Positions 1-64,000 of a DNA stretch of 64,000 bases are shown here, in pieces. This DNA comes from an uncultured Alphaproteobacteria bacterium (GTDB lineage Bacteria > Pseudomonadota > Alphaproteobacteria > HIMB59 > GCA-002718135). A program made the position numbers and the translations under genes. Where the stretch lies: positions 336 through 64,335 of the forward strand of contig CABYRH010000005.1 of NCBI GenBank assembly GCA_902521315.1. The letters run 5' to 3'. The first letter of the stretch is position 1, and each line of letters starts with the position of its first letter. The notes beneath the pieces are model-generated. The model was not told where the DNA came from, did not search any database, and was given only the letters and a program-made list of their open reading frames with translations.

Positions 1-414
1 CCATCAGTTGTCTTTGGTTATGGAAGGCAAAATACAGCTATAAACTGGGCTGAAGATTTTGCAGCTAAGCCTGCTTTGGGTCAACCTGCTCATTTACCAT
101 TTTCAAAAAAAAATAGAGACAATTGGATTTATGTAGATGATTGTGCAGAACAACTTGTTCGATTAGCTTTAAAAGAAACTTTAAATTTTTCTTGCTTTAA
201 TACAGGAGCGGAAACTTTAGATGGTGAACAATTAGAAGCAACTGTTAAAAAAATTATTCCAGATGCAGAAATCTATTTTGATGAAAATGTAAAATCAACA
301 CCATTAATTGACGATCAAAATGATGAAAGAATTCGAAAAGAAATAGATTTTAATCCAAGATCCTTTGAAGAAGGAGTTAAATGTCTTATACAAGATGTTA
401 GAGAAAGTAATTGA
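1..414 (+). CDS. NAD-dependent epimerase/dehydratase (extended SDR) family protein, C-terminal part (5' truncated by window edge)
   Basis: Frame is open from base 1 (PSVVFGYGRQN...). 'RPxxVFG' region, 'NWIYVDDCAE' (RDxxYVxD-like) and 'FNPRSFEEGV' are typical of extended SDR C-termini. Confidence 0.7.
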   Translation, partial: PSVVFGYGRQNTAINWAEDFAAKPALGQPAHLPFSKKNRDNWIYVDDCAEQLVRLALKETLNFSCFNTGAETLDGEQLEATVKKIIPDAEIYFDENVKSTPLIDDQNDERIRKEIDFNPRSFEEGVKCLIQDVRESN

Positions 415-417
415 TAT

Positions 418-1446
418 ATGAGTTATACAACAACAGTCACAGGTAGTTATCCAAGGAAAGAAGTACAAAAAGATACACTTCGTAAACCAAGTGTTTCTGA
501 AGAAGAGTCTTTTGAAATGATTAAATGGGCAGTTAAAGAACAGTCTGATCTCGGTCTGGATATAATTACTGATGGTGAAGGATACAGAGAAAATATGTAT
601 TGGTTTTACCAGTTACGTTTAGATGGTGTTGATGCCATAAATAAAATTCGTAAAGATTTCACACTTGGTGGATCAGTGAAAGGAGTAGATTTAAGTAAAA
701 CTCATGGAACAAAAGGGTTTGGAATTGAGTGCGCAGTTGTAAAAGATGAAATTAAAAATCTTAAAACTGGTTTGGCAAAAAAATGGAGGGTTGCGAGAGA
801 TAATACTCCTTCAAACGTCAGAGTGAAACAAACAATTACGGGTCCTCATATGCTGGCAAGATTTAGTGTTAATGAAAGAACTGATCTCTATCCAGATGAT
901 GTTGCGCTTGCAAAAGCTTATGCAAATGCATTAACAATAGAGCTAGAAGAAGTCGTAAATGAAGGATGCGATTATGTTCAATTTGATGAACCCGTTTGGA
1001 CAGAAAATGTAAATGAAACGAAATGGGCTGCTGAAATACTAAATGGAATTATTGAAAAATTTCCTAATGTAGATTTTAATCTTCATGTATGTGGTGGTAA
1101 TGCTCACAGGAAAAGAGGTTTTTTTGGAAAATACACTGATATGATTGAGGCATTTAAGATATTAAAAGTTGATGAAATACATCTAGAACACTGCAGCCTA
1201 CATTATAAAATGTTGGATGTATTTAATGATTGGAAATTTGATGGAAAAGTATCTCTTGGCGTAATTGATCAAAGAATTGATAATACAGAAACAGAGGAAG
1301 ACATTATAAAAGCTATTAAACCTGCTCTAGAATATTTTCCTAAAGAAAAAATTTTACTTACGAGTGAATGTGGTTTTGGTCATGTGCCTATAGATATAGT
1401 TAAAAACAAAATAAAAATGTTAGTTGCGACTGCAAAAAAATTATAA
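418..1446 (+). CDS. Cobalamin-independent methionine synthase II (MetE C-terminal/'core' catalytic domain) family protein
   Basis: TTVTGSYPR, DIITDGE, ITGPHML, VQFDEP, Zn ligands LHVC...E...SECGFG; 342 aa single barrel. Confidence 0.85.
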   Translation: MSYTTTVTGSYPRKEVQKDTLRKPSVSEEESFEMIKWAVKEQSDLGLDIITDGEGYRENMYWFYQLRLDGVDAINKIRKDFTLGGSVKGVDLSKTHGTKGFGIECAVVKDEIKNLKTGLAKKWRVARDNTPSNVRVKQTITGPHMLARFSVNERTDLYPDDVALAKAYANALTIELEEVVNEGCDYVQFDEPVWTENVNETKWAAEILNGIIEKFPNVDFNLHVCGGNAHRKRGFFGKYTDMIEAFKILKVDEIHLEHCSLHYKMLDVFNDWKFDGKVSLGVIDQRIDNTETEEDIIKAIKPALEYFPKEKILLTSECGFGHVPIDIVKNKIKMLVATAKKL

Positions 1447-2625
1447 TTAAATTTCCTCTAATTCAACTTCTGAGTTTAACTCCGCACCAAAACCAGGGAG
1501 ATCAGTTAGGCTGACTTCACCGTTTATAGGAACGGGTTCATTAGTAAACATTTTACCAAAAATAGGAACTATTTCAGTAGCTTGAGGATGAAGATTTATA
1601 AATTCATTAAAGGGTGTTAACGTTGAGGAAATACCAAAATTATAAGCATAAACTCCACTACAATGAGGAATCACCATTATATCATATGCAGATGCCATAG
1701 CAGCTATACGTAAAGTTTCAGTCATCCCACAAAGAGTAAGATCTGGTTGAAGAATATCTACTGATCTATCTCTAATAATATTTCTAAAACCATATCGTGA
1801 ATTAGTATGTTCTCCTGTAGTCCATTTTTGCCAAGGACATGCCTCTTTTATCAATTTATGACTTTCTAGATCATGAGGGGGAAGAGCTTCTTCAATCCAA
1901 AATAAATTGGCTTCTCTTACAGCATTTGCAAGATCAATAGCATAAGGAACATCTAGTGACATATAGCAATCAACCATTAACCTATAATCAGGACCAACCT
2001 GTTTTCTAGTTTCCATAATATATTCTTGATTTTTCTTTAGACCTTTTATGCCATCACCAGGACCATAAGGTAATGGAATTTTAGAACCGATATGTCCCCA
2101 GCTTTGAGCAATCTTTGCTTCAGGACCAGTTACATATGTTTGCAGCTTTTCTCTAACTTTACCACCGATCATTTTATAAACTGGTTCATCTCTAACTTTA
2201 CCAATTAAATCCCATAAGGCTAAATCAATTCCAGCTATAGTATTTATAACTACTCCATTTTGACCTGAATAGGGAATAGCAGCTCTATACATCTGATCAT
2301 ATAAAAGATTTAAATCTCTTGCATCAGCTCCAATTAAAAAACGGTTTAGATGATTTTTAATAATCCAGCTAGAAATATAACCTCCATAAGCAGTGGCATA
2401 ACCTTGGTGACCCCCTTCTGTTTCAACTTCAATAAATATTCCTTTTAAAACATCCATTCCCCATGAAGATCTTGAGTCTTGAAAAGAAGAATATACTGAC
2501 ATTGGATTTGCAATAATAGTATCATTAATCCAATGGCCTGCTGCATGATCTGTATAATCAGCACCAGCACTTTGTGTCTTAACTATTGAAACTTTAATAT
2601 TGGAAATTTTATAACGTTTATCCAT
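1447..2625 (-). CDS. rhmD: L-rhamnonate dehydratase (mandelate racemase/enolase superfamily)
   Basis: GADY..HWI..IANPMS, IDLALWDLIGK, LMVDCYMSLD, WIEEALPP, TGEH, DILQPD, PHCSG motifs typical of RhmD/YfaW. Confidence 0.85.
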   Translation of the reverse strand: MDKRYKISNIKVSIVKTQSAGADYTDHAAGHWINDTIIANPMSVYSSFQDSRSSWGMDVLKGIFIEVETEGGHQGYATAYGGYISSWIIKNHLNRFLIGADARDLNLLYDQMYRAAIPYSGQNGVVINTIAGIDLALWDLIGKVRDEPVYKMIGGKVREKLQTYVTGPEAKIAQSWGHIGSKIPLPYGPGDGIKGLKKNQEYIMETRKQVGPDYRLMVDCYMSLDVPYAIDLANAVREANLFWIEEALPPHDLESHKLIKEACPWQKWTTGEHTNSRYGFRNIIRDRSVDILQPDLTLCGMTETLRIAAMASAYDIMVIPHCSGVYAYNFGISSTLTPFNEFINLHPQATEIVPIFGKMFTNEPVPINGEVSLTDLPGFGAELNSEVELEEI

Positions 2626-2679
2626 AACAATTTATATCATTCTAAGTTAAAAAATTAATTTCAAAAGATAAAATTATAA

Positions 2680-3522
2680 TCAGATTTTATAAATTCTTTC
2701 AGCATTAGAACTTGCGATTTTCTTTGCTTCATCATCTGAAAGATTACCTAAAATGGTATGTGTAACTTTAATCCACTCTTGAATGCCTTTACCGGCATTA
2801 ACTACTGGATAATCACTTCCCCAAACCATTCTATCGGGACCAAAGCATTCTAAAGAATGATCTACGTATGGCTTTATTGTTTCATAAGAAGAAGTGCCAG
2901 GTGCACAATAGGCCATTAAACCTGATAATTTACAAGTCACATTAGGAAGTTCAGAAAGAGATTTAATATCGTTACCCCATTCCTCAATCTCACCTGATGC
3001 AATAGGTGGAACGCCACAATGATTTAACACCAAGTCCATTTCATCACAATCTTTTGCAAATTCTTTAGCAATTTTTAGTTGTGTTGGCAAAAAACAAATA
3101 TCAAAGGGCTTTCCAGCTGAACCAATTTTTTTTACATTATTTCTTAATACTGTATTTTGAGAAAATTCATTAGGCATAACATGAAAAATTCTTCTGTATC
3201 CAACTACGTTCATATCAATCGTTTCTTCCAACCATTGATCAAAACCATTTTCTTCTTCTGGTCTTATTGAAACAATTAAACCCTTCATATTACTATTAGG
3301 CTTATCCATGATAGATTTTATAAATTTTGTTTCTTTTTTATAATCAGAGTCATCTACACCTGTTTCCATGAATAGCGTGCCTTTGATCTCAAAGTCTTTA
3401 GTAAGTTCTTGATAATCTTCTAAAGTGAAATTACCTTTATCAATTGGTGGAAATTCATTTGCCCAACTATACCCAACTTGATCACGGTACATTAAATGCT
3501 GATGTGTATCTATTAGTTCCAT
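2680..3522 (-). CDS. Amidohydrolase_2 family sugar lactonase (L-fucono-/L-rhamnono-lactonase-like)
   Basis: IDTHQH, VLNHCG, CKLSG, FGPDRMVWGSDYPV; adjacent to and co-oriented with rhmD. Confidence 0.75.
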   Translation of the reverse strand: MELIDTHQHLMYRDQVGYSWANEFPPIDKGNFTLEDYQELTKDFEIKGTLFMETGVDDSDYKKETKFIKSIMDKPNSNMKGLIVSIRPEEENGFDQWLEETIDMNVVGYRRIFHVMPNEFSQNTVLRNNVKKIGSAGKPFDICFLPTQLKIAKEFAKDCDEMDLVLNHCGVPPIASGEIEEWGNDIKSLSELPNVTCKLSGLMAYCAPGTSSYETIKPYVDHSLECFGPDRMVWGSDYPVVNAGKGIQEWIKVTHTILGNLSDDEAKKIASSNAERIYKI

Positions 3523-3560
3523 AATTTAAGAATACCACATTAATAATATTTGTGAATAAT

Positions 3561-5645
3561 TTATTCTACTTCTTTAACAAAAATATTTTCAAACTTATTT
3601 TCTATAATTCTCATATTATGAATTTTTTTATAAGCTTTTTCTAGGTTAAGTGTATATCTTTTTGCATTGAAATATTTCCCAGATTTCTTAGCTTGATTTA
3701 TTTTATTTTTTATTCTTCTATATTCTATTGGATTATTTGCTAAATATTTAGCTTTATTGAAATATTCTTGTTTAGAATTTGTTACAAGTTCGTTAATTTC
3801 AAAGAAATTTAAAATACTACTGCATACTCTTGAAGCAAAACTATTTCCAACTTTTGTTAATATTGGTAAACCTACCCATAAAGCATCAACAGCAGAAGTA
3901 TGTGCATTACAATTAAAGCTATCTAAGAAAAGATCTGCAATTGTATGTCTTGATAAATGATCCTCTAAATTTGTTTTTTCTACAAAAATTAATCTAGTGC
4001 TATCGATATTTTTTTTATTTGCCTCTTTTTGTAAATTTGATTTCGTAATTTCATCAGATGCCAACAATAATAAAGTTGAATGCTTTACTTCCCTAAGTAA
4101 ATCCATCCAAATACTAAACTCATCTTTTGTAATTTTATATGAATTATTAAAACTACAAAAAACAAAAGAATTTTTTGGTATATTAAAATTTTCCCTAATG
4201 AATTTTTTTTTGCTTATTGTTCTGTTGCTATCCATAGGGAAATAACAATGCGGAAGACAAATAATATTTTCAGAATAATATTTATAGTGATTTTTAGGTA
4301 TTACAAAATTATCACCAATAATGTAATCAACTCCTTCCTGTCCTGTTGTTCCAGCATAACCCAAGAAATTAATTTGAATTGGAGCAACTTTAAGTGAAAA
4401 TATACTACTTCTAGAATTTACAGTTAAGCCGGCTCTATAAATTGCAATATCTATTTTGTTCTCTAAAGATAAATTCAATATCTCTTCATCATCAAGATTA
4501 TTGACATAAAAGAATTTATCAAAATTCTTTATAATCCTTTTATGGGTTTCGTCCTTTTTTATATTCCCATAATAAAATCCTATAATTTCAAATTCATCTT
4601 TATTATGATTTTTAAATATACCTTCCATATTTACCATGCCTGCATGTTGATGAAAATCTGCTGCATAATAACCGATTCTCATTTTTTTATTTAAGTAAGA
4701 ATTGTTATTTTCATTTCTCAAATTGAATTTACTAGAAAATTTTTTTGCTCTAAGGTAGTGGTTATTAATATTATCTTCCATAGATAAACAAAACCATGGA
4801 GATACAGGTTCATCAGAATTTATTGTGTTTATTAAAAGTTGTTCTAAAACTTTTTCATCTGACCAATCACAAAACAATCTTTTTAAAAAATATTTTTGAA
4901 TACCTGCACCTAAAATATTTTTATCCAAACTAAATGCTTTATCAAAACATTGTATAGCTTGTTTATAATCTTTGATTTGAAAAAATAATGCACCTAGATT
5001 GTTATAAGCTTTTGCATATTGTGGATTTATATCAATAGCTTTTTTTAAATAATTAAATGCAAGTTCATAATTATTATCATCTATGTAAAGCAACCCAATA
5101 TTATTTAATGCCTTAATATGACTTGGATTTAACCTTAAAGTTTCAAGTAAATAATTTATTGCTTCCTTATTATTTCCATTTTTTGAAAGTGTAATCGCTA
5201 TATTGTAATATATTTTATCAATTTGATTGTTAAGTTTAATAGCATATTTGTAATTTTTTAATGACTCCTTATAATTGCCTTTATTAAAATTAATAATTCC
5301 TAAATTAAAATAAGTATCATAATTTTTATCATCTAAAATTATCGATTTCTGTAAAATATCAATTGCTTCATCATAAAGATTTATCTCCACAAGACTTTTG
5401 GCAAGATTATTTAATATTTCTGTATTGTTATGATCTATTGCTAATGCCTTTTTATAAAATATGACTGCATTTTCATGATTATTTTTACCTGCATACGAGG
5501 CACCTATCAAATTTGGTATAACAGATATATTATTTATTTCTTTATATAAATCACTTGCATCTTTTATAACCTCATCAAATAAATTTTGGTTAAAAGATGT
5601 AATTAGGTTTAAAATTTTTTTTTCTAATTCTAAATTAATAGACAT
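3561..5645 (-). CDS. TPR-repeat GT41 glycosyltransferase (O-GlcNAc transferase/SPINDLY-like)
   Basis: N-terminal TPRs (YFNLG, YYNIA, LNNIG, YNNLG); RIGYYAADFHQHA, APIQINFLGYAGTTG, FCSFNNSYKI, DLFLDSFNCNAHTSAVDALWVGLP. Confidence 0.9.
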   Translation of the reverse strand: MSINLELEKKILNLITSFNQNLFDEVIKDASDLYKEINNISVIPNLIGASYAGKNNHENAVIFYKKALAIDHNNTEILNNLAKSLVEINLYDEAIDILQKSIILDDKNYDTYFNLGIINFNKGNYKESLKNYKYAIKLNNQIDKIYYNIAITLSKNGNNKEAINYLLETLRLNPSHIKALNNIGLLYIDDNNYELAFNYLKKAIDINPQYAKAYNNLGALFFQIKDYKQAIQCFDKAFSLDKNILGAGIQKYFLKRLFCDWSDEKVLEQLLINTINSDEPVSPWFCLSMEDNINNHYLRAKKFSSKFNLRNENNNSYLNKKMRIGYYAADFHQHAGMVNMEGIFKNHNKDEFEIIGFYYGNIKKDETHKRIIKNFDKFFYVNNLDDEEILNLSLENKIDIAIYRAGLTVNSRSSIFSLKVAPIQINFLGYAGTTGQEGVDYIIGDNFVIPKNHYKYYSENIICLPHCYFPMDSNRTISKKKFIRENFNIPKNSFVFCSFNNSYKITKDEFSIWMDLLREVKHSTLLLLASDEITKSNLQKEANKKNIDSTRLIFVEKTNLEDHLSRHTIADLFLDSFNCNAHTSAVDALWVGLPILTKVGNSFASRVCSSILNFFEINELVTNSKQEYFNKAKYLANNPIEYRRIKNKINQAKKSGKYFNAKRYTLNLEKAYKKIHNMRIIENKFENIFVKEVE

Positions 5646-5691
5646 AAATTATACTAATTTATTTTAAATTACTTTATTAAGAAACAAAATA

Positions 5692-6675
5692 ATGAATATT
5701 CTTCTTACAGGTGGGGCAGGTTATATTGGGAGCCATGCAGCTTTGTCACTACTTGATGACGGTCATAAAGTTCACATTATTGATAACTTGTCGACTGGAA
5801 ACGAAATATTAATTCCAGAGAATGCGGAATTTATTAATTGTAATATAAATAATGAAGAAGTAATTTCTAATCTTATCCAATCTAACAACTTTGATATGCT
5901 TATGCATTTTGCAGGTTTTATACAAGTTGAAGAATCAGTTAAGCAACCTGAGAAATATTTTGAAAATAATACTAATAATTCCATAAAACTTTTTAATATA
6001 TGTGAAAAAAATGGTTTAAATAAAATAGTTTTTTCATCTACTGCGGCAGCTTATGGATTAGTAAGTGAAAATAAATTAATAGATGAGTATACTAATTTAA
6101 ATCCACAAAATCCATATGCTGAGTCTAAAATTAAAACTGAAAAATTTTTGTTTGATAATAAAGATAAGTTTCAGTTTGTTATTTTAAGATACTTTAATGT
6201 TGCTGGGGCAGATAAAAAATTAAGATCTGGACAAATATCAAAAAAATCAACACATTTAATCAAAAAAATATCAGAAGTCGTAGTTGGAAAAAGAGATCAA
6301 ATTAAAATATTTGGTAATGATTATAATACTCCTGATGGAACGGCTATAAGGGATTACATCCATGTATCAGATCTTGCTGATATACACCTAGAAGTAGCTA
6401 AATATCTTTTAAAAAATTTAGAATCAAATTTATTTAATTGTGGTTATGGGAATGGATTTAGTGTCTTAGATGTTGTAAATACTACAAACAGCATCTATCA
6501 AAATAAAATTATTTATAAATTCTCTAATAGGCGAGAGGGAGACGTTGAAAAATTAATTTCAGATACTTCTAAATTATTAAAGTATATAAAATGGCAACCT
6601 AAATACAATGATCTCAAAGAAATAATTAATTCATCGATAAAATGGGAAGAAAAAATTAATGCGTCCGATACATAA
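5692..6675 (+). CDS. galE: UDP-glucose 4-epimerase
   Basis: TGGAGYIGSH, HFAG, YAESK, LRYFNVAGAD, FGNDYNTPDGTAIRDYIHV. Confidence 0.93.
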   Translation: MNILLTGGAGYIGSHAALSLLDDGHKVHIIDNLSTGNEILIPENAEFINCNINNEEVISNLIQSNNFDMLMHFAGFIQVEESVKQPEKYFENNTNNSIKLFNICEKNGLNKIVFSSTAAAYGLVSENKLIDEYTNLNPQNPYAESKIKTEKFLFDNKDKFQFVILRYFNVAGADKKLRSGQISKKSTHLIKKISEVVVGKRDQIKIFGNDYNTPDGTAIRDYIHVSDLADIHLEVAKYLLKNLESNLFNCGYGNGFSVLDVVNTTNSIYQNKIIYKFSNRREGDVEKLISDTSKLLKYIKWQPKYNDLKEIINSSIKWEEKINASDT

Positions 6676-7708
6676 AAGAACCTTTATTAGAAATGATAAT
6701 AAAGAACTTTTTCTTTATGGTTATCACAAGCACACAGAATATCCAAGCAAAGAACTTAATGTAAGTGATATTCCTAAACCACATATGAGGTGGAATCCTT
6801 CAAGAGAAGAATGGGTAACATACTCAGCTGGTAGAAAAGATAGAACATTTTTTCCACCTAAAGAGTACTGCCCGTTATGTCCTGGAGCAAATCTAAATTA
6901 TCCAACAGAAATACCTTTTAAAAACTTTGAAGTTGCAGTCTTTCCAAATCGATGGGCAAGTTTCAACTCAATGGGAGAAAATGTGCATTTAGAAAATATT
7001 TTGACTGAACCTTCAAAAGGAGAGTGTGAAGTAGTTGTATATTCTTCTGAACATTTTAATACAATATCAGAAATGCCTCTAGACAGAATAGAGTTATTAA
7101 TTAAGGTTTGGATAGATCGATATAAGGAATTAAAAAAAAATCCAGATGTTAAATATGTGCTACCTTTTGAAAATAGAGGGGAGGAATGTGGGGTTACTCT
7201 GCACCATCCTCATGGTCAAATTTATGCTTATCCATTTATTCCTCCTGTGATTGAAAAAGAAATAAGAGCATTTAAGAAAGAGAAATTTTTAATTAATATT
7301 ATGAAGCAGCTAGAGGAGAAATATTATGTATATCAAAATGAAAATTTTGTAGCCGCTGTACCACCTTTTGCAAGATACGCTTATGAAGTATGGATAATAC
7401 CTAAAAATCAGATTGAGGGTCCTTGGAAATTTAATGATAATCAGATTGAAGATTTTTCAAAATGTATTCAACGAATTGTTAAGGGATACGATACCTTTCT
7501 AAATAAAAAATGCCCTTATATAATGGGACTACATGCATCTCCTGAATTAAGTGATAATAATTTTCATTTTCATGTCGAATTTTACCCACCCTTACGTCAT
7601 GGTGATAAACCAAAAATTTTAGCAGGCTCAGAATCGATGGCAGGTGTTTTTATTATGGATGTATTGCCCGAAGATTCTGCTAATATATTAAGAAAATTTA
7701 TGTCATGA
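6659..7708 (+). CDS. galT: Galactose-1-phosphate uridylyltransferase
   Basis: RWNP, CPLCPG, FENRG..GVTLHHPHGQ catalytic HPH motif, HFHVEFYPP. Confidence 0.9.
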   Translation: MRPIHKRTFIRNDNKELFLYGYHKHTEYPSKELNVSDIPKPHMRWNPSREEWVTYSAGRKDRTFFPPKEYCPLCPGANLNYPTEIPFKNFEVAVFPNRWASFNSMGENVHLENILTEPSKGECEVVVYSSEHFNTISEMPLDRIELLIKVWIDRYKELKKNPDVKYVLPFENRGEECGVTLHHPHGQIYAYPFIPPVIEKEIRAFKKEKFLINIMKQLEEKYYVYQNENFVAAVPPFARYAYEVWIIPKNQIEGPWKFNDNQIEDFSKCIQRIVKGYDTFLNKKCPYIMGLHASPELSDNNFHFHVEFYPPLRHGDKPKILAGSESMAGVFIMDVLPEDSANILRKFMS

Positions 7709-8118
7709 CAACAATAGAAGAAAAAATTAATTATTATAAAGAAAGTCTAGATTTGTTTGATGATGGAATGGAGAAGTACAAATTTTTAATCGATCAAGCA
7801 AAAAACGCTAAAATCTTTCCAGAGGAATATAGAAATGATACTTTTAAAGTGTCAGGATGTCAGGCACAAGTTTGGTTAGTTCCAAAATTAAATGACGAAA
7901 AACTTTCGTTTTTTTATGACTCTGATGCATTTATATCAAAAGGTATGGTAACAATTCTTTGTGATATTTATGGTGATAGAAAACCCTCTGAAATTAAAAA
8001 TTCAGATTTTAATATGTTAAATATTTTAAAACTTGATACTCTATTAACCCCTGGAAGAAGAAATGGGGTTTATTCAATGTTAGAAAAAATAAAAGAGTAC
8101 GCAAATTCTTATTCATAA
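7705..8118 (+). CDS. sufE: SufE family cysteine desulfuration protein
   Basis: VSGCQAQVWL, DSDAFISKG, LTPGRRNG. Confidence 0.9.
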   Translation: MTTIEEKINYYKESLDLFDDGMEKYKFLIDQAKNAKIFPEEYRNDTFKVSGCQAQVWLVPKLNDEKLSFFYDSDAFISKGMVTILCDIYGDRKPSEIKNSDFNMLNILKLDTLLTPGRRNGVYSMLEKIKEYANSYS

Positions 8119-8127
8119 AAATTAATT

Positions 8128-8733
8128 ATGTTTTATGAACCAAAAAAAGGATTACCTTTTGATATTGATCCATTTAAATCACTCATTTTTCCAAGGCCAA
8201 TTGGATGGATCTCTTCAGTAAATAAAAAAGGAATAGCTAATCTAGCTCCTTATTCGTATTTTAATGCTGTCACTGATGAACCTCCACAAATTATGTTTTG
8301 TTCAAATGGTGGATCATTTAATTACAAATATAAAGATTCTTTATCTAATATTTTGTCTACAAAAGAGTTTGTAGTAAATTTTGCCACTTCTTCAACACGA
8401 AATCAAATGAACAATAGTTCTAAAGATTTCAAACCAGAAGAAGATGAGTTTATTTTATCAAAATTAAAAAAGAAAAAGTCAAAACTTGTTAGAGCACCCT
8501 CTGTTAAAGATAGTCCTGTAAATTTAGAATGTAAGTTAGTTAAAACAATTAAGCTCAAATCAAACTCAAAAAAAATTTCAACAATGATTATTGGGGAAGT
8601 AATTGGCATTTTTATAAAAGACAAGTTTATTAAAAATAATAGAGTAGATAGTTTATCAATGCATTATATTGCCAGAATGGGATACAGTGAATATACAACT
8701 GTTACCTCTAAGTTTAATTTAAAAAGAAAATAA
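8128..8733 (+). CDS. Flavin reductase family protein (FMN split barrel)
   Basis: PRPIGWISS, NLAPYSYFN, KDSLSNI, ARMGY. Confidence 0.85.
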   Translation: MFYEPKKGLPFDIDPFKSLIFPRPIGWISSVNKKGIANLAPYSYFNAVTDEPPQIMFCSNGGSFNYKYKDSLSNILSTKEFVVNFATSSTRNQMNNSSKDFKPEEDEFILSKLKKKKSKLVRAPSVKDSPVNLECKLVKTIKLKSNSKKISTMIIGEVIGIFIKDKFIKNNRVDSLSMHYIARMGYSEYTTVTSKFNLKRK

Positions 8734-8762
8734 AACTTATTTTATTTTACCGAACAACTTCA

Positions 8763-8791
8763 TGGACTAAACTTTAAAAACCAAGTAATAT
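8763..8791 (+). promoter_or_regulatory. Putative sigma70 promoter for tRNA-Leu
   Basis: TGGACT-N17-TAATAT, 14 nt upstream of the tRNA 5' end. Confidence 0.5.
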
Positions 8792-8805
8792 TAATAAAAT
8801 AATTT

Positions 8806-8890
8806 GGGAGTATGGCGGAACTGGTAGACGCGCCGGATTCAAAATCCGGTCACTTCGGTGGTGTGGGTTCGATTCCCTCTACTCCTACCA
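8806..8890 (+). tRNA. tRNA-Leu (anticodon CAA)
   Basis: GGGAGTA/TACTCCT acceptor stem plus ACCA, anticodon arm CCGGA-TTCAAAA-TCCGG, long variable arm CAC-TTCG-GTG, GGTTCGATT T-loop. Confidence 0.96.
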
Positions 8891-8902
8891 AGAATAATTG
8901 CG

Positions 8903-9487
8903 ATGAATTTTCTTAGGAATATCTATAATTGGACATTAAAAAAAGCTGAGCACAAAAATGCAAAGTGGTATTTAAGTTTAATTTCGTTTGCAGAAAGTTC
9001 ATTTTTTCCAATTCCACCTGATATACTTCTAATACCAATGACTTTAGCTTCTAAGGCAAAAGCCTTATTTTATGCATTTATCTGTACAATTTTTTCTGTT
9101 CTTGGTGGAATACTAGGATATGCAATAGGATATTTTTTTTACAATTCAGTAGGTATTTATATTGTTGAATTTTATCATTTAGAAAATTCTTTTAGCGTTT
9201 TTGAAAATTATTACAAAGAATTTGGTATTTTGATTGTTTTAGGCGCTGGTATAACACCTTTTCCATATAAGTTTATTACAATTGCGAGTGGTGTATTTGG
9301 ACTAAATATTTTTTTATTTATTATTATTTCTATTATTGGAAGAGGATTAAGATTTTATTTGATAGCAATACTTCTGTATTTTTTTGGTGAAAAAATTAAG
9401 TTATTCATTGATAAATATTTTAATATTTTAACTATTGTGTTTTTTATTTTACTTGTTGGAAGTGTTTTTATAATTAGATTTATATGA
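8903..9487 (+). CDS. YqaA/DedA family membrane protein
   Basis: SFAESSFFPIPPD, TPFPYK, GRGLRF. Start moved to ATG 8903 because the ORF-track start lies inside the tRNA. Confidence 0.88.
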   Translation: MNFLRNIYNWTLKKAEHKNAKWYLSLISFAESSFFPIPPDILLIPMTLASKAKALFYAFICTIFSVLGGILGYAIGYFFYNSVGIYIVEFYHLENSFSVFENYYKEFGILIVLGAGITPFPYKFITIASGVFGLNIFLFIIISIIGRGLRFYLIAILLYFFGEKIKLFIDKYFNILTIVFFILLVGSVFIIRFI

Positions 9488-9999
9488 TAATTCGTAATTG
9501 GACCAAGGTTTTATTTGTAATTTCGTTTATCTCAATATCATCAGCATTAATTGCGGAATATTTTTTTAACCTTCAACCTTGTGAGCTATGTTTAAAGCAA
9601 AGACATCCATATTATTTAATTTTAGTATGTTTGGTTTTCATATTTTTTTTTAAAAATTTAAATAAAATCTGGCTTTATTTAGTAATTCAATTTTCATCAG
9701 TTTACGGGCTTTTTTATTCTATATGGCATGTTGGAGTTGAAAATAAAATTCTTAAAGGACCAGCAGGTTGTTCGGCAATGCTGACAAGCAGTGAGAGTGC
9801 TTCAGACCTAAAAGCTCAGATATTATCAAAGCAAGTGATCAATTGCGATGAAGTTATTTGGAGTTTTTTTGGAATTTCTGCTGCTTCAATTAATACACTT
9901 GTTTTACTAGTTATTTTTATTTTTAATGCTATTTATTTGTATAAAAACAATGGCATTAAAAAAGAAAAAAACATCAAAAAAAAATTCTTTATCAAGTAA
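9484..9999 (+). CDS. dsbB: Disulfide bond formation protein B
   Basis: PCELCLKQR motif, second Cys pair (AGC...INCD), 4 TM segments. Confidence 0.88.
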   Translation: MIIRNWTKVLFVISFISISSALIAEYFFNLQPCELCLKQRHPYYLILVCLVFIFFFKNLNKIWLYLVIQFSSVYGLFYSIWHVGVENKILKGPAGCSAMLTSSESASDLKAQILSKQVINCDEVIWSFFGISAASINTLVLLVIFIFNAIYLYKNNGIKKEKNIKKKFFIK

Positions 10000-10519
10000 A
10001 ACAACTCATAGAGAAGTTTTAGAAGAAATCATAAGAGTCGATCACGCCGGTGAATATGGTGCAACTAAAATATATGACGGCCAAATAGCAATTTTTGGGA
10101 AAAGTTCAAAGCTTGGAAAAACAATTCAGCATATGGCTGACCAAGAACAAGAGCATATTGATAAATTTAATGAATTAATATTGGAACATAGAGTTAGACC
10201 AACTGCGCTCCTTCCTTTGTGGAATGTTGCGGGTTATGCACTTGGTGCATCCACTGCCTTAATGGGTGAAAAAGCTGCGATGGCATGTACAGTTGCTGTC
10301 GAAAAAGTTATTGGTGAACATTATCAAGAACAATTGGAACTCTTGGGAGATGATCAAAAAGATTTAAAAAAAACAATTTCCAAATTTAGAGATGATGAGC
10401 TTGAGCATCATGATATTGGAATAGAACATGATGCTGAAAATGCACCAGGGTATAAAATTATGTCAAAAGTAATAGAGCTCGGATGTAAAACAGCAATCGC
10501 AATATCAAAAAAAATTTAA
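9950..10519 (+). CDS. coq7: Demethoxyubiquinone hydroxylase Coq7 (di-iron carboxylate)
   Basis: IRVDHAGEYGA, EQEH, AMACTVAVE, FRDDELEH; start assigned to ATG 9950. Confidence 0.92.
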   Translation: MALKKKKTSKKNSLSSKTTHREVLEEIIRVDHAGEYGATKIYDGQIAIFGKSSKLGKTIQHMADQEQEHIDKFNELILEHRVRPTALLPLWNVAGYALGASTALMGEKAAMACTVAVEKVIGEHYQEQLELLGDDQKDLKKTISKFRDDELEHHDIGIEHDAENAPGYKIMSKVIELGCKTAIAISKKI

Positions 10520-11070
10520 TTTTCTAATTCTGTATCCCAGTATAAATAATCCCTCCAAGTTTTATGCAAAAAATTTGGTGGAAAATTCCTGCCGTTATTT
10601 TGTAATTGAATTGATGATGGTCGAAGAGGTTTTTTAAAAAGTTTCATATCTGTATTGTGAATTAATTTTCTTCCTTTTTTTAAATTACAGGAGGTACAAG
10701 CAGAAACTACATTCTCCCATGTAGTTTTACCATTTAAGCATTTAGGCACTAAGTGATCAAATGTTAGTTCATTAGCAGGGAAGCGATTAGTACAATACTG
10801 GCAAGTAAAATTATCTCTTAAAAATACATTAAAACGGGTGAACGCAGGTCTTCTTTGAGGCGTTACATAATCTTTAAGTGCAATTACACTTGGTAACTTA
10901 AAAGTAAGATTTGGAGAATGAACTTCATGCTCATAATTTTCAATCACTGAGACTCTTTCAAGAAAAACGGCTTTAATGGCATCTTGCCATGAGCATAAGG
11001 AAAGTGGGTAATAGGATAGTGGCCGAAAATCAGCATTAAGAACCAAGGCTGGATTTTCTGCAGTACTCAT
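10516..11070 (-). CDS. HNH endonuclease (McrA-like, conserved alphaproteobacterial type)
   Basis: LVLNADFRPLSYYPLS, RDNFTCQYC, LTFDHLVP, NVVSACTSCNLKKG. Confidence 0.9.
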   Translation of the reverse strand: MSTAENPALVLNADFRPLSYYPLSLCSWQDAIKAVFLERVSVIENYEHEVHSPNLTFKLPSVIALKDYVTPQRRPAFTRFNVFLRDNFTCQYCTNRFPANELTFDHLVPKCLNGKTTWENVVSACTSCNLKKGRKLIHNTDMKLFKKPLRPSSIQLQNNGRNFPPNFLHKTWRDYLYWDTELEN

Positions 11071-11134
11071 TTTAGTTTCTACTCACCCAAGTCATATTAT
11101 TCAGATAGTAATATAATATTAAGATTCGATTACT

Positions 11135-11809
11135 TTAAATATTTTTTTTAATAAATTTTTGGAATAAAGTTATTGTTTCTTGCGACATAGTATGCTCATC
11201 ATTTGGTAAAAGGTGAGATTCAAAATTGAAATTATAATTTTTTAAAATTTCAACTGATTCATTGAAATTTGAAATAGGCAATACATTATCTAGTCCACCA
11301 TGTGAAATAAATATTGGTGTTTCTAAAAATGAATTTTTCAAAAAAATTTCTCTTGAAATTATTCTTGAAGAAATAATTGCTATACCAGCTAATTTTTTAT
11401 TAAGAGATTGACCCAATTCAAACGCCATTATTCCTCCTTGGGAAAAGCCCATAACAAAACAATCACTCATCTCAATATTTAAATCATTTGTAATCAGAGA
11501 TATCGTATTAGAAATTTTTTTAACATTTTCATTTATTAAATTTCTAACATTTTCAAATTCTTTTGGACCAACATCAGAAATATAAACACCGTTCAGGTAT
11601 AAATCAAACCATTGATAACCCATTGGATTGCCAGGCATAATACTTGGTGCATTTAAAGCTACATAATGCATTCCCCATTCATCTTGGTCTAAAGGTTCTG
11701 CTAAATGAATAAAATTAGCAGCATTGTCACCATAACCATGAAGCATTACCATTAATTTCTTAGGATTATCGTGTTTTGATATTGATGGGCCTAATAATAT
11801 ATTATCCAT
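11135..11809 (-). CDS. Phospholipase/carboxylesterase (alpha/beta hydrolase)
   Basis: MLHGYGD, GFSQG nucleophile, SHGGLDNVLP, C-terminal His; probable start ATG 11809. Confidence 0.85.
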   Translation of the reverse strand: MDNILLGPSISKHDNPKKLMVMLHGYGDNAANFIHLAEPLDQDEWGMHYVALNAPSIMPGNPMGYQWFDLYLNGVYISDVGPKEFENVRNLINENVKKISNTISLITNDLNIEMSDCFVMGFSQGGIMAFELGQSLNKKLAGIAIISSRIISREIFLKNSFLETPIFISHGGLDNVLPISNFNESVEILKNYNFNFESHLLPNDEHTMSQETITLFQKFIKKNI

Positions 11810-11865
11810 ACTGACCTTATGTATGAATTCTTGCTTCATTCAAGAAAAGTTTTATATAGATATAT

Positions 11866-12060
11866 ATGGGTACAATGCAGATAGTGCTAGTTTTATTTAT
11901 GGCTGCAACTCTAGCTGTCGTAGTCATTGGAGTCATAGCAATGGCTGTAAATGGCAAACTTAATAAAAATCATAGTAATAAGCTAATGCGTTTAAGAGTA
12001 CTTTTTCAAGCTATAGCTATATTTGTTTTTGTTGTTATTGTCTGGCTTGCTAGAAATTAA
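11866..12060 (+). CDS. HIG1-domain twin-transmembrane-helix small protein
   Basis: Two TM helices flanking SNKLMRLRVLFQ. Confidence 0.85.
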   Translation: MGTMQIVLVLFMAATLAVVVIGVIAMAVNGKLNKNHSNKLMRLRVLFQAIAIFVFVVIVWLARN

Positions 12061-12110
12061 AATTTAGAGTCTAGATAAATCATTAATTTTTTAGTATATA
12101 CACGCACACT

Positions 12111-12293
12111 ATGGGAATCCATTTTAATCACAAATCAAGAGCGGGAGACCGCAAAATGCAGAAAGAACTTAAGCTGAAAATGAAGGCTGAGGAACGTAAG
12201 AAAAAACGTGAAGAACAAGAAAAGCTTAAAATGGAAGAAGAAATGCGTAAGCTTGAAGAGCTTACAAGACCTGATAAAGAAGAAAATCAGTAA
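12111..12293 (+). CDS. Hypothetical small charged coiled-coil protein
   Basis: 60-aa ORF with gene-like codon bias (CGT, GAA) and an upstream TATATA element; no family recognised. Confidence 0.7.
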   Translation: MGIHFNHKSRAGDRKMQKELKLKMKAEERKKKREEQEKLKMEEEMRKLEELTRPDKEENQ

Positions 12294-12331
12294 TAACAGA
12301 AATATTAATTATTAAAAATTTTTAAAATTTA

Positions 12332-13147
12332 CTAACTGGGTAAAGGATAATATTCAGCTATAAATTTCTTTAGAATTTCTAATGTTTGATCAGCCTCTTC
12401 TAAGAGCATCATATGACCACAATCTTCAATAATCTTTACTTCCGAGCCCTTAATATAATCAGCAAGAATTTTTCCATCTTTTAAACGGCACATTCTGTCT
12501 TGTGCACCTAATATAGAAAGAGTTGGTAAATCTAATTTTTTAGCAATCTCAGGTCCGTTTTTATAATTATCACATGCTCTAAAATCAACACCTAAAGTAT
12601 CTTTAATTTCTTTATTTTGAACAATCATGGAACCAACATTTAGGTGGTATAAACCTGGAACAGGATGACCTCCAAAATGTCCTGCAGGGCCATGAGCAAA
12701 ATCCATCATAAGATCAACTGCCTTAGGATTACTCTCTTCAGCTAGCTTTAATAATTCTGGGTTCATCGGAATAGCTGACGCACCACCCATAAGAGTTAAC
12801 GTTTTAATTTTTTCTGGGTGTTGAGCAACACATTCCATTGTTACAAGACATCCTTGAGAATGTCCAACTAGTGAAGCTTCTTTACATCCAACTGCACCAA
12901 TAACATCACCAACCCAGTTTCCCATTTCTTCAATAGTTTTTAAACTTTCACCAGAAGATAATCCGTGACCTGGTAAATCAACTGCTAAAACACTGTATCC
13001 ACGGAATGCAAAGTAACGTGTTTGTAAAACCCAAACCATGTGACTTAGTCCACTACCGTGAACAAAAATAATAAGAGGTTTATTTTTATCAAAAGGTCTG
13101 CCTCCAGTGGAGGCAAATGTATCGATACCACGAACTTTAAACTTCAT
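12332..13147 (-). CDS. Alpha/beta fold hydrolase (metY-associated)
   Basis: FVHGSG, DLPGHG, GHSQG, D..., CGHMM catalytic triad pattern. Confidence 0.85.
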   Translation of the reverse strand: MKFKVRGIDTFASTGGRPFDKNKPLIIFVHGSGLSHMVWVLQTRYFAFRGYSVLAVDLPGHGLSSGESLKTIEEMGNWVGDVIGAVGCKEASLVGHSQGCLVTMECVAQHPEKIKTLTLMGGASAIPMNPELLKLAEESNPKAVDLMMDFAHGPAGHFGGHPVPGLYHLNVGSMIVQNKEIKDTLGVDFRACDNYKNGPEIAKKLDLPTLSILGAQDRMCRLKDGKILADYIKGSEVKIIEDCGHMMLLEEADQTLEILKKFIAEYYPLPS

Positions 13148-14458
13148 TTATTTGTTTGCAACTAAACGAGGTTTTTTTGCAGCTCTAAATCCATCTTCGA
13201 AATCGTTTACGATATCTTCAAAGTCTTCTAGGCCAACAGACAGTCTAATCATATCATGAGATAGTCCAGCAAATTTTAAAGTTGCCTCATCCATTTGAGA
13301 GTGCGTTGCAGATGCTGGATGAATAACTAGTGTTCTCGCATCACCTACATTTGCTAAATGAGATGCAAGTTTAACATTGTTAATAAATGCAGCTCCAGCT
13401 TCCTTCCCACCTTTAATTCCAAAGGCGATCATTGACCCCGTACCCTTAGGTAGAATTTTTTCTGCTAGTTCTTTGTCTGGATGTCCTGGTGCACTAGCAT
13501 GAGAAACCCAAGCAACACTTTCATGATTTGATAAATACTCAACCATTTTCAACGCATTAGAACAATGTTTTTCCATTCGAAGAGAGAGGGTTTCTAAACC
13601 ATGTAAAATATTCCATGCATTTTGTGGTGCTAAACATGGCCCCATATCTCTCATACCCTCAGCTCTTGCCATCATTGTAAAAGCTGTTGGGCCAAATTCT
13701 TCTGCAAATGATAATCCATGATAGCCCTCGTAAGGTTCTGTCATAGAAGGAAATTTATCATTTTGCATCCAATCAAAAGTTCCACCTTCAACTAATATTC
13801 CTGCCATAGAAGAACCATTACCACTCATCCATTTAGTTAGTGAGTGCACAACAAGGTCAGCTCCGTGTTCAAAAGGTCTGCACAAATAAGGAGTTTGATA
13901 AGTACTATCAATAATTAGTGGGATACCAGCTTCTTTTGCTATGTTTGAAACTTCAGGCATGTTCATCAATTCATTACCAGGGTTACCAACAAGCTCACCA
14001 AAAATACCTTTAGTATTCGGTTGAATTGCTTTTTTAAAACCTTCTGTATCTCTTGGTTTTACAAAAGTTGTTTTAATACCAAACTTAGGAAGCGTTAATC
14101 TAAATAAATTTACAGTTCCACCGTAAAGCTGAGAGGAAACAACCATGTGATCACCAGCGTTACAAAGGGTCATAATAGTTAAAAATATTGCACTCATTCC
14201 AGATGCAGTTGCAAGAGCAGCTGTTCCTCCTTCAAGTGCACAAACTCTTTCTTCTAGAACTTGTACTGTTGGGTTGGACATACGACTATAAATATGACCA
14301 CCTCTTTCTAAATTAAAAAGTGCTGCCGCATGATCGACATCATCAAACATATATGAAGTTGTTTGATAAATTGGTACTTGTCTTGAGCCAGCGTTTTTAC
14401 TTGGTTGATAACCAGCATGTAGACTTAGTGTGTCAAATTTATAAGTTTTTGGATCCAT
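13148..14458 (-). CDS. metY: O-acetylhomoserine aminocarboxypropyltransferase / sulfhydrylase
   Basis: VPIYQTTSY, YSRMSNPT, HSLTKW PLP lysine, HLANVGDARTLVIHPASATH, IRLSVGLE. Confidence 0.9.
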   Translation of the reverse strand: MDPKTYKFDTLSLHAGYQPSKNAGSRQVPIYQTTSYMFDDVDHAAALFNLERGGHIYSRMSNPTVQVLEERVCALEGGTAALATASGMSAIFLTIMTLCNAGDHMVVSSQLYGGTVNLFRLTLPKFGIKTTFVKPRDTEGFKKAIQPNTKGIFGELVGNPGNELMNMPEVSNIAKEAGIPLIIDSTYQTPYLCRPFEHGADLVVHSLTKWMSGNGSSMAGILVEGGTFDWMQNDKFPSMTEPYEGYHGLSFAEEFGPTAFTMMARAEGMRDMGPCLAPQNAWNILHGLETLSLRMEKHCSNALKMVEYLSNHESVAWVSHASAPGHPDKELAEKILPKGTGSMIAFGIKGGKEAGAAFINNVKLASHLANVGDARTLVIHPASATHSQMDEATLKFAGLSHDMIRLSVGLEDFEDIVNDFEDGFRAAKKPRLVANK

Positions 14459-16090
14459 TTATAACTCCTTTGCTTTTGTTCTTAATTCAAACTTTTGTAT
14501 CTTCCCAGTTGATGTTTTTGGTAATTCACCAAAGATTACATGCTTTGGTCTTTTAAATCCAGCCATATTTTCTTTACAAAACTGAATTATATCGTCTTCT
14601 GTGGCAATTTTTCCAGGGGCTAGTTCTACGAAAGCACATGGTGTTTCACCCCACTTCTCATCTGGCTTGGCAACTACTGCAACCAAGGAAACAGCTGGGT
14701 GTTTAGCAACAACATTTTCCACTTCCACAGATGAAATATTTTCTCCTCCAGAAATTATAATATCTTTCGATCTATCTTTTATTTGAATATATCCATCAGG
14801 ATATACAACGGCTAAATCACCAGAGTGAAACCATCCCTTTTTCATGGATGTTTCAGTCGCCTCTTTATTTTTATAATATCCTTTCATTACTACATTACCT
14901 CGAATTAAAATCTCTCCCATGGTTTCTCCATCCATCGGAACTTTTTCATAGGTTTCTGGATCAGCGACACATACTTCTTCAGTATTTGGGTAACGAACAC
15001 CTTGTCTTGCTTTAATATCAGCTTTTTCAGATTTTGATTGTGATTCCCATTCTTCATTCCAAGCACACTGAAGAATATGACCGTATGTTTCAGTTAATCC
15101 ATATACATGCATAACTTCAAAACCTAAGTTATCCATCTTTTCAAGAATTGCACTCGTTGGTGGAGCACCAGCTGTTAATACATATACTTTATGATTTATT
15201 TCTTTTTTATCTTTTTCATCAGCATTAGCAATTAAACTTAAAACTATAGGAGCGCCTCCGAAATGAGTTACTTTGTATTTATCTATTAAATTATAAATAT
15301 CTTTTGCAACAATGTACCTGCAGCAAATAATCTTCGCATGTATTAAAGCGGCTGTCCAAGGGTAGCCCCATCCGTTACAGTGGAACATTGGAACAGTATA
15401 AAGAAATGTTAATTTATTAGGCATGTTCCATGCCGTAACACTTCCAGTAGACATTAAATACGATCCACGGTGGTGATACACAACACCTTTTGGTTTACCA
15501 GTTGTACCTGATGTATAGCTTAGTGAGATTGCTTGCCATTCATCTTCAGGTAAAGACCAATTATAATTGTCATCACCTGTTTGTAAAAACTTTTCATATG
15601 TCATTTCTCCAATTTGTTCACCCTCACCATCTTTAAAAACTGCCTGATCATCATGAATATCAATAATAGGAATATTCTTCCCATATATTTGCAAAGCTTT
15701 TTTCATTGTAGGTGAAAATTGAGTATCAGTTATAAGAAGTTTTGCATCACTATGATCTAAAATATACGCAATTGTTTCTGCATCAAGTCTGGTATTGATT
15801 GTATTAATTACGCCGCCAGTCATTGGAATAGAATAATGTGCTTCGAATAATTCTGGAGTATTTGCAGCTATAATTGAAACAGTACTTCCTTTTGTAATTC
15901 CTTTTTTTGCTAAAGCACTAGCAAACTTGGTACATCGATTATAGGTTTCAAGCCAAGTGTAACTTCTATTTCCATAAACTAAAGAGTCATAATTTGGATA
16001 AATGTCTTTTACGCGAGTTATAAAACTTAAAGGTGATAATGGAACAAAATTGGCTGAATTTTTATCTAAGTTTGTATCAAAATTACTCAT
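14459..16090 (-). CDS. Acyl-CoA synthetase, resembling the DmdB1-type 3-methylmercaptopropionyl-CoA ligase
   Basis: LDKNSANFVPLSPL N-terminus, YTSGTTGKPKGVVYHHRG, VPMFHCNGW, YGLTETYG, LPKTSTGKIQK. The DmdB1 resemblance is from recollection, not a search. Confidence 0.8.
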   Translation of the reverse strand: MSNFDTNLDKNSANFVPLSPLSFITRVKDIYPNYDSLVYGNRSYTWLETYNRCTKFASALAKKGITKGSTVSIIAANTPELFEAHYSIPMTGGVINTINTRLDAETIAYILDHSDAKLLITDTQFSPTMKKALQIYGKNIPIIDIHDDQAVFKDGEGEQIGEMTYEKFLQTGDDNYNWSLPEDEWQAISLSYTSGTTGKPKGVVYHHRGSYLMSTGSVTAWNMPNKLTFLYTVPMFHCNGWGYPWTAALIHAKIICCRYIVAKDIYNLIDKYKVTHFGGAPIVLSLIANADEKDKKEINHKVYVLTAGAPPTSAILEKMDNLGFEVMHVYGLTETYGHILQCAWNEEWESQSKSEKADIKARQGVRYPNTEEVCVADPETYEKVPMDGETMGEILIRGNVVMKGYYKNKEATETSMKKGWFHSGDLAVVYPDGYIQIKDRSKDIIISGGENISSVEVENVVAKHPAVSLVAVVAKPDEKWGETPCAFVELAPGKIATEDDIIQFCKENMAGFKRPKHVIFGELPKTSTGKIQKFELRTKAKEL

Positions 16091-16128
16091 CTGTCTCCTA
16101 TAAGGATCAAATACTACAAGAAATTAAT

Positions 16129-18363
16129 TTAATTTACTAATGGTTTTCCAGTTTCAAGTGTATGTTTTATTCGCTCTTGAGTTTTAGTCATCTGGATAAG
16201 TCGCATGAAAGCTTCTAATTCGAGATTATAAAGATCATCTTCACTTAATTCATTATCAATATTTGTATTTCCACCACTAAGTACAAAAGCAATTTGTTTA
16301 CCTACTTCTAATCCATGGTCTAAAATTTTATTTTCATTATATAGTGTTTCAAGTTTTTCAAACATTTTATCTCTGACAGCACTACCGCCTAAATTGAATT
16401 TAGGTTGAGATGGTTTTTCATACCCTCCCTCAATATTATTTAATAAATCGATAGCCGTTGATAATTGTCTGTCTCTATTTATTACCACTTTATCCTTTTC
16501 TAAAAAGAATTGATTTGGTAGCGCTTCATTTGGTGAGGTAGCAGTAATAGCATAACCAATAAGATCAAAAACTTTCATAGAAGCATGTTCAGAATTTTCT
16601 TTACCCTCTGGAGTTTGTAACCAACGCCACAGCATTTCCTTACAACCCCCGCCAGCAGGAATGAGTCCAACTAAAGATTCAACTAGTCCAAGAACAACAT
16701 TTGTATGCGCAACGCTATAATCACAATGCAATACCACTTCAAAACCACCTCCAATAGCAAGCCCAGATGGTGCAGCAATAAAAGGCTTATCTGCATATTT
16801 TATTGTTTTACAAGTTTGTTGGAAATCAATTATAAATTTTTCAATTTTAGACCATTCATTATTTTTAGCAAATTCCATGACATAATTTAAATTTACTCCA
16901 GCAGAAAATTGCATTGCATCATTAATCACAATTGTGCTTTTATTGTTTTGAGCAGCTTCTTTTAAAGCTAACATAGAGTCAGTATCTAAAGCGTTTGCCT
17001 TAGTAGTAAATTCAACAACCTGATAAGATACAGCATTTTTAACATTAGCAGAAGGGTTCTCAAAAGTTTTTTGTAAATTTAACGATCTCAAATTATCAAT
17101 ACTTGAATCTAAATATCCAGGTCTTTTATTAAATTCAAAAATTCCCCTTAAATCTTTAAAGAAGTTAATATCAGTATTTTGATCAATAAAATTTTTTGTA
17201 TCTATATTTGAAAGCATTTCAAAAGGGCCAACGGTCCAATTAAAACCTAATCTTAGTGCATCATCTATGTCTATATATTTTGATGATACATCAGGGATTA
17301 AATATGCAGCATACCTAATTACTTTTGTCAGAATTGATTTTGCATATTCACCGTATTTGTCTTTTCTTTGGATAAGTTTATTTATATCAATTTTATCTCC
17401 CATACCTAAATTAATTTTCTGACTTGGGTGATACTCACCAGTTTCTAAATTAATAGCTTCAAGAATTTTTTTTCCATCAGATTTATTCATTCTATAAAAA
17501 CCGCCCTTACCTTTTCTTCCTGTATACCCAGTTTCAATAAGTTTTTTGACCAATGGAATCTCTTGTGCAACCTCATGGAAAGGATCTTCTTTTGGGAGTT
17601 CTTTGATAAAACTTTTTAAAACATCAGCCATCAAATCAATGCCGATTAAATCGTATAGTCCAAAAATTCCAGTCTTTGGGATACCCATTGGTCTTCCAAA
17701 AACTGCATCAGCTTCTTCAATTGATATCTTCATTTTAAAAGCTTCAGTCATAGCAACTTGCATTGCATAAACTCCAATTCTGTTACCAATAAATCCTGGA
17801 GTGTCGTTACAAATAATTACACCTTTACCAAGTTTTTCATCACAAAATTGTTTTAATAAATTTATTTTTTCAATGTCATTAACTTCTTCAGTTACTATCT
17901 CGAGCAATGCCATATATCGAACTGGATTAAAAAAATGGGTAATGCAAAAATTTTTTTTCATTTCATCTGACATATTTGCTGATAAAATTTTTAATGGAAT
18001 TGTAGATGTATTAGATGAAATTATAGAATTGTTCTTTCTTGTAGTCTGAATTTTATCATAAATGTTATGTTTAATATCTATTCTCTCAACAACAGCCTCC
18101 ACAACCCAATCAGCTTCCGCAACTTCATTAAAGTCATCCTCAATATTTCCAACCTTAATTAATTCTGCTTTGTTTTTTTCTACTAAAAGTGGAGGTCGTG
18201 ATTTTTTAATTCTTTCTTTAGCGTTTTCTGTAATTTGGTTTCTAGATCCTTCTTTTGAAGGTAAGTCTAGAAGTGTAACATCAATATTAGCATTTGCTAT
18301 TTGGGCTGCGATTCCACTGCCCATAGTGCCAGATCCTATTACTACTACTTTTTTAATATTCAT
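16129..18363 (-). CDS. 3-hydroxyacyl-CoA dehydrogenase / enoyl-CoA hydratase (FadN-type)
   Basis: VIGSGTMGSGIA, SSNTSTIP, HFFNPVRYM, C-terminal crotonase (FSAGVNL, GGGFE, GLVESLVGLIPAGGG), GKPLVN end. Confidence 0.9.
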   Translation of the reverse strand: MNIKKVVVIGSGTMGSGIAAQIANANIDVTLLDLPSKEGSRNQITENAKERIKKSRPPLLVEKNKAELIKVGNIEDDFNEVAEADWVVEAVVERIDIKHNIYDKIQTTRKNNSIISSNTSTIPLKILSANMSDEMKKNFCITHFFNPVRYMALLEIVTEEVNDIEKINLLKQFCDEKLGKGVIICNDTPGFIGNRIGVYAMQVAMTEAFKMKISIEEADAVFGRPMGIPKTGIFGLYDLIGIDLMADVLKSFIKELPKEDPFHEVAQEIPLVKKLIETGYTGRKGKGGFYRMNKSDGKKILEAINLETGEYHPSQKINLGMGDKIDINKLIQRKDKYGEYAKSILTKVIRYAAYLIPDVSSKYIDIDDALRLGFNWTVGPFEMLSNIDTKNFIDQNTDINFFKDLRGIFEFNKRPGYLDSSIDNLRSLNLQKTFENPSANVKNAVSYQVVEFTTKANALDTDSMLALKEAAQNNKSTIVINDAMQFSAGVNLNYVMEFAKNNEWSKIEKFIIDFQQTCKTIKYADKPFIAAPSGLAIGGGFEVVLHCDYSVAHTNVVLGLVESLVGLIPAGGGCKEMLWRWLQTPEGKENSEHASMKVFDLIGYAITATSPNEALPNQFFLEKDKVVINRDRQLSTAIDLLNNIEGGYEKPSQPKFNLGGSAVRDKMFEKLETLYNENKILDHGLEVGKQIAFVLSGGNTNIDNELSEDDLYNLELEAFMRLIQMTKTQERIKHTLETGKPLVN

Positions 18364-18467
18364 GTGAGTTCTATAAAGGTGAGCTTATATAAGAAAAATT
18401 TGCCGTATGAAAATAATTTAAGCATAAGGGTGGAAATTAATATAAATATCTCTTATAGGCGCGCAAA

Positions 18468-19850
18468 ATGAAAAAAAATCCTTCAAGAAATGTCCATTTT
18501 TCAAAAGGACCTAGTGAGATTTTAGATGCAATTAATACGTCTATAGATATCGATCAACGTCTGTATAAAGAAGATATAACTGGGTCAATAGCGCATGCTA
18601 GAATGCTCGGTAAACAAAAAATAATAAATAAAAAAGAACAAAGTGCAATAGTCTCTGGACTTAAAGCAATTGAAAGAGATATTGAAAAAAACAAGGTCGT
18701 ATTTTCAAAAAAACTTGAAGATATTCATATGAACATTGAAAGTTTATTATTTAAGAAAATTGGAAAAATTGCAGGAAAGCTTCATACTGCAAGATCTAGA
18801 AATGATCAGGTAGTAACTGATTTAAAATTATGGGTTAAAAAAGAATCTAAAATTTTAGATAGTGAACTAAAAAAATTTCAGAGAACTTTAATTAATATTG
18901 CAACAAAAAATACTGAAACAATTATGCCAGGTTACACTCATTTACAGATTGCTCAACCAATAACATTGGCTCATCATGTTTTAGCTTACGTTGAAATGAT
19001 TGGTAGAGACAGAACAAGACTTGAAGATTGTTTATATCGTCTTAATGAAAACCCATTAGGTGCAGCTGCACTTGCAGGGACTTCTTTTCCTATTGATAGA
19101 AAATATACAACTAAAGAGTTGGGATTTAGAGAACCAACAAAAAATGCTATGGACACTGTCTCAGATAGAGACTTTGTAATAGAATTTTTATTTGTTCTAT
19201 CACTCATTGCTGTTCATTTATCAAAAATAGCAGAGGAAATAGTACTTTGGTCAAATCAACAATTTAATTTTATCAATTTGCCAGATGATCTTTCAACTGG
19301 TAGTTCAATTATGCCTCAGAAAAAAAATCCAGATGGTGCAGAGCTTGTTAGAGGAAAAACAAGTATTATCATTAGTAATTTAAGTTCAATGCTTAATATT
19401 ATTAAAGGATTACCACTTTCTTATAGTAAAGACTTACAAGACGATAAACAAATAACATTTAATTCATACGACAATGTTTCTTTGTGTATAAAAGTTATGA
19501 ATGAAATTTTATCAAAATCTACATTCAACAAAACTAGAATGAAAGAGTTGATTGATAATTCAAATGCAACCGCTACCGATTTGGCAAATTGGTTGGTTCA
19601 AAATCTTAGATATTCATTTAGAGATGCTTATGTTGTTACAGGAAAGATTGTTTCTTATTGTTCAAAACAAGATAGAAATATAGATTCATTATCTCTTGGA
19701 GAATTAAAAAAATTTGACAAAAATATAACGGCTGACGCAAAAAAAGTGCTATCAACTACTAACAGTGTTAAATCAAAATCAAGTTTTGGGGGTACGGCTC
19801 CTGAAATTACTAAAAAAATGATAAAACTTGTTATAAAAAAATACTTATAA
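18468..19850 (+). CDS. argH: Argininosuccinate lyase
   Basis: LHTARSRNDQV, MPGYTHLQ, GSSIMPQKKNPD. Confidence 0.95.
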   Translation: MKKNPSRNVHFSKGPSEILDAINTSIDIDQRLYKEDITGSIAHARMLGKQKIINKKEQSAIVSGLKAIERDIEKNKVVFSKKLEDIHMNIESLLFKKIGKIAGKLHTARSRNDQVVTDLKLWVKKESKILDSELKKFQRTLINIATKNTETIMPGYTHLQIAQPITLAHHVLAYVEMIGRDRTRLEDCLYRLNENPLGAAALAGTSFPIDRKYTTKELGFREPTKNAMDTVSDRDFVIEFLFVLSLIAVHLSKIAEEIVLWSNQQFNFINLPDDLSTGSSIMPQKKNPDGAELVRGKTSIIISNLSSMLNIIKGLPLSYSKDLQDDKQITFNSYDNVSLCIKVMNEILSKSTFNKTRMKELIDNSNATATDLANWLVQNLRYSFRDAYVVTGKIVSYCSKQDRNIDSLSLGELKKFDKNITADAKKVLSTTNSVKSKSSFGGTAPEITKKMIKLVIKKYL

Positions 19851-20035
19851 TGATCAGATTAATATTATTATCATTTTTGTTGTTTACTTTTAGCTGTGGT
19901 AAAGTTGGTCCTTTAAGTTTACCAGAAGATCAAGTAGACAAATCGGTAATTACATATCCATGTGATGAAGCCTGTTTAGAGAAATTAGAAGAAGAGAAAA
20001 AACGTCAACAATCCGTTATTATAAACACTGAATAA
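19850..20035 (+). CDS. LptM/YifL-like lipoprotein
   Basis: Lipobox FSC followed by CGKVGPLSLP (CGxKGPLxLP-like); conserved position between argH and lysA. Confidence 0.7.
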   Translation: MIRLILLSFLLFTFSCGKVGPLSLPEDQVDKSVITYPCDEACLEKLEEEKKRQQSVIINTE

Positions 20036-21277
20036 ATGCTCACTTATAAAAATAATGACCCGTATATTGAGGGTACTTCTTTATATGACTTAGTTAAAGT
20101 TTGTCAGACACCTTTTTATGTGTATTCACAACAAAAAATTATTAATCAAGTTAATAAAACTAAAGAAATTTTAGGTAACAATATTTTTTATTCAATTAAG
20201 TCTAATTCAAATCAAGCTATTTTGAAATTAATGAACTCGTTAGATATTGGAGCAGATGTAGTGTCAGTTGGTGAATTAAAAAGAGCTTTGGAAGCTGGTT
20301 TCGATCCAAATAAAATAATTTTTGAAGGTGTTGGAAAATCTGATCAAGACTTACTCTATGCTATGCATAAAAATATACGTTTAATTAATACTGAATCTTT
20401 AGAAGAAATAAAACTACTCGATAATTTAGCAAATGAAAAAAATAAAATCGTTGATATTGGTGTTAGACTTAATCCAGATGTTGATGGTGAGACTTTAAGT
20501 AAAATTTCAACAGGAAAAAAAACTGATAAGTTTGGTATTGAATTTGAAAATTTAGATAAAATTGTCAAATTAGTTAAAAGTTGTAAAAATTTAAATTTAA
20601 TTAGTATTAGTTGTCATATTGGAAGTCAAATTAGTAAAATTGAGGCCTATAAAAATACGTTTTCTCAAATGAAAATGGCTGCAGATAAGTTTATTGAATC
20701 AGGTGTTAATATCAAGCATGTAGATTTGGGTGGAGGTTTTCATGTTAAATATGAAGATTCTGATCCTGACTTCAATATTGAGTTAGTAAAAGAAGAACTT
20801 GATAATTGTTTTACGCAAACAAACTATGAATTATCGTTTGAGCCTGGTCGATATTTAATTGCTGAGGCTGGAGTTACAGTTACCTCTATTGTTACAATTA
20901 AAAATAATGGAGGTATAAATTATTTAATTGTTGATGCAGGAATGAATACATTGATACGTCCAGCCATGTATGGTGCACATCATCAGATATTAGCGATAAA
21001 TGTAAAATCAGAGGAATTTATGGATTATGCTATTGCTGGTCCAATTTGTGAAAGTTCCGATGTTTTTTTAAAAAATATTAAATTGGCTAAACAAAAAATT
21101 GGCAATTTACTGGTTATAAAAAATACAGGAGCCTATGGAAAAGTAATGTCTTCAAATTATAACTCCAGGCCATTGCCCTCTGAAATTTTGGTACACAATG
21201 ATAATTATGCAATTATTTATTCTCCAGAGAAAATTGAGAAAACAATTGAAGCTGATATTATTCCGAGTTGGTTGTAA
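20036..21277 (+). CDS. lysA: Diaminopimelate decarboxylase
   Basis: YSIKSN, HIGSQI, DLGGGF, FEPGR, GPICES, GAYG..MSSNYN. Confidence 0.95.
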   Translation: MLTYKNNDPYIEGTSLYDLVKVCQTPFYVYSQQKIINQVNKTKEILGNNIFYSIKSNSNQAILKLMNSLDIGADVVSVGELKRALEAGFDPNKIIFEGVGKSDQDLLYAMHKNIRLINTESLEEIKLLDNLANEKNKIVDIGVRLNPDVDGETLSKISTGKKTDKFGIEFENLDKIVKLVKSCKNLNLISISCHIGSQISKIEAYKNTFSQMKMAADKFIESGVNIKHVDLGGGFHVKYEDSDPDFNIELVKEELDNCFTQTNYELSFEPGRYLIAEAGVTVTSIVTIKNNGGINYLIVDAGMNTLIRPAMYGAHHQILAINVKSEEFMDYAIAGPICESSDVFLKNIKLAKQKIGNLLVIKNTGAYGKVMSSNYNSRPLPSEILVHNDNYAIIYSPEKIEKTIEADIIPSWL

Positions 21278-21721
21278 CTAATTTAAAGTATTGTGTATAA
21301 TTTTAGCTAAGTCTGAAATTATCAAATTTAAATTAAAGAAAAATTCCCTAATATAGAAATCAAAAATAATAAAAGTATTTACACCGTAGGATCGATAAAT
21401 CCATATTGCTAAAATTACAACTATAGCTAGAGCAATTACTATAGTTGAATTAATAACACTTGGTTTTTCTTGTCTTACAACTGTACTTGGTAAATTTCTG
21501 ACTGGACCTTTTTCTAATTTTTCTTTTTGTTTATTATTTTTTAAATTTTGATCTAATTCTTCTTTTTTTGTAGACGGGACTGATGATGTAATGTCAGTAT
21601 CATCTAATTCTTGAAACCATTGATGATTACAATTTGCGCATTCAACCATTCTACCATTTGGTTTAAGATCTGCAGAATTTACTAAATACTTGAATTCACA
21701 ATTAGAGCAAACAATGAACAT
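21278..21721 (-). CDS. MJ0042-type zinc-ribbon membrane protein (ZitP-like N-terminus)
   Basis: CSNC...GRMVECANCNHQW followed by a linker and one TM helix. Confidence 0.8.
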   Translation of the reverse strand: MFIVCSNCEFKYLVNSADLKPNGRMVECANCNHQWFQELDDTDITSSVPSTKKEELDQNLKNNKQKEKLEKGPVRNLPSTVVRQEKPSVINSTIVIALAIVVILAIWIYRSYGVNTFIIFDFYIREFFFNLNLIISDLAKIIHNTLN

Positions 21722-21771
21722 AAATTATATATAGATCAGTCAGGCTAGTATATAAAACAAAATCATTAAGT

Positions 21772-22479
21772 ATGTTAATTTTAAAAAGTATAATATTTTA
21801 TTTTTCCTTGGTTATATGGACTGTGTTGATGGGTATTGTGTGTTTACCTTTTCTCTTATTGCCAAGTTATTTACTTAAATATCCAACCAAACTTTGGATA
21901 CGTGTTATTTTTGTTTTCCTTAATCTTATATGTAATATTAAACATAAAATTGAGGGTTTAGAAAATATTCCAAATGAAAGTGTCTTAATTGCGTCTAAAC
22001 ATCAGTCCGCATTTGAGACACTCGCCCTCTATTACTATTTAAAAGATTGTTTTTTTGTCCATAAAAGAGAGCTTTTCTTTATACCAATTTTTGGCCAGTA
22101 TTTATTCAAGTCTAATATGGTTGCGATTAATAGAGATGGTGGAACAAAAGCTATGAGAGATATGTTACAAAAAGTTCAATCAAAATTATCTTTTGGATCT
22201 TCAATTATTATTTTCCCCGAAGGAACAAGAAAGCTGCCTGGTAGTAAACCTGATTATAAGACAGGTTTTATTGGAATTTATAATCATACAAAAAGAAAAA
22301 TCCTTCCTGTAGCTTTAAATTCAGGCTTATGTTGGCCAAAGCAATCATGGGTATTAGAAAAAGGATTAATTACTATAAAATTTTTACCAACAATTGATGA
22401 AGGTTTAGATAAAATAGTTTTATTAAACGAAGTTCAGAGTAGAATAGAAACTGCTTCAAATTTATTATTGGATAACTAA
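21772..22479 (+). CDS. plsC: 1-acyl-sn-glycerol-3-phosphate acyltransferase
   Basis: KHQSAFE, IFPEGTR, PVALNSG. Confidence 0.88.
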   Translation: MLILKSIIFYFSLVIWTVLMGIVCLPFLLLPSYLLKYPTKLWIRVIFVFLNLICNIKHKIEGLENIPNESVLIASKHQSAFETLALYYYLKDCFFVHKRELFFIPIFGQYLFKSNMVAINRDGGTKAMRDMLQKVQSKLSFGSSIIIFPEGTRKLPGSKPDYKTGFIGIYNHTKRKILPVALNSGLCWPKQSWVLEKGLITIKFLPTIDEGLDKIVLLNEVQSRIETASNLLLDN

Positions 22480-23387
22480 TTCTTTTCTGTGGGATCAAAA
22501 GTTCCTGCTTGACCAATCTCTTCAATAATTTTTCTAATTTCTTTTGATTTTATAAATTTTTCTTCCAAATATTTTAAATCATTATTTCTTATTGCTTTTT
22601 GATACGTAAGTAGATCTTCACTGAAACGACCAAGCATTTCTAAAACGGCTTCTTTATTTTTTTCATAAACATCACGCCACATTACTGGATCACTACCTGC
22701 CAATCTTGTGAAATCTCTAAAACCTGCAGCTGAATATTTAATTACTTCATCTTTCATTTGAGATTCAAGCTCTGTTGCAGTTCCTACGACAGAATATGCA
22801 ATGAGTTGTGGAATATGAGATGTCATAGCAAGTACTCTGTCATGACGTTTAGGTTCCATGATTTCTATATTCATTCCGAATGACTCCCAAATATCAGAAA
22901 CTGATTTTGTTATCTCACTCTGAGTTTCTGTTGGGGTCAAAATACAATACCTATTCTCAAACAGCTTTGCGAAACCAAATTCTGGTCCACTTTTCTCTAA
23001 CCCAGCAATAGGGTGAGCAGGAACAAATGAAATTTTTTTATTATTAATTGATTCTTTAAAATCTTCTATAACACTTACTTTTGTTGAACCAACATCTGTT
23101 ACTAGTGTTGTTTCATTAACATAGCTATTCAATTGCTTAAAAATGTCCCTATATGAACTCAAAGGTGTACAAATAAAAATAATATCAAATTGTTGATTAT
23201 ATTTATTTAAATCACTCTCTATTGCATCCACAAGATTTAAATTTTTTGAAATACTTATTACCTCACTGTCCTTATCAATAGCAAAAATTTTTTTTGATAA
23301 TTGTTTTTCCTTCAGAGCCCTTGCTATGGATGATCCAATTAATCCCATACCAATGACCAGAGCTGAATCGTAAGTTATTTTAGACAT
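22476..23387 (-). CDS. tyrC: Prephenate/arogenate (cyclohexadienyl) dehydrogenase
   Basis: IGMGLIGSS, TDVGSTK, HPIAG.EKSGP, SHIPQL, AGFRDFTRLAGSDPVMWRD. Confidence 0.9.
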   Translation of the reverse strand: MSKITYDSALVIGMGLIGSSIARALKEKQLSKKIFAIDKDSEVISISKNLNLVDAIESDLNKYNQQFDIIFICTPLSSYRDIFKQLNSYVNETTLVTDVGSTKVSVIEDFKESINNKKISFVPAHPIAGLEKSGPEFGFAKLFENRYCILTPTETQSEITKSVSDIWESFGMNIEIMEPKRHDRVLAMTSHIPQLIAYSVVGTATELESQMKDEVIKYSAAGFRDFTRLAGSDPVMWRDVYEKNKEAVLEMLGRFSEDLLTYQKAIRNNDLKYLEEKFIKSKEIRKIIEEIGQAGTFDPTEKN

Positions 23388-24729
23388 TAAATTTCTTCAA
23401 ACTTTCAACAGTCATATTCATTTCTTCTTTTGTACCAATACTAATTCTCAAAAAATTGGGCAGATTATAACTATTTAAACGCCTTATAATAATGCCATCA
23501 TTCATAAGATGATTACTAATTTTCTCAGCTTCTTCTTCTGAAGTTTCAATTAAAGTAAAATTACCTTCAGTTTGTCTGGTTTTAATATTTAATAGTTTGA
23601 GCTCTTTTTCAAACCAATCTTTAATTTCAGAATTTAATTTAACAGAGTTTTCAATATGTTCTTTATCCTCCAAAGCTTTAATTGCAAGAGACTGTGAAAT
23701 AGTTGTCGTATTAAAAGGAGGTTTTATTTTATTTATTATATCAGCTATTTTTTGACTGGTATAACACCAGCCTACTCTTAAAGCTGCAAGTCCATATGTT
23801 TTTGAAAATGTTCTTGTTAAAATAATATTCTCATATTCATCCGTTAAACTAAATCCTTTATCATAATCGTCTTTTTGCACATATTCGACATATGCCCCGT
23901 CTATAACAACTATAATATTTTTAGAAATACTATTCATTAACTTAACAAGTTGGTCTCTAGACAAATAAGTTCCGGTTGGATTATTAGGTGATGCAATATA
24001 AATTACTTTAGTAGCCTCATTTGTTTGACCTATGAGATTTTCAATATTTAAATTGAAATTTACATCTTCCATAATTTTTTTTGGAACTGCACCAACTACT
24101 TTACTCACAATTGAATACATCTCAAAGCCGTGGTTTGCGTGGAGAATTTCATCGCCATCTTGACAAAATGCCAAAGCTGCAAATAATAAAACTTCATCTG
24201 AGCCAGAGCCAAGAATAATTCTATTACTATCAATAGAAAAATTTTTAGCTATTGCTTCTCTTAATGATGATCCATCAATTTCTGGGTATCTATGTAAATC
24301 ATGATTAATATTTTTTGTTTCTAACAATTCAATTGCTTTCGGTGAAGCACCATAGGGATTTTCATTGGAAGAAAGTTTGATAACTCTTTTATTATTATTT
24401 AACTTTGCCTTACCACCTTTATAAACATTAATATTTTCAATAGATCTTTTTGATTGAATATTTTCTTTAGTTAACTTCTGAAGTTTTTCAGAAGATTGAA
24501 AAATTTCTCTCCAAAGTCTAAAAATGGTATCTTTCGGATAAGATCCTGTAAATTTAGAGCTTAATCTGTCGAGAATTTTTTGTTCTCTATCTAGATCAAC
24601 AACAGAATTATCTTTTTTGTGTTTTCCTATTTCTAAAACAATTTTAGATCGATTAGATAATAAAGATAAAATTTCATCATCAATGTTATTAATTTTGCTT
24701 CTTAAATTGTCTAATTCTTTATTTTTCAT
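23380..24729 (-). CDS. hisC: Chorismate mutase (AroQ) - histidinol-phosphate aminotransferase fusion
   Basis: N-terminal LRSKINNIDDEILSLLSNR...IGKHK...REQKIL (CM_2) in the same frame as KLSSNENP, SPNNPTG, RTFSKTYGLAALRVGW; probable start ATG 24729. Confidence 0.88.
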   Translation of the reverse strand: MKNKELDNLRSKINNIDDEILSLLSNRSKIVLEIGKHKKDNSVVDLDREQKILDRLSSKFTGSYPKDTIFRLWREIFQSSEKLQKLTKENIQSKRSIENINVYKGGKAKLNNNKRVIKLSSNENPYGASPKAIELLETKNINHDLHRYPEIDGSSLREAIAKNFSIDSNRIILGSGSDEVLLFAALAFCQDGDEILHANHGFEMYSIVSKVVGAVPKKIMEDVNFNLNIENLIGQTNEATKVIYIASPNNPTGTYLSRDQLVKLMNSISKNIIVVIDGAYVEYVQKDDYDKGFSLTDEYENIILTRTFSKTYGLAALRVGWCYTSQKIADIINKIKPPFNTTTISQSLAIKALEDKEHIENSVKLNSEIKDWFEKELKLLNIKTRQTEGNFTLIETSEEEAEKISNHLMNDGIIIRRLNSYNLPNFLRISIGTKEEMNMTVESLKKFNV

Positions 24730-24807
24730 AATTTTGGACGTTTCTTTACAAACTATCTTACGATAAATCAAAATAAAGTAGTATTTAAATTAAAAAATGA
24801 CGATTTA

Positions 24808-24835
24808 TTGACTTAGAAAGATATATAAATATAAG
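24808..24835 (+). promoter_or_regulatory. Putative sigma70 promoter for riboswitch-metXW
   Basis: TTGACT-N16-TATAAG, about 8 nt upstream of the riboswitch. Confidence 0.5.
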
Positions 24836-24842
24836 ACCGAAT

Positions 24843-24891
24843 ATCACCGATTTGAGACAGCTTGCGGGTGGAGCAATAATCAGCTAAAGCG
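24843..24891 (+). ncRNA. SAM-II (SAM_alpha) class riboswitch
   Basis: P1 TCACC/GGTGG enclosing GATTTG..GCTTGC, downstream GCTAAAGC pseudoknot partner; 5' of metX, the canonical location. Confidence 0.75.
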
Positions 24892-24938
24892 TTTACACTC
24901 CTCCTTCATTCTTTCAAATAGTGTTAGACTAAAAAGAT

Positions 24939-26087
24939 ATGAAAACAAAATTTACTACTGACACAAAACTTGAAAGCGAAATAGCCTATTTCGAGAATAT
25001 TAATTTAAAGCTAGAATCAGGAGATATAATAGATAGTTTTAAACTAGCATTCAAAACATACGGCAAATTAAATACTGATAAAACTAATGCTGTTCTTGTT
25101 TGCCATGCTTTAACTGGAGATCAATATGTTGCTGGGCATAATCCCATTACTGGGAGAGAAGGTTGGTGGTCTAGAATGGTTGGGCCTAATAAACCAATTG
25201 ATACAAACAAATTTTTTGTAATTTGCTCAAATGTACTCGGCGGTTGTGCTGGCTCAACAGGTCCTAAAGAGTTACAAAATGGAAATGATGTTGCATATGG
25301 TGGTAATTTTCCTTCCGTAACAATAAAAGATATGGTGATGGCTCAATCTTTATTGATTGAAAGTTTAAATATAGAGAAGTTATTTTCTGTCATTGGTGGT
25401 TCGATGGGAGCAATGCAAGCACTTCAATGGGCAATCGATTTTCCAGATAAAATTTTAAATATAATACATATTGCAGGAGCTTTAAAACATTCAGCTCAAA
25501 ATATTGCATTTCATGAAGTTGGGCGACAGGCAATAATGAGTGATCCTATTTGGAAAAATGGAAAGTATTTTGAAAATAATGAAGTGCCTGAAAGAGGTCT
25601 ATCAGTAGCAAGAATGATTGCGCATATCACATATTTATCCGAAAATGCGATGCATAGAAAATTTGGAAGAAAACTTCAATCAAGAGATATTATTTCTTTT
25701 GGATTTGATGCTGATTTTCAAGTTGAGAGTTATCTGAGATATCAAGGTAAATCATTTGTTGAAAGATTTGATGCAAATTCATATCTTTATTTAACAAGGG
25801 CTATGGATTATTTTGATCATGATGAAACATTTAGAAAAAATATTGAGTTTAGTCATAATCCAAATAACCATTTAAAATATTTAATTGTCTCATTTACCTC
25901 GGATTGGTTATTCCCTACAATAGAAAGTAAAATGATTGTAAATCAATTAAATTCTCTATCAAGAGAAGTAAGCTTTCTAGAAATTGATACTGATAAAGGA
26001 CATGATAGTTTTTTATTAGAGGAACCGCAGTTAGATGATGTAATAAAAGGTTTCCTAACAAACAACTTTGCGAAGATAAATGAATAA
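24939..26087 (+). CDS. metX: Homoserine O-acyltransferase MetX
   Basis: CHALTGD, GGSMG, RFDANSY, GHDSFLL. Confidence 0.95.
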   Translation: MKTKFTTDTKLESEIAYFENINLKLESGDIIDSFKLAFKTYGKLNTDKTNAVLVCHALTGDQYVAGHNPITGREGWWSRMVGPNKPIDTNKFFVICSNVLGGCAGSTGPKELQNGNDVAYGGNFPSVTIKDMVMAQSLLIESLNIEKLFSVIGGSMGAMQALQWAIDFPDKILNIIHIAGALKHSAQNIAFHEVGRQAIMSDPIWKNGKYFENNEVPERGLSVARMIAHITYLSENAMHRKFGRKLQSRDIISFGFDADFQVESYLRYQGKSFVERFDANSYLYLTRAMDYFDHDETFRKNIEFSHNPNNHLKYLIVSFTSDWLFPTIESKMIVNQLNSLSREVSFLEIDTDKGHDSFLLEEPQLDDVIKGFLTNNFAKINE

Positions 26088-26763
26088 AATTAATAGCATA
26101 AGAAAAGATTGGTCTCTTATTGAAACACTTATCGCAGAAGATAGAAAAATCCTAGATATTGGATGTGGTGATGGTGGTCTTATGGAACAATTAGAAAAAA
26201 ATCGTAATGCGATTACTCATGGCATTGAATTAAATAGAGATCTAGCTGCTAATGCTATCTCAAGAGGTTTCAATGTTGTACATGGAAATGCCGAATTAGA
26301 TTTGTCTCAATATTCAAATAATAGTTTTGATTATGTAATTTTAAGTCAAACCTTACAAGCAATGATGAAACCCAAAGATATTCTGTCTGAATTATTAAGA
26401 ATAGGATCAAAAGCAATAGTTTCTTTTCCTAATTTTGGACATTGGAAAATAAGATTACAGCTTTTAATATCTGGAAAAATGCCAGTAACAGAAAGTTTAC
26501 CTTATACATGGTATGACACACCTAACATTCACTTTTTTACCATTAAGGATTTTTTGAATTTGTGTAATGAAATGAATATTGTGGTTGAAAAAAGTATTGG
26601 ATTAACATCAAAAGGTAAGCAATTTGATATAAGTGAATCAGTTACTGGAGTTAATTTTTTCACTCACGAAGCTATCTTTTTATTAAGTTATAAAAATTTT
26701 GAACCAATAAAAATTAAATCATCAAAAAAAGTTTTTGCAAAAAATTCTGTTATTGCAAATTAG
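26080..26763 (+). CDS. metW: Methionine biosynthesis protein MetW
   Basis: LDIGCGDG, ILSQTLQA, SFPNFGHW, WYDTPNIH. Confidence 0.93.
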   Translation: MNKINSIRKDWSLIETLIAEDRKILDIGCGDGGLMEQLEKNRNAITHGIELNRDLAANAISRGFNVVHGNAELDLSQYSNNSFDYVILSQTLQAMMKPKDILSELLRIGSKAIVSFPNFGHWKIRLQLLISGKMPVTESLPYTWYDTPNIHFFTIKDFLNLCNEMNIVVEKSIGLTSKGKQFDISESVTGVNFFTHEAIFLLSYKNFEPIKIKSSKKVFAKNSVIAN

Positions 26764-26770
26764 TTATTAG

Positions 26771-27523
26771 ATGAAAGTTGAAATTATAAATCAATTAAAA
26801 GATAACTACTCTTTTGTTTTATATAATGGCACGCTTAAGAGCTGTGTTATAGATCCTGCTGATAGTAATCCTATATTAAATTTTGCTCTTGAAAATAATT
26901 TAACCATAGAAGATATATTTATTACACATCATCATAAAGATCACACATCAGGTATAAAAGGAATACTTAATTCTTTTCCAGAAGTTAATATACACTCTCC
27001 AAGTGCTCAGATTGAAAACACAAGATTCGTTTTACGTGATGGAGATGAAGTCAACTCCTGCTTAAATACATTTAGAATAATAAAAACACCCGGGCATACA
27101 TTAGATCATATAATTTACTATGATGAAAACAATGGTGTTTTATTTTGTGGTGATACACTGTTCAGACTTGGTTGTGGTCGTGTGTTCGAAGGAACATTAA
27201 ATGAAATGTTTAACAGTTTAAAAAAAATCAATGAGTTAAGTAAAAATACAATTATTTATTGTGGTCACGAATATACAATAGGCAATTTACATTTTCTTGA
27301 GAAAACACTCAAAAAAGAAAGTGCTTATTTGACAGTTAGAAACAAAATTAATGATGATTTAAATAATAAAGGAAAATCCGTACCTTTTTTATTAGAAGAT
27401 GAAAAACAATATAACTTATTCCTGAATCAAAATTCAAAATTAGGTACTATAATTAAGAAAGAGCTAGGTTTTACAGACTTTGAATTATTTGCTTATTTGC
27501 GAAAAGCAAAGGATAGCTTTTAA
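26771..27523 (+). CDS. gloB: Hydroxyacylglutathione hydrolase (glyoxalase II)
   Basis: DNY, THHHKDH, TPGHT, GDTLF..GCGR, CGHEYT. Confidence 0.92.
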   Translation: MKVEIINQLKDNYSFVLYNGTLKSCVIDPADSNPILNFALENNLTIEDIFITHHHKDHTSGIKGILNSFPEVNIHSPSAQIENTRFVLRDGDEVNSCLNTFRIIKTPGHTLDHIIYYDENNGVLFCGDTLFRLGCGRVFEGTLNEMFNSLKKINELSKNTIIYCGHEYTIGNLHFLEKTLKKESAYLTVRNKINDDLNNKGKSVPFLLEDEKQYNLFLNQNSKLGTIIKKELGFTDFELFAYLRKAKDSF

Positions 27524-27603
27524 GGTCTTTATTTCCAGTATTTACCCCATATTTTTAATTTGACTATTAGCATAGTTCACTATAAACCCCGCCATCAAAA
27601 GAT

Positions 27604-28125
27604 ATGCTAGCAATTTTCAAAACTGGTGGAAAGCAATACTCAGCAAGAGCTGGTCAGATACTTAAAGTAGAAAAACTTGAGGGATCTAAAGGTGATAAAG
27701 TATCTATTACTGATGTATTAGCGATCAGTGATCAAAGCACAAATAGCTTAGGCGAGCCATTACTAAAAGATGCTTCAATTGAAGCAAAAATTGTTGATCA
27801 AATCAGAGATAAAAAAATAATAGTTTTTAAAAAAAGAAAAAGACAAAATTACAGACTAACACAAGGTCATAGACAATATCTAACTGTATTAAGAATAGAA
27901 TCAATTTCTTATGGTGGAAAAAAATCCACTGCTGAACCTGAAACAAAAAAAGTTAAAAAAACTGAAACTAAAGTTACTAAAGAAAAAATTGAGTCTAAAG
28001 AGGTAAAAGTTACAAAAAAGAAGACAGTTGCAAAAAAAGCAGTAAATAAAGCTTCACCTACTAAGAAAAAAACAGTAAAAAAAACTGTTAAAAAAACTGT
28101 TAAAACTAAAAAAGAAGATAAATAA
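27604..28125 (+). CDS. rplU: 50S ribosomal protein L21 with Lys-rich C-terminal extension
   Basis: [20 protein letters not shown]; about 70-aa K/T/V-rich tail. Confidence 0.96.
28066..28107 (+). repeat. 12-nt tandem repeat encoding KKTV x3.5 in the L21 tail
   Basis: AAAAAAACAGTA-AAAAAAACTGTT-AAAAAAACTGTT-AAAACT. Confidence 0.8.
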
Positions 28126-28382
28126 TGGCAACGAAAAAAGCAGGTGGTAGTTCAAGGAATGGAAGAGACTCGGCGGGTCGAAGACTTGGAGTTAAAAAAT
28201 TTGGCGGTGAAAACGTAATAGCAGGAAACATTATTATTAGGCAGCGAGGCACAAAGTTTCATCCAGGTGATAATGTTGGCATAGGTAAAGATCACACAAT
28301 ATTTGCTACAATAAATGGAAAAGTAGCTTTTAAAAAAACAAGAGTAAGAACTTTTGTATCAGTTGTTCCCACAGAACAATAA
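28125..28382 (+). CDS. rpmA: 50S ribosomal protein L27
   Basis: [26 protein letters not shown]. Confidence 0.98.
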
Positions 28383-28396
28383 TCCCAATTAATTAA

Positions 28397-30490
<2,094 letters not shown>

Positions 30491-30494
<4 letters not shown>

Positions 30495-31744
30495 GTATTG
30501 AAAATAATATTATTGAATTAGGCAAAAGAGCAAAATCTGCCTCTCTAAATATGAAAGTCTGTAGCAGTGATCAAAAAAATCTTGCTTTAAAAAAACTCAC
30601 TAAAAATTTAGATAAAAATAGAAATAAAATTCTTGAAGCTAATAAAATAGATTTAGAAAATGGTGAAAAAAAATCTTTAGCTAAGCCGTTAATAAATAGA
30701 CTTACATTAACTGAAAAATCTATTGATGGATTGATTACATCAATTGAAGATATAATCGAAATACCAGATCCAATTGGAATTACATTAGAAAAATGGGAAA
30801 GGCCTAATGGTTTGCAGTTTCGTAAAATTTCAACACCACTTGGTGTATTAGGCGTAATTTATGAATCCAGACCAAACGTCACTGTTGATGCGTCCTGTCT
30901 TTCTATAAAATCTGGTAATTGTATAATTTTAAGAGGTGGTAGTGATAGTTTTCATTCCTCTAAGGAATTGGTAAATAATATTACAAATGCTTTCACGGAA
31001 GCTGACCTCCCTGAACATTGTGTCCAAATGATTAATACACCTGAAAGAGAAGCGGTTGATCATTTGCTAAGCATGAGAGATTATGTTGACGTCATTATTC
31101 CTAGGGGTGGTAAAGGTTTGATTGAAAAAATTTATTCAGCAAGCAAAATACCCGTTATCAAACATTTAGACGGTATATGTCATGTGTATGTAGATAAAGA
31201 TGCTGATTTAAGTATTGCAGAAAAAGTAGTTTTTAATAGCAAAATGAGACGTCCTGAAATTTGTGGTGCTGCAGAAACACTTTTAATTGATGAAAAAATT
31301 AAAGACGAAGCAATGAAAATATTAAAACCTCTAAAAGAAGTAAATTGTGAAATTAGAGGCGATGGATATATTCAGTCTTTAGATAGTGATTTTAAAACGG
31401 CAAGTGAAGAAGATTGGTCACTAGAATATTTAGATAAAATTTTATCAGTAAAAATTGTTTCTGGTGTTGAGGAAGCGGTTAAGCATATAAATGATTATTC
31501 TTCTGGACATACGGAAAGTATAATTACAGAAAGTGAAAAAACCTTTGAAAAATTTTATAATAAGATTGACAGCGCAATAATACTTAAAAATGCATCTACA
31601 CAATTTGCGGATGGCGGTGAATTTGGTTTTGGTGCTGAGATTGGAATTTCAACAGACAAAATACATGTAAGAGGACCAGTGGGAACAAAACATTTAACTA
31701 CATTTAAATATGTAGTTAATGGCAATGGTCAGGAAAGACCCTAA
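30491..31744 (+). CDS. proA: Gamma-glutamyl phosphate reductase
   Basis: IYESRPNVT, PRGG, CGAAETLL, NASTQFADGGEFG.GAEIGIST. Confidence 0.95.
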
Positions 31745-32323
31745 TTGAAAAAGATTGGACTTCTGGGAGGGTCTTTTGATCCGCCACATCGAGGGCATCT
31801 ATTTATTTCGAATGAAGCTAAAAAAGTATTACAGCTAGATGAAATTTGGTGGCTAGTTACACCTCAAAACCCCTTGAAGATTTCAAAGCCCGCAACATAC
31901 GAAGAGAGATTACAAAATTGTAAACAAATTACAAAAAATTTTCCTATAAAAATATTAGAAGTAGAAAAAAAAATTAAATCTCAATACTCTTATCAAACAA
32001 TTAAATTTCTAATTCAATATTATAAAAATATTAAATTTTTTTGGTTAATGGGTGCAGATAATTTAGTTAATTTCCACGAATGGGAAAGGTGGCAATCAAT
32101 TTTTCATATTATCTCTATTGTTATTTTTAGAAGACATGGATATAATACGAATGCTTTGAAAAGTGTTGCAGCAAAAAAATTTATTCATCATAAATATATA
32201 GCTCAAGACATAGAACATGTTTCAAAAAAAATTCCTGCATGGACTTTGATTCAAAATAAAGAAATTAAAATTTCATCATCTGAAATTAGAAATCAAAGAA
32301 ATAAATTAAGAGGCAAATATTAA
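31745..32323 (+). CDS. nadD: Nicotinate-nucleotide adenylyltransferase
   Basis: GGSFDPPHRGH, LMGADN, ISSSEIR; TTG start. Confidence 0.92.
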   Translation: MKKIGLLGGSFDPPHRGHLFISNEAKKVLQLDEIWWLVTPQNPLKISKPATYEERLQNCKQITKNFPIKILEVEKKIKSQYSYQTIKFLIQYYKNIKFFWLMGADNLVNFHEWERWQSIFHIISIVIFRRHGYNTNALKSVAAKKFIHHKYIAQDIEHVSKKIPAWTLIQNKEIKISSSEIRNQRNKLRGKY

Positions 32324-32336
32324 TAAAATTACTTCA

Positions 32337-32672
32337 TTGACAGAAAATATTGTATCAATACTAAGTGATGCAAAAGCTGAAGATATAAAAGTTATTGATT
32401 TATCTAATAAATCATCCGTTGCTGATGCCTTTGTGATTGCTACCTGTAGGTCAACTAGACATTCGGATGCTACAGCAGACGAAATGGTAAAAAAATTAAA
32501 AAAAGCGGGGATAAAGTGTCCAAATCCTGAAGGAAGACCTCAATGTGACTGGATAATTGTTGATGCAGGTGAGATTATTGTTCATTTGTTTCGACAAGAA
32601 ATTAGAGAATTATATGCATTAGAAAAATTATGGGAAGTAAGCTTTGATTCTTCACAAACTAAACTAGCTTAA
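32337..32672 (+). CDS. rsfS: Ribosome silencing factor
   Basis: KAEDI, WIIVDAGEIIVHLF, RELYALEKLW; TTG start. Confidence 0.92.
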   Translation: MTENIVSILSDAKAEDIKVIDLSNKSSVADAFVIATCRSTRHSDATADEMVKKLKKAGIKCPNPEGRPQCDWIIVDAGEIIVHLFRQEIRELYALEKLWEVSFDSSQTKLA

Positions 32673-32677
32673 AATAT

Positions 32678-33970
32678 ATGATAATTTCAAAAAATGTTTT
32701 TTTAAAAGTAATACTACTGCTCACCCTCATTACACTTCTTGCACCTAAAACATATGGATCTTCTTCAGATGAAGAAAAATATAAATATTTAGATCTATTT
32801 GGACAAGTGTTTGACAGGGTAAGATCTTCCTATGTGGAAGAGGTTACGGATCAAGAATTAATTGAAAAAGCGATTGATGGAATGTTGTCAGGTTTAGATC
32901 CTCATTCTGGTTTTATGAATGAAGAAGTATTTCAAGAAATGCAAATGGATACAGAGGGTAAATTTGGTGGATTAGGTATTGAAATTACTATGGAAGAAGG
33001 TTTTGTGAAAGTCATTGCTCCGATAGAAGATACGCCGGCATATGATGCTGGAGTTCTTGCAGGTGATTATATTATTCAAATAGACGAAACACCTGTTTTT
33101 GGTTTAACTCTAAATGAAGCTGTTGAATTAATGAGAGGCAAAAAAGGTGAGCCAATAGTAATTACTATTTCAAGAGCAAATACTGAACCCTTTGAGATTG
33201 AAATTATCAGAGATTATATCAAAATTAGATCAGTTAAAAGTGAAGTGCATAACAATATTGGATACTTAAGAATAACATCATTTAATGAACAAACAGAAAG
33301 TGGCCTTCTAAAAGCTATAAAAAAGATTGAACAAGAAAATAAAATAAAGGGTTACGTTTTAGATGTACGGTCAAATCCAGGTGGTCTTCTTACACAAGCA
33401 GTTAAGGTAACGGATATATTCTTGGAAAGAGGAGAAATTGTTTCAACAAGAGGTAGAGATAAAAAAGACATAAGAAGATATCGTGCAAAAAAATCTGATA
33501 GAACTAATGGGAAACCACTTGTTGTAATTATTGATAGTGGTTCTGCATCAGCTTCTGAAATTGTTGCAGGCGCACTTCAAGATCATAAAAGAGCAATCAT
33601 TATAGGTACACAATCTTTTGGAAAGGGTTCAGTTCAAACAATAATTCCATTTCAAGTTTCAAATACTGATAATCTAACTGGTATAAGATTAACTACCGCC
33701 AGATATTATACTCCTTCAGGTGAATCAATCCAAGGTAAGGGGATTGTACCAGATATAATCATTGAACAAGGAGAATTTGAATCGTTTAATTATAAAAGAT
33801 TTTCTGAATCAGATCTAAAAGACTCTCTTGATAAAAACAATGAAGAAGACGTAGAAATTGAAGATAATGAATTAAGTGAGTTTGAAAAACGATTAGAAGT
33901 TGATTATCAACTTCGAAGAGCTTTTGATCTTGTGCAAGGTGTAAGTCTCTTTAATGAAACTCAAGAATAG
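32678..33970 (+). CDS. ctpA: Carboxyl-terminal processing protease (S41A)
   Basis: LDPHS, PDZ GGLGIEI, DVRSNPGG, SASASEIVAGALQD, FGKGSVQ. Confidence 0.93.
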   Translation: MIISKNVFLKVILLLTLITLLAPKTYGSSSDEEKYKYLDLFGQVFDRVRSSYVEEVTDQELIEKAIDGMLSGLDPHSGFMNEEVFQEMQMDTEGKFGGLGIEITMEEGFVKVIAPIEDTPAYDAGVLAGDYIIQIDETPVFGLTLNEAVELMRGKKGEPIVITISRANTEPFEIEIIRDYIKIRSVKSEVHNNIGYLRITSFNEQTESGLLKAIKKIEQENKIKGYVLDVRSNPGGLLTQAVKVTDIFLERGEIVSTRGRDKKDIRRYRAKKSDRTNGKPLVVIIDSGSASASEIVAGALQDHKRAIIIGTQSFGKGSVQTIIPFQVSNTDNLTGIRLTTARYYTPSGESIQGKGIVPDIIIEQGEFESFNYKRFSESDLKDSLDKNNEEDVEIEDNELSEFEKRLEVDYQLRRAFDLVQGVSLFNETQE

Positions 33971-33972
33971 TA

Positions 33973-34443
33973 ATGCAAAAAAAATATAGAAAGTGCGTGG
34001 GAATGATGATTCTCAATGCAAGAAATCAAATTTTAGTAGGTCGAAGATTAGATCATCCTAGTGGATATTGGCAAATGCCTCAAGGTGGTATCGATGAAAA
34101 TGAAAATCCTGAAGAAGCAGTTTGGAGAGAAATGATGGAGGAGATTGGTACAAATAATGCATCTTTGATTACTTCATCTCAAGAATGGATCTCTTATGAC
34201 ATACCTACAGAAACACTCAAGACATTACCTTGGGGTGATAAATACATAGGTCAAATTCAAAAGTGGTTTTTATTTCGTTTTACAGGATTTGACGACGATA
34301 TAAATGTAGGGACAGAAAATCCTGAATTTAGTGAATGGCAATGGATGGATTATGATGAAATTAGTCAAAACGCAGTACCATTTAAAAGAAATGTTTATAT
34401 AAAAATTCAAAAAGAATTTAGAATTAATTTAGTTAAAGTTTAA
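33973..34443 (+). CDS. rppH: RNA pyrophosphohydrolase
   Basis: YRKCVG, WQMPQGGID, Nudix REMMEEIG, GQIQKWF, VPFKRNVY. Confidence 0.93.
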   Translation: MQKKYRKCVGMMILNARNQILVGRRLDHPSGYWQMPQGGIDENENPEEAVWREMMEEIGTNNASLITSSQEWISYDIPTETLKTLPWGDKYIGQIQKWFLFRFTGFDDDINVGTENPEFSEWQWMDYDEISQNAVPFKRNVYIKIQKEFRINLVKV

Positions 34444-34455
34444 TTTAGAAAGAAA

Positions 34456-34853
34456 TTAAATTTTATCGTAATAATTTACATTTATTGCTTCTAATTTTGC
34501 TTTAGCTACAGAAAGTTGTTCCTCTGATTCCTTACCATCTTTATTTTCTAATTCTTGTATTTCTTTTTCAATTGATGTTTTTTCTAAAGAATTAACTTCA
34601 ACAACACTTTCAGCAAGAACGATGCATTTTTCTGGGTTGATTTCTGCAAAACCACCAGAAACAAAAAAGGATTTAATTAAATTTTTATCTTCGCTGTATA
34701 CCATTACTCTTCCTGGTCTAAGAGAGGACATTACCTTGCTATGTCCTGGTAAAATACCTAAGTCACCATCTTTACCAGGGACAATTATAGTACCAACTTC
34801 ATCGTTGAACACAAGATTTTCTGGAGAAACTAAATCAAAAGAAATTGTTGCCA

Positions 34854-34854
<1 letters not shown>
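34456..34854 (-). CDS. atpC: ATP synthase F1 epsilon subunit
   Basis: LVSPE, GILPGH, VSGGFAEI. Confidence 0.95.
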
Positions 34855-37179
<2,325 letters not shown>

Positions 37180-37182
37180 AGA

Positions 37183-38718
37183 TTAATTACTTGCAAACTT
37201 TCCAACCAAATCATCTAAGATTGATTTTAATTTATCATCATTTTCTTTAGATAATTCTTTTTCATTGGCAATTGCATCTAATAAATCACTATGCTTAGTT
37301 CTAATCTCATTTAAAACTTCTGCTTCAAACTTGACTACATCACCTACTGCAACTTTATCAAGATATCCGCGCACACCTGCATAAATAGAAACAACTTGCT
37401 CTGAAACCGTTAGTGGTGAATACTGACCTTGTTTTAAGATTTCAACTAGTCTTGCGCCACGATCAAGTAATTGTTTCGTTGAAGCGTCTAAGTCTGATGC
37501 AAACTGTGCAAAAGCAGCCATTTCACGATATTGAGCTAATTCAAGTTTTACAGGACCAGCAATTTTTTTCATTGCTTTTGTTTGAGCTGCAGAACCAACA
37601 CGACTTACGGAAAGACCAACGTTAATTGCAGGACGAATACCAGCAAAAAATAAGTTTGTTTCTAAAAATATTTGTCCATCAGTAATGGAAATAACATTTG
37701 TTGGAATATAAGCAGATAAATCTCCTGCTTGAGTTTCAATAATTGGAAGGGCGGTCAAACTTCCACCACCATGTTCATCACTCATTTTGGCAGCTCTTTC
37801 TAAAAGACGACTATGAATGTAAAATACATCTCCGGGATATGCTTCACGTCCTGGAGGTCTTCTTAATAATAGAGACATCTGTCTGTAAGCAACAGCTTGC
37901 TTTGATAAATCATCATAAACAATTAACGCATGCATACCGTTATCTCTAAAATACTCACCCATTGTACAGCCAGTATAAGCAGATAAAAATTGCAACGGTG
38001 CAGGCTCGGATGCAGTTGCAGATACAACAATTGTATATTCCATTGCACCATTATCTTCTAGTGTTTTAACAATTTGAGCAACTGTTGACCTTTTCTGACC
38101 AATTGCGACATAGATACAATATAACTTTTCTTTTTCATTATCTGATTGATTTACAGATTTTTGATTTAAGATTGTATCAATAGCAACAGCAGTTTTACCT
38201 GTTTGTCTGTCACCAATAATTAATTCACGTTGTCCTCTTCCAACTGGAACAAGAGCATCAAGTGCTTTAATACCTGTCTGCATAGGTTCAGATACACTTT
38301 GACGAGGAATAATACCTGGGGCTTTTAATTCAATTCTTCTTTTTTCAGAAGATTGAATAGGACCTTTACCATCAATAGGATTTCCTAAACCATCAACAAC
38401 ACGTCCTAACAATTCTTTTCCAACAGGAACGTCAACAATTTCTCCAGTACGTTTAACTGTATCACCTTCTTTAATTCCAGTATCATCACCGAAGATTGAA
38501 ACACCAACGTTATCCATTTCAAGGTTGAGGGCCATACCTTTAATGCCGCCTGGGAATTCTACCATCTCTCCAGCTTGTACTTGATCAAGACCATAAACAC
38601 GTGCAATTCCGTCTCCAACACTTAGTACTGTTCCAACCTCAGCAACATCCGCTTTAGTTTCAAAATTAGCTATTTGGTCTTTAATTACAGACGATATTTC
38701 TGCAGCTTTAATTTCCAT
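37183..38718 (-). CDS. atpA: ATP synthase F1 alpha subunit
   Basis: [28 protein letters not shown]. Confidence 0.98.
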
Positions 38719-39275
38719 TATGCCCCCTTCATTGCAATTTTAAGTTTATTAATTTTATTCGCTATAGATGTATCAATCATTTTGGAACCAACCTTAACAA
38801 TTAAACCACCAATAATGTCTTCATCAACATCAAAATTTAAAGATAATTTTCCACCTAAAGATTTTTTAAGTTGATTTGTAATATTATTTTTTTCATCATC
38901 AGATAATATGTTTGCTGATGTTATGTCAGCAGTAATATCACCTCTTTTTTCAGAGTTTATTTTTTTAAATTGTAAAATAATAGAACCGATATTTGAAATT
39001 CTTTTATTGTTATCAAGAACTTTTAAAAAAGTTGTCGTAAGATTATGTAAATTTGCTTTAGAAAATAATTTTAACAAAATATTAAGCTTCTCATCTGAAT
39101 TTACTAATGGACTTTTAATTACTTGTCTCAATTCTGAACTTTCTTTCAATGCTTTTTGCACTAATTCAAAGTCATTTAGAATATCATCAATACATTTTTT
39201 TTCAGAAGCAAGATCATAGAGGGCTGCTCCGTACCTTTCAGATATTAGGTCTCCAGACAATGTATTAGACGCCAT
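38718..39275 (-). CDS. atpH: ATP synthase F1 delta subunit
   Basis: [23 protein letters not shown]; position in the atp operon. Confidence 0.95.
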
Positions 39276-39393
39276 ATATTAAGTTCATAAGAAGTTTAGA
39301 AATAGGCTATTAACACATCAGAAAAAGTAGGTAAACTGTCAGTTTGTGCGTCAAATGAGTTAAATTGAAGATATTTTTAAAATTGTGGGTAAA

Positions 39394-41349
39394 TTACATA
39401 AATGAATAGGGATCGACATCAATAATTAACTTTACAGAAGAAGGTAATTTAGTCTTTTCGACAATTTTTTTTGTGAATTTATTCAGATTTTTTCTACTAT
39501 TACTCTTCAATAATATTCTGTATCTATATTGTCCTCTAAGCAGAAAAATTGGAGCTTCAACTGGACCGAGAATTTTAATATTTTTACTATTTTGATCTTG
39601 TTGAGCCAGTCTTGAAGCATGTTTAAGAACTAAAGCTTTTGTATGACTAGAAAGAATTATTGAAGTCATAAAACCAAAAGGAGGAATATTAAAATTCTTT
39701 CTTTCTTCTAAAGCTCTTTCAATAAAAGCTTCTCTTTCTCGAAGTTGAATCGACTTAATTATTTCTTGATCTGGAAAATATGTTTGAAGAAAAACTTTAC
39801 CAATTTTTTTTCCTCTACCAGCTCTTCCTCCAACTTGCTGAAGTAGGTTAAAAGTTTTTTCTATAGCTCTAGGATCACCGCCAAATAAACCTGCGTCCGC
39901 ATCAACAATTCCTACTAATGACAAATTTGGAAAATCATATCCTTTTGCCATAATTTGTGTGGCTACAATTATATCTATATCTTTGTTGTTTATATCAGTA
40001 ATAAATTTTTTAATTTTGTTTGGCGTGTTAACGTTGTCACTAGACATGATGGAAATATTTTTCCCAGGAAAGAATTCTTTTAGCTCCTCTGCAACTCTCT
40101 CAACACCAGGACCAACAAATTTTATACTATCTTTTTCATTACATTGAGGACAATCTAAATTTAATTTTTTTATAGTTCCGCATTGATGGCATAAGAAAAC
40201 TTTTTTGTGTTGATGCATAACCATCCATGATGAACATTGATCGCATTCATATCTGAACCCACAACTATTACACAAGGTTAATGGTGAGTATCCTCTACGA
40301 TTTAAAAAAATAAGAGTTTGTTCTTTATTTTCTAAGCACTGAGAAATAGAATCTATAATTGATTGTGATATCCATTTATCTTTATCAAGTTTATTTTTAT
40401 TTAAATCAATTATAGAAATTTCAGGTAATGGAGTTCCAGAAAATTGTTTTGATAAATAGACTTGATCATATTTTTTAATTTTAACATTATTTATTGTTTC
40501 TAAAGACGGCGTTGCCGAAGCTAATAATATAAAATTTTTTTCAATTTTAGCTCTTACAACTGCAAGATCTCTTGCTTGGTAACGTATATTGTCCTCTTGT
40601 TTATAACTAGGGTCATGTTCTTCATCGACAACAATTAATCCTAAGTTTGTAAAAGGAAGAAACAAACTTGAACGAGCACCAATAACAATGACTGGATCTC
40701 CTGCAAAACATTTATGCCAAATTTTTTGCCTATTTTTTTTTGTAATTTTAGAATGCCACAAACACACTTCCATTCCAAAACGCTTCTTTACTCTTGTCTC
40801 TAGTTGCGGTGTTAAACTAATTTCTGGAACCATTATTAATATTTGTTTTTTTTCTTTTAAAAATTTATCTATTATTTCAAAATATACTTCAGTTTTACCA
40901 GAGCCTGTTACACCTTCTAATAAAACAGGTTTGTTTGATTTATTAAATGATTGGGTAATTTCTTTAAATGAATCTGCTTGCTCTTCACTCAAGGTCACAA
41001 AAGAAGGTTCGATGTTATTGAAACTATCTAATTTTTCTTTATCAAATTCAACTATATCATTGTTAATAAGGAATAATTTTAAAACTGCTCCTAGTGGAGC
41101 TAAAGTATAGCTTGCAATCCAATTTATAAAATCGATTAAAGAATTCTGAAGGATAAGATCATTACAAATTTTTGTAACCTCTTTAATTTCGTATCCAGGA
41201 TTTTTAACATTCCTTTTCCAAATAATTCCAGCTTCTATTTTTTTTCCAAATGGAACTATAACTACTTGACCAATTTCAAGTTGCTCATTTGTTGAAGAAT
41301 AAGTGAAAACTTTGTCGAAAGGTCTTGTTACTACTACATCGTACAACAT
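39394..41349 (-). CDS. priA: Primosomal protein N' (replication restart helicase)
   Basis: GVTGSGKTEVY, VDEEH, LNRRGY, CxxC Zn motifs, QVGGRAGR, IDVDP; probable start ATG 41349. Confidence 0.94.
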   Translation of the reverse strand: MLYDVVVTRPFDKVFTYSSTNEQLEIGQVVIVPFGKKIEAGIIWKRNVKNPGYEIKEVTKICNDLILQNSLIDFINWIASYTLAPLGAVLKLFLINNDIVEFDKEKLDSFNNIEPSFVTLSEEQADSFKEITQSFNKSNKPVLLEGVTGSGKTEVYFEIIDKFLKEKKQILIMVPEISLTPQLETRVKKRFGMEVCLWHSKITKKNRQKIWHKCFAGDPVIVIGARSSLFLPFTNLGLIVVDEEHDPSYKQEDNIRYQARDLAVVRAKIEKNFILLASATPSLETINNVKIKKYDQVYLSKQFSGTPLPEISIIDLNKNKLDKDKWISQSIIDSISQCLENKEQTLIFLNRRGYSPLTLCNSCGFRYECDQCSSWMVMHQHKKVFLCHQCGTIKKLNLDCPQCNEKDSIKFVGPGVERVAEELKEFFPGKNISIMSSDNVNTPNKIKKFITDINNKDIDIIVATQIMAKGYDFPNLSLVGIVDADAGLFGGDPRAIEKTFNLLQQVGGRAGRGKKIGKVFLQTYFPDQEIIKSIQLREREAFIERALEERKNFNIPPFGFMTSIILSSHTKALVLKHASRLAQQDQNSKNIKILGPVEAPIFLLRGQYRYRILLKSNSRKNLNKFTKKIVEKTKLPSSVKLIIDVDPYSFM

Positions 41350-41412
41350 TATATTTATGTATTTTTTATATGTTAACTTTCTAAATAACTTGTATATGGT
41401 ATACAACAAACA

Positions 41413-42072
41413 ATGAAATTTTTTATAGACACTGCCGATATACCTCAGATCGAAGAGTTAATGCCTAGTGGATTAATAGACGGTGTTACTACAAACCCAT
41501 CTCTGATTGCAAAAAGTGGTAAAGATATGGGAGAAACAATTAAAACAATTTGCTCAATAGTATCCGGTCCAGTAAGTGCAGAAGTGACAGCAACGGAATA
41601 TGACAAAATGCTTGAAGAAGGTGAATACTTAGCATCATTAGCTAAGAATGTTGCTGTAAAAGTTCCTCTTACACCTGCTGGTCTTCAGACTTGCAAAGCT
41701 CTTAGAGAAAAAGATATCATGGTAAATGTAACATTATGTTTTAGTGCTGCTCAAGCATTACTAGCCGCTAAGGTTGGTGCAACATTTATTTCTCCATTTG
41801 TGGGAAGACTCGATGATATTGGTGAAAAAGGTATGGATCTAATTTCAGATATAGTAATAATGTATGAAAATTATGGATTTGATACTGAAGTATTAGTTGC
41901 TTCAGTTAGAAATACTCAACATCTTATTGATGCAGCTGTGATTGGTGCCCATGTTTCAACTCTACCACCTAAAGTTATTCACGAATTATATAAACATCCT
42001 CTCACAGATAAAGGTCTGAAAGCATTTCTTGATGATTGGGCAAAAACAGGACAGCAAATCTTGCCAAAATAA
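41413..42072 (+). CDS. tal: Transaldolase / fructose-6-phosphate aldolase family (TalC-type)
   Basis: [36 protein letters not shown]. Confidence 0.92.
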
Positions 42073-42077
42073 TCGTC

Positions 42078-42740
42078 ATGGCGCATGAAGATGAAATTAG
42101 TGAAAAACAAATAATAAATTTTTTAAAAAAAAATAAAAATTTTTTTATTAAAAATTCAGAATTAGTTAATGAACTAAATTTTCCAACCGTAGATAATAGT
42201 TCTGATAAGGTTGTTGATTTAGAAGCTTATAGATATAAAAAAATATCTCAACAAAATATAGATCTACAAAATCAAATGACAAAAGTACTACTTGCAGGAA
42301 AAAGTCATTTAAATGCTCAAAAAAGAATTCTAAAATCTACAATTAGAATTCTAAATGTAAAAAGTTTACAAAAATTAATAAGCTTAATTAAAAATGATCT
42401 TAAAACAATTTTAGGTTGTGATGAAATGAATTGTTTTTTTACAAATGAAAATATTAGAGCAGAAAACTTATCACAACTGGATATTAAAATTGCAAATAGT
42501 TATTTTAAAAACAAAATGGTTACAAATTTAAATCAAAATCCTAAAGGTTTACTTTTGTTTTTTCCTAATAAATCAGCAACGATAAAATCATATATTTTAT
42601 TAAAAGTTAAGTTTCGTGAAGATAGTCTAATATTGGCTATGGGATCGAAAGATAAAAATAAATTCACAATTGATATGCAAACTGATCTTGTTGAGTACTT
42701 AATTAAAATTATAGAAGTAAATTTATTAAGTATTAAATGA
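42078..42740 (+). CDS. DUF484 (YigA-like) family protein
   Basis: FLKKNKNFF..., VVDL, coiled coil, LAMGSKDKNKF...MQTDL; usual position after tal; probable start ATG 42078. Confidence 0.7.
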   Translation: MAHEDEISEKQIINFLKKNKNFFIKNSELVNELNFPTVDNSSDKVVDLEAYRYKKISQQNIDLQNQMTKVLLAGKSHLNAQKRILKSTIRILNVKSLQKLISLIKNDLKTILGCDEMNCFFTNENIRAENLSQLDIKIANSYFKNKMVTNLNQNPKGLLLFFPNKSATIKSYILLKVKFREDSLILAMGSKDKNKFTIDMQTDLVEYLIKIIEVNLLSIK

Positions 42741-42752
42741 AAGGAAGGTAAA

Positions 42753-42956
42753 ATGAAAGGTTATAGATTTATTACAGATGATGACACTATTGATTTTTGC
42801 CAAAGAGTAACAGAGGCACTCTCTAATGGATGGAAATTACATGGTGAACCAAAAATGACTTTTGATCATAAAAGAAAAGTTATGAGGTGCGGTCAAGCAG
42901 TTGTAAAACGATCATCAAAAAAATACAAAAAAGGAATGGATCTAGCTAAAATTTAA
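42753..42956 (+). CDS. DUF1737 family protein
   Basis: YRFIT.DD..FCQRVTEALSNGWKLHG.P, CGQAVVK; SD AGGAAGG. Confidence 0.8.
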   Translation: MKGYRFITDDDTIDFCQRVTEALSNGWKLHGEPKMTFDHKRKVMRCGQAVVKRSSKKYKKGMDLAKI

Positions 42957-44350
42957 ATATGAATTGCTCTACCATCTACACTTAAAGCTGCTTCTTTTAC
43001 TGCTTCACTAGTTGTCGGATGAGCATGACACACTCTAGCAATATCTTCTGCACTACCACCAAATTCTATTGTCGTAACAATTTCAGCGATCAACTGTCCG
43101 GCATCATGACCGATTATATGAGCACCTAAAATTTCATCTGTTTGTTTATCAACCAGAATTTTAACAAATCCTTCTGATGCGGAGGTAGTTAAGGCACGGC
43201 CATTTGCCATAAAAGGAAATTTTCCAACCTTGAAGTCTTTCTTTTCTTGCTTGAGTTGTTCCTCTGTTTTTCCAACTGATGCTATCTCTGGGTTGGTATA
43301 AACAATCGCTGGTATAGCATCGTAGTTTATATGAGGTTTTTGACCGTTTATAAATTCAACACAAGCCACTCCTTCTTCTTCAGCTTTGTGTGCTAGCATT
43401 GGTCCTGGAGCTACATCGCCAATTGCGTAGATTCCTTTAACAGAAGTTTGAAAATTATCTTTAATTTCAATGGATTTTTTTGCGGTTAATTTAATACCAA
43501 TTTTTTCGAGACCCAGTCCCTCTATGTTTGGTTTTCTTCCTACTGACATTAAAACTATTTCGTAGTTTTCTTTAATTTTCTTTTTATCTGATGTTTCCAT
43601 CTCAACATCTACACCAGACTTACCAGATTTTGCAGAACTAACTTTATGAGATAATTTAAATTCTAATCCTTGTTTAGTTAACATTTTCATAAACTCTTTT
43701 GCAATTTCGCCATCCATAGTTGGAACAATTCTGTCAAGAGCTTCAACAACTGTTACCTTTGAGCCTAATCTACTCCATACTGATCCCATCTCTAGTCCAA
43801 TATATCCACCACCAATAACTAGGAGTGATTTTGGTATTTTAGATAGAGAAAGAGCACCTGTTGAAGATACTATTTGTTTTTCATCAACAGGAATATTTGG
43901 TATCTCAATTGAAGATGATCCTGTTGCGATAATAAAATTTTTAGCACTGGCAGTAATTTCATTTTTTCCATTTGTAATAGAAATTGTATTTTTATCTACA
44001 AACGAAGCCATACCAGGAATATGCGTTATTTTATTTTTCTTAAATAAAAAACCGATCCCTGTTGTAAGTTTTTTTACAATTTTAGTTTTGCGATCCATCA
44101 AAACATTTAGGTCTAAATCTATCTTTGATGTTTTTATGCCATGCTCTGCAGCATGATTTGAAATTTCAACAAATTTTTCAGATGAATTTAATAATGCTTT
44201 AGATGGTATGCATCCAATATTCAAACAAGTTCCACCAAGTGATGGCTCTTTTTCTATACAAGCAACCTTCATTCCAAGTTGAGCCGCTCTGATTGCAGCT
44301 ACATATCCGCCAGGTCCCGCACCAATTACAATTAAATCAAAATCTTCCAT
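42953..44350 (-). CDS. lpdA: Dihydrolipoamide dehydrogenase
   Basis: GAGPGGY, GGTCLNIGCIPSK, HAHPTTSE. Confidence 0.96.
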   Translation of the reverse strand: MEDFDLIVIGAGPGGYVAAIRAAQLGMKVACIEKEPSLGGTCLNIGCIPSKALLNSSEKFVEISNHAAEHGIKTSKIDLDLNVLMDRKTKIVKKLTTGIGFLFKKNKITHIPGMASFVDKNTISITNGKNEITASAKNFIIATGSSSIEIPNIPVDEKQIVSSTGALSLSKIPKSLLVIGGGYIGLEMGSVWSRLGSKVTVVEALDRIVPTMDGEIAKEFMKMLTKQGLEFKLSHKVSSAKSGKSGVDVEMETSDKKKIKENYEIVLMSVGRKPNIEGLGLEKIGIKLTAKKSIEIKDNFQTSVKGIYAIGDVAPGPMLAHKAEEEGVACVEFINGQKPHINYDAIPAIVYTNPEIASVGKTEEQLKQEKKDFKVGKFPFMANGRALTTSASEGFVKILVDKQTDEILGAHIIGHDAGQLIAEIVTTIEFGGSAEDIARVCHAHPTTSEAVKEAALSVDGRAIHI

Positions 44351-44351
44351 T

Positions 44352-45533
44352 TTATATTCCTAATACTAATTCGGATGGATCTTCTAGAAGTTCTTTCACT
44401 TTCACTAAAAATCCAACACTTTCTTTTCCATCAATAATTCTATGATCATAACTTAATGCAACATACATCATTGGCCTAATTACTATTTTATCATTTACAA
44501 CTACTGCTCTTTTTTGAATATTATGCATCCCTAAAATTCCAGATTGAGGTCTATTGATTATTGGGGTGCTGAGCATTGATCCGTAAACGCCACCATTTGA
44601 AATTGTAAAAGTTCCACCAGTCAGATCGTCCATGGTCAGCGTTCCATCTTTGGCTTTTGTACTAAGATCAATAATTTTAGTTTCTATTTCTCCAAAACTC
44701 AATTGATCGGCGTCTTTAAGTATTGGTACGACTAATCCTTTTTCAGTTCCAACAGCTATACCTATATCAAAATGATTTTTATAAATTATATTTTCATCTT
44801 TAATTTCAGCATTCACAGCTGGATACTCTTGCAAACTTTTTACTACCGATTTTACAAAAAATGACATGAAACCTAATTTGACCTCATACCGACTTTGAAA
44901 TTCTTGGTTTTTTGATTTTCTAATTTCCATAACTTTGGACATGTCAATTTCATTGAAAGTCGTAAGTATGGCTGCTGTATTTTGAGCCTCCTTTAAACGT
45001 TTAGATATTGTCTGTCTGATTTTAGACATTTTAACAACTTCTTCTCTTTCACCTTTGTTATTGGTTGTTTTATTTGAAGAAGAAAGATGAGAAACTACAT
45101 CTTCTTTATTAATTCTTCCATCAGAACGGGATGAGGTGACATCTTCAAGTTTAATATTATTTTCTTCAGCAATTTTTCTTGCAGATGGTGAAGATTTGGC
45201 AGGCGAAGATTTTGTTTCAACCTTAACTGCTTTTACTTCTTCTTTTATTTTTTCTTCTTTATTTTCAGTTTTTTTAGGACTTGGTGTTTTGCCTTTTGAT
45301 TCATTTAAGATTCCTAAAATACCACCAATTTCAACGTCAGTGCCTTCAGAAACTTTTATTTCTTTTAGAGAGCCTGCATGAGGTGCTGGTACTTCAACTG
45401 TAATTTTGTCTGTCTCAATTTCAACTAAAGGTTCATCTGCTTCAAAATTATCGCCTATATTCTTAAGCCATTTTGAAACAGTTGCTTCTGTAATTGACTC
45501 TCCAAGTGTTGGAACTATTAATTCAGTGCTCAT
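44352..45533 (-). CDS. sucB: 2-oxoglutarate dehydrogenase E2
   Basis: Lipoyl [23 protein letters not shown]. Confidence 0.95.
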
Positions 45534-45564
45534 TAATTAAATGCTTAATAACATTTACGTCAAT

Positions 45565-48468
45565 TTATTCAATTGGCAGATTAGTCTTTAATTTTGTTGA
45601 AATACCTGCCCAAGATTTGATAATTTTGCTAATCGAATCTTCAGTTGCCATTTTTATAATAGTTTCTTGGTTACTTAAGTGTCTTACTAAAGAACCAGCG
45701 GCAGGAGACGCAGCTGGACTTCTACCAACATAGAATATTTTTTCTTGTTTAACATTCGCTTCTTGCATAACACTTTCCAATCTACCTTTCACAAAACCCC
45801 AGGCACCCATATTTTTTGGCTCTTCTTGTGCCCAGATAATTTCAGCATCCATATAATGTTTTAATTCATCTCTAAAGTTTTCATAAGGAAATGGATAAAT
45901 CTGCTCCAATCTTATTATGGAGAGATTTGTAATTTTATTTTTTGCTATATGATCTGCTATTTCAAAATATATTTTACCAGAGCAAATTACTAATCTTTTA
46001 ATTTTCCTTTTTTCTTTAACAGATAATTTATCAGTAAGAATTCTATGGAAAGTTGATCCATTAATATAATCCTCAATATTAGAAACATTAGATTTATGTC
46101 TAAGTGTAGATTTTGGTGTAAATATAATTAGAGGTTTCCTAAAATTTCTATGTAGTTGCCTTCTTAAAACATGAAAATAATTAGCAGGACTTGTACAATT
46201 AACAATTTGCATATTATCTTCCGCACACATCTGTAAAAATCTTTCTAATCTTCCACTTGTATGCTCAGGACCTTGGCCCTCATGTCCATGAGGAAGAAGG
46301 ATCGTTAAACCAGACATTCTCAACCATTTTCTTTCTCCAGAACTAATAAATTGATCAATCATAATTTGTGCACCATTTGCAAAATCCCCAAACTGTGCTT
46401 CCCATATAACAAGTGTCTTCGGATCAACTTGTGAATATCCATATTCAAAACCAAGAACACCAAATTCAGATAAAAAACTATCTATAATTTCAAAGTAACC
46501 TTGCTTATTTTGAAAGTGTCTTAATGGAACAAAACGATTTTCGTTTTCTTGATCATATAATACACCATGTCTATGACTAAATGTTCCTCTTCCAACATCT
46601 TGTCCAGATATTCGAACTCCATATCCCTCATCTAAAAGTGTTGCTAAAGCTAAACTTTCAGAGGTTGCCCAATCAATACCTTTTCCATTGATAACACTTG
46701 TTAATCGGTCTCCATAAATTTTTTTTATTCTTCTATGAGCATTGAAATCTGCCGGTATTTGATGAATTTTTTTTGCTATATTCATTAATGTTTTTTCTTT
46801 TACAGAGGTTTTTCCTCTTCTGGCATCAAATGTTGCAGTAGATAAACCTGTCCAAGTTCCCTCTAACCAATCTACTTTATTTGGCTTATAATTTTTAGTT
46901 GATTCAAATTCTTTATCTAAAAAATTCTTAAAAGAATCTACAATGTCTTTAGATTCTTCTTCTGAAAGAGTATTGTTCTCAATTAATTTTTTTTCATATT
47001 TTTTTCTTGTAGTGATTTGTTTTTTGATAGCCTTATACATAAGGGGCTGAGTAAAAGAAGGTTCATCAGCTTCGTTATGTCCTGATCTTCTGTAGCAAAA
47101 CATATCTACGACAACATCGACTTTAAATTTATTTCTAAATTCCGTTGCAAGTCTACAAACATGAACTACTGCTTCTGGGTCATCGCCATTAACATGAAAT
47201 ATTGGTGCCTGAACCATTTTTGCAATTTCAGTACAATAAGGTGCTGATCGTCCATATTGTGGCATAGTTGTAAAACCTATCTGATTGTTAATTACAAAGT
47301 GAATGGTACCACCTGTTTTAAACCCTCTTAATTGTGACATAGCAAATGTTTCGGCCACAACTCCTTGTCCAGCTATTGCTGCATCTCCATGAATTAATAA
47401 ACCGATAACTTTATCTGTTGTTTTATCTTTAGCTAAAGTTTGTTTTGCTCTTACTTTTCCTGCCACAACTGGGTTAACTGCTTCTAAATGGGAAGGATTA
47501 GAAGTGAGCGATAAATGAATTTTCTTTTTTTCAAATTCACGATCAGCAGAAACTCCTAAATGATATTTTACATCACCTGAACCTAGTACCTCATTTGGAT
47601 CGTTTAAAGATCCTTGGAATTTTGATAATATTTTTTTGTAAGGCATTTCCAAAACACTTGATAGAAGTGTTAGTCTCCCTCGATGAGCTGTTCCAATAAT
47701 AATATCTTCAATTCCAGACAAACATGCCTGTTTAACAATTTGCTCTATCCCAGGTATCATCGCTTCACCACCTTCGATACCGTATCTCTTTGTACCTAAA
47801 AACTTTTTATCTAAAAACTGCTCAAATAGTTCTGATTCAACTAATCTTTTATAAATTGCTTTTTTTCCTTCATTTGTAAAATTTGTTTTATTTCTTACCT
47901 CTTCAATTCTTTCTTGGACCCATTGTTTTTGATCAGCTTGTTGTATGTGTAAAAATTCAACACCAATTGAAGCAGAATAAGTTTCTTTTAATATTTTAAT
48001 AATATTTTTTAATTTACCTTTTTCTAAACCTAAACTTCCATCAATGAATATTTCTTTTTCTAAATCTGATTCATTAAAACCATAACTTTTATAATCTAAT
48101 TCTTGAGGATACTCTCTTTCAGATATTCCTAAGGGGTCAAGATCTGCAATTAAATGTCCGTTAATTCTAAAAGCTCTAATTAATCTTAATGCTCTAATTG
48201 AATCTAAGGTTGATATTCTAAATTCCTCAGAATTGTAATTAGCATTTGATTTTATAACCTTAGTTATGTAATTTTTATCTATTATACTTGACGGACGTTC
48301 TTTCCATTCTGGTCCTCCAAAATCTTTAAGAACAGAATAGTCATCTTCATTCAAATTATTAAAAAAATCTTTCCAAGTTGTATCCACACTTTCAGGGTCA
48401 TTTCTAAATTTAGAATATAGTTCGGCTACATATGGTGCATTAGCACTATTTAAGAAAGTATCATTCAT
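45565..48468 (-). CDS. sucA: 2-oxoglutarate dehydrogenase E1
   Basis: AHRGR, GDVKYH, NPSHLE, HGDAA, WEAQFGDF, GQGPEH. Confidence 0.97.
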   Translation of the reverse strand: MNDTFLNSANAPYVAELYSKFRNDPESVDTTWKDFFNNLNEDDYSVLKDFGGPEWKERPSSIIDKNYITKVIKSNANYNSEEFRISTLDSIRALRLIRAFRINGHLIADLDPLGISEREYPQELDYKSYGFNESDLEKEIFIDGSLGLEKGKLKNIIKILKETYSASIGVEFLHIQQADQKQWVQERIEEVRNKTNFTNEGKKAIYKRLVESELFEQFLDKKFLGTKRYGIEGGEAMIPGIEQIVKQACLSGIEDIIIGTAHRGRLTLLSSVLEMPYKKILSKFQGSLNDPNEVLGSGDVKYHLGVSADREFEKKKIHLSLTSNPSHLEAVNPVVAGKVRAKQTLAKDKTTDKVIGLLIHGDAAIAGQGVVAETFAMSQLRGFKTGGTIHFVINNQIGFTTMPQYGRSAPYCTEIAKMVQAPIFHVNGDDPEAVVHVCRLATEFRNKFKVDVVVDMFCYRRSGHNEADEPSFTQPLMYKAIKKQITTRKKYEKKLIENNTLSEEESKDIVDSFKNFLDKEFESTKNYKPNKVDWLEGTWTGLSTATFDARRGKTSVKEKTLMNIAKKIHQIPADFNAHRRIKKIYGDRLTSVINGKGIDWATSESLALATLLDEGYGVRISGQDVGRGTFSHRHGVLYDQENENRFVPLRHFQNKQGYFEIIDSFLSEFGVLGFEYGYSQVDPKTLVIWEAQFGDFANGAQIMIDQFISSGERKWLRMSGLTILLPHGHEGQGPEHTSGRLERFLQMCAEDNMQIVNCTSPANYFHVLRRQLHRNFRKPLIIFTPKSTLRHKSNVSNIEDYINGSTFHRILTDKLSVKEKRKIKRLVICSGKIYFEIADHIAKNKITNLSIIRLEQIYPFPYENFRDELKHYMDAEIIWAQEEPKNMGAWGFVKGRLESVMQEANVKQEKIFYVGRSPAASPAAGSLVRHLSNQETIIKMATEDSISKIIKSWAGISTKLKTNLPIE

Positions 48469-48519
48469 AGATTTCTATTAAACTAAAACCATTTCGCATA
48501 ACAATCATACTAATGGAAA

Positions 48520-49404
48520 CTAATTATTCCCATTTTGCATTGCTAATTTCATAGTTTTTCCCAATGATGCCGGGGATTTTGACACCAAAACTCCAGCATT
48601 TTCTAAAGATTTAATTTTGGAATGAGCTGTACCTTTTGAGCCTGAAACGATAGCACCTGCATGACCCATACGTTTTCCTTTAGGGGCAGATTGTCCAGCT
48701 ATAAATGCTGAAACTGGTTTTTTTCTTTTTGAATTTGAAATAAATTCTGCCGCATTTTCTTCCTCCTCGCCACCAATTTCACCTATCATTAATATTCCCT
48801 CAGTCTCATCGTCTTCTAAAAATAACTTTATACAATCTACAAAATCCATACCATGGATTGGGTCTCCACCAATACCAACACATGTTGATTGACCTAATCC
48901 TACCTCTGTTGTTTGTGCAACAGCTTCATAAGTTAATGTTCCTGATCTACTCACTATACCTATTTTACCTTTTTTATGGATGAAACCAGGCATGATACCA
49001 ATCTTGCATTCAGAAGGTGTTATTAAACCTGGGCAGTTTGGCCCAATCAAATATGTTTTATTGTTAATAATTCTTTTTTTTATATCAATCATATCTAAGA
49101 CTGGAATACCTTCTGTAATACATACAATTAATTCAATGTTTGCATCTAAAGCTTCGTGGATTGCTTTAGCAGCAAACTTAGCAGGAACATAAATGACTGT
49201 TGCGTTTGCTTCAGTTTGTTTAACTGCATCGGCGACTGTATTAAACACCGGTAAATTTAAATGGGTCTGACCTCCTTTACCAGGCGTTACACCACCTACA
49301 AGGTTTGTACCATATGCTATAGCTTGTTCAGAATGATATGTTCCTTGTGAACCCGTAAAGCCTTGGCAAATAAGTCTTGTATTTTTATTAACTAAAATTG
49401 ACAC
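48520..49404 (-). CDS. sucD: Succinyl-CoA ligase alpha subunit
   Basis: [26 protein letters not shown]. Confidence 0.97.
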
Positions 49405-50588
49405 TATTCTGATAACTCCACAGCTTTCTGAGCTGCATTTGAAAAATCATCAATTGAAATTAATCCTAATGATGAATTATTTATAATATCTCTTCCTTCT
49501 TTAGAATTTGTTCCTTGAAAACGTACAACAACAGGAAGTTTAAATTCTAATTCTTTAATTGCATCAATGATACCATTAGCAATCATATCACAATGGATAA
49601 TTCCTCCAAAAATATTTATGAAGACTGATTTCACATTTTTATCTGATTGAATGATCTTGAAAGCTTTAATGGCTCTTTCTTTATTTGCTGTACCACCTAA
49701 ATCTAGAAAATTGGCTGGCTCCATTCCAAATTGTTTAATAATATCCATAGTTGCCATTGCCAGTCCAGCTCCATTAACCATACAGCCTATTTTTCCATCG
49801 AGCTTAATGTAAACCATATCGTTTTCAGAAGCTTCAAGTTCTAAATCATTTTCTTCTGAAGTATCTTTTAATTTTTCAATTTCAGCCTGTCTATACAGAG
49901 CATTATCATCAATATTAATTTTAGCATCTAAAAGAATTAGTTTTTCATCTTTTGTCACAACAAGAGGATTAATTTCAATTAAAGAAGCATCTATTTCGAC
50001 ATAGGCCTTACATAAATTTGAAACAATTTCTTTAAATTGGTTAAACTCATTAATAGAAAAATTTAATTTATTTTGAAGACTATCACTAATTGTAAAATCT
50101 TCTAAGTTGTCAAAATAAACATATTGAATTCTTTCTGGTGTTTTCTCAGCTACATCTTCTATGTCTACCCCACCGGCATCAGATACCATCATCATTAATT
50201 TTGATTGATTCCTATCAAGAAGAATACTTAAATAATATTCCCTATCAATTTCACATCCAGCTTCTAAATAAATTCTATTTACTAACTTTCCCTCATTACC
50301 TGTTTGTTTTGTAATCAATATGTTACCCATCATTCCTTTTGCAATTTTTTGTGCATCATCAATTGATTCTGTTATTTGTACTCCACCTTTTGTATTAAAT
50401 GGTTTTAAAAATTTCCCTGCTCCTCTTCCTCCAGCATGTATCTGTGATTTGATAACCCAAGGTGGACCTTTTATAATTTGTAAATCTTTTTCTAAATCAT
50501 CAACATTTTCAATGTAACTTTTACCTTCAAGTATAGGTAGATTGTACTTTCTTAGTAGATCTTTAGCTTGGTATTCATGCAAATTCAT
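49404..50588 (-). CDS. sucC: Succinyl-CoA ligase beta subunit
   Basis: [32 protein letters not shown]. Confidence 0.97.
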
Positions 50589-50629
50589 TTTGATAAAAAG
50601 GTAATAGTTAGATTAGATGAAAAATACAA

Positions 50630-51592
<963 letters not shown>

Positions 51593-51610
51593 TTAAGTTT
51601 TATACTTTAA

Positions 51611-52399
51611 TTACAATTCTGTAACAATAGCCTTTTTAAGTCCAGCAATTTCTTTGGCTGGATTTAGACCTTTAGGACAAGACCTAGTACAATTCATTAT
51701 TGAATGACATCTATAAAGTTTTAATGAATCATTTATTGCTTTTAATCTCTCTTTTCTTTCTGAGTCTCTAGAGTCACTTACCCATCTTGCTGCTTGTAAA
51801 AGGACTGCAGGTCCTAGATATTCATCTCCATTCCACCAATAACTTGGACAAGAAGTAGTGCAGCAAAAACATAATACACACTCCCATTTACCATCTAGTT
51901 TTTCTCTATCTTTTGGTGATTGTTTTTTTTCGTCTCCTGAGTTTTTTTCTTCATTTGTCTTTTCACGCTGTAACCAAGGTTTAATGGAAGCCAGTTGCTC
52001 ATAAGCCTTACTAAGATCTGGAACTAAATCTTTTACTACACGCATATGTGGAAGAGGGTAAATTTTTATTTCATTCTTAACATCAGACATACTTTTCAAA
52101 CATGCTAATGTGTTAACACCATCAATATTCATAGCACAGGAACCACAAACTCCTTCTCTGCAAGATCTTCTAAATGTTAAAGTTGGATCAATTTCGTTTT
52201 TAATTTTCATAAGTGCGTCTAATACCATTGGGCCACACTTTTCTTGATCTATCTCATAATTATCTATCCTAGGATTTTTATCATCTTCCGGATCCCATCT
52301 GTAGATTGCAAGTTTCTTTGGATCATTTGCAGGTTCTTTTAGTTGGTGAGTTTTCCCTTTAGTTATTTTTGAATTTGCAGGAAGTGTAAACTGAGCCAT
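51611..52399 (-). CDS. sdhB: Succinate dehydrogenase Fe-S subunit
   Basis: [35 protein letters not shown]. Confidence 0.97.
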
Positions 52400-54192
52400 T
52401 AGTAAACTCTTCTTTTAGGTGGTATTGGTTGAACATGATTAGTTAGAGTATTCATATGAACACCTCTGGAACTCATACTCACATCTCCCTTATCGTTTAA
52501 CCAAGCTAAAGAGTGAACTAACCAATTATTATCATCTCTTTCTTTATAATCTTCTCTTGCATGTGCGCCTCTACTTTCGGTTCGATTTAACGCAGAATGA
52601 AGAGTAACTTTTGATTGTGCCATTAAATTGTGTAACTCTAAAGCTTCGACCAAGTCAGTATTAAAAATTAATGATTTGTCTTTAATATCTATGTCATCCA
52701 TTGAACTCTCAACTTTTGAATATTCTTCAATACCTTTTGATATGAGATCATGTGTTCTAAATACTGCACATTTTTGCTGCATTATATGTTGCATGGAAGT
52801 ACGAAGTTCTCCAGTTGTAGTGTTTCCTTTGCTGTTTCTAATCTTATCAAATCGCTCAATAATATTATCTGTTTTTGATTTACTAATTTCAATTTTTTTA
52901 GAATTTGGTTTCACTTTTTCTTTACATGTTAGACTAGCTGCTTTGCCAAAAACAACAAGATCGATTAATGAATTTGTTCCTAATCTATTAGCACCGTGCA
53001 CAGAAACACATGCAGCCTCACCAACAGCCATTAAACCTTCACATACATTATCTGGATTTTCATTTGTTGGCCTGAGAACTTCTGTTCTATAATTTGTCGG
53101 TATACCGCCCATATTATAATGAACCGTTGGAAGAACTGGTATTGGATCTTTAGTCAGATCAACTCCGGCAAATATTTTTGCAGTTTCTGAAATACCAGGC
53201 AATCTTTTATGTAATGTATCAGCATCAATGTGCTCAAGATGAAGTAGCACATGATCGGCATTATCTCCACAACCTCTATTTTCACTAATTTCAATCGTCA
53301 TTGCGCGACTTACTACATCCCTTGATGCTAGATCTTTTGCATTTGGAGCATATCTTTCCATAAATCTTTCACCATCACTATTAGTTAAATATCCGCCTTC
53401 TCCTCTTGCTCCTTCAGTGATTAACACTCCTGCACCATAAACTCCAGTTGGATGGAACTGAATAAATTCCATATCAGAAAGAGGTAGGTTTTGTCTTAAA
53501 GCCATTGCACTACCATCACCAGTACATATGTGAGCACTCGTAGATGAGAAGTAAGCTCTTCCATATCCACCAGTAGCTAGAATTGTTTGATGAGATAAAA
53601 ATCGATGTATCGATCCATCTTCTAAGCACCATGATACCACACCAATACAATTACCTTGATCATCAGAAATTAAATCTAAAACAAAATATTCAATATAAAA
53701 TTCTACATTATTTTTAAGTGATTGCTGATAAAGTGTATGGAGTAAAGCATGTCCCGTTCTATCAGCTGCTGCACATGCTCTCATAGCAGGAGCTCCCTCG
53801 CCATTATTGGTTAAGTGTCCGCCAAAAGGTCTTTGATAGATCTTGCCATCATCTGTTCTACTAAAAGGCATGCCATATTCTTCAAGTTCAATTACTGCTT
53901 CAGGGGCTTTAGAACATAAGTATTCAATTGCATCTTGATCACCAAGCCAGTCTGAACCCTTAACTGTATCATACATGTGCCACTTCCAATTATCCTCACC
54001 CATATTACCAAGAGCTGCTCCAATTCCACCTTGTGCTGCAACAGTATGACTTCTTGTTGGAAACACTTTTGATATACAGGCTGTTTTTAATCCGGCTTCT
54101 GCACATCCAAGCGTTGCTCTCAGCCCTGAACCTCCAGCTCCTACAACTACAACGTCATAATGGTGATCAATAATTTTATATGAATTAGTCAT
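52399..54192 (-). CDS. sdhA: Succinate dehydrogenase flavoprotein
   Basis: [29 protein letters not shown]. Confidence 0.97.
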
Positions 54193-54522
54193 CTAAAACA
54201 CCATTCTCACTAAATTAACAGTAATTAAAATCATGATAAAATAAATAAGATAATTAATTGATACTTTAATAAATTTGGCTATCTTTTTCGATGTGACATA
54301 ATCTTCAATAATTGTTTGCAGTCCTAATTTTGAATGCAGAAGCATAGATTGCATCATAACAAAAAATAAGAATGCATTAAAATAGGATTGAAAAAAAGTT
54401 TCTATTTCAGAATAAGTCATCTTAGATAATGATATTGCTGAGTATATAAACCAAAACGCCAAAGGTATTAAAATTGAAGCAGTAATTCTTTGGGTTAACC
54501 ATTTAAGAGCATAATTTTTCAT
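54193..54522 (-). CDS. sdhD: Succinate dehydrogenase membrane anchor
   Basis: WLTQRITA, H..LGLQTIIEDYV. Confidence 0.92.
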   Translation of the reverse strand: MKNYALKWLTQRITASILIPLAFWFIYSAISLSKMTYSEIETFFQSYFNAFLFFVMMQSMLLHSKLGLQTIIEDYVTSKKIAKFIKVSINYLIYFIMILITVNLVRMVF

Positions 54523-54899
54523 GCAAAATACCAGACAACTAAACTAGAAATTAGAGTTAAACATATAACAGCATAACCAGATTTATATACTTGAGATAAT
54601 TCCATTCCAATACCGAATGACCAATATAATTTTCTACATCCATTAAATAAATGGTAAAAAATACCGACAGTCCAAATCATTAGAACTAGTTTAAACAAAA
54701 TACTTTTAGAAAGAATTTCAAAATAAATATAAAATTCAGGACCAAAACTAATTAATAAAAACCAAATTGAAATTAATATTGCGCCCACACTTAATCCAAT
54801 TCCTGATATCCTATGAAAAATTGAAAATACTGCTGTAAGTACTCTTTTGTGAATAGATAGGTGAGGTGATAATGGTCTATTATCAGTCATTTTTTTCAT
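54519..54899 (-). CDS. sdhC: Succinate dehydrogenase cytochrome b556 subunit
   Basis: NRPLSPHL, SIFHRISG, YHLFNG.R. Confidence 0.93.
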   Translation of the reverse strand: MKKMTDNRPLSPHLSIHKRVLTAVFSIFHRISGIGLSVGAILISIWFLLISFGPEFYIYFEILSKSILFKLVLMIWTVGIFYHLFNGCRKLYWSFGIGMELSQVYKSGYAVICLTLISSLVVWYFA

Positions 54900-55057
54900 T
54901 TTTCTTATGTTTCATAAGTAAGTATTTTTCTTCAAATTTCAAAATATTAATGTTTTAGTTATTTTTTCTTACTATCATGGAAGTTTATAAAATGTTGATA
55001 AAAGTGGCAAATTTTATGAAAATCGACCAAATTTAATACCAGATTTAACTAAAAATC

Positions 55058-55086
55058 TTGAATTTTAAATAGATAGATATTACTCT
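55058..55086 (+). promoter_or_regulatory. Putative sigma70 promoter driving the structured ncRNA
   Basis: TTGAAT-N17-TACTCT, ending 6 nt before the terminal stem GCCGGA. Confidence 0.55.
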
Positions 55087-55090
55087 TAAT

Positions 55091-55230
55091 AAGCCGGATA
55101 ATACTCGTTTCTTAGCTTCGGAGGAACGCCAAGAATTTTTAATTATCTTACCCGCCGTTTGATAATTATTTGAGTTTCTTATTCTAGAGAGGTGTCTGCC
55201 AAGGTACAAACTAGTTTTAGAGTCCGGCCT
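55091..55230 (+). ncRNA. Putative structured ncRNA, rod-shaped with central bubble (6S RNA-like architecture)
   Basis: GC-richer island in an AT-rich spacer. Nested pairings GCCGGAT/GTCCGGC, ACT-GTTT/AAAC-AGT, CTT-GC/GC-AAG, ACGCC/GGTGT, AAGAA/TTCTT, TAATTATC/GATAATTA. No ORF. Confidence 0.6.
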
Positions 55231-56218
55231 ATTTTAAATTTTTATTAAAAAATTCTTCCATCTTTTTAGAATATACTTCTGGAAATTTAAACATAGCATC
55301 TACATGATAAGAGTTTTCAACTAACCAAAACTCAGCATTAATTTTATTTTGATTTGTATATTCTTTAAAATAATTAAAGTGTCTTGTTAAAATTCTTGTA
55401 TCAGAGTCGCCATGAGTAAAATAATAGTATTGTTTCTTTGATAATTTTTTAGCTGGAGATAATTCTCTTGGATCTGTTCCAGTTAAGATTCTTCCAGCTA
55501 AACTAACTACTGGCCCAAATTCTATAGTAAGACCATATCTTGCTATTTCATCTTTTAAAATCATATTAAATTCAGCAAGTGAACTATCTGCCCACACTGC
55601 ACGTATTTCCGGTTCTGAATTAGCTGCAAAAATAGACGTGCTTGCACCAAGAGATATTCCATGTAATCCAATGCTATACGACTTGAAACCAATTTTTTTT
55701 AAAAAATCAAATGCACCAAGAATATCATTATATGACTTTAAACCTAAATCATCGTAGCTACTTACAGTATCACTTTGTCCATAGTTTCTTAAATCTATCG
55801 TCAGAACATTAAACTTTTTATTAACTAAAAAACTTGCAATTAGATTGGGTTCAGACTTACATTTACCATTTGGGCTTATACCATGTGTTACAATTATAAC
55901 GGGTCTATTTGGAAAATAATTAAAAAGCCATCCATTAATCTTAATATCAGAATCACGAGATTGAAAATACACATCTTGCCATTCATCTAAATAATAGTCC
56001 TTAAAGTTAAAATTTTCTCTTACTTTTTGTCGTGCAAGAATTGAGTATTCATGTGAATCAACTGTTGTACTCCATGAATTAGGAAGAGATCCTTCGTGCA
56101 AACCACAAGTTGGATCTATTTTTAAAATTTGGTAAGCAACATAAAAGCCTGCAGTAAAATAAACTACTATTAATAAAACTATCGTACTTACTAATAATCT
56201 GATTATGTATTTCATCAA
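55229..56218 (-). CDS. Membrane-anchored alpha/beta hydrolase
   Basis: N-terminal TM, THG, DLRNYGQS, GISLG nucleophile, THGDSD, YHVDA. Confidence 0.82.
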   Translation of the reverse strand: MMKYIIRLLVSTIVLLIVVYFTAGFYVAYQILKIDPTCGLHEGSLPNSWSTTVDSHEYSILARQKVRENFNFKDYYLDEWQDVYFQSRDSDIKINGWLFNYFPNRPVIIVTHGISPNGKCKSEPNLIASFLVNKKFNVLTIDLRNYGQSDTVSSYDDLGLKSYNDILGAFDFLKKIGFKSYSIGLHGISLGASTSIFAANSEPEIRAVWADSSLAEFNMILKDEIARYGLTIEFGPVVSLAGRILTGTDPRELSPAKKLSKKQYYYFTHGDSDTRILTRHFNYFKEYTNQNKINAEFWLVENSYHVDAMFKFPEVYSKKMEEFFNKNLK

Positions 56219-57249
56219 TCTGGTTTTACTATAGTCATTTCATATAATCTGCTAGCAGTTCTTTTAAACTCTTCTGTTAGAGTATTTATATTATTTAATG
56301 AATTTATAGGTTTTGAAGCTAAAATTACTATTGAACAATTATTTTCATATAACATATCAATTAATCCAATAAATCTTCTGCACGAATCTTTTTTCTGATT
56401 ATCAAATTCTGGTACATTTTTTAAAAATACCAACTTAAATTTATCTGCAATATTTTTATAATCTTCATTACCAAGATTTACTTCACAAAGATTTTCAAAA
56501 TCTATCATCATTAGATTAGATGTACATTTATCAAACTTTAGTTCACGACTTTTAGATTTAATTTTTACAGTTGTTAAATGGGAGGGATCAACAAAGCGAT
56601 TAAATAATTTTTCAAATTCATTTGTGGTGTCAGTTGTTATGGGTGTGAAATATGTCTTTGATTGATTTAATGTTTGTCGACGAAAATCAGTTTTAATACT
56701 AATATCATAGAGAAAAAAATTTTTTTTAATTAAATCAATAAATGGTAGAAAGTCATTTCTTTGCAAACCATCTTTATATAAATTATCTGGATGAAAATTT
56801 GAGGACAGTAATATAAATATTTTATATTTAGAAAAATAATTAAATATTTTTTTTATTATTAGTGCGTCAACAATATTAAAAATATGTAATTCATCAATAA
56901 ATATTATTTTAAAATCTCTACTTAAATTCTTTACAAAGTTTTCGATTGCAAGTTCTTTATTTTCTGATTTTTTAACTTGTTCATGGATTTCATTCATTAA
57001 GTTATTGAAATGAATTTTTTTTCCAATCTTAGTATTTTGATAAAATAAATTTAATAAAAATGTTTTTCCTGTTCCGACTTGACCATAAAGATAAATTCCT
57101 TCAAAAATTTTATCTTTAAAAAATAACTTTGTTTTACTAAAAGATGACCATACATTATCTGCTTGTTTTAAGAATTCAATTTGATGTTTATTTTTTTTAA
57201 TAAAATTATTTTCAACAAAACTATTATATTGATCAATAACATTAAACAT
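56215..57249 (-). CDS. zapE: Cell division ATPase ZapE (AFG1 family)
   Basis: GIYLYGQVGTGKT, FIDELH, SNFHPDNLY.DGLQR, DFRR, RTASRLYEM. Confidence 0.9.
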   Translation of the reverse strand: MFNVIDQYNSFVENNFIKKNKHQIEFLKQADNVWSSFSKTKLFFKDKIFEGIYLYGQVGTGKTFLLNLFYQNTKIGKKIHFNNLMNEIHEQVKKSENKELAIENFVKNLSRDFKIIFIDELHIFNIVDALIIKKIFNYFSKYKIFILLSSNFHPDNLYKDGLQRNDFLPFIDLIKKNFFLYDISIKTDFRRQTLNQSKTYFTPITTDTTNEFEKLFNRFVDPSHLTTVKIKSKSRELKFDKCTSNLMMIDFENLCEVNLGNEDYKNIADKFKLVFLKNVPEFDNQKKDSCRRFIGLIDMLYENNCSIVILASKPINSLNNINTLTEEFKRTASRLYEMTIVKPD

Positions 57250-57389
57250 TATTTTTTACCTAAGTACTGTTCAAGTTGTTTTAAAGTTTCTAGTTCACCA
57301 CTTTTGATGCTTTTATCTTCTTTTTTCTTTTTTAATCGTTTATATTCCTTTATTAAAAAATTAAGACTCTCCATTATTTGTTTATTCAT
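57249..57389 (-). CDS. Hypothetical 46-aa protein (not in ORF track)
   Basis: MNKQIMESLNFLIKEYKRLKKKKEDKSIKSGELETLKQLEQYLGKK; ATGA overlap with the MFS stop and TAATG overlap with the zapE start. Confidence 0.7.
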   Translation of the reverse strand: MNKQIMESLNFLIKEYKRLKKKKEDKSIKSGELETLKQLEQYLGKK

Positions 57390-58576
57390 GTTTTATAAAT
57401 TATAGGTAAAATTGATGATACAACAATCATAATGGAGCTGATTAAAAATATAACTAATATTCCATAACCCCAATCAATAATATAACCAAAAACAACTGGC
57501 GATAAGGCACTTGCAAAAACCCCAACTGCGTGCAGTAAAGCTTTAGCAGTTCCAATACTTTTAACTCCGTAAATTTCTGCCCAGAGTGATCCCATAAACG
57601 GTGCAGATAAACCTAAGTTAAATCCAAATAAAGACATGTAAAGCACGAATGACCAATAATTATTAAAGAAAAAAAGAATGGTGATACAGAGCAACAAAGG
57701 TAATAGCATAAAAGGTATTGCTTTCTTTGTATTTATCTTATCTATTAAGGGTCCTCCTATTAATAAACCTAAAATAGAAAATAATCCAAAATATATATAA
57801 CCATTCCCAAGCATTTCCATTGTCCACCCTTTAGTATCAAAAATAAAAATCTGATGAAACATTAGCCCAGTACCAATAAATGGAAAGGCTGCAGCTAATG
57901 GAAAATAAATAAAAAAAACTCGGTCTTTTAAAATTTCTGTAATGGTCCAACTTTTATGTGTTTTCTCATTATCAATATTTTTTTGAAGAGCAGAATCCCT
58001 GCTTTTTTGATTATGAAGAATAAAGTATATTATTGGTATTAAGATCAAAAGAGTCAAAGTTGTTAAAAACCAAAGAGTTTTAAAATTAAAGTATGAGTCC
58101 AAATTAACGATAATCTTTGGTAAAAACATTATACCTAACATTCCTCCAAGTGTTGCAACAGATATTGCCTTACCTCTATCAATTAAAAAATATCTTGCCA
58201 TTGAAGTTGAGCCAGCATGTGTCATAGCTCCCTGTCCAAAAAAACGTAATAAAAATAAAATAAAAAAAAGATGAAAAATATTATCGAAAATAAAATAAAA
58301 ACCAATGCAAGCAAAAGCTAAACCGAGAATAATACCTATGGAGTATAATCTTAAATCAATTTTATCTATTAATTTAGCAAAGTTAATAAATAAAAATGAA
58401 CTTACAAGCGTTGCTATGGCATAAACTAATCCAAACTCACCATCTGTTATTTTATATAGATTTCGAATATCATCGTTAAATAATGCAATGTAAAAAGTCT
58501 GTCCAAAACTTGCAAAGAAGACCATAACAAATCCGTATATTAAGAGATTAGGATCATTTAAAAAAAATTTTTTCAT
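57386..58576 (-). CDS. MFS transporter
   Basis: About 12 hydrophobic segments, SFGQTF, LRFFGQG, RGKA, GPLIDK motif A-like. Confidence 0.88.
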   Translation of the reverse strand: MKKFFLNDPNLLIYGFVMVFFASFGQTFYIALFNDDIRNLYKITDGEFGLVYAIATLVSSFLFINFAKLIDKIDLRLYSIGIILGLAFACIGFYFIFDNIFHLFFILFLLRFFGQGAMTHAGSTSMARYFLIDRGKAISVATLGGMLGIMFLPKIIVNLDSYFNFKTLWFLTTLTLLILIPIIYFILHNQKSRDSALQKNIDNEKTHKSWTITEILKDRVFFIYFPLAAAFPFIGTGLMFHQIFIFDTKGWTMEMLGNGYIYFGLFSILGLLIGGPLIDKINTKKAIPFMLLPLLLCITILFFFNNYWSFVLYMSLFGFNLGLSAPFMGSLWAEIYGVKSIGTAKALLHAVGVFASALSPVVFGYIIDWGYGILVIFLISSIMIVVSSILPIIYKT

Positions 58577-58582
58577 TACAAT

Positions 58583-59254
58583 TTAAATCAATTTTTTAAT
58601 ACTATTTAAAAGCTTTACCATTTTACTTTTATCTATTCTTCCTGTGTTAACATTTCGTGGGCTTGGATGATAACTACCAACTAAAATTTTCTTATCGGGT
58701 AAAATATTCATAGATCCGTGAGAAAAAATAAAATCTTTATTTCGTATTTCATATTGTTGCTTATAATAATTTACACAGGCGTCATGACCAATTTTACCAA
58801 GGGCAACAATGACTTTTATATTTTTTAAGAAAGCAATTTCTTGATTAAAAAAATTAAAACATGTTTTCAATTCTTGTGAAGTAGGTTTATCTTCTGGGGG
58901 TACACATTTAAGAGCAGTAGTTAAGTACATATTTCGAAGTTCCAAACCGTCACCTCTATCTACAGAATCTGGTTGGTTTGCAAATCCAGTTTTATATAAA
59001 CAGGAAAATAAAAAATCTGCAGATTTATCCCCTGTAAAAACTCGACCTGTTCTATTTCCTCCATGTGCTGCTGGAGCAAGACCTACCATTAATAATTTAG
59101 CTTTTTCATCTCCATAACCAGTAATTGGTTTACCCCAATAACTTTGATCAATATATTGTTTTCTTTTTTCTTTAGCAATTTTTTCACGGAAGTTAACTAA
59201 GCGTTCACACTTTCTGCAATGAATAATGGATTTGTTTAAATTACTTAATGTCAT
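58583..59254 (-). CDS. Uracil-DNA glycosylase family 5 (UdgB-like)
   Basis: CRKCERL, GLAPAAHGGNRTGRVFTGD, KCVPP, YHPSPRNVNTG. Confidence 0.9.
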   Translation of the reverse strand: MTLSNLNKSIIHCRKCERLVNFREKIAKEKRKQYIDQSYWGKPITGYGDEKAKLLMVGLAPAAHGGNRTGRVFTGDKSADFLFSCLYKTGFANQPDSVDRGDGLELRNMYLTTALKCVPPEDKPTSQELKTCFNFFNQEIAFLKNIKVIVALGKIGHDACVNYYKQQYEIRNKDFIFSHGSMNILPDKKILVGSYHPSPRNVNTGRIDKSKMVKLLNSIKKLI

Positions 59255-59284
59255 TTGGAAGATATATATTTATATTACAGCTCT

Positions 59285-59848
59285 GTGATTAATGAAAGAG
59301 CTAAAGCTATTTTAGAATTTTGTTTCATCAAAACTCCACTAGAGCAGTGGTTTAAAAAAGATGATGAATTTGATAATATTTTGAAAAGTAGTTTTATGAA
59401 TGATTACATTAAGGCTATTAATAATGAGTATGATAATTGGAGAAATGATGCTGAAGAATGTGTAGCTTTAATTATATTACTTGATCAACTATCAAGAAAT
59501 TTTTTCAGAAATAATTCAAAAGCTTATGCCCAGGATACTAAGTGTGTTTTAATTGTTAAAGAAGCAATAAATAAAAGATATTTAGATAGCCTAGAAATTG
59601 ATAAAATACATTTTTTATTACTGCCATTAATTCATAGTGAGGATATCATGGATCATGAACTTGGTCATAAATTAGTCGATCAATATTTAAATAATCATTC
59701 AGAATATACTAATATTAAAAAAGCTTGGGACGACCATAGCGTGGCAATTAAAAAATTTGGAAGGTATCCGCATAGAAATAAAATACTAAATAGAAAATCA
59801 ACAAATGAAGAAGAGGTATTTTTAACACAACCGAATAGTTCTTGGTAA
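59285..59848 (+). CDS. DUF924 family protein
   Basis: WFKKDDEFD, IILLDQLSRN, LPLIHSE, FGRYPHRNKILNRKST; probable GTG start at 59285. Confidence 0.88.
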   Translation: MINERAKAILEFCFIKTPLEQWFKKDDEFDNILKSSFMNDYIKAINNEYDNWRNDAEECVALIILLDQLSRNFFRNNSKAYAQDTKCVLIVKEAINKRYLDSLEIDKIHFLLLPLIHSEDIMDHELGHKLVDQYLNNHSEYTNIKKAWDDHSVAIKKFGRYPHRNKILNRKSTNEEEVFLTQPNSSW

Positions 59849-59856
59849 ATCAAGAT

Positions 59857-60783
59857 ATGCTTTTAGAAAGAAATTTTTCAGATATTTTAAAACAACTTAA
59901 GTTTAAAAAAGGGAAAATTAAAGCAATTCTTGATACAGATACCTACAATGAAATTGATGATCAATTTGCTTTAGTGCAAATGTTGTTTTCAAAAGAAAAA
60001 ATTGAAGTGCAAAGTATAAATGCAGCTCCTTTTTCAATGAATAATCGTTCGGATAATCCAAAAAAGGGAATGGGGCTTAGTTATGATGAAATCTTTCGAT
60101 TGTTAGAAAAAATAAATTTTAAAAAAAATAATTTTGTTTTTAAAGGCTCAACAAAATATGTAGGTTTTGAAAAAAAACCAATTAATTCGCCTGCAGCAGA
60201 TAATATCATAGAAAGTGCTTTAGCATGTTCTGAAGAAGATCCTCTATACGTACTAGCTATCGGCGCTATTTCAAATGTTGCGTCTGCATTATTAAAAGAG
60301 CCAGAAATTATAAAAAAACTTGTTGTAGTTTGGTTGGGAGGTAACGCGCTTTATTGGCCACAAAATTTGGAATTCAATTTGAAGCAAGATATTGGAGGTG
60401 CTCAAGTTTTATTTGATAGCGGTGTTTCTCTCGTTATGGTTCCTTGTAAAGGAGTAACTTCACATCTTATTTCAACAGTTCCAGAAATAGAAAGATACAT
60501 CGAACCTCATGGTGAAATCGGTAAATTTCTAGCAATGCGATTTAAAGAGTACAATAGTATCCATAAAGGTTGGTCAAAAGAAATTTGGGATATGGCAGCT
60601 GTTGGTTATGTCTTAAACGAAAACTGGGCACCAACTAACACAATTCCATCTCCAATTCTTTTAGATGATATGAAATGGGCTTCAGACAAAAATAGGCACC
60701 CAATTAAAATAGTCTATGAAATAAAAAGAGATCCTATTCTTAAAGATTTCATTCAAAAATTAGAAAATTTCAATAATAAATAA
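59857..60783 (+). CDS. Inosine/uridine-preferring nucleoside hydrolase family protein
   Basis: DTDTYNEIDDQFA, IGAISN, EFNL.QD, IWDM; probable start ATG 59857. Confidence 0.85.
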   Translation: MLLERNFSDILKQLKFKKGKIKAILDTDTYNEIDDQFALVQMLFSKEKIEVQSINAAPFSMNNRSDNPKKGMGLSYDEIFRLLEKINFKKNNFVFKGSTKYVGFEKKPINSPAADNIIESALACSEEDPLYVLAIGAISNVASALLKEPEIIKKLVVVWLGGNALYWPQNLEFNLKQDIGGAQVLFDSGVSLVMVPCKGVTSHLISTVPEIERYIEPHGEIGKFLAMRFKEYNSIHKGWSKEIWDMAAVGYVLNENWAPTNTIPSPILLDDMKWASDKNRHPIKIVYEIKRDPILKDFIQKLENFNNK

Positions 60784-60794
60784 TTATAATAAAT

Positions 60795-60869
60795 GGTCTC
60801 GTGGTGAAATGGATATCACACGTGTCTTCGGAACATGGATTTGGGGTTCGAGTCCCTACGAGACCGCCA
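60795..60869 (+). tRNA. tRNA-Arg (anticodon TCG)
   Basis: GGTCTCG/CGAGACC acceptor plus GCCA, anticodon arm CGTGT-CTTCGGA-ACATG, GGTTCGAGT T-loop. Confidence 0.94.
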
Positions 60870-60870
60870 A

Positions 60871-61914
60871 TTAAATAGTTATTTTTTCTGAGTACTTTGA
60901 AATTACTAACTCAGCAATTTGAACAGCATTAAGTGCTGCTCCTTTGCGCAAATTATCTGAGACTACCCACAAATTCAAACCATTATCTATTGATTGATCA
61001 TTTCTAATTCTACTAATATAAACTTTATCCTCTCCTGCAATTTCAACAGGAGTCACATAACCTTCGTCTTTTCGATGATCAATTACTGAAATACCTTCAG
61101 AGTTAGATAATATTTCGTTAGCTTCTTTTTCATCTAATGGCGAGTCAAACTCTATATTTACAGCTTCTGAATGGCCAATAAATACAGCTGTTCGAACACA
61201 AGTTGCTGAAACATTAATTCCCTCGTCTAGAATTTTTTTTGTTTCATCAATCATTTTTTGCTCTTCTTCAGTATTACCATTTTCTAAAAAAGCTCCAATG
61301 TGTGGAATGGCATTAAACGCAATTTGTTTTGTGAACTTTTCTTTTTTTAATTCTTGGTTTGCATAAACATTTTGAGTCTGATTAAATAATTCATCCATAC
61401 CTGTTTTCCCTGCTCCAGAAACAGCTTGATATGTTGATACAACAACTCTGTTTATAATTGCTTTTTCATGAAGTGGTTTTAATGCAACAACCATTTGTAT
61501 AGTTGAACAGTTAGGATTTGAAATAATATTAGTTCTGTTTTCATCATCAAAAAATTCATCAAGTGCATTAGCGTTTACTTCAGGAACGATTAAAGGAATA
61601 TTTTGTTGCATTCGAAAATGAGAGGTATTGTCTATAACAATACATCCTTTTTTAGCTGCTTTTGGTGCATATTCTGCAGAAATTTTACCACCAGGTGAAA
61701 ATAAACCAATATGTGCTTTTGAAAAATCAAATTCTGATAAGTCCTCTACAACAATTTCTTTATCTTTAAACTCTACTTTTTTGCCTTTTGATTTTGATGA
61801 TGCAAGTAAATATAAATTGTCTATTGGAAAATCCCTTTGCTCTAATATTTGAACAATTTCTGTTCCTACCGCACCTGTTGCTCCTGCTACTGCTACATTG
61901 TATTTTTGAGTCAT
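60871..61914 (-). CDS. asd: Aspartate-semialdehyde dehydrogenase
   Basis: GATGAVG, NPNCST, STYQAVSGAG, GHSE, DNLRKGAALN. Confidence 0.96.
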   Translation of the reverse strand: MTQKYNVAVAGATGAVGTEIVQILEQRDFPIDNLYLLASSKSKGKKVEFKDKEIVVEDLSEFDFSKAHIGLFSPGGKISAEYAPKAAKKGCIVIDNTSHFRMQQNIPLIVPEVNANALDEFFDDENRTNIISNPNCSTIQMVVALKPLHEKAIINRVVVSTYQAVSGAGKTGMDELFNQTQNVYANQELKKEKFTKQIAFNAIPHIGAFLENGNTEEEQKMIDETKKILDEGINVSATCVRTAVFIGHSEAVNIEFDSPLDEKEANEILSNSEGISVIDHRKDEGYVTPVEIAGEDKVYISRIRNDQSIDNGLNLWVVSDNLRKGAALNAVQIAELVISKYSEKITI

Positions 61915-63027
61915 TTAATTTCCAGATAGAATTTTTAATTCTTCAATAACAGCATTACCCATTTCTTGAGTTGAGATAATTTTTTCTGCTCCATCTTTTA
62001 TATCAGCTGTTCTTAAACCTTTTAGTAATACATTCTGTACAGCTTTCTCAATCATTTGACTATCTTCTTGCATATCAAAACTATATTTCAACATCATAGC
62101 AAAGCTCATGATCATTGCTAAAGGATTTGCTTTAGATTGACCAGCTATATCTGGTGCGCTACCATGAACGGGCTCATACATTGCTGCTCTAGTTCCATTT
62201 TCTTTAACTGGTCCAAGAGCTGCTGAAGGAAGCATTCCCAAAGATCCAGTTAACATAGCAGCAGTATCACTTAAAAGATCACCAAATAAGTTATCTGTAA
62301 GTATGACATCAAATTGTTTTGGATAACGAACTAACTGCATTGCACAATTATCTGCAAGCATGTGTTCTAAATTAACATCAGAATATTCCTTTTTATGTAA
62401 ATCTGTTACGGTTTGTTTCCAAAATAAACCTGTTTCCATTACATTTGATTTTTCTACTGATGTAACTTTGTTATTACGCAACTTTGCTAAATCAAATGCC
62501 ACTCGTGAAACTCTATTAACTTCTGATGTGGTATACAATTGAGTATCAACTGCCTTACTTTCAGTCTCACTAATTTTTGATATACCTCTTGGTTGTCCAA
62601 AATATACACCACTTGTTAATTCTCTTATTATCAAAATATCTAATCCTTTAACAAGATCAGATTTTAAAGATGATGAATCTGAAAGAGCATCTAAAACAAC
62701 CGCTGGTCTTAGATTAGCAAAGAGATCAAGGTCTTTTCTTAATCTTAATAAGGCTGCTTCGGGTCTTTTATCTCTTTCTACGTTATCCCATTTAGCACCT
62801 CCTACCGCACCAAATAATACTGCATCACAATCCATAGCTACTTGCATTGTTTCATCACTAATAGAATTACCTTCTTTATCGTATGCCGTACCCCCAACTA
62901 ATCTTTCAGAAATATCAAAAGATAAAGATTTAGTTTTTTCCATCCAATCAATTATTTTTAGTACCTCAGCCATGACTTCATTGCCTATTCCGTCACCAGG
63001 TAAAATTAAAATTTTTTTATTACTCAT
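61915..63027 (-). CDS. leuB: 3-isopropylmalate dehydrogenase
   Basis: [38 protein letters not shown]. Confidence 0.96.
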
Positions 63028-63033
63028 TTTTGA

Positions 63034-63636
63034 CTACACTATCCAGGGTTGGATACTGTGTATTTTTTCTTCGTGAACATCAATTTTTTTATTTTTTTGG
63101 AGCGTCAAACCAATATCATCCAAACCCTCTAGCAAACATTTTTTTCGAAATGCATCAATTTCAAATTCTATTGTTTTATCATTTTGATAAGTGATTTTTT
63201 GATTTTCTAAATCAACTGAAACATCATTTTTATTTTCTGCTTCGTTAATTAATATATCTACTTTTTGTTGATCTAATTTAATTGGCAGTATTCCATTTTT
63301 AAAACAATTATTATAGAAAATATCTGCGAAGCTTGGCGCAATTATTGACTTAAAGCCAAAATCTAAAAGTGACCATGGTGCATGCTCTCTACTTGATCCA
63401 CAACCAAAATTTGCCCCAGCAATTAAAATTTTTGAAGTTTTATAAGGGTCCCAGTTTAGAACAAAATCATTCTTTATGTTACCTTGAATATCGTATCTTA
63501 ATTCATGAAACAAGTTTTTACCTAAACCAGATCTCTTTATTGTTTTCAAAAATTGTTTTGGAATAATCATATCGGTATCGACATTAATCATTGGTAGTGG
63601 CGCAGGGATACCAATTATTGTTTTAAATGATTCCAT
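63034..63636 (-). CDS. leuD: 3-isopropylmalate dehydratase small subunit
   Basis: [31 protein letters not shown]. Confidence 0.96.
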
Positions 63637-64000
63637 TTATAAATCCTCTGCTGTTGCAAAAGAACCTTTGATTGCAGAGGCAGCAGCTATTGCAGGACTG
63701 ACAAGATGTGTTCTACCTTCTCTACCTTGTCTGCCTTCAAAATTTCTATTTGATGTTGATGCACATCTTTCTTGCGGTTTTAGTTGATCTGGATTCATAG
63801 CTAAACACATGGAGCAACCTGGTTCTCTCCAATCAAATCCTGCTTCAATAAAAATTTTATCTAAACCTTCTTCTTCAGCTTGTTTTTTAACTAGACCTGA
63901 ACCAGGAACAATCATTGAGTCTACAGAAACTTTTTTTCCTTCTACAACTTTAGCAACTTCTCTTAAATCCTCAATTCTTCCATTAGTACAAGAGCCAATA
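63637..64000 (-). CDS. leuC: 3-isopropylmalate dehydratase large subunit, C-terminal part (truncated by window edge)
   Basis: [37 protein letters not shown]. Confidence 0.95.

Follow-up and report, generated by a model that had tools for sequence, protein, structure and literature searches.

What is encoded in the spacer between sdhC and the neighbouring alpha/beta hydrolase gene of this marine alphaproteobacterium, and what might the product do? The window, i.e. the whole stretch of 64,000 nt that was analysed, contains a 329-nt spacer at this place, the right half of which was proposed in an earlier note to encode either a minimised, divergent 6S RNA or an undescribed small RNA (sRNA) transcribed divergently from sdhCDAB-mdh-suc. 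The G+C content of the RNA half is 40%, as compared to 19% in the left half of the spacer and 31% in the window. We find that the locus is a real, stand-alone sRNA gene on the + strand, which is divergent from sdhC, has its own predicted promoter and has no match in Rfam (Table 1). Promoter conservation, RNA contigs, synteny and the lacking Rfam match thus all support the second proposal, and the RNA represents an uncatalogued family, whose role is most likely antisense regulation of several targets and not that of 6S RNA. The spacer is, however, not the largest one of the window, as had been stated, but ranks fourth among the gaps of a crude ORF map. Three gaps are bigger, 492 nt (11840-12331), 438 nt (9488-9925) and 354 nt (32324-32677) in length, and may contain short genes, genes with non-ATG starts or further RNAs.

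Table 1. Features of the sRNA locus and its surroundings (window coordinates).
Feature	Position	Strand	Evidence or remark
sRNA gene, ~137 nt, closed multibranch fold	55093..55229	+	covariance model, homolog folds, adapter-bounded RNA contigs
-35 hexamer TTGAAT of predicted sRNA promoter	55058..55063	+	TTG(A/T)A kept while spacer diverges
Predicted -10 hexamer TACTCT (TAnnnT), 17-nt spacer after -35	55081..55086	+	
P1 closing stem, 5' strand	55093..55099	+	pairs with 55222-55228; 100% of cells paired, two-sided changes in 4/7 pairs
P1 closing stem, 3' strand	55222..55228	+	T-rich run 3' of it in divergent homologs
P2 helix, 55103-55106 with 55172-55175, encloses P3 and P4	55103..55175	+	homolog folds
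P3 hairpin	55109..55135	+	invariant GGAGGAAC at 55120-55127; candidate seed for basic-ORF leader
P4 hairpin	55140..55168	+	invariant loop CCGCCG at 55152-55157; candidate seed for ftsZ ribosome-binding site
P5 hairpin	55184..55214	+	55186-55201, 16-nt antisense match to MarR-family gene start
sdhC, first gene of sdhCDAB-mdh-suc string, divergent from RNA	54519..54899	-	PF01127
alpha/beta hydrolase gene, convergent with RNA	55229..56218	-	PF00561
DnaA-box-like 9-mer between divergent sdhC and sRNA promoters	54993..55001	.	one mismatch

The TTGAAT-N17-TACTCT promoter that had been noted 6 nt ahead of the stem is present, and the pattern TTG(A/T)A, TAnnnT, 4-8 nt and stem fits 31 of 35 homologs; with 8 of 12 matches the site was not listed by a consensus promoter scan. 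At the other end, divergent homolog copies run into a T-run after the closing stem. Among 24 sequencing runs listed, the stretch is wholly or partly present in 20, 12 of which are recorded as RNA. Assembled RNA contigs were inspected in seven runs chosen because the stretch was present, and contigs from runs chosen in this way indicate level, strand and ends not strictly. In run X12 a contig covers 55104-55227 at a depth of 822 with adapters at both ends, two further contigs end at 55228 and 55229, and the flanking contigs reach depths of 3-10. The start at 55104 is common to runs X12, X13, X14 and X10, which belong to four metatranscriptome studies, and lies 11 nt inside the predicted RNA start at 55093, an offset that may reflect library trimming, an artefact or processing. 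No discrete high-depth contig covers the sRNA in runs X1, X2 and X9; run X2 consists of one flat 1.5-kb contig and may be DNA. What characterises a trans-encoded sRNA, i.e. an independent unit giving a discrete small RNA, is thus found here (promoter in 31/35 homologs, contigs from 55104 to 55227-55229).

As to the strand, the right-end adapter of the sRNA contigs in X12 is the left-end adapter of a minus-strand mdh fragment, and this opposite orientation, calibrated on that one fragment, places the RNA on the + strand. Folding energy does not decide the matter, since both strands fold better than shuffled controls, if modestly (+ strand, z -2.28, 6/200 shuffles as good; - strand, z -2.84, 0/200). 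The stop codon of the hydrolase gene on the opposite strand abuts the closing stem, and sdhC is the neighbour of the RNA in every homolog locus examined. This position directly after the hydrolase stop codon and always upstream of sdhC, combined with a minus strand that folds as well as the plus strand, would also suit a cis-element (leader, riboswitch or terminator) of a minus-strand hydrolase-to-sdh transcript. Yet the conserved promoter and the 3' T-run indicate the + strand, the adapters in X12 are oriented opposite to those of the mdh fragment, the RNA is kept in a genome (G072) where the hydrolase gene is replaced, and it is the + strand that complements the targets discussed below, rendering a cis-element scarcely credible.

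Records bearing homologs derive from marine alphaproteobacteria labelled uncultured, Pelagibacteraceae/Pelagibacterales or HIMB59. We split the order HIMB59/AEGEAN-169 into two families, f1, to which the source genome (G000) belongs, and its sister f2; since the HIMB59 order comprises two GTDB families, as stated in the available text of PMC10734472, f1 is probably GCA-002718135. BLASTN detects the element in 22 of the 37 genomes that represent the genus, a count that includes G000, with identical neighbours in all of them, and a covariance model built from 16 distinct copies (R1) identifies a single-copy, syntenic RNA in 43 of 50 f1 genomes, but in none of 50 f2 and none of 150 other alphaproteobacterial genomes. 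G072 gives a weak match at the syntenic place (E 0.014, filters off), where the RNA is kept next to the gene that replaces the hydrolase. Within the genus the mean column identity of the RNA is 87%, whereas that of the adjoining hydrolase protein falls to ~65%. Seven of 17 oddly labelled pattern matches run against the model fit it. One of the seven is a full copy of the RNA on a contig of a Flavobacteriaceae-labelled MAG (L207), which is probably mis-binned, and the hydrolase gene looks split in L019 and L278. Phage copies were dropped as a possibility: at least 120 viral loci carry the 14-mer, both motifs occur in 4 of the 120 listed, and none of these resembles the RNA.

At the Rfam gathering cut-off the whole window yields two tRNAs and nothing else, the region gives six sub-threshold chance matches at E<=10, and nine homolog loci give one tRNA at E<=1. 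A 2009 study of ocean psRNAs (Shi et al.) reportedly contains unnamed groups, with which the sRNA may overlap. The RNA is nowhere described in the literature searched, which included the available text of PMC2704228, PMC5069720, PMC10308909 and PMC10734472, most subscription papers lying outside its scope.

The structure of the RNA bears directly on the 6S proposal. Both stems that had been recognised, the closing stem GCCGGAT/GTCCGGC (P1, Table 1) and a perfect 8-bp stem (TAATTATC, 55140-55147, with GATAATTA, 55161-55168), are present, but a single long rod is not borne out: three hairpins make up the minimum-energy fold, rods account for 25% of the ensemble of this copy and for at most 5% in 15 of 21 homologs, and 18 of the 21 are dominated by folds having at least three hairpins. 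In a 20-sequence alignment 94% of the cells are paired in the branched model (P1-P5) as compared to 84% in the rod. Both models beat shuffles, partly via the closing and apical stems that they share, so that pair counts alone do not decide between them. The 18-pair long-range helix of the rod connects two blocks that hardly vary and has a two-sided change in only one cell, and in G072 the 3' block that the rod needs, i.e. half of the proposed rod including P5, is absent while P1, P3 and P4 are kept. P2 is the least well supported helix of the branched model (74% paired on the MAFFT alignment). In the G000 copy the rod conformer is ~1 kcal/mol above the best fold, and P3 and P5 often pair mutually (9.1 expected pairs), which would hide both seeds.

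A divergent, minimised 6S RNA that binds the RNA polymerase holoenzyme as a rod, alone or beside base pairing, would likewise be stand-alone, closed end to end and driven by its own promoter, and would match the high-depth contigs and the rod conformer possible in the G000 copy. In this copy the rod comes to within ~1 kcal/mol of the optimum, and 84% of its cells are paired in 20 homologs, so that covariation alone does not exclude it; according to the accessible part of PMC8876501, truncated 6S-1 variants whose arms are short retain cycling in vitro. Furthermore, Rfam 6S is found in 0 of 101 genomes of the order, 22 of them at least 90% complete, with RNase P RNA in 79 of the same 101 and with the 6S model scoring above cut-off in 4 of 14 known genomes used as control. 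This leaves room for an unrecognised 6S, yet provides no positive link to the sRNA. Against 6S RNA stands that neither the region nor the genome has a match to RF00013 at E<=10, the check that had been suggested, that most homologs are branched rather than forming a conserved unbranched rod with a central bubble, that the long-range helix is poor in two-sided changes and lacks its 3' partner block in G072, and that the invariant blocks have complements in mRNAs. The gene also lies between sdhC and the hydrolase gene and not next to ygfA/zapA, which we take to be the usual, although not universal, place of the 6S gene. Taken together, a 6S identity is very unlikely.

Other housekeeping RNAs were considered and dropped. 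RNase P RNA is missing from the G000 assembly and present in element-bearing relatives, e.g. G023, G028 and G036. A minimal RNase P was rejected on account of its RNA being found in 79/101 genomes of the order, rnpA being present and no HARP-type domain being found, and a stand-in for SRP RNA or tmRNA was rejected as both are located elsewhere in G000.

If not a decoy of RNA polymerase, what might the invariant blocks recognise? We scanned 1471 start windows, derived from a crude ORF call, with the three blocks; this set initially contained neither ftsZ, which runs off contig C24, nor the small basic ORF described below. P5 and the start of the gene at G000:C11:10580-11041(-) gave -30.9 kcal/mol, the best value of 1471 (mean -9.0, sd 2.9, next -21.5), and in full-length co-folding, where the RNA's own fold is paid for, the gene still ranked first of 1463 (-14.3; next -8.8). 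It encodes a MarR-family protein (PF01047, PF12802) and is flanked by a gene pair for ferredoxin reductase and ferredoxin and by class I lysS. With the G000 protein as query, orthologs were found in 25 of 29 f1 genomes and in 0 of 6 f2 genomes. In 24 of 25 genomes with P5, from six genera and with MarR identities down to 44%, at least 16 contiguous pairs extend from the U of AUG; the exception, G078, retains 12 contiguous and 15 of 16 pairs, with a change in the RNA that is not compensated.

The codons within the duplex are constrained at silent positions. The third positions of MarR codons 2, 4 and 5 are invariant in 25/25 genomes, as compared to 0.44-0.85 at 16 other fourfold sites, and codon 3 is GAC in 20 of 24 cases of Asp, versus 6 of 141 at other places in these genes and 14% over the whole genome. 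Moreover, in G072, which is devoid of P5, the MarR ortholog starts with the unrelated sequence MNSNNL. The P5/MarR duplex is hence marked by conservation, G-U-compatible changes and one co-loss, with no two-sided compensatory change among the genomes compared; as these genomes are related, the counts overstate independence, and the co-loss in G072 is a single event. Overall, the MarR-family gene is probably a target of the sRNA. Just upstream of its start, a tandem palindrome (TTGTATACAA-like; L299:4546-4570, G000:C11:11045-11069) is found in 26/26 genomes, which is likely the gene's own operator. The G000 genome has no clear second copy, and the idea of a MarR regulon was dropped, the tandem operator being convincing at the gene's own promoter only. 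A Shine-Dalgarno word is absent in all 26 MarR genes, which, together with the palindrome, suggests an autoregulated, nearly leaderless marR mRNA.

For loop P4 the candidate partner is the leader of ftsZ (PF00091), which carries AAACGGCGGAG (candidate site at G000:C24:4087). The element CGGCGGAG is located upstream of ftsZ in 24/24 f1 relatives and in G000, and complements the CCGCCG loop in 25/25. In f2 the ftsZ site reads TGCGGGG in 6/6 genomes, and an RNA at the same sdhC-side position has the loop CCCCGCA in 4/4 checked, i.e. loop and site have changed on both sides between the families and complementarity is kept. TGCGGGG precedes an ATG 1-5 times per genome, with ftsZ among these genes in 5/5. 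CGGCGG does so 3-13 times per genome, no more often than the reversed control. The seed is short (6-9 bp), and the Shine-Dalgarno site with which it overlaps would be under constraint in any case. On this basis ftsZ is a fairly probable target. A hairpin, TTGACG...CGTTAA, is kept just upstream of the f1 ftsZ ribosome-binding site (L356, G000:C24 ~4045-4075), and a different hairpin is found at the same place in f2.

The f2 element is a closed multibranch of 80-95 nt beside sdhC and upstream of a TRAP transporter gene (L291:2020-2112; L292-L294; L387 onward) and has no match in Rfam. Its stems covary in metagenome copies (the element was accepted at 48 of 100 pattern loci), which were located by the loop, so that loop invariance among them is given by construction. 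Homology to the f1 RNA is argued from position and architecture only, model R1 giving 0/50 matches in f2.

P3 has a weaker candidate target, the leader of a small basic-protein gene, which we put forward tentatively and consider somewhat doubtful. In the computed duplex P3 pairs over ~12 bp with GTTCCTCCGGGG (site G000:C5:90901) in the leader of an ORF of 58 aa that is rich in Lys, Ala and Pro and is flanked by acnA and ccmA (G000:C5:90936-91112; L355:1437-1613). GGTTCCTCC occurs in the leader of 23/24 f1 loci with the ORF and in 0/4 f2 loci, whose RNA has no P3; the count omits G016 and G026, where the flank is missing, and G069 and G043 are without the ORF in the locus. The site forms one strand of a leader hairpin, the other strand of which varies, and is found 30-38 nt ahead of the start codon, clear of the Shine-Dalgarno sequence. 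G072 retains GGAGGAA in P3 and has lost the leader site. The ORF, which has no Pfam match, contains AAPKKKKK repeats, has a structured leader, is conserved in both families and is histone- or protamine-like by composition.

Could the complementarities be fortuitous? Short seeds of high G+C content find few chance matches, conservation of the MarR N-terminus could lie at the protein level, the P5 duplex is without two-sided change, and P3 has a GGA loop of the kind that is presumably bound by CsrA. All this would be compatible with a protein-binding or housekeeping RNA whose matches arise by chance between conserved G+C-rich motifs in an A+T-rich genome. This is highly improbable given that the MarR match is ~7.5 sd beyond the genome mean, that silent sites do not vary and a rare codon is favoured, that P5 and its site were lost together in G072 and that ftsZ site and loop changed on both sides between the families. 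CsrA was not above cut-off in G000, and a CsrA sponge was therefore dropped.

Rather, conserved seeds complementary to the initiation regions of unlinked mRNAs are what is found, as in trans-acting sRNAs. Hfq (PF17209) was detected in 0 of 41 genomes, including 0 of 21 that are at least 90% complete, by which measure the RNA does not classify as Hfq-dependent; long or G+C-rich seeds would thus have to suffice. We consider it likely, from sequence and its conservation, that this branched, stand-alone sRNA, the arms of which are complementary to mRNAs of other genes, mediates Hfq-free trans regulation by base pairing. Pairing in the cell, repression as its outcome and the inducing signal are what we infer here. 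A sigma-70-type promoter of its own would drive transcription of the sRNA in the direction leading away from sdhC. P5 would then unfold and pair over 16 bp with the marR mRNA, from the U of AUG to codon 6, blocking translation of this message, which is without a Shine-Dalgarno sequence, while loop P4 would pair with the atypical ftsZ ribosome-binding site and limit FtsZ synthesis, and P3 may pair with the leader hairpin of the gene for the small, very basic (histone-like) protein.

The pairings might also be real and have another outcome, the target being stabilised or activated, or an mRNA such as marR acting as a sponge that unfolds the sRNA and removes it. The P3 site is located 30-38 nt 5' of the start codon, and sequence gives no direction. 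A perfect 16-bp duplex, moreover, could trigger cleavage of both RNAs. As the P5 site spans the AUG and the P4 site the ribosome-binding site, where pairing normally blocks initiation, and as DicF represses ftsZ by pairing at the ribosome-binding site (described in the available part of PMC5069750), we regard such outcomes as quite unlikely and favour repression.

By the tests run, the sRNA is not a member of any of three known systems that are close to it. EcpR1 (SmelC291) from Sinorhizobium meliloti, as far as set out in the available text of PMC4414408, is also an alphaproteobacterial, Hfq-independent trans-acting sRNA directed at cell-cycle mRNAs and acts via a G+C-rich loop, UCCGCCGCAUCU, the core of which, CCGCCG, is shared by the P4 loop. 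In contrast to the sRNA, it consists of two hairpins, is encoded 3' of divK-pleD and acts as a repressor of gcrA and dnaA, with ftsZ being a predicted target but not regulated (PMC4414408). The RNA described here is a closed multibranch beside sdhC, model R1 matches 0/150 other alphaproteobacterial genomes, and of loop, two hairpins and divK-pleD position only the CCGCCG core is found. gcrA and dnaA were rejected as EcpR1-like targets, forming weak duplexes with P4 (-9.7 and -9.4). DicF from E. coli resembles the sRNA in pairing at the ftsZ ribosome-binding site and in using separate parts for separate targets, but the account in PMC5069750, as available, has it prophage-encoded, processed, 53-72 nt long and Hfq-dependent, whereas the sRNA is a single-copy core gene of a lineage that is Hfq-less so far as searched and has no Rfam link. 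SAR11 sRNA-1/PBC-3, finally, is likewise an orphan candidate and comes from a marine alphaproteobacterium with a streamlined genome. Its loop, GAGGGAG, is rich in purines and complementary to a leader of pyrimidine-rich sequence that precedes genes for cytochrome c biogenesis (available text of PMC6429828), a situation paralleled by P3, which complements a leader just upstream of ccmA. Compared by their descriptions, the two RNAs differ in motif, flanking genes and fold, SAR11 sRNA-1 having two hairpins with GAAUCA between them (PMC6429828).

Streamlined marine alphaproteobacteria keep very few regulators. A core sRNA with co-evolving targets would show that multi-target antisense regulation can outlive genome reduction without a chaperone, probably via long or G+C-rich seeds. 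It would also give a handle on division control in slow-growing, abundant cells that is readable in ocean metatranscriptomes, and the loop/ftsZ pair comes with a natural compensatory variant.

The control region in front of the sRNA may say something about its input. The 9-mer between the divergent promoters (Table 1) was identified with what we take to be the DnaA box consensus, and a tandem pair of such 9-mers, 3 nt apart (spacers of L017, L018 and L278-L284), is found in 15 of 35 homologs, with a single box in most others; in this genome the pair is reduced to one mismatched box. The pair hints at a cell-cycle input. One might therefore speculate about a modular, chaperone-free hub, in which an ancestral, order-wide core loop co-evolves with the ftsZ site, arms are gained or lost with their targets (MarR, histone-like protein), a DnaA-box-bearing control region also serves the TCA superoperon, and the rod formed by P3 and P5 acts as an off state in which two seeds are concealed. 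As a whole, this extended reading is rather unlikely; if true, a single RNA would link replication and respiration with cell division, the packing of the nucleoid and a stress regulon. A replication origin at the spacer was dropped, there being no genome-wide box cluster and the skew being uninformative, and the conserved pair remains. A word similar to the DnaA-box-like 9-mer also occurs in f2 spacers.
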